Part shown: piece after piece, positions 1 through 52,313 of the stretch
Layout of the letters: every line of letters begins with the position of its first letter
Numbering within the stretch: position 1 is the first letter of the stretch
Position numbers and translations under genes: made by a program
Source of the DNA: Acidimicrobiales bacterium
GTDB lineage: Bacteria > Actinomycetota > Acidimicrobiia > Acidimicrobiales > SZUA-35
Direction: 5' to 3'
DNA: 52,313 bases
NCBI GenBank assembly: GCA_024644005.1
Contig: JAHELU010000003.1
Location: 1-52,313, forward strand
Notes under the pieces: model-generated
Database searches by the model: none
What the model was told of the DNA's origin: nothing
What the model saw: the letters and a program-made list of their open reading frames with translations, nothing else

Positions 1-792
1 GCCGAAGGGCTTGGTCGACGCTCCATCGATCACGTCCCAGAAGTCGATGTGGAGCGAGCGAGCGAGGATGGCCAGCTCGTTCACGAGGGCGATGTTGACG
101 TGGCGGAACGTGTTCTCCAGCAGCTTGGTGAGCTCCGCCTCCTTGGTGCCCTTCAGCGGCACGGTCCGGTCGACCAGGGTGTCGTAGAACGCCCGGATCG
201 CCCTCAGCGAGGGCTCGTCGATGCCCGACACCACCTTCGGGGTCCGCTCGAAGGTCCAGGTCTCGTTGCCGGGGTCGATCCGCTCCGGCGAGTAGCCGAG
301 GTGGAAGTCCTTGCCGGCCCACAGCCCCGACCCGGCCGCCAGCAGCGCGGCCACCACCTCGTCGGTGGTGCCGGGGTAGGTGGTGGACTCCAGGATGACC
401 GTGGCCCCGATGTCGAGGTAGCGGGCCAGGGTCTCGGTTGCCGATTGGATGAAGGAGATGTCCGGCACCCCCTCGGCCAGTGGCGTCGGGACGGTGATCA
501 CGGCGATGTCGAAGTCGGCCAGGTGGCGCTCGGACTCGGTCGGCCGGTAGCGGCCGGTGTCGAGGGCCAGACGGACGTCGTCGGCGGTGACGTCGTCGAC
601 GTGGCTCTCGCCGGCCACCAGGGTGGAGACCTTGCGCTTGTCGAGGTCGAACCCGATCACGTCGTAACCGGCCTCCACCGCTCGCATGGCCAGCGGCAGG
701 CCGACATAGCCCTGGCCCACCACCACGAGCTTGGTGGCCCGGTCGGCCTCGGCGGTCCGGGGCCGGCTGATCGGGCTGGTTCGTTCGGTCAT
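1..792 (-). CDS. nucleotide-sugar dehydrogenase (UDP-glucose/GDP-mannose dehydrogenase family), N-terminal ~264 aa; 3' end runs off the window
   Basis: Not in the ORF track because it has no stop in the window. Manual reverse translation from the ATG at 792..790 gives MTERTSPISRPRTAEADRATKLVVVGQGYVGLPLAMRAVEAGYDVIGFDLDKRKVSTLVAGESH. This is the GxGYVGLP Rossmann start typical of the family. ORF 49..2640 (+) is its antisense shadow. Confidence 0.85.
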   Translation of the reverse strand, partial: MTERTSPISRPRTAEADRATKLVVVGQGYVGLPLAMRAVEAGYDVIGFDLDKRKVSTLVAGESHVDDVTADDVRLALDTGRYRPTESERHLADFDIAVITVPTPLAEGVPDISFIQSATETLARYLDIGATVILESTTYPGTTDEVVAALLAAGSGLWAGKDFHLGYSPERIDPGNETWTFERTPKVVSGIDEPSLRAIRAFYDTLVDRTVPLKGTKEAELTKLLENTFRHVNIALVNELAILARSLHIDFWDVIDGASTKPFG

Positions 793-813
793 CGATGCTC
801 GTTTCCGGTGATC

Positions 814-2637
814 TCAGCTGACGACGAACGAGTCGTCGGTCAGCAGGCGATGGGCGTGGGCATAGGTTCTCGGTCCCAGCAGCTCGAGCGCCTCGGCCGG
901 GGCCGCTCGCTCGGCTGCGGTGTGGATGATCCGGGGGTGGATCTTGGCCAGCCCCACCTCGGACTCGGCGATGAGCTGCTCGTGGAGCTTCTCCCCCGGC
1001 CGGAGCCCGGTGAACTCGATGGCCGCCCCCGGGCTCAGCAGGGTGATCAGCTGGTTGGCCAGGTCGAGGATCCTCACCGGCTCGCCCATGTCGAGCACGA
1101 GGATCTCCCCCTGCCCGCCGATGGCCCCGGCCTGGACCACCAGCCGGACCGCCTCGGGGATCGTCATGAAGTAGCGGGTGGCGTCCGGGTGGGTGACCGT
1201 GAGGGCGTTGCCCTTGTCGAGCTGATCGAGGAAGGTGGGCAGCACCGAGCCCCGGGAGCCGAGCACGTTGCCGAACCGCACCGACAGGTAGGTGCGGCCG
1301 GTCCGCCGGGCCGCGCCGGCCGTGAGCCGCTCGGCCGCCAGCTTGGTGGCCCCCAGCACCGAGGACGGGTCGGCCGCCTTGTCGGTGCTGATGTTGACGA
1401 ACCGGTCCACGTCGACCTTCATCGCCGCATCGAGCAGGTTCTTGGTGCCGACGACGTTGGTCTTGACCCCCTCGATCGGGTGGTGCTCCAGCAGGGTGAG
1501 GTGCTTGAGCGCCGCGGTGTGGAAGACCACCTCCGGCCGGTGGAGCTCGAACAGGTCGACCACCCGGTCCCGGTCTCGGATGTCGGCCACGATCAGGCCC
1601 TCGCTGTCGAGCAGCGCCCTGCCCTCCATCGTGAGTTGCAGGCCGTGCAGCGCAGACTCGTCCCGATCCAGCAGGAACAGCTCCGACGGCTCGAACCGGC
1701 TGACCTGGCGGGACAGCTCGGCACCGATCGAGCCGCCGGCCCCGGTGATCAGGACCCGGCGGCCCCGGATGTAGCCGGACACCGACTCCAGATCGATCTC
1801 CACCGGGTCCCGACCGAGGAGATCGTCGACCGTCGGCGGCCGCACGTCGGCCACGGTCATCTTCTTGACCAGCTCGGAGGTGGCGGGCAGCACCCTGACC
1901 TCCAGCCGGGCCGTGGCGGCCAGGTTGGACGCCTCCTGGATCAGCTTCGAGGTGGCGCTGGGGATGGCGATCAGCAACACGTCGGCGTCATGGCGCTCGG
2001 CCACCGCCACCAGGTCGTGGCGGGTGCCCTCGACGGTGACCCCGGCGATCTGGCGGTTGGCCAGGGCCGGCTCGTCGTCGAGCAGGGCCACCGGGTAGTA
2101 CGCCGAGTTGGGGTCGGACAGCATGGCCTTGACCACCTGCTCGCCACCCTCACCGGCGCCGAACACGACGGTCCGCTTGCAGCGCCCGGCCTCGGGGCGG
2201 CGCTGGAGCTCCCAGTAGCGCCGCCACACCGCTCGGGAGCCGGCCATGAGGCCGAAGGCGGTGATGGCCCCCATCGCCACCCCCGAGGTCGGCAGGTCGG
2301 AGGTGGTGAACCGGAAGGCGACGTTGCCGAGGATCAGGGCCGACGTGGTGACGATCCAGGTGAACCCGAGGGCGATCACCTCCTCGAACGACGTGAACCG
2401 CCACCGGTACCGGTAGATGCCGGTCATGGTGCCGATCAGGGCCTGGGCCACGACCGCCACGACGCCGAGGGCCACCAGCTCGGTGATGGCGTGTGTCCAG
2501 CCGAACGCCATCTTCAGGACCGCCCCCACCGGCAAACCGACGAGCCATGCGGCACAGTCTGTGCTGAGGGGGAAGTATCTCGGCCTCGCATAGACCCATT
2601 TGAGGATGCTTCTGCCGAGGTCCTTTGTTCCGCTCAC
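814..2637 (-). CDS. membrane-anchored polysaccharide biosynthesis protein, CapD/PglF/WbpM-type nucleotide-sugar 4,6-dehydratase
   Basis: ORF 814..2769. It has N-terminal hydrophobic helices, then the motifs VVFGAGEGG, VLITGAGGSIG, HTAALKH, STDKA and VRFGNVLGSRGSV. I set the start at the in-frame GTG at 2637 (VSGTKDLGRSILKW). The true start could lie anywhere in 2637-2769. Confidence 0.85.
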   Translation of the reverse strand: MSGTKDLGRSILKWVYARPRYFPLSTDCAAWLVGLPVGAVLKMAFGWTHAITELVALGVVAVVAQALIGTMTGIYRYRWRFTSFEEVIALGFTWIVTTSALILGNVAFRFTTSDLPTSGVAMGAITAFGLMAGSRAVWRRYWELQRRPEAGRCKRTVVFGAGEGGEQVVKAMLSDPNSAYYPVALLDDEPALANRQIAGVTVEGTRHDLVAVAERHDADVLLIAIPSATSKLIQEASNLAATARLEVRVLPATSELVKKMTVADVRPPTVDDLLGRDPVEIDLESVSGYIRGRRVLITGAGGSIGAELSRQVSRFEPSELFLLDRDESALHGLQLTMEGRALLDSEGLIVADIRDRDRVVDLFELHRPEVVFHTAALKHLTLLEHHPIEGVKTNVVGTKNLLDAAMKVDVDRFVNISTDKAADPSSVLGATKLAAERLTAGAARRTGRTYLSVRFGNVLGSRGSVLPTFLDQLDKGNALTVTHPDATRYFMTIPEAVRLVVQAGAIGGQGEILVLDMGEPVRILDLANQLITLLSPGAAIEFTGLRPGEKLHEQLIAESEVGLAKIHPRIIHTAAERAAPAEALELLGPRTYAHAHRLLTDDSFVVS

Positions 2638-2761
2638 TGACCCACCGTCTCTGGAATCCCGGCCGGTGTCGTTGCAGGGTCGGCGGGGCCGCGTTGCCAC
2701 GGGCCCGGGCGGTATCTGCTTGACATGCGGCGGCTTCCCTCTCTCTGGACCGCGCGAAGCA

Positions 2762-2863
2762 GGGCTCAACGAGCCCGTTTCCAGCGGTCGACTCCATATC
2801 CAGCTCGGAGAGGAACGAGCCCTCTCGAACTACCTAGCTTCGAGGGGAACGAGGCCCCTCGAA
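2762..2863. promoter_or_regulatory. three stem-loops sharing the motif AACGAG(G)CCC in the leader/promoter region of the CapD-like gene
   Basis: GGGCTC-aac-GAGCCC at 2762-2776. GAGAGG-aacgagc-CCTCTC at 2808-2826. TTCGAGGGG-aacgagg-CCCCTCGAA at 2839-2863. The second and third differ by a compensatory A:T to G:C change in the stem. Confidence 0.4.
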
Positions 2864-3070
2864 CTTCTGCCTTCGCCTGCGCACCTGTCCATGGACTGTA
2901 GAGGGTGCCCGATAGCTGCGCAATGACCCAGGTGAATTACCCAAAATGCAATCCAAATATGTCGCTGGCTATAGCTGTAAGCGGTTGAAGCAGCGTCAAG
3001 TAATGTGCAAAGCGAAGCGACGCCAGGCAGTCTCAGGCAGGACCAGGCAGGGCAGGGCGCTTCGGCCGGC

Positions 3071-3850
3071 TCAGCGGTCGGCGAGCTGCTCCCGCATCGC
3101 GACGGTGGTCGATTCGAGGATGTGGCCGATCATCGCCGTGATGCTCTCGTCGAGCACACCGGTCCACTCGTCCATGAAGATCTTCTTCATCTCGATGGCG
3201 ATCGCGCAGCCACGGTCGCCGTACCGGGCGTTGATCCACCGGGGCATGTGACCCCCCTTGAATCGGACGTTCGTCCGCACATCGAGGACCTCGTCGTCGA
3301 AGGGCAGCTCCCCCAGCATCTGGCCGAAGGCCGAGACCACCGGGTCCCAGGCCGGGTCGATCGACTCGGTGCCGAGATTGACCTCCGGATTCAGCTCCGG
3401 GTCGTCGACCGGGGCGTCCGGCCCCCGCCGGCGATGGTTGTAGGAGTGGATGTCGAGCACCACCAGGTGGCCGTGGGCCTCGACGATGCCGTCACACAGC
3501 TCACCGAGCTCGGTGTAGAACCGGTCGTAGATCGCCAGCGACTCCTCGACGATGTCGTCACCCGGCTCGGCCTGCCAGATGTCGAGGCCCCAGGCATCCT
3601 CGGGCCGCACGTAGATCGCCTTCTCCCTCGGCCGGTTCAGGTCGACCTCGAAACGGGACTGGTGGACGACGATGCGGTTCTCCGCCACCCCGACCCACTC
3701 ATCGGTGAACGGATCCTCCTCCCGCAGCCGGACGTCCTCCGGCAGCTTCATCAGGGCCTCGACCTCGGGCCGCAGCTGGTGACCGGCATGGATGGCGGTG
3801 GCGAGGATCGGGTCGTCCCCGGTGGTGATGGTCCAGTTGTCGGCGGTCAC
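3071..3850 (-). CDS. N-formylglutamate amidohydrolase (FGase) family hydrolase
   Basis: 259-aa ORF with AIHAGH and LDIHSYNHRR motifs and an overall FGase-like look. Its GTG start overlaps the stop of the upstream ATP-grasp gene (GTGA), which suggests translational coupling. Confidence 0.8.
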   Translation of the reverse strand: MTADNWTITTGDDPILATAIHAGHQLRPEVEALMKLPEDVRLREEDPFTDEWVGVAENRIVVHQSRFEVDLNRPREKAIYVRPEDAWGLDIWQAEPGDDIVEESLAIYDRFYTELGELCDGIVEAHGHLVVLDIHSYNHRRRGPDAPVDDPELNPEVNLGTESIDPAWDPVVSAFGQMLGELPFDDEVLDVRTNVRFKGGHMPRWINARYGDRGCAIAIEMKKIFMDEWTGVLDESITAMIGHILESTTVAMREQLADR

Positions 3851-4890
3851 AGCGTCGCCATCTCGACGTTGTTGAAGTTCCGTTGGTAGTAGCCCATGTA
3901 GTCGACCTTGCGCTCCAGACTGTCGATCACCGCATCGTTGAAGTTGACCCCCTCGAGCTTCTGGGACGACCCGAGGCCCCCGGGGCTGAACACGTTGATC
4001 TCCATCAGCTTGTCGCCGACGATGTCGAGCCCGACGAGGAACATCCCGTCCTGGACCAGCTTCGGTCGCACGATCTCGGCCAGCTCGAAGTCCTTGTCGG
4101 TGAGGGTGGCCTTGGCCAGCGTGCCCCCGGCGTGGAGGTTGGAGCGCATGTCACCACCGCTGCGGACCCGGCGGAAGGCGGCGTAGCGTCCCTTGTGTCG
4201 CAGCGGCGTGCCGTTCATGAGGAACAGCCTGGTGTCGCCGTGCTCGGCCTCGGTCAGGTACTCCTGGGCGATGATGTAGCCGTCGCGTGCCACCGCGTCG
4301 ATCATCTGGTTGAGGTTGGCCGGATCGTCGGCCCGCACCAGGAAGACGCTCTCGCCGCCGGAGCCGTGCAGCGGCTTGAGCACCGCCCGGCCCTGGTCGG
4401 CCACGAACTCCCGGATGAGGCTCCGGTCCCGGCTGATGAGCGTCGTGGGCCGCACCTGCTCGGGGAAGAGCTGGAAGTACATCTTGTTCTCGGCCTTGGC
4501 CAGCCCGTTCGGGTCGTTCAGCACGATCACGCCGTGGCGCATCGCCACCCGACCGAAGTCGAGAGCGGCCGTCTTGGCCCACTCCCGCCTGCCCTTCTCG
4601 TCCGACGGGACGTTGCGCAGGAACAGGACATCCAGCTCGTCCACCGTGACCCGCTCCCGTATCGCCTTCGGGCCGTGCAGGTCCCGGATGTAGCCGACGC
4701 CGTCCTTGTAGCGAGCCTTCGGCACCCGGGTGGCCTTGGCCCGGACGAGCTCGTCGGGGTCGTAGGCCAGGTCGCCGACGCTGATCACCCAGGCCTCGTG
4801 GCCCCGATTGGTGGCGGCGACACCCAGCCGGGTGGTCGTGTAGCCGGTCTCCTCGGTCTTGATGTCGTTGACGACGAATCCAATGCGCAC
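3847..4890 (-). CDS. glutathione-synthetase-like ATP-grasp ligase
   Basis: ORF 3847..4965 with LKPLHGSGGESVF, GDTRLF, GDMRSNLHAGG and EINVFSPGG motifs. I chose the GTG start at 4890 because GGGGAGG lies 5 nt upstream. Confidence 0.85.
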   Translation of the reverse strand: MRIGFVVNDIKTEETGYTTTRLGVAATNRGHEAWVISVGDLAYDPDELVRAKATRVPKARYKDGVGYIRDLHGPKAIRERVTVDELDVLFLRNVPSDEKGRREWAKTAALDFGRVAMRHGVIVLNDPNGLAKAENKMYFQLFPEQVRPTTLISRDRSLIREFVADQGRAVLKPLHGSGGESVFLVRADDPANLNQMIDAVARDGYIIAQEYLTEAEHGDTRLFLMNGTPLRHKGRYAAFRRVRSGGDMRSNLHAGGTLAKATLTDKDFELAEIVRPKLVQDGMFLVGLDIVGDKLMEINVFSPGGLGSSQKLEGVNFNDAVIDSLERKVDYMGYYQRNFNNVEMATL

Positions 4891-5145
4891 TGCGCCTCCC
4901 CTTCGGGCCGCTGGCGCTCTCGATCCAACGGCTACCGTTGCGGGCCGCATGCTCAGGGGACGCACAGCTGCGTTGTCCAGCCTCGCTGGCTGCCCTCATC
5001 GTACGCCGGGGCCACGGCTCCGACAAAGCTGTCTGCTCGGCAGTAGCCTGTCCGTTGAGGTGGGCTCTCTGCCGACCATCTCAGCCCCTGACGTCCCGCC
5101 AACGGTGGCCGTCATCCCGGCCCATCGAGGACGGGCACGGAGGAC

Positions 5146-5173
5146 GGGCAGCGACGACAGGGCAGCGACGACA
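5146..5173. repeat. 14-nt tandem duplication (GGGCAGCGACGACA x2, plus a partial third copy)
   Basis: Read directly in the divergent intergenic region between the ATP-grasp and QEGLA genes. It is preceded by GGACGGGCA x2. Confidence 0.7.
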
Positions 5174-5192
5174 GGGCATCGAGGAGAGGGCC

Positions 5193-7088
5193 ATGGCGAA
5201 GACGACGGTCAAGTTGGATCAGGAGCTGATCGACTCGCTGACCGAGCAGCTGCGCCACAACCGCCCGATCAGACGGGTCCTCGGCAGCGACGGCGTGCTC
5301 AACATCGACCGCCAGCTCCCCTTCCTGTTCGTGTACCGCCCCCCGCCCGGGGAGGCGAACTCGGTGTTCTCGACCATCTTGACCGGCGGGGCCTCCTACC
5401 TCCTGGCCCCCGCCGACCCGAAGACCCGGGCGTGGACGAAACGGCTGGTGGCCGAGATCGCCGAGCAGCTGTCCGCGGTGTTCGGCTCGTTCCTCATCAT
5501 CGAGCTCTGGCCGGCTCAGGAGGTGGAGGTCAACGAGAAGTCCCCTGCCGCAGTGCAGCCTGCGTTCTCGGTTCGTCACGACCAGACAGATGGGACCTCG
5601 GCCGCCCTGGAACGGCTCGTTTCGTCGCTCGAGCGGATCGTCGTCATGAAGCAGAAGGCCAGGGTGGAGCGGGTCTCCCTCGCCAACGTCGGCCGACCCG
5701 GCATGGCCCGCCTCCTCTCGCCCAAGACCGAGGACGACCTCAACGTCACGCTGCTCGGCGTCGAGGTGTCCCCCATCTACCTCGACCCCGAGACCGGTGA
5801 CGTGCTGCCCCTCGTCGGCCGGGCGCTGGCCAGGCTGACGGCCCGCTCGCTGCAACGGGCCGCCTTCGAGTTCGCCCGGGCAGAGACCAACGATCGGTCC
5901 ATGCACTATCACGCGCTCGGCCGGCGGACCTTCGTCGCCGCCGCCAAGCGGGTCGACGGGCAGCTCGCCGCGGTCGCCGAGTCCTTCGATCTGCTGCTGG
6001 CGGTCACCCCCACCAACTCCGACGCCGCCCTCCGGGCGTTCCGGCGCTCGAAGTTCCTGCGGGCCCCGAGGTTCCACTACCGGCCGACGACCGTCGACCC
6101 GGATCTGCTGAAGCGACGGCTCTGGAACATCAAGATCGAACAGGTGGAGGACCCCGTCCTCGACCAGCTGTTCCGGGAGAAGCGACGGGAGCTCGACCTG
6201 AAGCTGACCCTGCTGGCCGACCGGGAGCGACACCGGTTCCTCCACACCAGCATGGCGCTCTACGGGCGGGTGAGGGCAGACCTGCTGGCCTCGGCCAACA
6301 GCATCCTCGACGAGGTCGAGCCGCCCGACAGCTCACCGACAGGCCAGCGGACCGTGACCGCCGGTGCCTTCATCGCCAGGGCCCAGGCCGAGCTCGATCG
6401 GATGAGCAACACGGGCGAGATGGGCGGGCGCATCATCGTCCAGGACGACGTGTCGTCGCTGATGGTCTCGTCGGGCAATCTGATCGTCGGGGCCAACATG
6501 TCGTTCCCGAGCAACCGGGTCGAGCCGCTGATCCAGCACGAGGTCGGCACCCACGTGCTGACCTACTGGAACGGCCGGGCCCAGCCGTTCAAGCTGCTGG
6601 CCACCGGGCTGGCCGGCCACGACGAGCTGCAGGAGGGCCTGGCCGTCTTCGTCGAGTACCTCGTCGGCGGGCTCACCGGGCCGAGGCTGCGAACCCTGGC
6701 GGCCCGGGTCGTTGCCGTCTGCGCCCTGGTCGACGGCGCCACGTTCGTCGAGACGTTCCGGCTCCTCCGCCACGACTACGGCTTCTCGGAGCGGATGGCG
6801 TTCCTCGTGACGATGCGGGTGTTCCGGGGCGGCGGCCTGACCAAGGACGCGGTCTACCTCCGGGGCCTCGAATCGGTCATGAGCTACCTGGCCAAGGGGG
6901 GACGGCTCGACACGCTGTTCGTCGGCAAGATCGCCACGGAGCACGCCTCGGTGGTCGAGGAGCTGCAGCGGCGGCAGGTGCTGGAGCCGCCCCCGTTCCG
7001 ACCGTCCTACCTCGACCAGCCGGACTCCCACTACCGCATCGAGCGCATCAGGGAGAACGCCAAGCCGGCCGATCTGGTCGACGTGTGA
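5193..7088 (+). CDS. QEGLA-motif protein, DUF1704/MATCAP-type putative metallo-carboxypeptidase
   Basis: ORF 4938..7088. The ATG at 5193 is preceded by GAGGAGAGGG. It has an HExxH motif (HEVGTH) and the QEGLA motif (DELQEGLAVFVEY). Confidence 0.85.
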   Translation: MAKTTVKLDQELIDSLTEQLRHNRPIRRVLGSDGVLNIDRQLPFLFVYRPPPGEANSVFSTILTGGASYLLAPADPKTRAWTKRLVAEIAEQLSAVFGSFLIIELWPAQEVEVNEKSPAAVQPAFSVRHDQTDGTSAALERLVSSLERIVVMKQKARVERVSLANVGRPGMARLLSPKTEDDLNVTLLGVEVSPIYLDPETGDVLPLVGRALARLTARSLQRAAFEFARAETNDRSMHYHALGRRTFVAAAKRVDGQLAAVAESFDLLLAVTPTNSDAALRAFRRSKFLRAPRFHYRPTTVDPDLLKRRLWNIKIEQVEDPVLDQLFREKRRELDLKLTLLADRERHRFLHTSMALYGRVRADLLASANSILDEVEPPDSSPTGQRTVTAGAFIARAQAELDRMSNTGEMGGRIIVQDDVSSLMVSSGNLIVGANMSFPSNRVEPLIQHEVGTHVLTYWNGRAQPFKLLATGLAGHDELQEGLAVFVEYLVGGLTGPRLRTLAARVVAVCALVDGATFVETFRLLRHDYGFSERMAFLVTMRVFRGGGLTKDAVYLRGLESVMSYLAKGGRLDTLFVGKIATEHASVVEELQRRQVLEPPPFRPSYLDQPDSHYRIERIRENAKPADLVDV

Positions 7089-7187
7089 CGTCTCGGGGCG
7101 GGCCGGCCGGCGGTGACGTCGGAAGGGCGCCGAGGGTCCCTGTCGGTTCTTGCACCCGGGTGGCGGGCCATTGCTAGTGTTGGGCCC

Positions 7188-8039
7188 GTGCTGGGCGAGG
7201 CGGTCGGAGCGGCATTGAACACCGAGGTGATCTCGTGTCGCCACATCAAGGGTGGTGACTACCACGACGTCTTCCGGGTGGAGTTGGCCGACGGCCGGCA
7301 CGTATTCGCCAAGACCGATCGGGCCGGGGCGGCCGACGAGTTCATGACCGAGGCCGCCGGCCTGCGATGGCTCCGATCGGCCGGCGCCGTCCCGGTCCCC
7401 GAGGTGCTGGCGGTCAACAAGGCGGAGCCCGGATTCCTCATCCTCGAGTGGATCGACGTCGGCCGAGGCTCGAACGAGGACGACGAGACGTTCGGGCGGG
7501 CGCTGGCCCGGCTCCACACCTCCGGTGCGCCGGGATTCGGGCGGGAGGACGGTCGTCCCACCGGTCACCTCCGGCTGCCGAACGAGCCGTGCGGGTCGTG
7601 GCCCGAGTTCTTCGCCACCCGGCGGTTGCAGCCGCTGACCAGGGCGGCTGCCGACGCCGGCGCCCTGCCCCGCAAGGCCATCGCCGGGATCGACCGGGTG
7701 GCGGCCAGGATCGACATCCTGGTGGGGCCGAAGGAGCCGCCGGCCCGACTCCACGGCGACCTCTGGTCCGGCAACCGGATCACCGACGCCGAGGGCCGCA
7801 GCTGGCTCGTGAACCCGAAGGCGATCGGCGGCGACCGGGAGTTCGACCTCGCCATGATGCGGCTCTTCGGCGGCTTCTCCGACGCCTGCTTCGCAGCATA
7901 CGACGAGCTGTTTCCCATGGCCGACGGCTGGCGCCGTCGGCTGCCGCTCTACCAGCTGGCCCCCCTCATCGACCACGCCATCAAGTCCGGCGGGCACTAC
8001 GTCGGCCGGGTCGAGCAAGCCCTGCTCCAGCTCCGCTAG
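7188..8039 (+). CDS. fructosamine kinase family protein
   Basis: ORF 7113..8039 with IKGGDYHDVFRV, LHGDLWSGN and REFDLAMMRLFGGF motifs. The start is uncertain: GTG at 7188 or GTG at 7113. Confidence 0.8.
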   Translation: MLGEAVGAALNTEVISCRHIKGGDYHDVFRVELADGRHVFAKTDRAGAADEFMTEAAGLRWLRSAGAVPVPEVLAVNKAEPGFLILEWIDVGRGSNEDDETFGRALARLHTSGAPGFGREDGRPTGHLRLPNEPCGSWPEFFATRRLQPLTRAAADAGALPRKAIAGIDRVAARIDILVGPKEPPARLHGDLWSGNRITDAEGRSWLVNPKAIGGDREFDLAMMRLFGGFSDACFAAYDELFPMADGWRRRLPLYQLAPLIDHAIKSGGHYVGRVEQALLQLR

Positions 8040-8083
8040 AGCCTCCTGCGGCTGGCCGGCAGCCGCTAGTCTGCGGCCAGGGC

Positions 8084-8108
8084 GTCGTCGCGACCGAGGT
8101 GCGACGAC
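8084..8108 (+). terminator. GC-rich hairpin downstream of the fructosamine kinase gene
   Basis: GTCGTCGC-gaccgaggt-GCGACGAC, an 8-bp stem. There is no U tract, so terminator function is only presumed. Confidence 0.35.
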
Positions 8109-8180
8109 CTGTCTCTCGCCGCAGGCTGATCATCGATCGACTGCGGGCAACGGTCGGTTGTGACGGCGCGGCAAGCGTGG

Positions 8181-8197
8181 CACAATTGTGTACATGT
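8181..8197 (+). promoter_or_regulatory. overlapping palindromes at the antitoxin start, a likely TA operator and leaderless promoter
   Basis: CACAATTGTG (8181-8190), TGTACA (8189-8194) and ACATGT (8192-8197). The -10-like hexamer CACAAT lies 7 nt before the ATG at 8194. Confidence 0.4.
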
Positions 8198-8463
8198 CGA
8201 GCGAGTCGCTACGAACGGTGCGTGACCGGTTCTCTGAGTTCGTTGACCGGGTCCAGAGCCATCATGAACGTGTCGTCGTCACGCGCAACGGCTCACCGGC
8301 CGCAGTTCTCCTCAGTCCAGAGGATCTGGCGTCGCTCGAGGAGACGCTTGCGGTCCTCGAGGAGGACGCAGCCGTCGCTGAGTTGATCGAGGCACATCGT
8401 GCCTACGAGCGGGGCGATGTCGTTCGCGGGGTTGATGCCGTGGCCGACCTTCGTCTTCGATGA
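8194..8463 (+). CDS. type II antitoxin, Phd/YefM family
   Basis: MSSESLRTVRDRFSEFVDRVQSHHERVVVTRNGSPAAVLLSPEDLASLEETLAVL is typical Phd/YefM. The stop overlaps the toxin ATG (ATGA). The track ORF starts at GTG 8188. Confidence 0.85.
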   Translation: MSSESLRTVRDRFSEFVDRVQSHHERVVVTRNGSPAAVLLSPEDLASLEETLAVLEEDAAVAELIEAHRAYERGDVVRGVDAVADLRLR

Positions 8464-9179
8464 CTGAACCGCCATACGAGATCGTCGTCGCCAGGCCGGC
8501 GCAGGCGATCAGCGACCGCTTGCCCGAGCCGGTTGCGTTCGCCGTCATCGACTTCATCACCGGTCCGCTGATCGAGAAGCCTCGTCGCGTCGGTGCGCCG
8601 CTTCGTGGAGAGCTTCAGGGTCTTTGGAGTGCTCGACGAGGAACGTATCGGATTCTGTACCGGATCGACGACGAACGACGTGAGGTCATTGTGATGCGAG
8701 TAGCGCATCGGCGGGCTGGGTATCGGGGTTCGGCCATTGAGCGTGGTAGCCCAGCTGGTACCTGGTGCCCTGTCAGGCTGTCATGTTGCGAATTCTGCGG
8801 CCCTCGACGCCCCTCGCGGCGTCCTCGTGGTTGCCTCATACTCACGAGTGAGGCTGCCTCCTGCGTCCTTGCGATGGACGCCGATCATCCGCAGAATCCA
8901 TCAACGGATCAACCTGACAGGACACGAGACGCCTGGCCGGGAGCCGCTATCGTGCGGCCCAGGGCAACCGGAGCAGGGCGGGAGCATCACATGTGGGAGT
9001 ACAAGTTCATCGATTCCGACAGGGTCCCCAAGGCCGGCACGTTCAAGGGCAAGACCACCGAGGACATCGAGGCCTATTTCAACGCCCTCGGCCGTGACGG
9101 CTGGGAGATCGTGGCCCTCGACTTCTCCGACATGAAGACCGTGTTCTACGGCGTGGCCAAGCGTCCGCTCGACCCCTGA
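8460..9179 (+). CDS. RelE/ParE-family toxin domain (first ~88 aa) in a reading frame that has no stop until 9179
   Basis: MTEPPYEIVVARPA...WSARRGTYRILYRIDDERREVIVMRVAHRRAGYR is a complete RelE/ParE-like toxin. The expected stop after YR (about 8724) is missing, and the frame runs on in phase into the DUF4177 gene. Confidence 0.6.
   Translation: MTEPPYEIVVARPAQAISDRLPEPVAFAVIDFITGPLIEKPRRVGAPLRGELQGLWSARRGTYRILYRIDDERREVIVMRVAHRRAGYRGSAIERGSPAGTWCPVRLSCCEFCGPRRPSRRPRGCLILTSEAASCVLAMDADHPQNPSTDQPDRTRDAWPGAAIVRPRATGAGREHHMWEYKFIDSDRVPKAGTFKGKTTEDIEAYFNALGRDGWEIVALDFSDMKTVFYGVAKRPLDP
8991..9179 (+). CDS. DUF4177 domain protein (62 aa)
   Basis: MWEYKFIDSDRVPKAGTFKGKTTEDIEAYFNALGRDGWEIVALDF is typical DUF4177. 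The ATG at 8991 is preceded by GGGCGGGAG. It is in the same frame as the toxin ORF. Confidence 0.65.
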   Translation: MWEYKFIDSDRVPKAGTFKGKTTEDIEAYFNALGRDGWEIVALDFSDMKTVFYGVAKRPLDP

Positions 9180-9190
9180 TCCCCGGCCGC

Positions 9191-10219
<1,029 letters not shown>

Positions 10220-10338
10220 CCGGTTGCTCCTCGCCTCTCGCCTGTTCCCGGTGGGCCGGGCGCTCCCGGCCCCTCAGCCCGGTCGATCGGGTGGCCGTCT
10301 CCAGCCTAGGGACCGGCCGACCCGAACGGCCAGCGGGG

Positions 10339-10371
10339 CCGATCGGCGGCCCATCGGCGGCCGATCGGCGG
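10339..10371. repeat. 11-nt tandem repeat x3 (CCGATCGGCGG / CCCATCGGCGG / CCGATCGGCGG)
   Basis: Read directly in the divergent promoter region between the LLM oxidoreductase and dienelactone hydrolase genes. Confidence 0.7.
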
Positions 10372-10476
10372 CGACGGGTCGGCTTGCCCGAGCCCTCCGG
10401 TGAGGCCAACATTGGCCCTGCCCGGCCGTCGGCCGGCGACCAGCTGCATGCGGACGGGAGCCCAGGAGATGCCATC

Positions 10477-11202
10477 GTGATCGAGAGGACGGTACCGATC
10501 GCCACCGGCGACGGCTCGATGCCGACGTTCGTCGTCCACCCGGAGCGGAACGGGCCCCATCCGGTGATCCTGTTCCTCATGGATGCGCCCGGCATGCGGG
10601 AGGAGCTGCGCAACATGTCCCGCCGGCTGGCATCGGCCGGCTACTACGTGATGACCTCGCAGCTCTACTACCGGGAGGTCGACGAGTTCAACGTGTTCGA
10701 GACCGGCGACCGGGACCGCATGGTCGCCCTGATGAGCACCCTCTCGAACCTGATGGTGGTCAACGACTGCCGGTCGATGATCGACCTGGCCGCCAACGAC
10801 CCTGCGGCCGACGCCGACCACGTCGGCACGGTCGGCTACTGCATGAGCGGCCCGTTCACGATCATGGCCGCAGCCGGCATCCCCCACCGGGTCAAGGCCG
10901 CGGCGTCGATCCACGGCGTCAGGCTGGCGACCGAGGCCGACGACTCCCCCCACCGCCACCTCGGCGAGGTGGCCGGAGAGGTCTACGTGGCCTGCGCCGA
11001 GCACGACGACCACGCCCCGCCCGCCATGGTCGAGGAGCTCGCAGCCGCCATGGGCGCCGCCGGGACCGCCGGCGAGGTGGAGTGGTACCCGGGAACCGAG
11101 CACGGCTTCGCGTTCTCCGAGCGCCCCCAGTACGACCGGCGGGCCTCGGAGCGGCACTGGGAACGGCTCCACGACCTGTTCCGCCGCCGCCTCCATGGCT
11201 AG
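10477..11202 (+). CDS. dienelactone hydrolase family protein
   Basis: ORF 10204..11202. The GTG at 10477 has AGGAG 8 nt upstream. The sequence VIERTVPIATGDGSMPTFVVHPERNGPHPVILFLMDAPG and a GYCMSG nucleophile elbow are present. Confidence 0.85.
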   Translation: MIERTVPIATGDGSMPTFVVHPERNGPHPVILFLMDAPGMREELRNMSRRLASAGYYVMTSQLYYREVDEFNVFETGDRDRMVALMSTLSNLMVVNDCRSMIDLAANDPAADADHVGTVGYCMSGPFTIMAAAGIPHRVKAAASIHGVRLATEADDSPHRHLGEVAGEVYVACAEHDDHAPPAMVEELAAAMGAAGTAGEVEWYPGTEHGFAFSERPQYDRRASERHWERLHDLFRRRLHG

Positions 11203-12271
11203 CGACGGACATGGCGCTCCCCCGCCGAGCGGTCTCACCGTCGTCGGCTGCGACGACCTCGACCGGGCCGTCGACCGCTACCGGGAGGTCGGCTTCGAGC
11301 TGTCGGCCATCGGACCCGCAGACGAGCCGACCTGGGCAGAGCTGACGATGCCCGGTATCCGGCTGCTGGTCGACGCCACGCTCGGCCCCGATGCCGGCCC
11401 TCGGCTGCGCATCGACGGGATCGATCCGTCCGTGTCCTGCCTGCCTCCGGCGGTCGAGCCGGGCCCGGTCGACCGGCCGCTGCGGATCCCGCCGACGGCA
11501 CCGTCGCTCGCAATCGGCCACGAGACCGCCGATGGATGGATCAGGGGCCGGGCCGGCATGCGGTACCGGGACCTGATCCCCGACCGCTGGGGTGGGGCCT
11601 ACATCGCCTCCCACATCCACGTCCCCGACGGCGGGCCGGTGCCGGACTACGTGCACCATCACGACGTCGCCCACCAGCTGATCTTCTGCCACCGGGGCTG
11701 GGTGGAGGTGGTGTACGAGGACCAGGGGCCGCCGTTCGTGCTCGAGCCGGGAGACTGCGTGCTCCAACCGCCGGGCATCCGCCACCGGGTCCTGGCCGCC
11801 TCCGACGACCTCTACGTCGTCGAGGTCACCTGCCCCGCCACCCACCGCACCTCGCTCGACCACCGGCTCGACCTGCCGAACGACCGCCGACGGCCCGACC
11901 GGGTATTCGGCGGGCAGCGCTTCGTCCGCCACCGTCGTGCCGAAGCGTCGTGGGAGGCCACCGACGACCCGGCGCTCAGCCAGCAGGTCACCGGGCTCGC
12001 GGCCGCCACCGACGGGCTGGTGTCGGCCAGGGTGGTACGGGCGGCGGCCCGACCGGATCGGCCGTGGCCCCTCGACCACGATCTCGACCTGCGGCTGCTG
12101 TTCCTCCTGGCCGGTCGGGCCTCACTGGTCGGGCCGGCCGGTCTCGGCGAGGCGCTGTCGGAGGGCTCCAGCGCCGCCATCCCGCCATCGCAGCGCTACC
12201 AGCTCGACGCCATCGAGCCCGGCACCGAGCTGCTGCTCATCGACGCCAGGGCGGCCGCCGGCCCGGGCTAG
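11195..12271 (+). CDS. cupin domain protein (two-domain)
   Basis: 358-aa ORF that overlaps the upstream stop by 8 nt. Cupin-like core: HHHDVAHQLIFCHRGWVEVVYEDQGPPFVLEPGDCVLQPPGIRH. Confidence 0.65.
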   Translation: MASDGHGAPPPSGLTVVGCDDLDRAVDRYREVGFELSAIGPADEPTWAELTMPGIRLLVDATLGPDAGPRLRIDGIDPSVSCLPPAVEPGPVDRPLRIPPTAPSLAIGHETADGWIRGRAGMRYRDLIPDRWGGAYIASHIHVPDGGPVPDYVHHHDVAHQLIFCHRGWVEVVYEDQGPPFVLEPGDCVLQPPGIRHRVLAASDDLYVVEVTCPATHRTSLDHRLDLPNDRRRPDRVFGGQRFVRHRRAEASWEATDDPALSQQVTGLAAATDGLVSARVVRAAARPDRPWPLDHDLDLRLLFLLAGRASLVGPAGLGEALSEGSSAAIPPSQRYQLDAIEPGTELLLIDARAAAGPG

Positions 12272-13116
12272 AGACCGGGGCTGAGGGGCAGCAGGTCGGG
12301 GAAGTCGGCGGCCCGGTTCTCCACCTGGGCCGCCAGCGCCTCGGCCATGTCGTCGGTGTCGAACATCGCGGCGTTCCAGTTGGCGATGTACTCCAGCCCG
12401 TCGGCGATGCCGTGGTCCCTGGTGTAGTGCATCGTCTGCTTGGTGCCCCAGATCGCCATCGGGCTCTTGGCCGCGATCTCGGCCCCGGTCGCCAGGACCG
12501 CGTCGAGCATCGTGTCGTGGTCCGGGTAGACCTCGTTGGCGAACCCGGCCGCCTTGGCCTCGGCCGCCGACCACCGCCGACCGGTGTAGGCCAGCTCCCG
12601 GACGATGCCTTCCGGGACCAGCTTCGGCATCCGCTGCAGCGTGCCGACGTCGGCCGTCATGGCGATGTTGATCTCCTGGATGGAGAAGAACGCGTCCTCG
12701 GTGCAGTACCGCATGTCGCAGGCCGTGACCATGTCGATTCCACCACCGACGCAGGCCCCCTGGATCGCCGCCAGCACGGGCATCCTGGCCCGCTCCAGCA
12801 CCGAGAACGACTCCTGGAGCTTCAGCGCGGTCGACCGGAACCGCTCGTTCCGGCGGCTGCGATGGGACGGCGGGGCGTCGGTGGGGCCGACCGCGTCGTC
12901 ACTGGCGAACACCTCCAGGTCCATGCCGGAGCAGAAGTGGCGCCCCTCGCCGGACAGCACCATGGCCCGCACCGAACCGGACGACGACAGCTCGTCGACG
13001 ATGGCCGGCAGCTCCCGCCAGAACGCCGGGATCATCGAGTTGCTCCGCTGCGGACGGTTCATCCGCACGTGGGCCACCTTCGCATCCACCTCGACGTCGA
13101 AACACTCGTGTCCCAC
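12268..13116 (-). CDS. enoyl-CoA hydratase/isomerase (crotonase) family protein
   Basis: ORF 12268..13248. The GTG at 13116 has GGGAGGAG 6 nt upstream. Motifs include VAHVRMNRPQRSNSM and LSGEGRHFCSGMDL. Confidence 0.85.
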   Translation of the reverse strand: MGHECFDVEVDAKVAHVRMNRPQRSNSMIPAFWRELPAIVDELSSSGSVRAMVLSGEGRHFCSGMDLEVFASDDAVGPTDAPPSHRSRRNERFRSTALKLQESFSVLERARMPVLAAIQGACVGGGIDMVTACDMRYCTEDAFFSIQEINIAMTADVGTLQRMPKLVPEGIVRELAYTGRRWSAAEAKAAGFANEVYPDHDTMLDAVLATGAEIAAKSPMAIWGTKQTMHYTRDHGIADGLEYIANWNAAMFDTDDMAEALAAQVENRAADFPDLLPLSPGL

Positions 13117-13210
13117 TGCTCGCTCCTCCCGGCTGTCGAGCGACCAAGCGTCGCACAGCGGCTCGGGCCCCGTCGAGCCGGCGAGCCACCGAACGGCCAC
13201 GGAGGAGCCG

Positions 13211-13287
13211 CCGGGAGCCGATGCACCGACGAGCCGCCGGGGAGCCATCGGGAGCCATCGGGAGCCGATGCACCGTCGAGCCGCCGG
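13211..13287. repeat. intergenic direct repeats (~28-nt unit x2 separated by GGGAGCCATC x2)
   Basis: GGGAGCCGATGCACCGACGAGCCGCCGG and GGGAGCCGATGCACCGTCGAGCCGCCGG flank two copies of GGGAGCCATC. Confidence 0.7.
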
Positions 13288-13318
13288 GCCGGGGGTTCCC
13301 GGGCCGCGCCCCGTGGGG

Positions 13319-14083
13319 TCAGGAGATGGCGGCCATCCAGCCGAGCCCGTCGTCGGTCCGGCCGGCCGGCTTGTACTCGGCCCCGACGAAGCCGTCGTAG
13401 CCCAGCTCGTCCACCTGGCGCAGCAGGGCCGGGTAGTCCACCTCGCCCCGATCCGGCTCGGCCCGCTCGGGAACCGAGGCGATCTGGATGTGGCCGATCA
13501 GGTCGAGATGGGTGGCGATCCGCTGGATCAGGTTCCCGTCGGTGAGCTGCACGTGGTAGCAGTCGAACAGGAGCTTCACGTTGGGCCGGCCCACATCGGT
13601 CACGATGGCCGCCGCCTCGTCGATCGACGACAGGAAGTACCCGGGCTGGGTGTGCTGGCTGATGGCCTCGACGAGCACGCCGACACCGAACTCCTCACCC
13701 TTGGCCGATGCGTAGCGGAGGTTCTCGACGAAGGTGGCTCGAGCCTCGTCACCGGAGGACTTGCCGGCCAGCACGTGCACGTACCGGGCCGAGACGTCGA
13801 CGCCGTAGGCGAACGCCTTGTCGATGTGGGCCCGGGCCTCGGCCTCCCGGCCGGGGACCGCGGCGAGACCGAAGTCCCCGCTGGCCAGGTCGCCGCCGAC
13901 CGTGTTGAGCGAGATCAGCGGGATCTGCAGCTCCTCCAGCACCAGGGCCACCTCCACGGCATGGGTGATGTACGGCCAGTGGACCTCGACCGCCTCGAAC
14001 CCGGCGTGCTCGGCTGCCCGAATGGCGTCGAGCAGCTCGAGCTCGGGCCACAGGAACCCGAGGTTGGCCGAGAGCCTGGTCAT
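13319..14083 (-). CDS. hydroxypyruvate isomerase family TIM-barrel protein (OtnI-like 2-oxo-tetronate isomerase candidate)
   Basis: 254-aa ORF beginning MTRLSANLGFLWPELELLDAIRAAEHAGFEAVEVHWPY. Its ATG overlaps the upstream stop (ATGA). Confidence 0.8.
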   Translation of the reverse strand: MTRLSANLGFLWPELELLDAIRAAEHAGFEAVEVHWPYITHAVEVALVLEELQIPLISLNTVGGDLASGDFGLAAVPGREAEARAHIDKAFAYGVDVSARYVHVLAGKSSGDEARATFVENLRYASAKGEEFGVGVLVEAISQHTQPGYFLSSIDEAAAIVTDVGRPNVKLLFDCYHVQLTDGNLIQRIATHLDLIGHIQIASVPERAEPDRGEVDYPALLRQVDELGYDGFVGAEYKPAGRTDDGLGWMAAIS

Positions 14084-15135
14084 CGGTCGGGCCCCGAGCG
14101 ACCGCCGGCGTGCGGTCGTAGCGGCGTGCGGTCGGTGGTTGTCACAGCCAGCTCGGGCTCCAGTTCGTCCTCGATGTGCTGCCGGACGATAGCAGCTACC
14201 GAATCGTCGCCGGCGAAGCCGAGGGCGGTCGCCCGTTCCGAGACGATGGCCGGTGGCCAGGAGTCGACCAGGCGCTGGATGTCGGGGTCGACATCGAAGG
14301 TGACACGGCCGAGCTCCCGGCCCCGACCGGCGCGCTCGACGGCCTCGATCGCCTCGGCCACCGCCATCGCCAGTCCGGGCAGCAGCAGGATCCGGTCAAC
14401 CCCCAACCGGTCGCCGTCGATGGTGGCGATCCGGCAGAAGCCGTCGACGACCCGGCGGGGCGAGATGACGGCGATGACCGTGTCCGGGGAGACCGGACAG
14501 ACGCAGTCGACGCCGTCGAGCGGCTCCCGGATGATGCCGGAGGCGAACCCCGAGGCCGCCAGGTTCGGCTGGCCGGGACGGACCGACACCGTGGGCAGCC
14601 GGAGCCCCCGACCGTCGATGAAGCCCTTCCGGTGGTAGTCGTTGATCAGCAGCTCGCCGGTGGCCTTCTGGACCCCGTACGACGACTCGGGCCGCAGGAT
14701 CGTGGCATCGCCGACCGGGTCGCCGGCGCCGGAGCCGTAGGCGGCCACCGAGCTGGCGAAGACCACCATGGGCCGCCGACCGGTGGCAGCGGTGATGGCC
14801 CGGCACCGCTCGAGCAGCCCGATGGTGCCGTGCAGGTTCACCGCATAGCCGAGATCGAAGTCCTGCTCCGCCCCGGCGCTCACCACCGATGCGAGATGGA
14901 ACACCAGATCGACGTCGTCGCCGACCACGGTCTCGACGAAGCCCCGATCGACCAGGTCGCCGATGACCAGCTCGACCCTTGGATCGTCGAGCTGCCACCC
15001 GTCAGGCGGCCCGGCCCGGTCGGCCAACGTGAGCCGTTCGAGGTCCGGCCACCCGACGAGCAGCCGCTCGGCCAGCTTGCGCCCGAGGAACCCGGTTCCG
15101 CCGGTGATGACCGCCCGTCGGCTGGTGGCCGGCAC
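14080..15135 (-). CDS. NAD-dependent epimerase/dehydratase family protein, D-erythronate dehydrogenase (DenD)-like
   Basis: ORF 14080..15579. The GTG at 15135 lies 2 nt after the upstream stop. Motifs include AVITGGTGFLG, SSYGVQK and RLPTVSVRPGQPNLAASGFASGIIREPLDG. Confidence 0.8.
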   Translation of the reverse strand: MPATSRRAVITGGTGFLGRKLAERLLVGWPDLERLTLADRAGPPDGWQLDDPRVELVIGDLVDRGFVETVVGDDVDLVFHLASVVSAGAEQDFDLGYAVNLHGTIGLLERCRAITAATGRRPMVVFASSVAAYGSGAGDPVGDATILRPESSYGVQKATGELLINDYHRKGFIDGRGLRLPTVSVRPGQPNLAASGFASGIIREPLDGVDCVCPVSPDTVIAVISPRRVVDGFCRIATIDGDRLGVDRILLLPGLAMAVAEAIEAVERAGRGRELGRVTFDVDPDIQRLVDSWPPAIVSERATALGFAGDDSVAAIVRQHIEDELEPELAVTTTDRTPLRPHAGGRSGPDR

Positions 15136-15137
15136 CG

Positions 15138-15878
15138 TCAGCCTCGACCGACGAACGGCATGCGGTTGGCCATGACCGTCATGGTGAGCACGTTGGCCTC
15201 CGGTGGCAGGCTGGCCATGTAGACCACGGCCCTGGCCACGTCCTCGACCGCCATCCTGGCCTCGGGCCTGACCGACCCGTCCGGCTGGAGGATCCCGTCG
15301 CTCATCGGCTCGGTCATCTCGGTGGCGGCATTGCCGATGTCGATCTGGCCGCAGGTGATGCCGAGCGCCCGCCCGTCGAGGGAGAGCGACTTGGTCAGGC
15401 CGGTGATGGCGTGCTTGGTCGCGGTGTACGGCGCAGAGAACGGGCGAGGGGTGGTGGCCGACACCGAGCCGTTGTTGATGATCCGCCCACCGGCCGGGTC
15501 CTGGTTCCGCATCCGGGCGAACGCCGCCCGGGCGCACAGGAACGCACCGGTCAGGTTCACGTCGACGACGGCCCGCCACTGCTCGACCGTCAGCTCGTCG
15601 ACCGGCACCGGGGGCGCGCCGATGCCGGCGTTGTTGAACAGTAGGTCGACCCGCCCGAACCGCTGCGCCGCCTCGGAGAACAGCCGGTCGACATCGTCCG
15701 GCTGGGAGACGTCGGCGGCAACCGCCAGCCCCGGTCCGTCGAGCTGGGCCACCGTGTCGGCCAGCGCCGGCTCACGCCGCCCCGTCACCACCACCGACCA
15801 GCCGTGGCTCGACAGCGCGACGGCGCTGGCCCGACCGATGCCGGTCCCGCCCCCGGTGATGATGGCAACGCCCTCCAC
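15138..15878 (-). CDS. SDR family oxidoreductase
   Basis: 246-aa ORF with [18 protein letters not shown] and YTATKHA motifs. Confidence 0.85.
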
Positions 15879-16005
15879 GAACCCTCCGTACGGTCGACGA
15901 CCCGATCGCCGTCAGTCTTCCACGCCCGGCGGCCGTCCCACAACGGTCGTTCCCTGCACCGGACCGACCGTTGCGATCGGTGGATTCGGTGGTAGTTGTT
16001 ATGCC

Positions 16006-17733
<1,728 letters not shown>

Positions 17734-17787
17734 CCCCGGCGAGGGTACCGACTCGCACCCACCCGTCGAAGTCCTTAGAATCCGACG

Positions 17788-18663
17788 ATGCTCAGTTGGC
17801 GCATCGGACGGGTCACCATCACCTCGGTGGTCGAGTCGGAGACCCCGACCTCGCCCCGGTTCCTCTACCGGGACATGGGCAAGGCCGACGTGCTGGCGCG
17901 GGCTGCGGCCGCAACCTGGTTGCGACCCAACTTCGTCAGCGACGAGGGCTACCTGCTGCAGAAGATCCAGTGCCTGGTGGTGGAGGCGGGCGACCTGCGG
18001 ATCGCGGTCGACACCTGCGTCGGCAACGACAAGCAGCGGAGCAACGAGCTGTGGGACCACCTCGACGGCCCCTTCCTCGACGACCTGGCCGCGGCCGGGT
18101 TCCCGGCGGAGAGCATCACCCACGTGGTCTGCACCCACCTCCACGTGGACCACGTCGGCTGGAACACGATGCTCGTCGACGACCGCTGGGTGCCGACCTT
18201 CCCCAACGCCCGCTACCTGTTCGTCGACGCAGAGTACGAGCACTGGCGAGACGAGCCCGGCCTGTTCGACGGCGAGGACCCCTTCGGCGACTCCGTGGCT
18301 CCGGTGCTCGACGCCGGTCTGGCCGAGCTGGTGGCCCCGGACCACCGGATCTGCGACGAGGTCCGGTTCGAGTCGACCCCCGGTCACACCCCGGGTCACA
18401 TCTCGCTGGTGATCGCCTCCGACGGCGAGCGGGCGGTGATTACCGGCGACATGCTCCACCACCCGATGCAGCTGGCCGATCCCGAGCTGTCGTCGATGTT
18501 CGACACCGATCCCGATCAGTCGCGGGCGACCAGGCGGCGGGCCTTTCCCCAATGGGCCGACGGCCGGACCCTGGTGATCGGCACCCACTTCGGCACCCCG
18601 ACGGCCGGGGTGCTGCAGCCCGATGGCGACGGCTTCCGGCTCGACTGGTCGACCACGGGCTGA
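17788..18663 (+). CDS. MBL-fold metallo-hydrolase
   Basis: 291-aa ORF with a THLHVDHVGWN motif and a later PGHTPGH. Confidence 0.85.
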   Translation: MLSWRIGRVTITSVVESETPTSPRFLYRDMGKADVLARAAAATWLRPNFVSDEGYLLQKIQCLVVEAGDLRIAVDTCVGNDKQRSNELWDHLDGPFLDDLAAAGFPAESITHVVCTHLHVDHVGWNTMLVDDRWVPTFPNARYLFVDAEYEHWRDEPGLFDGEDPFGDSVAPVLDAGLAELVAPDHRICDEVRFESTPGHTPGHISLVIASDGERAVITGDMLHHPMQLADPELSSMFDTDPDQSRATRRRAFPQWADGRTLVIGTHFGTPTAGVLQPDGDGFRLDWSTTG

Positions 18664-18666
18664 GCG

Positions 18667-19737
18667 ATGACCGCCGCGGTCGAGATCACCGGTGTCTCGA
18701 AGCGCTTCGGAGACGTGGTCGCGGTCGACGACATCGATCTCCGGATCGACGACGGTGAGTTCTTCGCCCTGCTCGGCCCGTCCGGTTGCGGCAAGACCAC
18801 CACCCTGCGGATGATCGCCGGGCTCGACTTCCCGACCACGGGCAGCCTGAAGATCTTCGGTCACGAGGTCGGGACCCTCCCACCGAACAAGCGACCGGTC
18901 AACACCGTGTTCCAGAACTACGCCCTGTTCCCCCACATGAACGTGCTCGACAACGTGGCCTTCGGCCTGCGGATGCAGGGCACCGACAAGGCGACCGCCA
19001 GGTCGGCCGCCACCGCCGCCATCGGCCTCGTCAGGCTCGACGGCATGGAGCGGCGCCGACCCGCCCAGCTCTCCGGCGGTCAGCAGCAGCGGGTGGCCCT
19101 GGCCAGGGCCCTGGTCAACGAGCCGAAGGTGCTCCTGCTCGACGAGCCGCTGGGGGCCCTCGATCTCAAGCTGCGCCAGGAGATGCAGGGCGAGCTCAAG
19201 TCGCTGCAACGAGAGCTCGGGGTCAGCTTCGTCTTCGTCACCCACGACCAGGAGGAGGCCCTCACCATGAGCGACCGCATCGCGGTCATGGACGAGGGCC
19301 GGTTGCTCCAGATCGGCACCCCGGAGGAGATCTACGAGCGACCGGTGAACCGCTTCGTCGCCGACTTCATCGGCCAGACCAACCTCCTGGAGGGCACCGT
19401 CGAGGACGGCGCCACCGTGTGCCTGGTGAACGGGGCCAGGGTGGCGGCACGGTCCGATCTGACCGCGGGCACCAGGATCGCCCTCAGCATCCGGCCGGAA
19501 CGGGCCACCATCCATCACCGAGACCACGGGACCGGGCCGGACGCCGGCTCGGCGGTCGACGGTGAGGTGGTGGCGGTCACCTACCTCGGCAACGCACTGG
19601 TCCATCGGGTCAAGCTCGACTGGATGGAGATCGAGGTCAGGGAGGCGAACGACCCCGACCGGCCCCGCTTCGCCGTCGGCGATCCGGTCACCGTCGCATG
19701 GGACCCGTCGGCCGCGGCCCTGGTGGCCGACCGATGA
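18667..19737 (+). CDS. potA: spermidine/putrescine-type ABC transporter ATP-binding protein
   Basis: Walker A GPSGCGKTT, signature LSGGQQQRVALARAL, Walker B LLLDEP, and a PotA-like C-terminal domain. Confidence 0.9.
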   Translation: MTAAVEITGVSKRFGDVVAVDDIDLRIDDGEFFALLGPSGCGKTTTLRMIAGLDFPTTGSLKIFGHEVGTLPPNKRPVNTVFQNYALFPHMNVLDNVAFGLRMQGTDKATARSAATAAIGLVRLDGMERRRPAQLSGGQQQRVALARALVNEPKVLLLDEPLGALDLKLRQEMQGELKSLQRELGVSFVFVTHDQEEALTMSDRIAVMDEGRLLQIGTPEEIYERPVNRFVADFIGQTNLLEGTVEDGATVCLVNGARVAARSDLTAGTRIALSIRPERATIHHRDHGTGPDAGSAVDGEVVAVTYLGNALVHRVKLDWMEIEVREANDPDRPRFAVGDPVTVAWDPSAAALVADR

Positions 19738-20660
19738 CCGGCACCCTGCCACCGGTCGACGTCGCCCCGCCGGAGGTCGAGGAGGACGCTGCGCCGGCAA
19801 CCCCGGAGTTCGAGGCCGCCAGCCTGCGCCAGGAACGACGCCGAGGTCTGCTGATGGCCCTGCCGGCCTACGGCTACCTCGTGCTGTTCTTCGCCCTGCC
19901 GCTGCTCATCGTCGTGGTGTACTCCTTCGCCACCCGCAACCGGTTCGGGGGGACCGACCTGTCCGGCTGGAACATCGACTCCTACCGCCGGCTCGGCGAG
20001 CCCCTCGTGCGGGACATCCTGTTCCGATCGGTGGCCCTGGCCGTCATCACCACCGTGATCTGCCTGGTCGTCGCCTACCCGTTCGCCTACTACATGGCCA
20101 CGAGGAGCGAGGCCGTCCGCAACCTCATGCTCGTCTTCGTGATGATCCCCTTCTGGACCAACTTCCTCGTCCGCAACTTCGCCTGGCGGGTCATCCTCGG
20201 CACGGACGGCCCGCTGAGCCAGGTCACCGAAGCGGTCGGGATCGGCGAGACCCGGCTGCTGTTCACCCAGACCGCGGTGGTGCTCGGCCTCGTGTACGGG
20301 TTCCTCCCGTTCATGGTGCTGCCGCTGTACGCCGACATCGAGCGGATCGACGGCCGGCTGCTCGAGGCCAGTCGAGATCTCTACGCCACCGGGGCCCAGT
20401 CGTTCCGTCACGTGTTGCTGCCGCTGTCGATGCCGGGGGTCATCGCCGGTTCGATCCTGGTGTTCATCCCCAGCCTGGGGGCCTACGTGACGCCGGAGAT
20501 CCTCGGTGGGGCCAAGACCACCCTGCTCGGCGGCTACATCGTCACCCAGTTCCTGACCGCCAGGAACTGGCCGTTCGGCGCCTCCCTGTCGTTCGTGCTG
20601 ATGGCGGTCATGCTGACCGCCACCATCGTCTACTTCCGCAAGGGAGGGCGGACGCTGTGA
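19734..20660 (+). CDS. potB: ABC transporter permease (PotB-like)
   Basis: ORF 19698..20660. The ATG at 19734 overlaps the potA stop (ATGA). It is multi-TM with EASRDLYATGAQSFRHVLLPLSMPG. Confidence 0.85.
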   Translation: MTGTLPPVDVAPPEVEEDAAPATPEFEAASLRQERRRGLLMALPAYGYLVLFFALPLLIVVVYSFATRNRFGGTDLSGWNIDSYRRLGEPLVRDILFRSVALAVITTVICLVVAYPFAYYMATRSEAVRNLMLVFVMIPFWTNFLVRNFAWRVILGTDGPLSQVTEAVGIGETRLLFTQTAVVLGLVYGFLPFMVLPLYADIERIDGRLLEASRDLYATGAQSFRHVLLPLSMPGVIAGSILVFIPSLGAYVTPEILGGAKTTLLGGYIVTQFLTARNWPFGASLSFVLMAVMLTATIVYFRKGGRTL

Positions 20661-21520
20661 CCGCCGTCGGCGGCGTGACCCAGCCACGGGGTGCCACCCG
20701 GTGGTTGCTGCGGGCCAACACCTGGCTCGTCTACGGCTTCTTCTACGCCCCCATCGTGCTGCTGGTCGTGTTCTCCTTCAGCGGCAACCGCAACGTCGGT
20801 GTCTGGGGCGGCTTCACGCTCGACTGGTACCGGGACTTCGCGTCCGACGGCAACGTCCAGGGGGCGTTGCGGAACTCGATCCAGATCGCCGTGGCCTCGA
20901 CCGTGGTCTCGGTGGTCCTCGGCACCGCCGCGGCGCTGGCGCTCGAGCGGTTCACGTTCCGGGGCCGCCAGGTCTTCGATGCCCTCCTGTACCTGCCGAT
21001 CATCATCCCCGACGTGACGATGGCGGTCATGATGCTGCTGTTCTTCGCCCAGGCGGCCGAGCTGCTCGGGTTCTCGAAGGGCTTCGGCACGATCACCCTC
21101 AGCCACATCGCCTTCAACATCAGCTTCGTGTCGGTGGTGGTCCGGGCCCGGCTGGCCGGCATGGACGATCGCCTCGAGGAGGCGGCCCGAGACCTCTACG
21201 CCACCCGGTGGCAGGCATTCCGCCACGTGACGCTGCCGCTGATCATGCCCGGGGTGGCCGGCGGGGCCTTGCTCGCCTTCACGCTCTCGCTCGACGACGT
21301 GGTCATCACCCAGTTCGTGACGGGGCCCGGCTGGACGACGTTGCCGGTCTACGTCTTCGGCCTGATCCGCAAGGGCGTCACCCCCCTCATCAACGCCGTC
21401 TCGGTGGTGATGCTGCTCGCCTCGATGGCCCTCGTTGCGCTGTCTCTCGCCACACAGCGGGTCCGCGGTGGCCAGGATGCGATAGACGCCCGAGTCGGAC
21501 CCGATCAGGGCCTACCATGA
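20657..21520 (+). CDS. potC: ABC transporter permease (PotC-like)
   Basis: It lies in the frame of ORF 19562..21520. The GTG at 20657 overlaps the potB stop (GTGA). It has the EAARDLYATRWQAFRHVTLPLIMPG motif. Confidence 0.85.
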   Translation: MTAVGGVTQPRGATRWLLRANTWLVYGFFYAPIVLLVVFSFSGNRNVGVWGGFTLDWYRDFASDGNVQGALRNSIQIAVASTVVSVVLGTAAALALERFTFRGRQVFDALLYLPIIIPDVTMAVMMLLFFAQAAELLGFSKGFGTITLSHIAFNISFVSVVVRARLAGMDDRLEEAARDLYATRWQAFRHVTLPLIMPGVAGGALLAFTLSLDDVVITQFVTGPGWTTLPVYVFGLIRKGVTPLINAVSVVMLLASMALVALSLATQRVRGGQDAIDARVGPDQGLP

Positions 21521-21565
21521 CGGAACGGCGGAGCCCACCGCTCCGTGACACAGGGGAGACAAGCA

Positions 21566-22714
21566 ATGACGATCCGAACGACCTCGCCGCCGCTCCAGAT
21601 CGGGAGCGGCCGACTGCGACGCCCCACGATGGGGCTGGCCGCCGTGCTGGCCCTGATCCTCGTCGCCGCCGGTTGCGGCGGTGACGACGGTGCGGAGTCC
21701 TCGGCCGAGGGCTGCGAGGTCGGCGAGGTCGACGGCGACCTCGCCCTCTACAACTGGGCGGAGTACATCGACGCCGAGCAGCTCGACGCGTTCGCCGCCG
21801 AGTTCGGGATCGAGGCGACGATGGACACCTACGACTCGAACGAGGCCATGCAGCCGGTGATCTCGGCCGGCAACTCCGGTTTCGACGTCATCGTCCCGTC
21901 CGACTACATGGTGGCCATCCTGATCGACGGCGAGATCATCCAGCCCCTGAACTTCGACCTGATCCCCAACGCCGCCAACATCTCGGACGACTTCGCCAAC
22001 CCTTCCTACGATCCCGAGCAGGCGTACTCGGTGCCCTATCAGTGGGGGTACACCGGCCTGGCCGTCAACACCGCCGTGGCCGGCACCGACTTTCCCCGGT
22101 CGTGGGATCTCGTGTTCGGACCGGAAGCCGACGAATACGCCGGCAAGATCACCCTCCTGAACGACCCACGGGAGACGCTGGGAGCGGCCCTCAAGGCGCT
22201 CGGCTACTCGCTGAACACCACCGACGAGGGCGAGCTCGACGAGGCCGAGGCCCTGGTGGCGTCGGCCAGGGACAACCTCCTGGCGTTCAACACCGACTCG
22301 ACCGACGAGCTGCTGACCAGCGGTGAGAGCGTCATCGCCCACGGCTACTCCGGTGACATGTTCACCCAGTTCCTGGAGACCGAGAACCCGGACGACTACG
22401 TGTTCTTCGTCCCGGCGGAGGGTGGCACACGCTGGATCGACAACATGGCGATCCCGTTCGACGCCCCCCATCCCTGCACGGCCCACACCTTCATCAACTG
22501 GCTGCTCGACGCCGAGCAGGGCGCTGCCCTGTCGAACTTCAACTACTACGGCACCCCCAACGAGGCGTCGATCGACCTGCTCGAACCCGAGCTGAACGAG
22601 TTCCTGACCGATCCGGACGTGCTGGTGGGCGGCCTCGACTCCGTCGAGTCGATCGCCGACACCGGGGAGTTCGAAACCCGCTACGCCGACGCCTTCGCCA
22701 ACGCAAAGGGCTAG
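21566..22714 (+). CDS. potD: polyamine ABC transporter substrate-binding lipoprotein (PotD/PotF-like)
   Basis: ORF 21545..22714. The ATG at 21566 follows GGGGAG. It has a lipobox (LVAAGC) and the motifs LYNWAEYID and DVIVPSDYMV. Confidence 0.85.
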   Translation: MTIRTTSPPLQIGSGRLRRPTMGLAAVLALILVAAGCGGDDGAESSAEGCEVGEVDGDLALYNWAEYIDAEQLDAFAAEFGIEATMDTYDSNEAMQPVISAGNSGFDVIVPSDYMVAILIDGEIIQPLNFDLIPNAANISDDFANPSYDPEQAYSVPYQWGYTGLAVNTAVAGTDFPRSWDLVFGPEADEYAGKITLLNDPRETLGAALKALGYSLNTTDEGELDEAEALVASARDNLLAFNTDSTDELLTSGESVIAHGYSGDMFTQFLETENPDDYVFFVPAEGGTRWIDNMAIPFDAPHPCTAHTFINWLLDAEQGAALSNFNYYGTPNEASIDLLEPELNEFLTDPDVLVGGLDSVESIADTGEFETRYADAFANAKG

Positions 22715-22722
22715 CAACGGCC

Positions 22723-23877
22723 ATGCGAGCCTCCTCCGACGACATCGACACCGCCTCCGTCGACGCCGCCCTGAGCACCACCCGGGCGGTCAGGTTCCGA
22801 CTCGACCTCGAGCGGCCCGTCGACCAGCAGATCATCCTCGACTGCATCGACATCGCCGAGCAGGCCCCGAGCGGGGGCAACCAGGGAAGCAGACGATGGC
22901 TGGTCGTGAGGGACCCGGAGCTCAAGGCCCGCCTGGCCGAGCTGTACATGAGCTCGGCCGGCCGGTGGATGGTGGAGGCCAGGGACAAGCTCGTCGGCAC
23001 CGGCCACCACAACGAGAAGGTGATGGCCTCGGCCGCCCACCTGGCCGAGCACCTGGCCGAGGTGCCGGTCATCGTCATCCCCACCATCATCGGCCGCCAC
23101 GACGACAGCGGCCGGCCGGGGCTGTTCGACTCGGTCATCCAGTCGGCCTGGAGCTTCTCGGTGGCGCTGCGGGCCAGGGGCCTCGGCTCGGCGTGGACCA
23201 CTGCGATACTCAACGCGGACGACGAGATCGCCGACCTGCTCGGCATCCCGCCGGAGATGACCCAGATCGCCATGCTCCCGGTGGCCTGGACGAAGGGAAC
23301 CGAGTTCAGCACGGCCCCCCGCTACCCCGCCCGGGACGTCACCTACGTCGACGGCTTCGGCCGCATCTACGACTCCGGGCCGAGCTCGCCGATCACGCTG
23401 GCCGACGGCCCCGGCACGGTGGTGGAGCGCGACATCAAGGCCCCGATCGAGCGCTTGTGGGAGCTGGTGTCCGACATCTCCATGCCGGCCGCGTTCAGCG
23501 AGGAGCTCGTCGGGGCCGAGTGGGCCGACGGCGTCGACGGGCCCGCCGTCGGGGCCAGGTTCACCGGACGGAGCACCCACGAGGCCCGAGGCGAGTGGGA
23601 GGTGCCCTGCTTCGTCACCATCTGCGAGGAGCCCCACCGCTTCGGTTGGGTCACATCCGACCCGGACGATCCCGGGGCCAGGTGGCGCTTCGAGCTGGAG
23701 CGGATCGCCGGGTCGGTCCGGGTCCGGTTCATCCTCAACCTCGGGCCGGGGCCGTCCGGGATCTCCGAGGTCATCGAGGCCCGGCCCGAGCTCGAGGCCA
23801 GGATCCTGAACCGTCGGATCGCCGAGCACCGGGCCAACATGGCTCGGGTCGTCGAAGGCCTCGCCACCCTCGTCTGA
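22723..23877 (+). CDS. fusion protein: N-terminal nitroreductase-family domain plus C-terminal SRPBCC (START/polyketide-cyclase-like) domain
   Basis: The N-terminal part contains TTRAVRFRLDLERPVDQQIILDCIDIAEQAPSGGNQGSRRWLVV. The C-terminal part contains VERDIKAPIERLWELVSDISMPAAFSEE...RFGWV...WRFELE. Confidence 0.7.
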   Translation: MRASSDDIDTASVDAALSTTRAVRFRLDLERPVDQQIILDCIDIAEQAPSGGNQGSRRWLVVRDPELKARLAELYMSSAGRWMVEARDKLVGTGHHNEKVMASAAHLAEHLAEVPVIVIPTIIGRHDDSGRPGLFDSVIQSAWSFSVALRARGLGSAWTTAILNADDEIADLLGIPPEMTQIAMLPVAWTKGTEFSTAPRYPARDVTYVDGFGRIYDSGPSSPITLADGPGTVVERDIKAPIERLWELVSDISMPAAFSEELVGAEWADGVDGPAVGARFTGRSTHEARGEWEVPCFVTICEEPHRFGWVTSDPDDPGARWRFELERIAGSVRVRFILNLGPGPSGISEVIEARPELEARILNRRIAEHRANMARVVEGLATLV

Positions 23878-23930
23878 TCGGCCCGATCAGGCGGTGACCG
23901 CCACCGGCAACGGCTGCGGACCGGGCATCC

Positions 23931-24719
23931 CTACATCGTGAACCGGAGGTTGCGGGCCGCCTTCTCGCCCCACTCGGCGTCGCCTGACCAGCTGATCCGC
24001 CCCTCGTCGATCGGGCCCTGCGGGTCGATGCGACCGCAGGCCAGCTGGACGAAGGTCAACGAGTCGGTGGTGACCTCGACCGACGGGTCGTCCAGGTGAT
24101 CGACCTTGGCCGCCCGCCCGTCGACCGCGGCGTAGATGTCCCGCTCGACCGGACCGGTCAGATGGAAGGCGATGCTCATCCCGTCCGGCAGCCCGATCCG
24201 CTTGCCGACGATGTAGCCGATCGAGCCGTGGACCTCGTCGACTGCGGTTTCGGCCGCCGGTCCCCCGTCGTCGGTCTGGCGACCGAGTGGGGTCGTGATG
24301 TCCCGCTCGTGGACCCAGAAGTCGAACACCCGGATGTCCATGAACCGGTGGTAGGTGCCGGGCCCGACCGGCGTCATCGACGGCGACGCGAAGAGCTCGT
24401 CGGTCGACGCTGCGAGGTCGGCGCGGCGAGCATCGAAGATGGCCTTCGTCTCGGTCACGAGCCGGTCGGTGGACCACGCCGCGGCGGCAGCGGTGAACGG
24501 CTCGATCTCGGCGAACGGCGGTGGATCCTCTGCCGACGCCGGCGCCCACCCCGAGAGCACGTGCTCGACCCCGGCCAGATGGCCGATCACGCCTTTCACG
24601 TCCCAGTCCGGGCACAACGACTGGCTGGCCCACTCCTCGGCGGAGAGGGAGTCGATCAGGTCCTCGATCGAGCGGTAGCAGGTCTCGAGGTTCTCGATGG
24701 TCTGGGTCCGGGAGGTCAT
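23931..24719 (-). CDS. DinB/maleylpyruvate-isomerase-family (mycothiol-dependent type) protein
   Basis: ORF 23931..24758. The ATG at 24719 has GAGGAAG upstream. The motif EWASQSLCPDWDVKGVIGHLAGVEH is present. Confidence 0.75.
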   Translation of the reverse strand: MTSRTQTIENLETCYRSIEDLIDSLSAEEWASQSLCPDWDVKGVIGHLAGVEHVLSGWAPASAEDPPPFAEIEPFTAAAAAWSTDRLVTETKAIFDARRADLAASTDELFASPSMTPVGPGTYHRFMDIRVFDFWVHERDITTPLGRQTDDGGPAAETAVDEVHGSIGYIVGKRIGLPDGMSIAFHLTGPVERDIYAAVDGRAAKVDHLDDPSVEVTTDSLTFVQLACGRIDPQGPIDEGRISWSGDAEWGEKAARNLRFTM

Positions 24720-24807
24720 CGGTGCAGCTTCCTCGGTAGGGGTCGTCGGGGCGACCACGATCCTGACAGCTCGGCGGCGACCGGTCCACCCGGCCCTCCG
24801 CTGCCGC

Positions 24808-25572
24808 TCACCGGGCGCTGGAGCCGCCGTCGACCGTGAGTGTGGTGCCCGACACGTGCCCGGCCCGCTCCGATGCCAGGAAGACCACGACGTCCGCCAC
24901 CTGCTCGGCGGTGGCCGGCGCCGGGTCGCGGGGTATCAGCTCCTCCCACCGCTCGGCATCGCCCAACCGGCGGGCCGCCGACTCCCGCAGCAGCGTCTCG
25001 AGCCGGGCGGTCAGCGTCAGCCCCGGATTGATGCCTACCACCCGCACGCCGCTGCGGGGAGCGGATCCTCCGAGCGCCTTGGTCAGCCCGACCAGGGCGG
25101 CGTTCCCGGCGGCGCCCGCGATGTAGTCGGCGGAGGGTCGGTCGGCGGCGGCACCGATGATGTTGATGATGACCCCGGTTCCCCTGTCGCTCATCTGGGG
25201 CAGCACCAGCCGGCACAGGTTGATGTAGCCGAAGACCTTGAGGTCCCAGGCGGCCCGCCACTCCTTCTCGTCGATCGCGTCGAGCGTGCCGCCGGGGATG
25301 GCGCCGGCGTTGTTGACGAGGATGTCGATGGGACCGACGACGTCCACCAGGGCGGCCTGGTGCTCGGTCCGCGCCAGGTCGCAGGAGTGGCTCGAGACGT
25401 CGACGTCGTAGGTGGCCCGCAGCGCTCGCGTCGCCGCCTTCAGGGGTTCGACCGTCCGGGCGGCGATGGCCAGGTGAACCCCTTCGGCCGCCAACCCATG
25501 GGCGCAGGCCAGCCCGATACCCCTCGACCCCCCGGTGATGAGGGCCCGCTTGCCCGCAAGGTTGAGTTCCAT
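24808..25572 (-). CDS. SDR family oxidoreductase
   Basis: The ATG at 25572 gives MELNLAGKRALITGGSRGIGLA. The NNAGA and YIAGAAG region follows. Confidence 0.85.
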   Translation of the reverse strand: MELNLAGKRALITGGSRGIGLACAHGLAAEGVHLAIAARTVEPLKAATRALRATYDVDVSSHSCDLARTEHQAALVDVVGPIDILVNNAGAIPGGTLDAIDEKEWRAAWDLKVFGYINLCRLVLPQMSDRGTGVIINIIGAAADRPSADYIAGAAGNAALVGLTKALGGSAPRSGVRVVGINPGLTLTARLETLLRESAARRLGDAERWEELIPRDPAPATAEQVADVVVFLASERAGHVSGTTLTVDGGSSAR

Positions 25573-25585
25573 CGCCGGCTCCAAG

Positions 25586-26884
25586 CTATCGAGGCGGGCT
25601 CCTGGGCGGTACCCGATCGACCGGCAGCCTGGCCAACAGGATGATGGCGGCGCTGGTCAGCGTGGCCGCCGCCGACAGGACGAACGGCAGTGCGTAGCCG
25701 CCGGACATGTCCGCCAGCCAGCCGACGAGGAAGGGCCCGGCCCCCGACCCGACCTGGGCCGCCAGCCCGATCACCCCGAACACCGTACCGAGCGACACCA
25801 GTCCGAACGTCTCGGCCACCAGCAGCGTCTGCATCATGTAGATGTTGCCGATGGTGAAGCCGACGATGAGCACGAACCCGTAGGTCGGCACCACGCCGTC
25901 GAATGCCAGCACGCCGAGAACCGCCAGCCCCTGGATCAGGAACAGCCCGGCGCTGACCAGGACCTTGTCGAGCCGGTCGGCGAAGCGACCGACGGCCAGT
26001 CGAGCAACGACGCTGCCGAATGCCGTGGTGCTCAGCGCGAACGCGGCGGCGTCGCGGGAGCCGAGCCGATCCTCGAGGAAGGCGATCTGGTGCAGCAGGA
26101 ACCCGGTCTGGGCCATCAGCACCAGCAGGAAGGCGATCAGCATCGCCCAGAACGGTACGGTCCTGGCCGCCGCAGCCCGGGACCAGACCCGCCGCTGCAC
26201 GTCGTCGCCGAGCGCGACCCGGTCGACACCGGCGTTCGGCGAGCCGGCATCGGGACGCAGGCCGAGCTCGCCGGGGTCCCAGACGAGCACCCAGATCACG
26301 ATCGGCAGCCCGACCACCAGGACGAGCACCCCCAGCACCGGGGCGGCGAGCGACAGCCCGCCGACACCGACCAGCCAGCTGCCGAGCGGGCTGAGCACGA
26401 TGCCGCCCATCGAGACCCCCGTGGCGCTGATGCTCATGGCCTGGGCCCGCCTGGTGACGAACCAGCGGGCCATGATCGAGTTGACCGGCACGGCCCCGGC
26501 CAGGCCGAACGCCACGGCCTGGATGAAGTAGACGACGTAGAGCCCGAGCAGCGACGACACCGAACCGAGGGCGATGGCCGAGAGCCCCACCAGCAGCACG
26601 CCGAGCAGCAGGTAGCGGCGGGGGCCGTATCGGTCCACGAGCGGTCCCACCAGGAAGCCGGTGATGCCGCTCACGGTGAAGTACATGCCGGTGGCGCCGG
26701 AGACGGCCGTGTTCGACCAGCCGTTCTCCTCCTGCAGCGGGCGGAGGAACACCGCCAGCCCGTAGTAGCCGACGCCGACCGTGGCGAACATCAGCGCCGC
26801 AACGCCCACCGTGATCCACCAGCCGTAGTGCACCCGCCGCGGCAGCACCCGGTACCCGAGGGTCCGCTCCGCCACGACGGTCAC
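25586..26884 (-). CDS. MFS transporter
   Basis: 432-aa ORF with about 12 hydrophobic segments and the PLVDRYGPRR loop motif. Confidence 0.85.
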   Translation of the reverse strand: MTVVAERTLGYRVLPRRVHYGWWITVGVAALMFATVGVGYYGLAVFLRPLQEENGWSNTAVSGATGMYFTVSGITGFLVGPLVDRYGPRRYLLLGVLLVGLSAIALGSVSSLLGLYVVYFIQAVAFGLAGAVPVNSIMARWFVTRRAQAMSISATGVSMGGIVLSPLGSWLVGVGGLSLAAPVLGVLVLVVGLPIVIWVLVWDPGELGLRPDAGSPNAGVDRVALGDDVQRRVWSRAAAARTVPFWAMLIAFLLVLMAQTGFLLHQIAFLEDRLGSRDAAAFALSTTAFGSVVARLAVGRFADRLDKVLVSAGLFLIQGLAVLGVLAFDGVVPTYGFVLIVGFTIGNIYMMQTLLVAETFGLVSLGTVFGVIGLAAQVGSGAGPFLVGWLADMSGGYALPFVLSAAATLTSAAIILLARLPVDRVPPRSPPR

Positions 26885-26982
26885 GCGAGAGCCACGGACC
26901 GGTCGGCGCCCGCCGCCGGGGCCACGCCGCGGCGGCTCGACGTGGTTGGAGGGAACGGGGCGATGCCGCTAAAACTACGCCG

Positions 26983-27498
26983 GTGTCCGAATCGAACGCA
27001 AAGCTCCCCCCGGGCCAGTCGGTGCCACCGATGGTCTCGTTCGTGGCTCCATCGGGCACGGGCAAGACCACCCTCCTGGAGGGGGTGATCGCCGAGCTGG
27101 GAGCCCGGGGCCACCGGGTCGGGGCGGTCAAGCACGACGCCCACCGGATCGAGCTCGACACCGAGGGCAAGGACTCGTGGCGGCTCCGCCAGGCCGGGGC
27201 ACCGTCGACGCTGCTGATGGGCCTGAACCAGCTGGCCTGGTTCGGGCCCGAGGGCGGTGGCCCGTCGCTGCTGCAGGCCGTTGCGCTGTTCCATGCCGAT
27301 ATGGACATCGTGCTGGTCGAGGGGTTCCGCTCCGAGGAGCTACCGACCGTGCTGGTGTGTCGGCCCGATCACCGAGATGACCGCTGGGAAGCCCCCGACC
27401 CGGGCCGCGTGCTCATCACCGTCGGACCGGGCGAGGTCGAGCGGGTGGCCGACCTGATCGAGGCGCGCTTCCTCGGCCACGCCGACCGCGACGGATGA
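26983..27498 (+). CDS. mobB: molybdopterin-guanine dinucleotide biosynthesis protein B
   Basis: APSGTGKTTLLEGVIAELGARGHRVGAVKHDAHRIELDTEGKDSWR. The alternative ATG start at 27031 (MVSFVAPSG) is equally plausible. Confidence 0.8.
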   Translation: MSESNAKLPPGQSVPPMVSFVAPSGTGKTTLLEGVIAELGARGHRVGAVKHDAHRIELDTEGKDSWRLRQAGAPSTLLMGLNQLAWFGPEGGGPSLLQAVALFHADMDIVLVEGFRSEELPTVLVCRPDHRDDRWEAPDPGRVLITVGPGEVERVADLIEARFLGHADRDG

Positions 27499-27541
27499 GG
27501 TCACGCTCAATACCGGCGGTCAGCGGGCCGATAGTGTCTCC

Positions 27542-28018
27542 ATGGCCGAGACCACGCCTCCATCAGCGACCCAGTCCCTGATCGCGCAGCTGGAGCTCGC
27601 TCTCGCCGAGCCGGAGCCGATGTGCCTGGCCATCGTCAGGGTCGAGTGCCGGCCCGACCCGGCTGATCCGGCCGATGGTGGGCCGAGGGCCGCAGACCCG
27701 GCCGTGGTCGATGCGGTCAACGAGCGCCTGCGAGACAACCTTCGCCGTTACGACGAACTGGCCGAGTTCGACGGCAACGCATTCTCGGTGGTGCTGCGGA
27801 CGCTGGCCGATGCCTCGGTGCTCGAAGGGCGGCTGCGCAACCTGTTCGCCGAGATGACCCAGCCCTACGTGGTCGACGGCTCGGAGCGCGAGGTCCGGAT
27901 CGTCTTCGGCGCCGCAGTGCGCTGGCCCCAGGAGAGCCCGAACGCATTGCTGGCGAGAGCGGAGGCGGCGGTGGACACGGCCCGCTCGAACGCCGGAGCT
28001 GCGCCGATCGTCCTCTGA
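27542..28018 (+). CDS. stand-alone degenerate GGDEF-like domain protein
   Basis: The layout resembles a diguanylate cyclase core (LAIVRVE, RYDELAEFDGNAFSVVL, RIVFGAAV, LLARAEAAVDTAR). FDGNAF replaces GGDEF. Confidence 0.5.
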   Translation: MAETTPPSATQSLIAQLELALAEPEPMCLAIVRVECRPDPADPADGGPRAADPAVVDAVNERLRDNLRRYDELAEFDGNAFSVVLRTLADASVLEGRLRNLFAEMTQPYVVDGSEREVRIVFGAAVRWPQESPNALLARAEAAVDTARSNAGAAPIVL

Positions 28019-28149
28019 GGGCCCCCGGCGCGCACTGCTCGCCCGCCGGTCGGTGGGGCGCGGAGATGCTCCGCCGGTGTCCCGTGCGCGATAGTGGTCG
28101 GCGAGCGGGTCGCCTGGCCCGCTGAGCCGCTCTGACGCCAGGGGGACGC

Positions 28150-29589
28150 ATGGCAGAACTGCACGAGCTGGATGCCACGGATCAGGCCCGGCTGGTGGCC
28201 GCGGGCCAGGTGTCGTCCCGAGAGCTGGTCGATCACGCCATCGACAGGATAGAGACCCTGAACCCGACGGTGAACGCCGTGATCTGGACCGACTTCGAGC
28301 GAGCCAGGGAAGCTGCGACGGCCATCGACGACGACACCACCAACGGACCCACGGTCGACGCTCCGTTTCGCGGTGTCCCCTTCCTGCTGAAGGACATCGG
28401 GGCCACCCAGGCCGGTCTGCCGTACTGGCTCGGCAACCGGGCCCTGAAGGCCATCGATCACCGTCGCAGCACCGACACCGAGCTCGGGGCACGGTTCCGG
28501 GCAGCGGGACTGGTGACGCTCGGCAAGACGAACCTTCCCGAGCTCGGCAGCTCCCCGACCACCCAGCCGCTCAGCTGCGGTCCCACCAGGAACCCGTGGG
28601 ACGGCGAGCGCTCGCCGGCCGGGTCGAGTGGCGGGGCCGGCGCTGCGGTGGCCTCGGGCATGGTGGCAATCGCCCACGCCAACGACGGCGGCGGCTCGAC
28701 GAGGCTCCCTGCGGCCTGGTGCGGGCTGGTCGGCCTGAGGACCACCAGGGGTCGGATCCCGAACCCGGAGGAGACCTCCCGGCTGGTGTCGGAGCTGGCG
28801 GTCACGAAGTCGGTGAGGGACACCGCACGACTGCTCGACGCGGTCAAGGGCGCCACCGACGCCGATCTGTTCAATGTCGCCGAGTCAACCGGCAGCTACG
28901 AGTCCTGCCTCGAGGCCGACGCCGGGCCGCTCCGGGTGGCGATGCTCACCGACGGCGGCCGGTGGCCGGTCGACGACGAGTGCGTGGTGGCGGCCGAGCA
29001 CGCCGCCGTCCTACTCGCCGACCTGGGCCACGACATCGAGCCGGTCTCCTCCGACGTACTGCTCGGCCCGAGCTCCGAGGTGAACGGGCGGCTATGGCAA
29101 TCCGCGCTGGCCAGACGGGTCGAGATGCTCGGCGAGCTGGCCGGCCGACCTCTCACCGCGGACGACGTCGAGCCGTACAACTGGACCGCGGCCGAGCGTG
29201 GCAAGTCGATGCTGGCCACCGAGCTGATGGCGGCCACCGAGCAGCAGCAGCGATGGGTGGTCTCGGTCATCGACTGGCAGTCCCAGTACGACCTGCTGCT
29301 GACCCCGACCTCGGGCGCCATCCCGCAACGAACGGACGACCTGTGGCCGCCCGAGGGCCAACCGTGGCGCATCGGCAAGCGGTACGCCCAGATCGGGGCC
29401 TTCACCCTCCCGTTCAACGCCACCGGCCAGCCGGCCATCTCCCTGCCGCTGTACTGGACCGAAGGCGGGCTACCCGTCGGCATCCAGCTCGTCGGCGGCA
29501 TGGGCCGGGAGGATCTCCTGCTGCGGGTCGCGGCCGGGCTCGAGCGGGCGGCGCCGTGGTACCACCGCTATCCGGCCGCCATCGGCTGA
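28150..29589 (+). CDS. amidase (amidase-signature family)
   Basis: 479-aa ORF with GGSSGGAGAAVASGMV and the KD..GT motif LLKDIGAT. Confidence 0.9.
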   Translation: MAELHELDATDQARLVAAGQVSSRELVDHAIDRIETLNPTVNAVIWTDFERAREAATAIDDDTTNGPTVDAPFRGVPFLLKDIGATQAGLPYWLGNRALKAIDHRRSTDTELGARFRAAGLVTLGKTNLPELGSSPTTQPLSCGPTRNPWDGERSPAGSSGGAGAAVASGMVAIAHANDGGGSTRLPAAWCGLVGLRTTRGRIPNPEETSRLVSELAVTKSVRDTARLLDAVKGATDADLFNVAESTGSYESCLEADAGPLRVAMLTDGGRWPVDDECVVAAEHAAVLLADLGHDIEPVSSDVLLGPSSEVNGRLWQSALARRVEMLGELAGRPLTADDVEPYNWTAAERGKSMLATELMAATEQQQRWVVSVIDWQSQYDLLLTPTSGAIPQRTDDLWPPEGQPWRIGKRYAQIGAFTLPFNATGQPAISLPLYWTEGGLPVGIQLVGGMGREDLLLRVAAGLERAAPWYHRYPAAIG

Positions 29590-29677
29590 GGGCCGGCCGA
29601 TCACCATCCAGGTCCGGCTGGTCGCCGATCGGCGGGAGACCGCAGATCCCGGCTGAGCGGACTCGTCGGACGGTCGG

Positions 29678-30343
29678 TCAGGGCGAGAACGCCGGACCGT
29701 CGAAGCTGTCGACCGTCGTGAAGGCCTCCACCGGGAGCCGCTTGAGCTTCGTGAGCTGCTTGACCGGGTGGCCGATCGGGACCAGCGCCGCGATGGCATG
29801 GTGGGCCGGCACGCCCAGCACCTCCTGGGCGGCCGGCTCCTGGCCGGCCAGGTAGGTGGTCAACACGCCGCCCAGGCCCTCGTTGCGGGCCGCCAGCAGG
29901 ATGTTCCAGACGAACGGGTAGATCGACGCCCCGCTGATCACGCCGACCCGATCGAGGTCCTTGTCGAAGCTGGCCACCAGGCCCAGATCCACCGTCACCG
30001 CCAACAGGACCGGCACGTCGGCCAGCTTGTCGAGACCGGGGAAGTCCGGGTCGGCGGCCACGGCCGCCTCGATGTCGATCGAGGTCTGCTGGACGCTGTT
30101 CCAGGGCGACTCACCGGCCGCCTGCTGGGCGACGTACACCGAGGTGGTCGGCCGGATCAGGGGAACCAGCTTCTCCCTCGTCGCCCGGTCCTTCAGCACG
30201 ATCACGTGCCAGCCCTGGCGGTTGCCGCCGTTCGGGGCGAAGCGGGCGGCATCGAGGATCCGGTGGATCGTGGCGTCGTCGACCGGCTCGTCGGTCCAGT
30301 CACGGCACGAGAACGTGGTTCGCATCACCTCGAGCAGCTCCAT
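29678..30343 (-). CDS. nitroreductase family protein
   Basis: MELLEVMRTTFSCRDWTDEPVDDATIHRILDAARFAPNGGNRQGWHVIVL. Confidence 0.85.
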   Translation of the reverse strand: MELLEVMRTTFSCRDWTDEPVDDATIHRILDAARFAPNGGNRQGWHVIVLKDRATREKLVPLIRPTTSVYVAQQAAGESPWNSVQQTSIDIEAAVAADPDFPGLDKLADVPVLLAVTVDLGLVASFDKDLDRVGVISGASIYPFVWNILLAARNEGLGGVLTTYLAGQEPAAQEVLGVPAHHAIAALVPIGHPVKQLTKLKRLPVEAFTTVDSFDGPAFSP

Positions 30344-30345
30344 GA

Positions 30346-31140
30346 TCAGCGCCCCTCGAACTTCGGCGACCGCTTCTCGAGGAAGGCGCTGACGCCCTCT
30401 CGGCCGTCGTGGGTGGCCATGGCGGCGGTGATGACCACCCCCTCGAACTCCCCGGCCTGTTCGAGCGGCGACTCGTAGCCGGCGTAGATGACCTGCTTGG
30501 CGTGGCCGGTGGCCCAGGCCGGTCCGTCGGCCAGCTGCTGGGCCAGCTCGGCGGTGGCCGAGTCGACCTGGTCGTCCGGGACCACCCGGTTGACCAGGCC
30601 CCAGGCCTCGGCCTCGTCGGCCGACAGCACCCGGTTGGTGAGCGTCAGGTCGAGCATCCGCCGCAGGCCGATGTGGCGGGCCAGGAAGTAGCTCGAGGTG
30701 CCGTCCGGGGTGAACCCGGCCCGGGTGTAGGCCATGGTGAACTTGGCCGACTCACCGCACACCACGAGGTCGAAGGCGCTCACGATCGACAGGCCGGCTC
30801 CGCCGGCCGCCCCGCCGACGCCGGCCACGAACGGCTTCGGCGTACGGTTCATCTTGTAGATGGCACCGTGGAAATCGACCAGCATGTCGGACGCCAGTCG
30901 GGGCATCCCGTGGCCGGCGGCGCTGAACACCTTCAGGTCCCCGCCGGCACAGAACACCTTGCCCTCGGCGGTGACCGACACCGCCTTGACCGCAGGGTCG
31001 TGCTCGATCTCCAGCATCACCGATCGCAGCTCGGCGGCGAACGTCGGGGTGACCGCATTGGCCCCCTCCGGCCGGTTGAAGCGCACGTGGGCGACGCCGT
31101 CCCCCGTCCGGTAGTCGATGGTGGTCAGATCCATGGTCAC
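30346..31140 (-). CDS. enoyl-CoA hydratase/isomerase family protein
   Basis: 264-aa ORF with VAHVRFNRPEGANAV and GKVFCAGGDL motifs. Confidence 0.85.
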   Translation of the reverse strand: MTMDLTTIDYRTGDGVAHVRFNRPEGANAVTPTFAAELRSVMLEIEHDPAVKAVSVTAEGKVFCAGGDLKVFSAAGHGMPRLASDMLVDFHGAIYKMNRTPKPFVAGVGGAAGGAGLSIVSAFDLVVCGESAKFTMAYTRAGFTPDGTSSYFLARHIGLRRMLDLTLTNRVLSADEAEAWGLVNRVVPDDQVDSATAELAQQLADGPAWATGHAKQVIYAGYESPLEQAGEFEGVVITAAMATHDGREGVSAFLEKRSPKFEGR

Positions 31141-31201
31141 TCCTCGTGAAGTCGGTTTCTGGCGGGTTCGCCGGCGAGATCGGTGCTCGGGGCGATGGCC
31201 C

Positions 31202-32761
31202 TCACACGATCCTGCTGTCCTTGGTTCCCCAGTACTCGTCTCGCAGGATCCGCTTGTAGAGCTTGCCCGTCGGCAGCCGGGGCAGCTCCTCCCGGAAGTC
31301 GAGCGTCCGGGGAACCTTGTAGCGGGCGATGTGCTCCGCGGCGTAGGCCAGCAGCTCCCTGGCCAGCTCGTCGCTCGGCTCGATCCCGGCCTCCGGCTGC
31401 ACCACCGCCTTCACCTCCTCGCCGAGGTCCTCGTTGGGGACCCCGAACACGGCGACGTCGGCCACCTTGGGGTGCATGATGAGGCAGTCCTCGATCTCCT
31501 GGGGATAGATGTTGACCCCGCCGGCGATGATCATGAACGCCTTGCGGTCGGTCAGGTAGAGGTAGCCCTCGTCGTCGACGTAGCCGACGTCGCCCAGCGT
31601 GGACCAGAAGGGGTGATCCGGGTGCTGGGATCCCTTCGTCTTCTCGGGATCGTTGTGGTACTCGAACGGCTGCTCGTCCCGTTCGAAGTAGATCGTCCCC
31701 GGCTCGCCGTTCGGCAGCTCGTTGCCCAGCTCGTCGCAGATGTGGATCGTACCGAGGATCGACTTGCCGACGGTGCCGGGATGGGCCAGCCAGTCCTCCG
31801 GGCTGCAGAAGACGAAGCCGTTGACCTCGGTGCCGGCGTAGTACTCGTAGAGGATCGGCCCCCACCAGTCGAACATCTGCTTCTTGACCTCGACCGGGCA
31901 GGGGGCGGCGGCGTGGACCGCGACCTTGTGGCTGCTCCAGTCGTATCCCTGCCGCTGCTCCTCGGGGAGCTTGAGGATCCGGCTGAACATCGTGGGCACC
32001 CACTGCGAGTGGGTGACCTCGTACTGCTCGATGTAGCGGAGGGCATCGGCGGCGTCGAAGCGCTCCATGATGACCGCAGTGCCCCCCAACGCCTGCACGC
32101 CGGTGGTGAAGCCGAGCGGGGCCGAGTGGTAGAGGGGGGCCGGCGACAGGTACACGACGTGCTCGTCGACCGCGAACAGGCCGGCCAGGAGCAGGGTCGT
32201 CCCGGTCATGCCGGCGGGATCGTCGATGTCGATGCCGGTCAGCGGCCGCTTGATGCCCTTCGGCCTGCCGGTGGTCCCCGAGCTGTAGAGCATGGCCTCG
32301 CCCCTTGGCTGGTGCTCCAGCGGCTCGGCCGGGAAGCGGCTGATCGCCGTCTCGTAGTCGTCGAAGCCCTCGATGCCGCCGTCGACGCTGAGCAGGATCT
32401 GGACCTCGGGGGCGAGCGCCGGTACCGGTTCCATCAGCTCGGCCATCCTGGCCGAGGTGAACAGCGCCTTCGAGGTCGAGTCCTGCAGGATGTAGGCCGA
32501 CTCGTCCGGTTGGAGGTAGCGGTTGATGGTGGTGAAGTACAGGCCCGACCGCACCGCAGCCCAGAAGCACTCGAAGTACCGGAGGTCGTTCTCCATGAAG
32601 ATCGACACGTGGTCGCCTGGCCGCAGGCCGGCCGCCCACAGCAGCTGGGCCAGCCGATTCGACCGGTCGTTCAGCTCCCGATAGGTCGACACCTCGCCGG
32701 TGCCGGCCATGATGGCGGCCGGCTTGTCCGGTGTCGTCTCGGCAAACGTGCCTGGGTACAT
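31202..32761 (-). CDS. acyl-CoA synthetase (AMP-binding enzyme)
   Basis: ORF 31202..33244. The ATG at 32761 follows GGGAG. Motifs include LYSSGTTGRPKGI, YYAGTE, GDVGYVDDEGYLYLTDRK and GKLYKR. Confidence 0.9.
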   Translation of the reverse strand: MYPGTFAETTPDKPAAIMAGTGEVSTYRELNDRSNRLAQLLWAAGLRPGDHVSIFMENDLRYFECFWAAVRSGLYFTTINRYLQPDESAYILQDSTSKALFTSARMAELMEPVPALAPEVQILLSVDGGIEGFDDYETAISRFPAEPLEHQPRGEAMLYSSGTTGRPKGIKRPLTGIDIDDPAGMTGTTLLLAGLFAVDEHVVYLSPAPLYHSAPLGFTTGVQALGGTAVIMERFDAADALRYIEQYEVTHSQWVPTMFSRILKLPEEQRQGYDWSSHKVAVHAAAPCPVEVKKQMFDWWGPILYEYYAGTEVNGFVFCSPEDWLAHPGTVGKSILGTIHICDELGNELPNGEPGTIYFERDEQPFEYHNDPEKTKGSQHPDHPFWSTLGDVGYVDDEGYLYLTDRKAFMIIAGGVNIYPQEIEDCLIMHPKVADVAVFGVPNEDLGEEVKAVVQPEAGIEPSDELARELLAYAAEHIARYKVPRTLDFREELPRLPTGKLYKRILRDEYWGTKDSRIV

Positions 32762-32780
32762 GCTGTATCTCCCGAAATCG

Positions 32781-32952
32781 CGGGTCTCCCGGTGTTGCGG
32801 GCTCCCGGTCCTGGGTGTCTCCCCGAGCTGGGTCGTCCCCCGGTCTGGTCCGTGGCAAAGGATAGAGGGCACCGCTGGTCGACTCCAGATGGGCGGCGGG
32901 CGGCGGCCCCAGTACATTTTGCACAACGGGTCGACGTCGCCCGGGGTCGACG
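32781..32952. promoter_or_regulatory. divergent promoter region with arrays of GGG-N-CCC palindromes and a GGGTCGACG direct repeat
   Basis: CGGGTCTCCCGG, CGGGCTCCCGG, GGGTGTCTCCCC and GGGTCGTCCCCC recur at a 14-17 nt period (32781-32843). An AT-rich stretch CAGTACATTTTGCACAAC follows. GGGTCGACG occurs twice (32928-36 and 32944-52). Confidence 0.35.
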
Positions 32953-32966
32953 GCCAGGGAGGACCG

Positions 32967-33419
32967 ATGCCGACACTGAACACCGATCGATCGCCGGTCA
33001 CGGCCGTTCCGCCGGCATCGGCCGACCGGGCCATTGCCCACTTCGCCGACCGGCTCGCATTCGAGACCGACTGCGCCGACGTGAGGGCCGCCATGAGCGA
33101 CGGCACGAGGGACTTCGTGCTGCTCGACGTGCGATCCCCCGAGGCATTCGCAGCCGGGCACGTCCCAGGGGCGGTCAACCTGCCCCACGGCCGGATCGTG
33201 GCCCGCAACCTCACCGCATACCCGGTCGACACCGTGTTCGTCACCTACTGCAACGGCCCCCACTGCAACGGCGCCGATAGAGGGGCGTTGCGACTGGCCG
33301 AGCTCGGCCGGCCGGTCAAGAAGATGATCGGTGGCGTGACCGGCTGGCTCGACGAGGGCTACGAGCTGACCGCCGACGACCCAGGCGGAGACCCGGACCC
33401 AGATGGAGCAGTGCGATGA
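32967..33419 (+). CDS. rhodanese-like domain protein
   Basis: ORF 32700..33419. The ATG at 32967 follows AGGGAGGA. It contains LLDVRSPEAFAAGHVPGAVNLP and an active-site loop YCNGPHCNGA. Confidence 0.8.
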   Translation: MPTLNTDRSPVTAVPPASADRAIAHFADRLAFETDCADVRAAMSDGTRDFVLLDVRSPEAFAAGHVPGAVNLPHGRIVARNLTAYPVDTVFVTYCNGPHCNGADRGALRLAELGRPVKKMIGGVTGWLDEGYELTADDPGGDPDPDGAVR

Positions 33420-34078
33420 CCACCAGGACCGAGCGGACGACGGTGAAGCGGATGGCCGACCGCGGGGACTACGACCGCGCCACGATCGACGCCATCCTCG
33501 ACGAGGCCATCGTCTGCCACGTCGGGACGATCGAGAACGGCACACCGATGGTCATCCCCACGCTCCATGCCAGGCTGGGCGACCACCTGCTGCTCCACGG
33601 CTCGGTGGCCAGTCGGATGCTGCGCTCGGCCCGCCAGCAGGAGATCTGCGTCACCGTGACCCTCGTCGACGGGTTCGTGCTGGCCCGATCGGCCTTCCAC
33701 CACTCGATCAACTACCGATCGGTCGTGATCCTCGGCCGGCCCGAGGTCGTACCGCTCGAGGAGAAGGCGGCGGCCCTCGACCACCTCGTCGAACGACTCG
33801 TTCCCGGCCGTCTCCCCCACTTGCGGCCCATGACCGACGCCGAGGTCAAGGCGACCGCCATCCTCCGGTTGCCGATCACCGAAGCATCGGCCAAGGTCCG
33901 CACCGGCCCTCCCGGCGACAACGACGAGGACTACGACCTGCCGATCTGGGCCGGCGTGCTGCCGATCGTCACCACCTACGGCGAGCCCCAGACCGATCCG
34001 GCGATGCGGTTCGACATCGACGTGCCGGACCACGTGACCTCGTACGGTCGGCCCGGCGGCAACGGCGCTACCAGGTGA
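33416..34078 (+). CDS. pyridoxamine 5'-phosphate oxidase family (FMN-binding split barrel) protein
   Basis: 220-aa ORF whose ATG overlaps the rhodanese stop (ATGA). It contains ATIDAILDEAIVCHVGTIENGTPMVIPTLHARLGDHLLLHGS. Confidence 0.8.
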   Translation: MTTRTERTTVKRMADRGDYDRATIDAILDEAIVCHVGTIENGTPMVIPTLHARLGDHLLLHGSVASRMLRSARQQEICVTVTLVDGFVLARSAFHHSINYRSVVILGRPEVVPLEEKAAALDHLVERLVPGRLPHLRPMTDAEVKATAILRLPITEASAKVRTGPPGDNDEDYDLPIWAGVLPIVTTYGEPQTDPAMRFDIDVPDHVTSYGRPGGNGATR

Positions 34079-35039
34079 TCTCGTGACAGCCGCGATGGGT
34101 GTCCGGCTCGACCTGGAACGTGCCGTGCTCGATGCCGTAGTCCTCCTGTAGCAGCTGCCGAGCCCGGTCGAGCACGCCGTGGTGGTCGGTGTCCTCGGCG
34201 GTGACCAGGTGGGCCGACGCCGCCTCCATCTCCGAGGTCAGCGTCCAGACGTGCAGATCGTGGACGTCGGTGACGCCCTCGATGGCGATCAGGCTCTGGC
34301 GGAGGTCGTCGAGCTGGATGTGGGTCGGGGCGGCCTGGAGGAGGATCCGAACGGCATTGCGGCCGAGCCGGAAGGTCCGAGGCAGGATCCACAGGCCGAT
34401 GGCGGCACCGATGACCGGGTCGACCCAGGTCCAGCCGAAGCCCCACAGCAGCAACGCGCCGATGATGACGCCGACCGAGCCGATCAGGTCGGCCAGCACC
34501 TCGAGGTAGGCGCCCTCGATGTTGATCGATTCGTCAGACCCGTCACGCAGGAGCCAGAACGCCACGATGTTGGCCACGAGGCCGAGCACGGCGACGATCA
34601 GCATCGGCTTCTCCAGCACCTCGGGAGCGCCGTCGAGCCGTCGCACCGCCTCGACCAGGACCCAGATGGCGACCCCGAACAGCAGCAGGGCGTTGACGAA
34701 GGCGGCCAGGATCTCGAGCCGGTAGAGGCCGAACGTGTGGCTCGAGAGCCCGTCCCGGGATCGGCTCTCGAACCGGTTGGCCAATTGGATGGCGGCCAGG
34801 GCCATGCCGAGGCCGACCACGTCGGTCAGCATGTGGCCGGCATCGGACAGCAGGGCCAGCGAGTTGGTCAGGAAGCCGGCAACCGCCTCCACCACGAAGA
34901 ACACGGCGATGATCGCGAACGCCACGGCCAGCCGCCTGGCGTGGCGGGCCCCCGCCCTGGCCAGGTTCACGCCGTGGCTGTGGCCGTGCTCGTGACCAGG
35001 GCCGGGGGCGCCGTGGTCGGTGTCGCTGGTTCTGGCCAT
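34068..35039 (-). CDS. cation diffusion facilitator family transporter
   Basis: 323-aa ORF with a His-rich N-terminus (HEHGHSHG), the SLALLSDAGHMLTDV motif and six TM segments. Confidence 0.9.
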   Translation of the reverse strand: MARTSDTDHGAPGPGHEHGHSHGVNLARAGARHARRLAVAFAIIAVFFVVEAVAGFLTNSLALLSDAGHMLTDVVGLGMALAAIQLANRFESRSRDGLSSHTFGLYRLEILAAFVNALLLFGVAIWVLVEAVRRLDGAPEVLEKPMLIVAVLGLVANIVAFWLLRDGSDESINIEGAYLEVLADLIGSVGVIIGALLLWGFGWTWVDPVIGAAIGLWILPRTFRLGRNAVRILLQAAPTHIQLDDLRQSLIAIEGVTDVHDLHVWTLTSEMEAASAHLVTAEDTDHHGVLDRARQLLQEDYGIEHGTFQVEPDTHRGCHEITW

Positions 35040-35090
35040 GGTTCGAACGTAGAGGGGCTGGCCCCAAAAAACAAGAATCAGTGAGAATGG

Positions 35091-36221
35091 TCAGTCGGGG
35101 CGTGGTCGGTCACGACCGACGTAGCGTCGTTCGAGCCGTCGCCCGAGGATGGTCAGCAGCTCGTTCGCGATCGATCCCGCCCGGCCCGCGACCTCGTCGA
35201 TCGGGCAGTTCGGCCCGATCAGCTCGACGATCGCCCCGGGCTGGGCCAGCCCGTCGTCGAGCTCGGTCACGTCGAGCGTGATGAGGTCCATCGAGACCCG
35301 ACCGACGATCGGCACAGGGCGCCCGGCCACTGCAGCCAGCCCGACGTTCGACGACGAGCGGAGGAAGCCGTCGGCGTATCCGACCGGCACGGTGGCGATA
35401 CGGGCTGGTGACGTCACCCGATGGGTGGCCCCGTAGCCGATCGTCTCCCCGGCGGCTGCGGTCCGGACCTGGATGATCGGCGCTTCGACGGTGAGCACCG
35501 ACTGCATCGGATTCGGCCGCCCGCTGCCAGGGAAGGGCGCCCCGCCGTAGAGCGAGATGCCGGGCCGGACGAGGTCGAAGTGGTAGGCGGGACCGAGGAA
35601 GACCCCGGCCGAGTTCGCCAGTGACGCCGCGCCGGCCGGGAACCGGTCCCTGATCGCCAGGAACCGCTCAAGCTGCACTGCGGACTGGGGACTGCCCGGC
35701 ACGTCGGCCGACGCCAGGTGGCTCATGACATGTCGGATCTCGATGCCGCCGAGGGCATCGGGGTGGTCGGCCAACCAGTCGGTCTCGTCGGCCGGGATGC
35801 CGAGGCGGCCCATGCCGGAGTCGAAGTGGAGCCCGGCCGCGGTCGAGCGCGCCGACCCGGCAACGGCGGTCCGCCACTCGTCGAGCTGAGCGATGCTGTT
35901 GATCATCGGCACCAGATCGTTGGCCGCCAGCTCGGGTCCGGTGCCGGGGACGACGCCATCCAGCACGTTGATCTCGGCCTCCGGGAGGGCGGCCCGCAGG
36001 GCGATGCCCTCGTCGAGGCGGGCGACGAAGAAGCGCCGGCAGCCGGCCGCCCACAGTGCGTCGGCGACGGGAATCGCCCCGAGCCCGTAGCCGTCGGCCT
36101 TGACCATGGCGGCCACCGCCCCGCCGGCCAGCCGGTCGAGGATGATCCGGTAGTTGCCGACCAGCGCTGCGAGGTCGATGGTGGCTCGGGGCCTGGCTTG
36201 CACGGTCGGTGGTGCGCTCAC
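35091..36221 (-). CDS. alr: alanine racemase
   Basis: 376-aa ORF with a GTG start. It has the PLP-lysine motif AMVKADGYGLGA and GYADG. Confidence 0.9.
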   Translation of the reverse strand: MSAPPTVQARPRATIDLAALVGNYRIILDRLAGGAVAAMVKADGYGLGAIPVADALWAAGCRRFFVARLDEGIALRAALPEAEINVLDGVVPGTGPELAANDLVPMINSIAQLDEWRTAVAGSARSTAAGLHFDSGMGRLGIPADETDWLADHPDALGGIEIRHVMSHLASADVPGSPQSAVQLERFLAIRDRFPAGAASLANSAGVFLGPAYHFDLVRPGISLYGGAPFPGSGRPNPMQSVLTVEAPIIQVRTAAAGETIGYGATHRVTSPARIATVPVGYADGFLRSSSNVGLAAVAGRPVPIVGRVSMDLITLDVTELDDGLAQPGAIVELIGPNCPIDEVAGRAGSIANELLTILGRRLERRYVGRDRPRPD

Positions 36222-36285
36222 GGAGCCCAGCCTAGATATCGGTGCGGGTCGGCGGGTGCACCGCCACCGCCGGGCGACCCGGCCC

Positions 36286-37497
36286 TCAGCTCAGCACCTG
36301 CTCCATCGTCTCGATGAACATGCCGATCTGATCGTCGGTCACGACGAGCGGTGGGCACCAGATCAGTGACTCGCCGACACCGCGGACGACGACCCCCCGG
36401 TCCAGCATCGCCTGCTTGGCGGGGATGGCGTCCCGCCCGATCTCGACCGCCCACACCGCCCCGACGCCCCGGTAGCTCTTCACCATCCCGTCGGCCACCA
36501 GCGCGTCGAATCCCTCGACGGTCTTCTTGCCGATGTGGTTGGCCCGCTCGACGAGCCCCTCGGACTCGATGAGCTCGATGTTGGCCACGGCCGCAGCGCA
36601 TGATGCGGGATGGCCGGAGTAGGTGTAGCCGGTCCGCAGCAGGAACCCTGGCTCCGACAGCTCCGTCGCCACCTCGGCGCTGATGATCACGCCACTCAGC
36701 GGCTGGTAGCCGGAGGTGACCCCCTTGGCGAACGTCATCAGGTCCGGCGTGACCCCGAAGGTCTGGGACGCGAACCAGGAGCCGGTGCGGCCGAAGCCGC
36801 AGATGACCTCGTCGAAGATGAGGAGAGCGTCGTGCTGGTCGCAGAGCCGGCGCAGCCCCTGGAGGTAGCCGTCCTCCGGCGGCCAGACCCCGCCCGCCCC
36901 CTGGACCGGCTCGGAGACGACGGCGGCGATGCGCTCGCCGTGCTCGGCGAACACCTTCGCCGCCTCCTCGATGTTGTCGTTCGGGACCTCGACGAAGTGG
37001 GGAACCAGCTCCCCCCAGCCCTCCCGGTTGGGCTCGATCCCCTGCGCAGAGGTGCCGCCGAAGTTGGTGCCGTGATAGCCGTGGGTCCGTCTCACGATCA
37101 TCTGCTTGTCCGGCCTGCCCCTGCGCTGTTGCACGATCCTGGCCAGCTTCAGCGAGGTGTCGATGGCCTCCGATCCCGAGCAGCCGAGGAAGACCCGAGC
37201 ATCCGGCAGTGGGGACTTCGAGGCGATGAGGGCCGCCGCCTCCCTGGCCCGGTCGTTGGTGAACGGGTCGAACGTGTTGTAGGTGGCGAGCGTGTTCAGC
37301 TGGGTGGTCACCGCATCGATGATCTCCCGGCGGCCGTGACCCACCTGGCAGTACCAGAGGCTGGCCATGCCGTCGAGGTACTGCTTGCCGGTGTCGTCGG
37401 TCAGCACCGACCCCTCGGCGCTGACCACGTTGACGAAGTCGGACTCGGACTTCGCCGGCTCGGAGAAGGGGTGGAGCAGGTTGCCGGGTACAGACAT
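36286..37497 (-). CDS. class III (omega-type) aminotransferase
   Basis: ORF 36286..37629. The ATG at 37497 follows GAGGA. Motifs include DGMASLWYCQVGHG, DEVICGFGRTGSWFA and TFAKGVTSGY. Confidence 0.9.
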   Translation of the reverse strand: MSVPGNLLHPFSEPAKSESDFVNVVSAEGSVLTDDTGKQYLDGMASLWYCQVGHGRREIIDAVTTQLNTLATYNTFDPFTNDRAREAAALIASKSPLPDARVFLGCSGSEAIDTSLKLARIVQQRRGRPDKQMIVRRTHGYHGTNFGGTSAQGIEPNREGWGELVPHFVEVPNDNIEEAAKVFAEHGERIAAVVSEPVQGAGGVWPPEDGYLQGLRRLCDQHDALLIFDEVICGFGRTGSWFASQTFGVTPDLMTFAKGVTSGYQPLSGVIISAEVATELSEPGFLLRTGYTYSGHPASCAAAVANIELIESEGLVERANHIGKKTVEGFDALVADGMVKSYRGVGAVWAVEIGRDAIPAKQAMLDRGVVVRGVGESLIWCPPLVVTDDQIGMFIETMEQVLS

Positions 37498-37609
37498 GGT
37501 GTCCTCGATTTCGCTGCGCTGATCTCGGTGCTCTTCGGTGCGGACCCGACCGCCACGATCGGTGGGCCGAGTGGTCCAAGTGTGGCAGATGGGCGCCGGG
37601 GCGCGCCTG

Positions 37610-38386
37610 TCACGCCATCGTGAGGCCACCGGAGACCGAGAGCGTCTGACCGGAGATGAAGCCGGCCTCCTCCGAGCAGAAGTAGACGACCGCCGAGGCC
37701 ACCTCGTCGGGCTGGCCGACGCGCTTCATCGGCACCGCTCGTGCCATGGCGCCGATGATCTTGTCGCCGTCGTCGCTGGCCGACACGATCTCGTCGAGCA
37801 ACGGGGTGGCGGTCGGCCCCGGGCACACGGTGTTGGCGGTGATGCCGTTGCGGGCCACCTCCCTGGCGATGGTCTTGGTGAACGCGATGATCCCGCCCTT
37901 GGCGCCGGAGTAGACCGCCTCGAGCGACGAGCCGACCCGGCCGGCGTCCGAGCCGATGTTCACGATCCGCCCCCAGCCCGCTTCGATCATCGCCGGCAGG
38001 CAGCCGTGGACCGTCCGCAGCGCCCCCTTGTAGTTGACCTCGATGATCCGGTCCCAGAAGGCCTCGTCGGTCTCGAGGAACGGCTTCAGATCGTCCCACC
38101 CTGCGCAGTTGACCAGGATCTCGACGGGTCCGAGCTCGTCGGCCACCTGGAGCAGGCCGGTCGTGACCGAGTCGCTGTCGGCCACGTCCATCTTGACGGC
38201 GATCGCCTCGCCGCCCTGCTCGTCGATCATGGCCGCGGTCGTGGCCGCTTCCTCGTCCCTGAGGTCGGCAACCGCGATCCGACGACCCTGCTTGGCCAGG
38301 CCGAGGCAGATCTCCCGGCCGATCCCCCGGCCGCCCCCGGTGACGAGGGCCACCCGGCCGTCATGGTGTTGCGGGGCATCGCTCAT
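37610..38386 (-). CDS. SDR family oxidoreductase (3-oxoacyl-ACP reductase-like)
   Basis: ORF 37610..38665. The ATG at 38386 overlaps the HD-gene stop (ATGA). Motifs include VALVTGGGRGIG, NCAGW and YSGAKGG. Confidence 0.85.
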   Translation of the reverse strand: MSDAPQHHDGRVALVTGGGRGIGREICLGLAKQGRRIAVADLRDEEAATTAAMIDEQGGEAIAVKMDVADSDSVTTGLLQVADELGPVEILVNCAGWDDLKPFLETDEAFWDRIIEVNYKGALRTVHGCLPAMIEAGWGRIVNIGSDAGRVGSSLEAVYSGAKGGIIAFTKTIAREVARNGITANTVCPGPTATPLLDEIVSASDDGDKIIGAMARAVPMKRVGQPDEVASAVVYFCSEEAGFISGQTLSVSGGLTMA

Positions 38387-38991
38387 CGGGTCTCCTCGGG
38401 ATCGGGTTCGGCGTCGGCATCGACGGTGGGGATGGCGTGCAGCCGTGACGGTCGATCGAAGACCTCCTCGAGCAGCGGGACGAACGCATCGATAGGCAGC
38501 GTGTCGTAGTCGGGGTCGAAGCAGTTCTGGTCGTAGCGCTCGCAGAACCTGATGCAGGCGTCGTAGTGGGGCGAGTCGGCGTGGCGCTCCCTGGCGTTTC
38601 GGTCTCCGTCGTGGTGGTGGAAATAGTAGTAGCCCTGGAACAACCCGTGATGCTCGACCACCCACCGGGTCTCGTCGTCGACGTAGGGGGCGAGGATCGT
38701 GGCGGCGGCCGCGCTGTGGTTCTCCGGGGCGAACCCGTCCGCCACGTCGTGGAGGAGGGCACCGACAACGAGATCGACCGGTTCGTCGCTGCGGACGGCC
38801 CGCGACGCCGACTGCAGGCAGTGCTGGTAGCGGTCGATCTGGTAGCCGAGCTTCGGGCCCTTCAACAGATCCAGCAGACCCAGCAGGTTGCCGACCAGGT
38901 TGGCCCTGGCGTGGGCGGTGAAAAGCGGCGTCAGGTACGCGTAGTCCTCCCGGGTGCCGTCGGCCATGCTGGTCCAGCTCACGGTTCGCAT
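38383..38991 (-). CDS. HD-domain protein of the PhnZ/MIOX-like (putative diiron oxygenase) type
   Basis: ORF 38383..39099. The His/Asp pattern is YQHCLQSA, ALLHDVADG, ENHSAAAA and VVEHHGLF, followed by FCERYDQNCFDPDYD. I chose the ATG at 38991 because a -10-like TACGCT lies 7 nt upstream (leaderless look). The ATG at 38967 is also possible. Confidence 0.65.
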   Translation of the reverse strand: MRTVSWTSMADGTREDYAYLTPLFTAHARANLVGNLLGLLDLLKGPKLGYQIDRYQHCLQSASRAVRSDEPVDLVVGALLHDVADGFAPENHSAAAATILAPYVDDETRWVVEHHGLFQGYYYFHHHDGDRNARERHADSPHYDACIRFCERYDQNCFDPDYDTLPIDAFVPLLEEVFDRPSRLHAIPTVDADAEPDPEETR

Positions 38992-39074
38992 ACCGGTCAG
39001 CGTATTGCCCCGCCCCCTCCGACCGGTAGCGGAGGCGGCGATCGACGACTGCGGACCAATCGGGGCGAAGCTAG

Positions 39075-41318
<2,244 letters not shown>

Positions 41319-41366
41319 GCCGGCCCCGGGCTTGGTCGGCCGTCGACGTGTCCGTTCGTGGCTCGC

Positions 41367-42569
41367 TCACCGGTCGAGAGCGGTGGAAGCCCGATAGACC
41401 TCGGCCAACCTGGCCACCCCGTCCCGGATCGACCGCTCGTCGGCGTGGCCGAAGCAGAGCCGCAGCCGTCGAGCCCCCCAGGCCGGGTCGGCCGACCAGC
41501 CGGCACCGGCATTGAACTCGATCCCGGCCGCTGCCGCACCGGCGGACAGGGCCCCGGTGTCGACGCCGTCGGGAAACGTGAGCCAGATGTAGATGCCGCC
41601 CTTGGGCGGCGTGACCACGACGTCGTCGCCGAAGTGCTCGTCGACGGCCGCGATCATGGTCGTGCACTTGGCCCGCAGCGCCGCGATGAGCCGCTCGACG
41701 TGGTGGTCGAAGTGGGCCGGGGCGTACTCGGCCAGGGTCAACTGCTCGAGGGCACCTGTGCCGGCGTCGGTCTTGAGCGCCAGGAGCTGACGGATGACGG
41801 GCTCGTCCGCCACCAGGTAGCCGACCCGCAGGGCCGGGGCGATCGACTTCGAGAACGAGCCGCAGTAGATGACCTGGCCACCCCCGTCGTCGAGCGATCG
41901 GATGGTCGGCGGCCGCTCGCCGTCCCACACCAGGTCGGCGTAGCAGTCGTCCTCGAAGATCGGCACCCCGAATCGCCTGGTGAGGTCCAGGAGGGCGAGC
42001 CGCCGCTCAACCGGTAGGACCGACCCCGTCGGGTTCTGCACGGTGGGGATGGTGTAGAGGTACTTCGGTGTGGTTCCGGCCTGGGCCAGCTCGTCGAGCA
42101 CCGTGGCCAGGTGGCCGACGTCGATGCCGTGCTCGTCCAGGTCGACGCCGACCCAGTCCACCCCGAGCCGCTCGAGCCGGGACAGCATCCCGCCGTAGGT
42201 GGCCTGCTCGATGATGACCGTGTCGCCGGGCGACAGCAGTGCCTCGTTGACGAGGTCGAGGGCCTGGAGCGACCCGGAGGTGACCAGTACCTCGTCCACC
42301 TCGACCGGCATCGAGGCCCGGACCCCCAGCTTGTCGCAGATGAACTGCCGCAACGGCAGGTAGCCGAGCGGCGAACCGCCGAGGTTGTAGGTGGCGAGGG
42401 CCTGACCCTCTCGCCGGAGCACGTTGACCGCCGCCTCGGCCAGCCCGCCGAACGGCACGCTGTCTGCGTCGTTGTGACCGCCGACGAAGCTGAACGGGGG
42501 TGGCTGCTGCCATGGCTCGGCCGCCGGGGGCAGGTCGGGTCGAAAGGTCGCGACCATGTCGAAACTCAT
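41367..42569 (-). CDS. PLP-dependent aminotransferase, class I/II (ARO8/LysN-like)
   Basis: ORF 41367..42779. The ATG at 42569 follows AAGGAG. It has the [17 protein letters not shown] lysine motif. Confidence 0.8.
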
Positions 42570-42796
42570 ATGTGCTCCTTCTCGCCGGCCGACGACCGCC
42601 CCCGGCCAGCCCGATCCGAACGGTGAGGTGAGTTGTAGCACCGTGGCCGGCCGGCCTCGAATCGGGCGATCGGCGGCGGGTCCCCGTTCTCGTCCCGTCG
42701 CATCGTGTTTGGCCGGCAGATTCCGGGGTACTGCGTCCGCCGAACCGGCTGTGGCAACTGGGACGCACGGTCCCACCACCAGCCCTGGAGGAACAA

Positions 42797-43231
42797 ATGG
42801 ACATCTATGAGCGCATCGTCCTGGACCACGACACCCAGCGGGAGCTCGCAGCTGCCCTCGAGGCGACCTCGGGAGACAGCGAGGAGCGGCGGGAGCTGTG
42901 GGATCGGTTCAAGCCCGAGGCCGAGGCCCACGCCGCCGCCGAGGAGCAGACGTTCTACGCCGAGCTGATCGCCGATCCGGAGACGCAGGAGCAGGCTCGT
43001 CACAGCGTCAGCGAGCACAAGGAGGCCGCCGACCTGCTCGAGGAGCTGGGCGAGCTGGACATGTCGTCGAGCCAGTGGCTGGCGAAGTTCAAGACCCTCA
43101 AGGACGACCTCGAGCACCACATGAGCGAAGAGGAGAACGAGGTCTTCGCCCAGGCCAGGCGGGTGATCTCGCAGCAGCAGGCGACGAAGCTGGTCGACGA
43201 GTTCGAAGCCAGGAAGTCAGCCGAGCTCTAG
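42797..43231 (+). CDS. hemerythrin (HHE cation-binding) domain protein
   Basis: 144-aa ORF with LDHD, EAHAAAEE, HSVSEHKEA and LEHHMSEEENEVF His/Glu motifs. Confidence 0.75.
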   Translation: MDIYERIVLDHDTQRELAAALEATSGDSEERRELWDRFKPEAEAHAAAEEQTFYAELIADPETQEQARHSVSEHKEAADLLEELGELDMSSSQWLAKFKTLKDDLEHHMSEEENEVFAQARRVISQQQATKLVDEFEARKSAEL

Positions 43232-43344
43232 AGGATCAGCCGGTAGCTCCACGAGCCGAGATCTCGGCGCTGTGTATCCGGAGGATCCGCCGAGATCCAA
43301 CCGTGGCGAAGCTAGCGGCCGAGCTTACTCGCTGAGGTCCTCGG
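43231..43344 (+). repeat. mosaic palindromic intergenic repeat, copy A (modules L, inverted M, R)
   Basis: It shares about 113 nt with 50780-50893 and contains the 14-bp perfect palindrome GCCGAGATCTCGGC. It lies between the convergent hemerythrin and acyl-CoA ligase genes. Confidence 0.8.
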
Positions 43345-43360
43345 TGTCGCCGCAGGGCCG

Positions 43361-44938
43361 TCAGTTCACCTGGCGGTCGTGCCCCTCCCAGTACGGTGCC
43401 CGAAGCTCGGTCTTCAAGATCTTGCCGGACGGATTTCGGGGGATCGCATCGGCACGCTCGATCGACTTCGGGCACTTGTAGTGGGCCAGGTTCTCCCTGG
43501 TGTAGGCGATGAGGTCCTCAGGGGACGGATCGGTGCCCGGGGCCGGGGTGATGATCGCCTTGACCGCCTCTCCCCACTTCTCGTCTGGCACGCCGATCAC
43601 GGCGACGTCCGCCACCTCGGGGTGGGCCATCAGCACGTTCTCCACCTCGGCCGGATAGATGTTCTCGCCGCCGGAGACGATCATGTCCTTCACGCGATCG
43701 TGGATGAACAGGAAGCCGTCCTTCAGGTAGCCCGCATCGCCGGTCCGGAACCAGCCCCGCCCGTCCTCGTCACGACCCTCGGGGAATGCCTGGGCGGTGG
43801 CCTCCTCGTCGGCCCAGTAGCCCTTCATGTTCTGCACGGTTCGACACCAGATCTCACCTACCTCACCGTCGGGGCGATCCTCCAGCGTGGCCGGATCGAC
43901 GATGCGGAGCTCGACGTCACCCCACGTTCGACCCGCCGAGCGCAACAGCTCCGCTCTCGGGCCGCCGGGGTCGTGGTCGTCTGCCCGCAGGATCGTGACC
44001 CCGCCGGTGGTCTCCGTCAGCCCGTAGGCCTGGATGAACTTGCAGCCCATGGCCTTCATCGAACCGACGAGCACCTCTTCGGTGATCGGTGATGCCCCGT
44101 AGACCATCGCCCGGAGGGTGGAGAAGTCGGTGGCGTCGATGCCGGGGGTGGCCAGCAGGAACTGGAGGACGGCCGGGACCAGGAGCCCGTTGGTGATGCC
44201 GAACTCGGGGATCACCCGAAGGATCTCGGCCGGGTCGACGTCTCTGAGGAGCACGTTCGAGCCGCCGTTGTACAACCCGACCACACCCCAGCCGCTGCCG
44301 GCGATGTGGAACAGCGGCATGGCGACGAGGTTCACGCTGTCCTCGTCGAAGTACCACTCCTGCGACGCCGCCGGCAGCATCGAGAAGAAGTTGTGGTTCG
44401 TCAGTTCCACGCCCTTCGGCAGCCCGGTCGTGCCCGAGGTGTACAGCTGGTAGCAGGTGTCATCGGGGGCCGACGGCACCAGCGGGTCATCGGCCGGTCC
44501 TGCACCGATCCAGGTCTCGTAGTCGACCAGGTCCCCACCGGACCCGATCACCACGGTGGTCGTCCCCGCCGGCAGGTCCATCTTGGCCAGGTGGCCGACG
44601 AACTCCTCGCCGACCAGCAGCACCTTCGCCTCGGCGTTGCCGAGGATGTACGCCATCTCCGGCGGCGCCAGCCGCCAGTTGACCGCAACCGTGACCGCAT
44701 TGACCTTGCCGGCGCCGAACAGGAACGGGAAGTACTCCGGTGAGTTCTTGTCGAGGAACGCCACCCGATCCTGGGACTCCACCCCGGCCGCCAGCAGGGC
44801 CTGGGCCACCCGACTGGCCTCGTCGTCGAGCTGGCGATATGTCCACGACCGGTCCTCGTAGTACAGAGCCGTCTTGTCCCCCCGCTCCTCGGCGTGGATC
44901 CTGGTGATGTCACCGATCGTCGTGATTCGCTCGCTCAT
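43361..44938 (-). CDS. long-chain-fatty-acid--CoA ligase / AMP-binding enzyme
   Basis: 525-aa ORF with LYTSGTTGLPKGV, YGLTET, GDAGYLKDGFLFIHDRVKD and GKILK motifs. Confidence 0.9.
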   Translation of the reverse strand: MSERITTIGDITRIHAEERGDKTALYYEDRSWTYRQLDDEASRVAQALLAAGVESQDRVAFLDKNSPEYFPFLFGAGKVNAVTVAVNWRLAPPEMAYILGNAEAKVLLVGEEFVGHLAKMDLPAGTTTVVIGSGGDLVDYETWIGAGPADDPLVPSAPDDTCYQLYTSGTTGLPKGVELTNHNFFSMLPAASQEWYFDEDSVNLVAMPLFHIAGSGWGVVGLYNGGSNVLLRDVDPAEILRVIPEFGITNGLLVPAVLQFLLATPGIDATDFSTLRAMVYGASPITEEVLVGSMKAMGCKFIQAYGLTETTGGVTILRADDHDPGGPRAELLRSAGRTWGDVELRIVDPATLEDRPDGEVGEIWCRTVQNMKGYWADEEATAQAFPEGRDEDGRGWFRTGDAGYLKDGFLFIHDRVKDMIVSGGENIYPAEVENVLMAHPEVADVAVIGVPDEKWGEAVKAIITPAPGTDPSPEDLIAYTRENLAHYKCPKSIERADAIPRNPSGKILKTELRAPYWEGHDRQVN

Positions 44939-45060
44939 GTGCCGACCTCCCTGTGTCGTCGCTTCATGCCCTGCCGTGCCTCGCCAGCGCCCGGTTGGAG
45001 CTCCCCAGTGTCCCTGTCAAGCGGGCGAGATTGCGAATTGGCGGCTCGGCCGGACAGCTC

Positions 45061-45453
45061 CTAGAACTCGGTCCACTCGTCCTCCGGGCCGCCCTGGTAC
45101 TCCGGCAGCGGCTCGGACGGGTCGCGCTCCGGCGGGGCGCCGTGGGTCCGGGCGGGCTTGGCGGCTGGTCCGGATCGGGGGCGGGCGGCGGAGCCGGTCG
45201 ACGAGCCGTCGGCCCCACCGCCGGTCTCGCCGTCGTCGCTGTCCGGGCCGTAGCCGTAGCACATCTGCACGCCATCGACGTCGAACGGTCGTCCGAGCGA
45301 GGCGACGACGAAGCTCGACCAGTCCCCCGACTTGCGCTGCACGTCGATCTTGCCGCCCTCCGCCAGTGCTTTCTCCAGGTCCTCGACCGGAGCCATGACC
45401 GCCCACTTGTCGGTCTTCGTCTTGCGGAAGCGAGGCGGGATCTTCTCTGCCAT
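45061..45453 (-). CDS. hypothetical protein: small folded N-domain, Gly/Pro/Ser-rich linker, acidic C-terminal tip ending EDEWTEF
   Basis: ORF 45061..45513. I chose the ATG at 45453 (MAEKIPPRFRKTKTDKW) because a -10-like CATACT lies 6 nt upstream. I recognise no family. Confidence 0.5.
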   Translation of the reverse strand: MAEKIPPRFRKTKTDKWAVMAPVEDLEKALAEGGKIDVQRKSGDWSSFVVASLGRPFDVDGVQMCYGYGPDSDDGETGGGADGSSTGSAARPRSGPAAKPARTHGAPPERDPSEPLPEYQGGPEDEWTEF

Positions 45454-45563
45454 CAGCCCAGTATGTCGCTTCGGCTCCGGCTCTGCGCCCGCCGCTCGCC
45501 CCGGAGCGAACATCGGCGGAACTTGGGCCGAGAATGGCGGGTGGGCGCCTCGGAGGACCTAGG

Positions 45564-47195
45564 GTGTGCCCGGTGAGCGAGCACTCGATTGCCCACCTGG
45601 CGGTGGACGGTCTGCGTCGATCCGGGATCGACACGCTGTTCTGCCTTCCCGGTGTCCAGAACGACGACTTCTTCGATGTGCTGGTCGACGCGAGGGACAT
45701 CCGTCCGATCGTGACCCGTCACGAGCAGGGGGCGGCGTACATGGCGATGGGAGCCGCCCAGGTCACCGGTCGACCGGCGGCCTTCTGCGTGGTCCCCGGA
45801 CCCGGAGCGCTCAATGCGACGGCCGGGCTGACCAGCGCCTACTGGGGGTACGCCCGGGTGCTGGCCATCATCGGCCAGATCCCCACCTCCTACCAGGGCC
45901 GCGACATCGGCACCCTGCACGACCTCCACGACCAGACGGCGATCCTGCGGCAGGTCACCAAGGACGCGATCGCGATCAGCGACCCGGCAGACGGGCCGGC
46001 CCTCGTGCAGCGGGCCATCGACCGGGTCAGCGGCGGGGTGCCACGACCGGTCAGCCTGGAGGTACCGGTCGACGTGTGGGCCGCCCCCGCCGACGGCGTC
46101 CTCGGGCCACCACAGCCGGACGATCCCGCACCGGACGGGGAGGACATTCGGCGAGCGGCCGAGCTGCTGCTGGCCGCCGACCGGCCGCTGATCGTCGTCG
46201 GGTCCGGCGCCTACGACGCCGCGGCATCGGTGGTCGAGCTGGCGGAGCTGCTCCAGGCGACCGTGACCACGAGACGCCAGGGACACGGCGTGGTCCCAAC
46301 CGCCCACCGCCAGTTCCTGCCGCTGACCGCCGCCTACCACCTCTGGCCCCACGTCGACGTGGTGCTCGGTATCGGCACCAGGATGGAGTGGCCGCTGAAC
46401 CTGTGGGGGGTCGACGACGGTCTCGACATCGTCCAGATCAACATCGACGCCGACGAGGTCGACCGCCACGGCATCACCACGGTCGGCATCCACGCCGACG
46501 CCGAGGCGGCCTGTCGGGCCCTGATAGACGAGATCGGCCCGCAGAACCGCCCATCGATCGCATCCGACGTCGCCGACCGCCGGGCCGATTTCGACGCCTA
46601 CACCGCCCACCTCGTGCCCCAGCGGTCGTACGCGGCGGCGATCAGGGAGGCGCTGCCACCGGAAGGCGTGCTGGTCGAGGACGTGACCCAGATCGGCTTC
46701 GCCTGTCACCTCTTCTACGATCACCTGGCTCCTCGGACCTTCCTGACCTCGGGGGCCGCCGGGACGCTCGGAGCCGGGACTGCGGTGGCCATCGGCGCTG
46801 CTGCCGCCACCGAAGCGCCGGTGGTCGGGATCGTGGGCGACGGCGGCTTCCTGTTCACCGCAACCGAGCTGGCCACCGCCGTCCAGCACGACATCCCGTG
46901 CAACATCCTGCTGTTCAACGACGGTGCGTACGGCAACGTCAGGCGGATCCAGCAGAACCGGTTCGGCACCGACCGCACCATCGCCTCGAAGCTCGAGAAC
47001 CCCGACTTCCAGAAGCTGGCCGACTCGTTCGGGGTTCGCTCGTGGCTGGTCGACTCGCCGTCGTCGCTGACCCCGGCCCTGGCCGAGTCGATCGCCCACG
47101 ACGGGCCGAGCCTCGTGGAGGTCACCGTCGACGAGATGCCGGATCCGTGGCCGTTCTTCCGGCTCCCGGCGAATCGAGGCCGCCCAGCCAGCTGA
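45564..47195 (+). CDS. thiamine pyrophosphate-dependent enzyme (acetolactate synthase large subunit-like)
   Basis: ORF 45534..47195. The GTG at 45564 is 6 nt after GGAGGA. Motifs include GIDTLFCLPGVQN, RHEQGAAYMA and the TPP motif GDGGFLFTATELATAV...NDGAYGN. Confidence 0.85.
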   Translation: MCPVSEHSIAHLAVDGLRRSGIDTLFCLPGVQNDDFFDVLVDARDIRPIVTRHEQGAAYMAMGAAQVTGRPAAFCVVPGPGALNATAGLTSAYWGYARVLAIIGQIPTSYQGRDIGTLHDLHDQTAILRQVTKDAIAISDPADGPALVQRAIDRVSGGVPRPVSLEVPVDVWAAPADGVLGPPQPDDPAPDGEDIRRAAELLLAADRPLIVVGSGAYDAAASVVELAELLQATVTTRRQGHGVVPTAHRQFLPLTAAYHLWPHVDVVLGIGTRMEWPLNLWGVDDGLDIVQINIDADEVDRHGITTVGIHADAEAACRALIDEIGPQNRPSIASDVADRRADFDAYTAHLVPQRSYAAAIREALPPEGVLVEDVTQIGFACHLFYDHLAPRTFLTSGAAGTLGAGTAVAIGAAAATEAPVVGIVGDGGFLFTATELATAVQHDIPCNILLFNDGAYGNVRRIQQNRFGTDRTIASKLENPDFQKLADSFGVRSWLVDSPSSLTPALAESIAHDGPSLVEVTVDEMPDPWPFFRLPANRGRPAS

Positions 47196-47198
47196 GCT

Positions 47199-47216
47199 GG
47201 CGCCGGCGCCGGCGCC
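47199..47216. terminator. GC-only palindrome (GGCGCC x3) between convergent genes, a possible bidirectional terminator hairpin
   Basis: The 18-nt sequence GGCGCCGGCGCCGGCGCC is self-complementary. It sits in the 38-nt gap between the TPP-enzyme stop and the CoA-transferase stop. There is no U tract. Confidence 0.3.
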
Positions 47217-47233
47217 CGTGGACCCGGCGCGGC

Positions 47234-48385
47234 TCAGGCCAGACCGAGCTCGGCCCGGATGGCGGGACCGTGCTCGTCGATCGCCGGGATCGGTCCGAGC
47301 GACTCCCAGTCGGTCCTCGTCGAGGGAGCCGGCACCTCGACTGTGCCCTTCTCGTGCACCACCTCGACCCGCCGCAGTTGGGGGTGGGCGGAGAGGGCGG
47401 CCACGTCGTTCACCATGGCGAAGGCGATCCTGGCCTCGGTCAGCCTGGCCCGCAGCTCCTCGGTCCGGTACCGGCCGAACGCCTCGCCGACGATGCCGTC
47501 GGTACGGTCCCTGTTGGCCACTCGATCGTTGTTGGTGGCGAACCGGGCATCGGCTCCCAGCTCCGATTGTTCCAGCACCTCGTTGCACAGCACCCGCCAT
47601 TCCCGATCGGACTGGATCGAGATCAGCACGACGTCGCCGTCGGCGGAGGCGAAGCCGCCGTAGGGGGCGATCGACGGGTGGGCCAGGCCGACCCGCTCCG
47701 GGGCCCGGCCGAGGTAGTCGTGGTGCAGCAGCGGCACCGTCATCCAGTCGGCCATCGTCTCGAACAGCGAGGTGGTGAGATGAGCCCCCTCGCCGGTCCG
47801 CTCCCGGCGGAACAGGGCCTGCATGATGGCCACCGCAGCGGAGGTCCCGGTCCCGATGTCGGCAACGCTGATACCGATCCGGCCATGATCACCGGGTGGC
47901 CCCGACACCGACAGCAGCCCGGACTCGGCCTGGACGAGCAGATCGTAGGCCTTCATCTCTGCGTACGGTCCGTCCTGCCCGTAGCCGGAGATGTCGCAGA
48001 CGATCAGGTCGGGGCGATCGCGCCGCAGCCGGGTCGCTCCGTAGCCGAGGCGCTCGATCGCCCCGACCGCCAGGTTCTGGATGAACACGTCGGCTCGAGC
48101 CAGGAGCGCATCGAGCACCGATCGGCCGTCATCGGTGCGGAGGTCGAGGGCGATCGACTCCTTGCCCCGGTTGGCCCACGCGAAGTAGCTCGAGACGCCG
48201 TTGGCCGCCACGTCGTAGCCCCTCGCGAAGTCACCCTCGGGTCGCTCGACCTTGATGACCCTCGCCCCGGCGTCGGCCAGCCGGGCGGAGGCGATGGGGG
48301 CGGCGACGGCCTGCTCGACCGTGACGACCGTGATCCCGTCGAGCGGCGCGTTCCCGGCCGGTTCCCGGGTCGGGGGGTCGAGCAC
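47234..48385 (-). CDS. CaiB/BaiF family (class III) CoA-transferase
   Basis: 383-aa ORF containing PLDGITVVTVEQAVAAPIASARLADAGARVIKVERPEGD. Confidence 0.9.
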   Translation of the reverse strand: MLDPPTREPAGNAPLDGITVVTVEQAVAAPIASARLADAGARVIKVERPEGDFARGYDVAANGVSSYFAWANRGKESIALDLRTDDGRSVLDALLARADVFIQNLAVGAIERLGYGATRLRRDRPDLIVCDISGYGQDGPYAEMKAYDLLVQAESGLLSVSGPPGDHGRIGISVADIGTGTSAAVAIMQALFRRERTGEGAHLTTSLFETMADWMTVPLLHHDYLGRAPERVGLAHPSIAPYGGFASADGDVVLISIQSDREWRVLCNEVLEQSELGADARFATNNDRVANRDRTDGIVGEAFGRYRTEELRARLTEARIAFAMVNDVAALSAHPQLRRVEVVHEKGTVEVPAPSTRTDWESLGPIPAIDEHGPAIRAELGLA

Positions 48386-48454
48386 CGGGTCAGCGTACCG
48401 CAGCCATCTCCCTGGCCGCCCGTTCGACCGGGGCCGGCGGCCGCACGCCCTGGC

Positions 48455-49417
48455 TCAGCGGCCCCGGTCCGCCGAGCTGGCGTGGTGAGCCCACCCCCGG
48501 GCGATACGAGCCAGTACCGGTCGGAGCACGACGTGCATCGCCGGTGCGAACAGACGACCCCGCAGGCCCTCGACCGGCTGGAAGGCGAAGGCCATCGTGA
48601 CCGTCGACCGGCCGTCCCCGGCCGGCTCGACCCGCCAGCTGCCCTGCATCGCCTGCAGTGGGTACGGGTAGTCCGCGGGGCTCACGTCGACGTCGACGTC
48701 GAAGCGGCGGCCCTCCTCCCACAGGGTGCAGGTCTCGGACCAGGTGCGGCCCGCAGCATCGGTGCAACGGCGCACGAAGCCGGGACCGCTCGGGGTGAGG
48801 GCCTCGGCCGAACGGAGGTTGAGGGCCAGCCTGGCGTAGAGCCCGTGATCGGTGATGACCGGCCACAACTGCCGGGCCGAGAGCGGAACCGACCGCCGCA
48901 GGACCACGACCTCGACCGGCGGGGTCTCGTCGGCACCGGCACCGACCAGGGCGGTGGTGGCGGTCAACCGGTGGCGGGCCAGCAGCTGGGCGAGGCCGAG
49001 CGCGAGCACCACCGCGGCGACGGCGACCAGGATGACGGCGCCGGTTCCCGACACGAGGCCCAGCGCCAGGACTCCGGCGGTCCCGGCCACCCACAGCAGG
49101 TCGGCGACCGATATCGGCCCGGCGAGCCGACGGACGAGATCGGTCCGCTCGCCGGCCAGCAGGAACAGCCCGATGGCGAAGCCGAGCAGCCCGACGCCGA
49201 TCGAGCGGACCAGCCAGACCTCGTCGGTGCCGAGCAGCCTGGCCACGGGGCCGCCGGCCAGCGCGGCCGCCAGGCCGGTGATGGCGGAGAACTCGCCGTT
49301 GAGCCGGAGCAGGTTGCGCAGCCGGGTCGCCGCCAGACGGGCCTCGAACAGGTCGTCCGGTGCGTCGAGGTGGGTGGCGGGCGCTGCGTGCGCCGCCGGT
49401 CGGGATGGGATGGTCAT
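48455..49417 (-). CDS. membrane protein with C-terminal SRPBCC domain
   Basis: ORF 48455..49519. The ATG at 49417 follows GGAGCGGAG. It has about four TM helices, then an SRPBCC-like region (LWPVITDHGLYARLA, WEEGRRFDVDV, WRVEP). Confidence 0.6.
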   Translation of the reverse strand: MTIPSRPAAHAAPATHLDAPDDLFEARLAATRLRNLLRLNGEFSAITGLAAALAGGPVARLLGTDEVWLVRSIGVGLLGFAIGLFLLAGERTDLVRRLAGPISVADLLWVAGTAGVLALGLVSGTGAVILVAVAAVVLALGLAQLLARHRLTATTALVGAGADETPPVEVVVLRRSVPLSARQLWPVITDHGLYARLALNLRSAEALTPSGPGFVRRCTDAAGRTWSETCTLWEEGRRFDVDVDVSPADYPYPLQAMQGSWRVEPAGDGRSTVTMAFAFQPVEGLRGRLFAPAMHVVLRPVLARIARGWAHHASSADRGR

Positions 49418-49554
49418 GGCTCCGCTCCTTCGGTGGTCATCGGTATCGACGATTGTCCGGCCTCGGGGGGAGCGTGACCATGACCTGTGGGGTAACGGCA
49501 GCGCCGCCGCTGCGGTCACGAGCGCGCCTACCTCGGAGGTAATGGCCGGCGGCG

Positions 49555-50406
49555 ATGACCCGTGCCATGCTCTGGCCCATGCCCCTCGCGGTCGACACGT
49601 TCGGGTCCACCCTGCGGTGGTGGCGCACGACCCGTCGCTACAGCCAGCTCCAGCTGGCCAACGAGGCCGAGGTGTCGAGCCGTCACATCAGCTTCCTCGA
49701 GACCGGCAAAGCGCAGCCGAGCCGGGAGATGGTGGTCCACCTGGCCATCGTCCTCGATCTGTCGCTGCGGGATCGCAATGCCCTGCTCCACTCGGCCGGG
49801 TATGCCCCCGCCTATCCCCATGGAGATCTCGATGCGCCCGAGATGGACGATGTGCGCCACGTGATCGGCCGGATCCTCGAGGCCCACTCCCCCAACCCGG
49901 CGGTCGTCGTCGACCGGCGGGGCGAGCTGGTGGACAGCAATCTGGCGGCGGCCAGGCTGATCGCCGAGACCGTGGCGTCCGACAGTGCAGCGCTGGCCCC
50001 GACCCTCAACATCCACCGGTTGACCCTCCACCCGGACGGCGTGCGGGCCAGGACCGGCAACTGGAGCGATGTGGCGGCCAACGTGCTCCAGCGGCTGGAG
50101 CGGGAGCAGGCCCACCGGCCGGCCGACGAGCAGCTGGTCGACCTGCTCGACGAGGTGCTCGCCTATCCCGGGGTCGCCGGGCTGCGACGCAACGCCGCCC
50201 TGCCCACCGGTGCCGACCTGCTGGTCCCGCTCCAGTTGCAGACCTTCGGCGGGACCGAGCTCCGTCTCGTCACCACCATCGCCACCATCGGCGCACCCTA
50301 TGACGTCACCCTCGACGAGCTCAGGCTCGAGACGTTCTTCCCCGCCGACGAGGCAACGGCCGAAGTCCTGCGATCCTGGAGCGCGCCTGCCCAGGGGCCG
50401 CCGTAG
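49555..50406 (+). CDS. MmyB-like XRE-family transcriptional regulator
   Basis: LRWWRTTRRYSQLQLANEAEVSSRHISFLETGKAQPSREMV is an HTH, followed by an MmyB-type C-terminal domain. Confidence 0.8.
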   Translation: MTRAMLWPMPLAVDTFGSTLRWWRTTRRYSQLQLANEAEVSSRHISFLETGKAQPSREMVVHLAIVLDLSLRDRNALLHSAGYAPAYPHGDLDAPEMDDVRHVIGRILEAHSPNPAVVVDRRGELVDSNLAAARLIAETVASDSAALAPTLNIHRLTLHPDGVRARTGNWSDVAANVLQRLEREQAHRPADEQLVDLLDEVLAYPGVAGLRRNAALPTGADLLVPLQLQTFGGTELRLVTTIATIGAPYDVTLDELRLETFFPADEATAEVLRSWSAPAQGPP

Positions 50407-50560
50407 GGCGACGCCGCTCGGCTCGAGAATCGGGTCTGCAGCCTGGAGCGGGTTGCCGAGGCAGGCCGCTCCTCCCCCGGTCGACGCCACCTCTTGCGGC
50501 CGACGACGCGCCGACCACCGGCCAGTGCTCGCTCGATGTTGGCCACGTCCCGGCTCCGAG

Positions 50561-50589
50561 TTGACTATCGAACATATGTTCGATACTGT
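50561..50589 (+). promoter_or_regulatory. promoter-like TTGACT-17-TACTGT with a perfect LexA (SOS) box in the spacer
   Basis: TATCGAACATATGTTCGATA (50566-50585) is a perfect 20-bp palindrome. Its core TCGAAC-N4-GTTCGA is an exact match to the actinobacterial SOS box. Confidence 0.7.
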
Positions 50590-50594
50590 GATCT

Positions 50595-50621
50595 CACTGG
50601 CGAACCGGCGGTTCGCCAGTG
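50595..50621 (+). other. perfect 12-bp stem / 3-nt loop hairpin at the predicted 5' end of the SOS-promoter transcript
   Basis: CACTGGCGAACC-ggc-GGTTCGCCAGTG, read directly. Confidence 0.6.
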
Positions 50622-50779
50622 GTAGGGGAGGTTGGGGCCGGGGGCAACCGGGCCGCCTCGTCACTCCATCTGTGCGGCACCCGGCGGTCCGACTCCGCCA
50701 TCGGGCCGTCGGGAACGGATGGATACGGGTCGGCCCGGTTGGGGCAGCGCCTGCGGCGGCGCAGATCCGGGTCGCTCAG

Positions 50780-50893
50780 GAGATCCGCCGGTAGGCGGAT
50801 CGACCCGGTATACAGCGCAGAGATCTCGGCTCGTAGAGCCGAGATCCCACCGTGGCGAAGCGAGAGACCTCGCCTACTCGCTGAGGTCCTCAG
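50780..50893 (+). repeat. mosaic palindromic intergenic repeat, copy B (modules L, M, R)
   Basis: It matches 43231-43344, with the 45-nt M module in the opposite orientation. The soxG stop codon lies inside its terminal palindrome CTGAGGTCCTCAG. Confidence 0.8.
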
Positions 50894-51585
50894 TCGCTCA
50901 CGACGACGCCGAGCTCCGACCCGGCATCGAGGATCGCATCGAAGAGGTACTGGCCGAAGGAGCGATCGCAGGCCACGAGATAGGACCGGAGACGGTCGGT
51001 CCCGACCCCCCGACGGCTGTCGCCGACGTCGTCCCGAACGATGTCGCAGCTGACATCGGCCACCGGCGCCGAGACGACCGCCCCGTCCGGGGTCATCGGG
51101 TCGCTCCAGTCGACACCGCAGAGCTTCTCGAGCACCGAAGCCGACCGGTGGCCGGTCAGCCGGAACACGGCCCGGCTGTGGGTGTGATCGATCACGCTGA
51201 CGTGGCCGGTGGCATCGAGCGCGGCGGCCACGGTCGCAACCGCAGCCGCCGAGCCGAGCACCAGCCACTCGGTCGGCCGCTGACCGCAGATGAGCGCGTC
51301 GCCGACGCGTCTGCTGGCACCGAAGCCGACCCCCAGCTGGCTCGCCGTCACCGAGTCGTCGTCTGCCCGCACCAGCAGCTTCGTCACGGCCGATCGGTCC
51401 TGCAGCGTCAGCCGGTCGTGCAGCGTCAGCCGGTCGTGCAGCGTCAGCCGGTCGTGCAGCGTCAGCCGGTCGTGCAGCGTCAGCCGGTCGTGCAGCGTCA
51501 GCCGGTCGTGCACGGTCAGCTCGCCCGCGGCGACGGCGGAGGAGCTCACCACTGGGCTCTCGAAGGCGGGGAGCCGCTCAGCCAC
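50890..51585 (-). CDS. soxG: sarcosine oxidase gamma subunit family protein carrying an internal hexapeptide tandem repeat
   Basis: 231-aa ORF with a SoxG-like core (RPTEWLVLG, VIDHTHSRAVFRLTGHRSASVLEKLCGVDW). Its start overlaps the soxA stop by 8 nt. Confidence 0.75.
   Translation of the reverse strand: MAERLPAFESPVVSSSAVAAGELTVHDRLTLHDRLTLHDRLTLHDRLTLHDRLTLHDRLTLQDRSAVTKLLVRADDDSVTASQLGVGFGASRRVGDALICGQRPTEWLVLGSAAAVATVAAALDATGHVSVIDHTHSRAVFRLTGHRSASVLEKLCGVDWSDPMTPDGAVVSAPVADVSCDIVRDDVGDSRRGVGTDRLRSYLVACDRSFGQYLFDAILDAGSELGVVVSD
51403..51510. repeat. 18-bp perfect tandem repeat x6 (CAGCGTCAGCCGGTCGTG) inside soxG
   Basis: Six identical units, read directly, flanked by degenerate partial units. 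On the coding strand they encode (DRLTLH)x6. Confidence 0.95.
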
Positions 51586-52313
51586 GGAGCCGATCCCCTG
51601 CCGGGTCGAAGTGGGCGTGCCGATCGAGCACCGTCGCCTCGATCCGTCGTCCGTCGACCATCACCACCGTGAGCGTCGTCCCGCCGGCCGCGGCGTCCGA
51701 CACGACCTGGCCGAGACAGATCGACCGACCGAGCGTCGGCGACCAGCGGGACGACGTGATCCTGCCGATGATCTCGTTGCCGCCGGCCCGCACGATCTGG
51801 CACGCCTCCTCCGGCACGGTGTCGGGATCGACCGGCTGGATGGCCACCACGACGTTCGGCAGGTCCCCGTCGACTGCGATGTCGAGCTCGGGCTTGCCGG
51901 CGAAGTCCGGCTTGTCCAGCCTGATCAGGGCGGTCATGCCCGTGGCCGGCGCCTTGGTCAGCCCGTCGGTGTCCTGGCCGACGATGACGTGGCCCTTCTC
52001 CAGCCGCATGATCCGCTGGGCCTCGAGCCCGAACACACCGACGCCGAGATCCGAACCGGTGTCGAGCAGCGCCGTCCACACGTGGAGCCCGTGACCGGCT
52101 GGAACGTGCAGCTCGTAGGACAGCTCGCCGGTGAAGCCGATCCGCCACATGATGCAGTCCGGAACGCCGGCCACGGTGCCGGTCCTGACCGTCATGTACC
52201 CGAACGCCTCCGGGCTCAGGTCGACGTCGCCGACGAGCCGTCGCACCAGCTCACGGCTCCGGGGCCCGGCGACGTTGATGCTCGTGTAGCCGCTGGTGAC
52301 CGGGGTGACGTGG
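51578..52313 (-). CDS. soxA: sarcosine oxidase alpha subunit, C-terminal (GcvT-like folate-binding) part; 5' end off the window
   Basis: ORF 51578..52246, and the frame stays open to the window edge (HVTPVTSGYTSINVAGPRSRELV upstream). Motifs include GFTGELSYELHVP and GLEAQRIMRLEKGH. Confidence 0.85.
   Translation of the reverse strand, partial: HVTPVTSGYTSINVAGPRSRELVRRLVGDVDLSPEAFGYMTVRTGTVAGVPDCIMWRIGFTGELSYELHVPAGHGLHVWTALLDTGSDLGVGVFGLEAQRIMRLEKGHVIVGQDTDGLTKAPATGMTALIRLDKPDFAGKPELDIAVDGDLPNVVVAIQPVDPDTVPEEACQIVRAGGNEIIGRITSSRWSPTLGRSICLGQVVSDAAAGGTTLTVVMVDGRRIEATVLDRHAHFDPAGDRLRG

Follow-up and report, generated by a model that had tools for sequence, protein, structure and literature searches.

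The DNA analysed here (the window) is a complete 52-kb contig of 52,313 bp from an Acidimicrobiales bacterium. Between the 3' ends of an MmyB-like regulator gene (50406, plus strand) and a soxG-like gene (50890, minus strand), we found an exact match to the LexA (SOS) box, placed inside a promoter-like arrangement on the plus strand. The genes and promoter features are listed below.

49555-50406, plus strand: MmyB-like regulator gene, an open reading frame with HTH_31 and MLTR_LBD domains.
50561-50566, plus strand: -35 hexamer TTGACT, from the sequence and the alignment.
50568-50583, unstranded: predicted LexA (SOS) box TCGAAC-ATAT-GTTCGA (TCGAACATATGTTCGA), from the sequence match and its conservation.
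50584-50589, plus strand: -10 hexamer TACTGT (TAnnnT), from the sequence and the alignment.
50890-51585, minus strand: soxG-like gene, an open reading frame with its 3' end at 50890.

The two hexamers are separated by a spacer of 17 nt, and the perfect 20-bp palindrome TATCGAACATATGTTCGATA at 50566-50585 covers this spacer and two flanking bases, with the LexA core inside it. The LexA box occupies the whole space between the -35 and -10 hexamers and adjoins the latter. The first-pass annotation of this DNA had described the hexamers, the filling of the spacer by a palindrome and the gap between two gene 3' ends, and all of these are where it placed them. The exact box has a single match in the 52,313 bp of the window and none in 100 shuffled versions; the pattern TTGACN-N16-18-TANNNT, searched on both strands, also matches the window once, at the LexA-box site, with 0.10 matches expected. 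A generic sigma-70 scan reported nothing at this site because TACTGT fails its TATAAT-based rule; the actinobacterial -10 element has the form TAnnnT.

The palindrome had been read in the first-pass annotation as a LexA operator, and all 12 specified bases at 50568-50583 indeed match TCGAAC-N4-GTTCGA, the consensus defined experimentally for M. tuberculosis LexA (PMC3381160). For Acidimicrobiia, the LexA motif is assumed here from the phylum-wide TCGAAC pattern, as TCGAAC is contained in 17 of 17 actinobacterial lexA promoters (PMC2248561). There are no SOS genes on the window, and queries with approximate M. tuberculosis LexA and RecA sequences found none in the window or in the loci searched with them.

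In the genome collection, the closest relatives of the MmyB-like protein of the window are encoded by Acidimicrobiales MAGs. Orthologous loci were drawn from this collection, from contigs encoding homologues found by protein search, and, in one case, from a metagenome contig recovered with a DNA pattern of the conserved RNA core alone. Nine distinct Acidimicrobiales lineages carry the unit described below, namely the window, L002 (= L082/L083), L003, L086, L087 (= L088), L090 (= L091), L094, L101, and L110. The MAGs behind L002, L090 and L110 are CAVQRR01, GCA_039195375.1 and GCA_041156745.1, respectively. The box and the RNA core are both absent from six distinct orthologous loci (L004, L005, L084/85, L089, L092/93, and L111/112). 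The distribution of the unit is patchy even among close relatives, and the closest locus by protein identity (L084/85, 79%) is without it.

Across the nine carriers, the 12 bases of the LexA half-sites are invariant, whereas the central N4 takes seven forms (ATAT, GAAC, AAGT, AACT, ACTT, AGTT, and ATAC). In the -35 hexamer TTG is invariant, with TTGAC in six of the nine lineages and TTGCC or TTGCA in the rest; in the -10 hexamer the T, the A and the last T never change in the alignment. As judged from the alignment, fixed half-sites with a free N4 are characteristic of an operator bound by a dimeric repressor rather than of the spacer of an ordinary promoter. The conservation of the palindrome in relatives, on which the first-pass reading depended, is found in every carrier lineage at the half-sites. 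The weaker mirror promoter that had been proposed on the minus strand is not conserved in the alignment; for example, GATAGT of the window is GATCGT in L002. Taken together, these observations support a LexA-type operator, predicted from sequence, that is conserved within a conserved plus-strand promoter.

It is conceivable that a different regulator, and not LexA, binds the palindrome, or that nothing binds it at all, in which case the small RNA would be real and its control would lie outside the SOS response. To our knowledge, no LexA of Acidimicrobiia has been characterised so far. The consensus that we used comes from M. tuberculosis and not from this class, and in M. tuberculosis the small RNA MTS1082 was not induced by damage in spite of its LexA site (PMC3381160). 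We nevertheless consider this reading improbable, given that every half-site base fits the M. tuberculosis consensus (PMC3381160), that TCGAAC recurs in all the actinobacterial lexA promoters compared (PMC2248561), that the half-sites stay fixed in nine lineages while N4 is free, and that a site between the -35 and -10 hexamers has the classic position of a repressor.

The conserved unit begins with the -35 hexamer and ends where a long hairpin closes at its base (50561-50746, about 185 nt), and its borders are sharp. Mean pairwise identity is 0.33 upstream of the -35 hexamer, 0.80 from the -35 to the -10 hexamer including the box, 0.70 in a 5' hairpin, 0.69 in a G-rich linker, 0.72 in the long hairpin, and 0.29 downstream of it; the DNA on both flanks is unalignable (29-33% identity, against 70-80% within). 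A covariance model (R1) built from the nine-sequence alignment finds one full-length copy per carrier locus at 101-153 bits. The copy of the window scores 151 bits (E = 3e-27, full length), and elsewhere in the window, as in the remaining loci that were searched, the model has no match. The first-pass annotation had seen no gene behind the box, which is true of protein genes; a conserved small-RNA-like unit follows it in the nine lineages.

The genes around the unit are less constant than the unit itself. It lies directly 3' of the MmyB-like gene, in the same orientation, in eight of the nine lineages. The TGA stop codon of that gene is the TGA within the -35 TTGAC in L086, L090, and L094, and in L003 the MmyB-like coding sequence continues through the box as far as a TAG within the -10 hexamer. 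The unit and the MmyB-like gene of L087/L088 are 2.2 kb apart, with two other genes between them, and the box remains with the RNA. The next gene downstream is soxG in the window and L002, a LysR regulator on the same strand in L003, an uncharacterised gene of 143-144 aa in L086 and L087, a NAGPA-domain gene in L090, an acyl-CoA dehydrogenase in L094, and an MFS transporter in L110; it is convergent with the unit in the window and in four other lineages.

Box and RNA core also occur together. Every locus with the RNA core has a LexA box 79-90 nt upstream, and the orthologous loci that miss either one miss both. L101 was retrieved with the RNA core pattern only, and its box is present 87 nt upstream of the core (103 nt from start to start); it also carries an MmyB-like gene. 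The first metagenome pattern, GCGGCANCCGNCGGNNCGACNCCGCCAT, was too strict and gave no matches; a relaxed pattern gave 15, of which L101 is the sole homologue, the other 14 being chance matches, none with the box or the surrounding structure. By this co-occurrence, the predicted LexA box is part of the putative RNA gene and not of a neighbouring gene.

The proximity of the MmyB-like gene and the overlap of its stop codon with the promoter could nevertheless point to a cis-acting part of the neighbours, either the 3'-UTR or terminator of the MmyB-like mRNA or an SOS-induced antisense or convergent transcript that interferes with the gene downstream (soxG in the window). We regard such a role as unlikely. 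The unit has its own conserved -35, -10 and operator, two genes intervene before it in L087/L088, and the six orthologous MmyB-like loci listed above do without it. Downstream, the genes vary in identity and orientation, and conservation stops at the foot of the hairpin. Because the downstream genes differ between lineages, the unit is neither a leader RNA nor a soxG antisense RNA, and the importance that had been attached to antisense pairing with soxG is not supported. The same applies to a proposed link with a nearby hairpin-rich repeat (copy B, 50794-50894), which lies outside the conserved unit and is absent from all other lineages.

Behind the promoter, transcription is predicted to start at about 50595-50597, and RNAalifold, applied to the nine sequences, gives a 5' hairpin of 10-12 bp, an unpaired G-rich linker and a hairpin of about 100 nt. 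The long hairpin contains an asymmetric internal loop with an invariant UGCGGCA and an apical loop of 8 nt with an invariant CCGCC. The predicted parts of the RNA are as follows.

50595-50746, plus strand: whole predicted small RNA, about 152 nt, from covariance model R1 and the ends of conservation.
50595-50621, plus strand: P1, the 5'-terminal hairpin CACUGGCGAACC-GGC-GGUUCGCCAGUG, from the fold and aligned pairs.
50622-50644, plus strand: unpaired G-rich linker GUAGGGGAGGUUGGGGCCGGGGG with invariant GGG and GGGC blocks, from the alignment and the fold.
50645-50741, plus strand: long hairpin with helices P2 to P4, from RNAalifold and pair counts.
50637-50639 with 50743-50745, plus strand: three extra outer pairs of the long hairpin, from the fold.
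50673-50680, plus strand: invariant GUGCGGCA, most of which (UGCGGCA) lies in the asymmetric internal loop, in nine of nine lineages and unpaired in the consensus structure.
50694-50701, plus strand: C-rich apical loop CUCCGCCA with invariant CCGCC, a candidate target-binding seed, from the alignment and RNAalifold, the seed role by analogy with 6C RNA.

The perfect 12-bp hairpin of the first-pass annotation is real and corresponds to P1, with its position one base 5' of the 50596-50622 given there.

The structure is borne out by the way in which the sequences change. The whole RNA has 49 pairs, and 94.5% of cells are paired, compared with 26-53% when the 3' partners are slid by one to three columns. 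Changes on both sides are seen in 17 pairs, against 1-6 in the slid controls and 7.7 +/- 1.8 in shuffles, none of 500 of which reach 17; the nine sequences are related, so that the shuffle statistics overstate significance and are not to be read as probabilities, and sounder evidence for the structure comes from the compensatory pairs and from the control with slid partners. Compensatory pairs are present in all five helices. P1 has ten aligned pairs, four of them with compensatory changes and 97.7% of cells paired, and P2 to P4 have 39 pairs, 13 of them with compensatory changes. In L087, the sequence of P1 is almost wholly different and the hairpin still forms.

The evidence also favours one strand. 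For the RNA of the window (50595-50746), the minimum free energy is -93.2 kcal/mol (z = -4.07). The alignment holds 51 G·U cells on the plus strand versus 11 A·C cells, which would be G·U on the minus strand, and the consensus fold has -81 kcal/mol on the plus strand versus -52 on the minus strand; each individual sequence also folds better on the plus strand. One position of P1 is G·U in four lineages, where the DNA palindrome is broken and the pairing of the plus-strand RNA is kept. Both the G·U asymmetry and the lower stability of the consensus fold on the minus strand point to selection acting on the RNA of the plus strand. At the 3' end of the RNA, a terminator scan found none, and the strong terminal hairpin is conserved; U-rich tails follow the long hairpin only in L002 (GGUUUUGUGU) and L110 (GGUUUGGUAU), and most copies are without a U-tract. 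The apical loop with its CCGCC may form a pseudoknot with UGCGGCA of the internal loop or with the linker; these motifs are invariant and carry no covariation signal.

The unit shows no sign of coding. Variable columns in its ungapped core are spread over the three codon phases as 8/9/6, with no three-base periodicity, and the differences in segment length are not divisible by three, linker and 5' arm together measuring 44, 36, 42, 37, 40, 44, 44, 43, and 41 nt in the nine lineages. On neither strand do the lineages share an open reading frame, a start codon or a reading frame, and the predictions contain no hydrophobic peptide. Judged by this pattern of change, the conserved unit is non-coding.

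These observations bear on the suggestion, made in the first-pass annotation, that the locus produces a micro-peptide upon SOS induction or is a type I toxin-antitoxin pair comparable to tisB/istR, symE or dinQ, which we now consider very improbable. All three plus-strand frames are open through the conserved core in the eight lineages translated, but this is expected because the DNA has about 73% G+C, and among the same eight lineages no plus-strand start codon is conserved and the C-terminal extensions are entirely different. The linker does contain the Shine-Dalgarno-like GGGGAGG, at 50625-50631 rather than at 50624-50630 as first placed; it abuts the only TTG (50632), with zero spacing and not a gap of 1 nt. 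A minus-strand frame of 35 codons that ends in the hairpin, MAES(D/S)RRVPH..., which begins with MAESDRRVPHRW at the ATG 50699-50701, looked promising in three sequences and is partly conserved at its N-terminus; it was rejected because the ATG is ACG in L087 and L101, a stop follows after 12 codons in L090, and L003 leaves the frame towards the C-terminus. The substitutions in the unit are instead compensatory base-pair changes.

A purely DNA-level element, such as a cruciform-forming or hairpin-forming repeat, a mobile-element remnant or an integration site, has hardly any likelihood left: palindromes abound in the region, each strand folds well (z = -4.1 and -4.9) and a different hairpin-rich repeat lies nearby, but the unit is single-copy in each locus and in the window, is syntenic, has no terminal repeats, gave no match in the viral-contig, plasmid or phage collections, follows a conserved promoter, and shows the strand asymmetry in G·U pairs and consensus fold described above.

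The RNA does not belong to a family that we could recognise. Over the whole window, Rfam 15 has no family at gathering thresholds, and ARAGORN finds no tRNA or tmRNA. At E <= 10, the region 50400-50900 has four chance-level Rfam matches only (M23, two microRNA models, and Betaproteobacteria-1), each scoring well below half the gathering score of its family; the 6C model is not among them. A hairpin resembling a T-arm, GGCGG-UCCGACU-CCGCC, was considered and rejected, as the invariant C in its second pair faces G, C or U in different sequences and helix P4, the alternative, has compensatory changes.

Four known systems offer comparisons. The 6C RNA of C. glutamicum is a stand-alone small RNA of about 100 nt with LexA binding at its promoter; mitomycin C or mutation of lexA increases its amount, and it contributes to the SOS response, although it is abundant without damage and its two- to threefold modulation by LexA runs through a weak site upstream of the -35 element (PMC5014011). 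The RNA described here resembles it in having an invariant C-rich apical loop (CCGCC). In mycobacterial work, 6C RNA acts through its C-rich loops. The two differ in architecture, 6C RNA having two short C-loop hairpins and the RNA here a 5' hairpin, a G-rich linker and a 100-nt hairpin, and the 6C model has no match here even at E <= 10. Unlike the weak 6C site, the perfect operator here occupies the core promoter itself, so that tight repression is predicted.

In Klebsiella pneumoniae, the small RNA DinR (157 nt) acts in trans and requires a LexA-repressed promoter for its synthesis, and it represses ftsZ as a non-coding arm of the SOS response (PMC10907235). The RNA here is predicted to have its own LexA-operated promoter and has no similarity to DinR in sequence or structure. 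We also know of no Hfq in Actinobacteria. With the E. coli loci tisB/istR-2, symE/symR and dinQ/agrB, the locus shares the character of a short intergenic SOS-box unit missed by protein annotation. Those type I loci encode a small toxic protein and an antisense RNA, in contrast to the lack of any conserved open reading frame, overlapping antisense partner or second conserved promoter here.

In M. tuberculosis, LexA ChIP peaks were found at the small RNAs MTS1082 and MTS2823, the former without damage induction and the latter without an SOS box (PMC3381160). They likewise tie LexA sites to unannotated small RNAs in an actinobacterium, but neither has an operator inside a consensus promoter and neither is homologous to the RNA here. 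As predicted from its sequence features, the locus is different from all four systems in combining a new structural family, a stand-alone gene, a perfect core-promoter operator and no toxin frame.

We conclude that 50561-50746 is best explained as a self-contained, LexA-repressed small RNA gene of a new RNA family, with a probability of roughly 70%. The comparison of lineages has shown the anatomy and conservation of the predicted operator and promoter, a covarying RNA structure and its strand, no coding signal, and independence from the downstream genes, and the small RNA that the first-pass annotation had proposed gains comparative support as a conserved transcription unit behind its promoter. 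LexA binding, damage induction and the exact ends of the RNA are what we infer beyond this, SOS control following from the established biology of LexA, that is, occlusion and RecA-stimulated self-cleavage. A LexA dimer on TCGAAC-N4-GTTCGA would fill the 17-nt promoter spacer and block RNA polymerase; upon DNA damage, RecA-stimulated self-cleavage of LexA would free the promoter, and transcription of the plus strand from near 50595 would then yield a non-coding RNA of about 150 nt. At the 5' end of this RNA, the short hairpin would be protective, and the hairpin of about 100 nt probably terminates the transcript or stabilises its 3' end.

How such an RNA would act can be proposed only tentatively. 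By analogy with 6C RNA, its invariant unpaired CCGCC (apical) and UGCGGCA (internal) would pair with G-rich ribosome-binding regions of trans-encoded mRNAs, and the C-rich apical loop is the best, if speculative, candidate for mRNA pairing. A duplex scan of the three conserved unpaired segments against the start regions of the 40 genes of the window gave best scores near the median in this G+C-rich DNA. Base pairing in trans is the most likely mode of action, but we hold it at clearly less than even odds. A dedicated structured RNA of the DNA-damage response, rather than an ordinary base-pairing riboregulator, is a considerably less probable alternative. In that case, the unpaired motifs UGCGGCA and CCGCC, which are invariant and complementary to each other, could bind or sequester a protein together with the G-tract linker, or the RNA could act through RNA-RNA dimerisation. 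The Y RNAs, which work with Rsr after UV damage in Deinococcus, provide a model for the protein-binding version. If true, a structured SOS effector RNA of this kind would have no described counterpart.

Small RNAs under direct LexA control are rare, and the DinR study notes the lack of other directly LexA-regulated small RNAs in its system (PMC10907235). Among Actinobacteria, the only experimentally supported case known to us is the weak modulation of 6C RNA by LexA. The small RNA gene proposed here, with a perfect and phylogenetically invariant SOS box in its core promoter, is a candidate non-coding arm of the SOS response in Actinomycetota, where SOS-dependent control of cell division is only partly understood. 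It also represents a new RNA family with good covariation support that is suitable for Rfam, and it suggests that searching behind LexA boxes that appear orphan when only proteins are annotated is a productive route to small RNA genes. For Acidimicrobiia, a class that is abundant in soil and water, mostly uncultured and without experimental genetics, this is a first regulatory lead: judging from the conserved operator and RNA, members of the Acidimicrobiales probably switch on a small RNA upon DNA damage.

The perfect LexA box (TCGAAC-N4-GTTCGA) of the small RNA promoter is accompanied by weaker look-alikes: the window holds 10 sites within two mismatches of this motif, against 2.5 +/- 1.5 expected from shuffled sequence. 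The best of these near-matches, TCGAACGGTCGTCCGA, carries 1 mismatch and lies at 45281-45296, inside a 150-aa ORF on the minus strand (45061-45513). The excess is probably an effect of codon usage or TCGA composition and not a set of real operators. Another perfect box, TCGAACAGGTGTTCGA, was found at 5384-5399 of L012, a MAG locus of Marmoricola (Nocardioidaceae), where it lies between genes, with an unrelated MmyB-like paralogue close by.

In the window, CGAAC-N5-GTTCG occurs within the 5' hairpin of the small RNA itself (50595-50621); it resembles a LexA dyad, but its half-sites are wrongly spaced. The 5' arm has CGGAC instead in most other lineages, a change that is accommodated in the RNA as a G·U pair but breaks the dyad in the DNA; the resemblance to a LexA site is therefore probably incidental.

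Two copies of a hairpin-rich repeat, called A and B in the first-pass annotation, are present in the window, both at gene 3' ends.

Window 43246-43345: hairpin-rich repeat copy A, ~100 nt, with the 3' ends of hemerythrin and AMP-binding enzyme genes as neighbours
Window 50794-50894: hairpin-rich repeat copy B, ~100 nt, at the soxG 3' end, overlapping the final codons and stop of that gene

The second halves of the two copies are direct repeats with 86% identity, while the first halves are 85% complementary. The repeat is absent from the other lineages and lies outside the small RNA unit. In appearance it resembles a REP-like element or else a bidirectional terminator.

The convergent soxG-like gene contains a repeat of a different kind.

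Window 51377-51538, within the soxG-like ORF: 18-nt tandem repeat, 7 copies

Its inner copies are 94-98% identical to each other, and its product is (DRLTLH)n near the N-terminus. In L002, L082, and L083, which are near-identical MAG loci, the soxG-like gene instead has a CACCGGCAC-type tract adjoining the stop codon; the length of this tract varies among the three, which makes it a hypervariable coding repeat.

Two related loci share a convergent gene for a 143-144-aa protein just downstream of the small RNA.

L086 4157-4591 (-): 143-144-aa protein gene
L087 6359-6790 (-): 143-144-aa protein gene

The two proteins, homologues with 31% identity (E = 7e-19), had no Pfam match, and apart from this gene and the small RNA the contexts of the two loci differ. 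The protein may be loosely linked to the small RNA in genetic terms, or its presence may reflect no more than common ancestry of the locus.

On the upstream side, the small RNA promoter overlaps the MmyB-like gene in four related loci.

L086 3822-3827: MmyB-like stop TGA is the TGA within the -35 hexamer TTGAC
L090 ~5837-5842: same arrangement
L094 ~5822-5827: same arrangement
L003 5890-5922: MmyB-like CDS runs across the entire LexA box and stops at a TAG within the -10 hexamer

Given these overlaps, the promoter sits within the 3'-terminal part of a protein gene, an arrangement also seen in some enterobacterial small RNAs that are transcribed from a promoter within the gene upstream of them.
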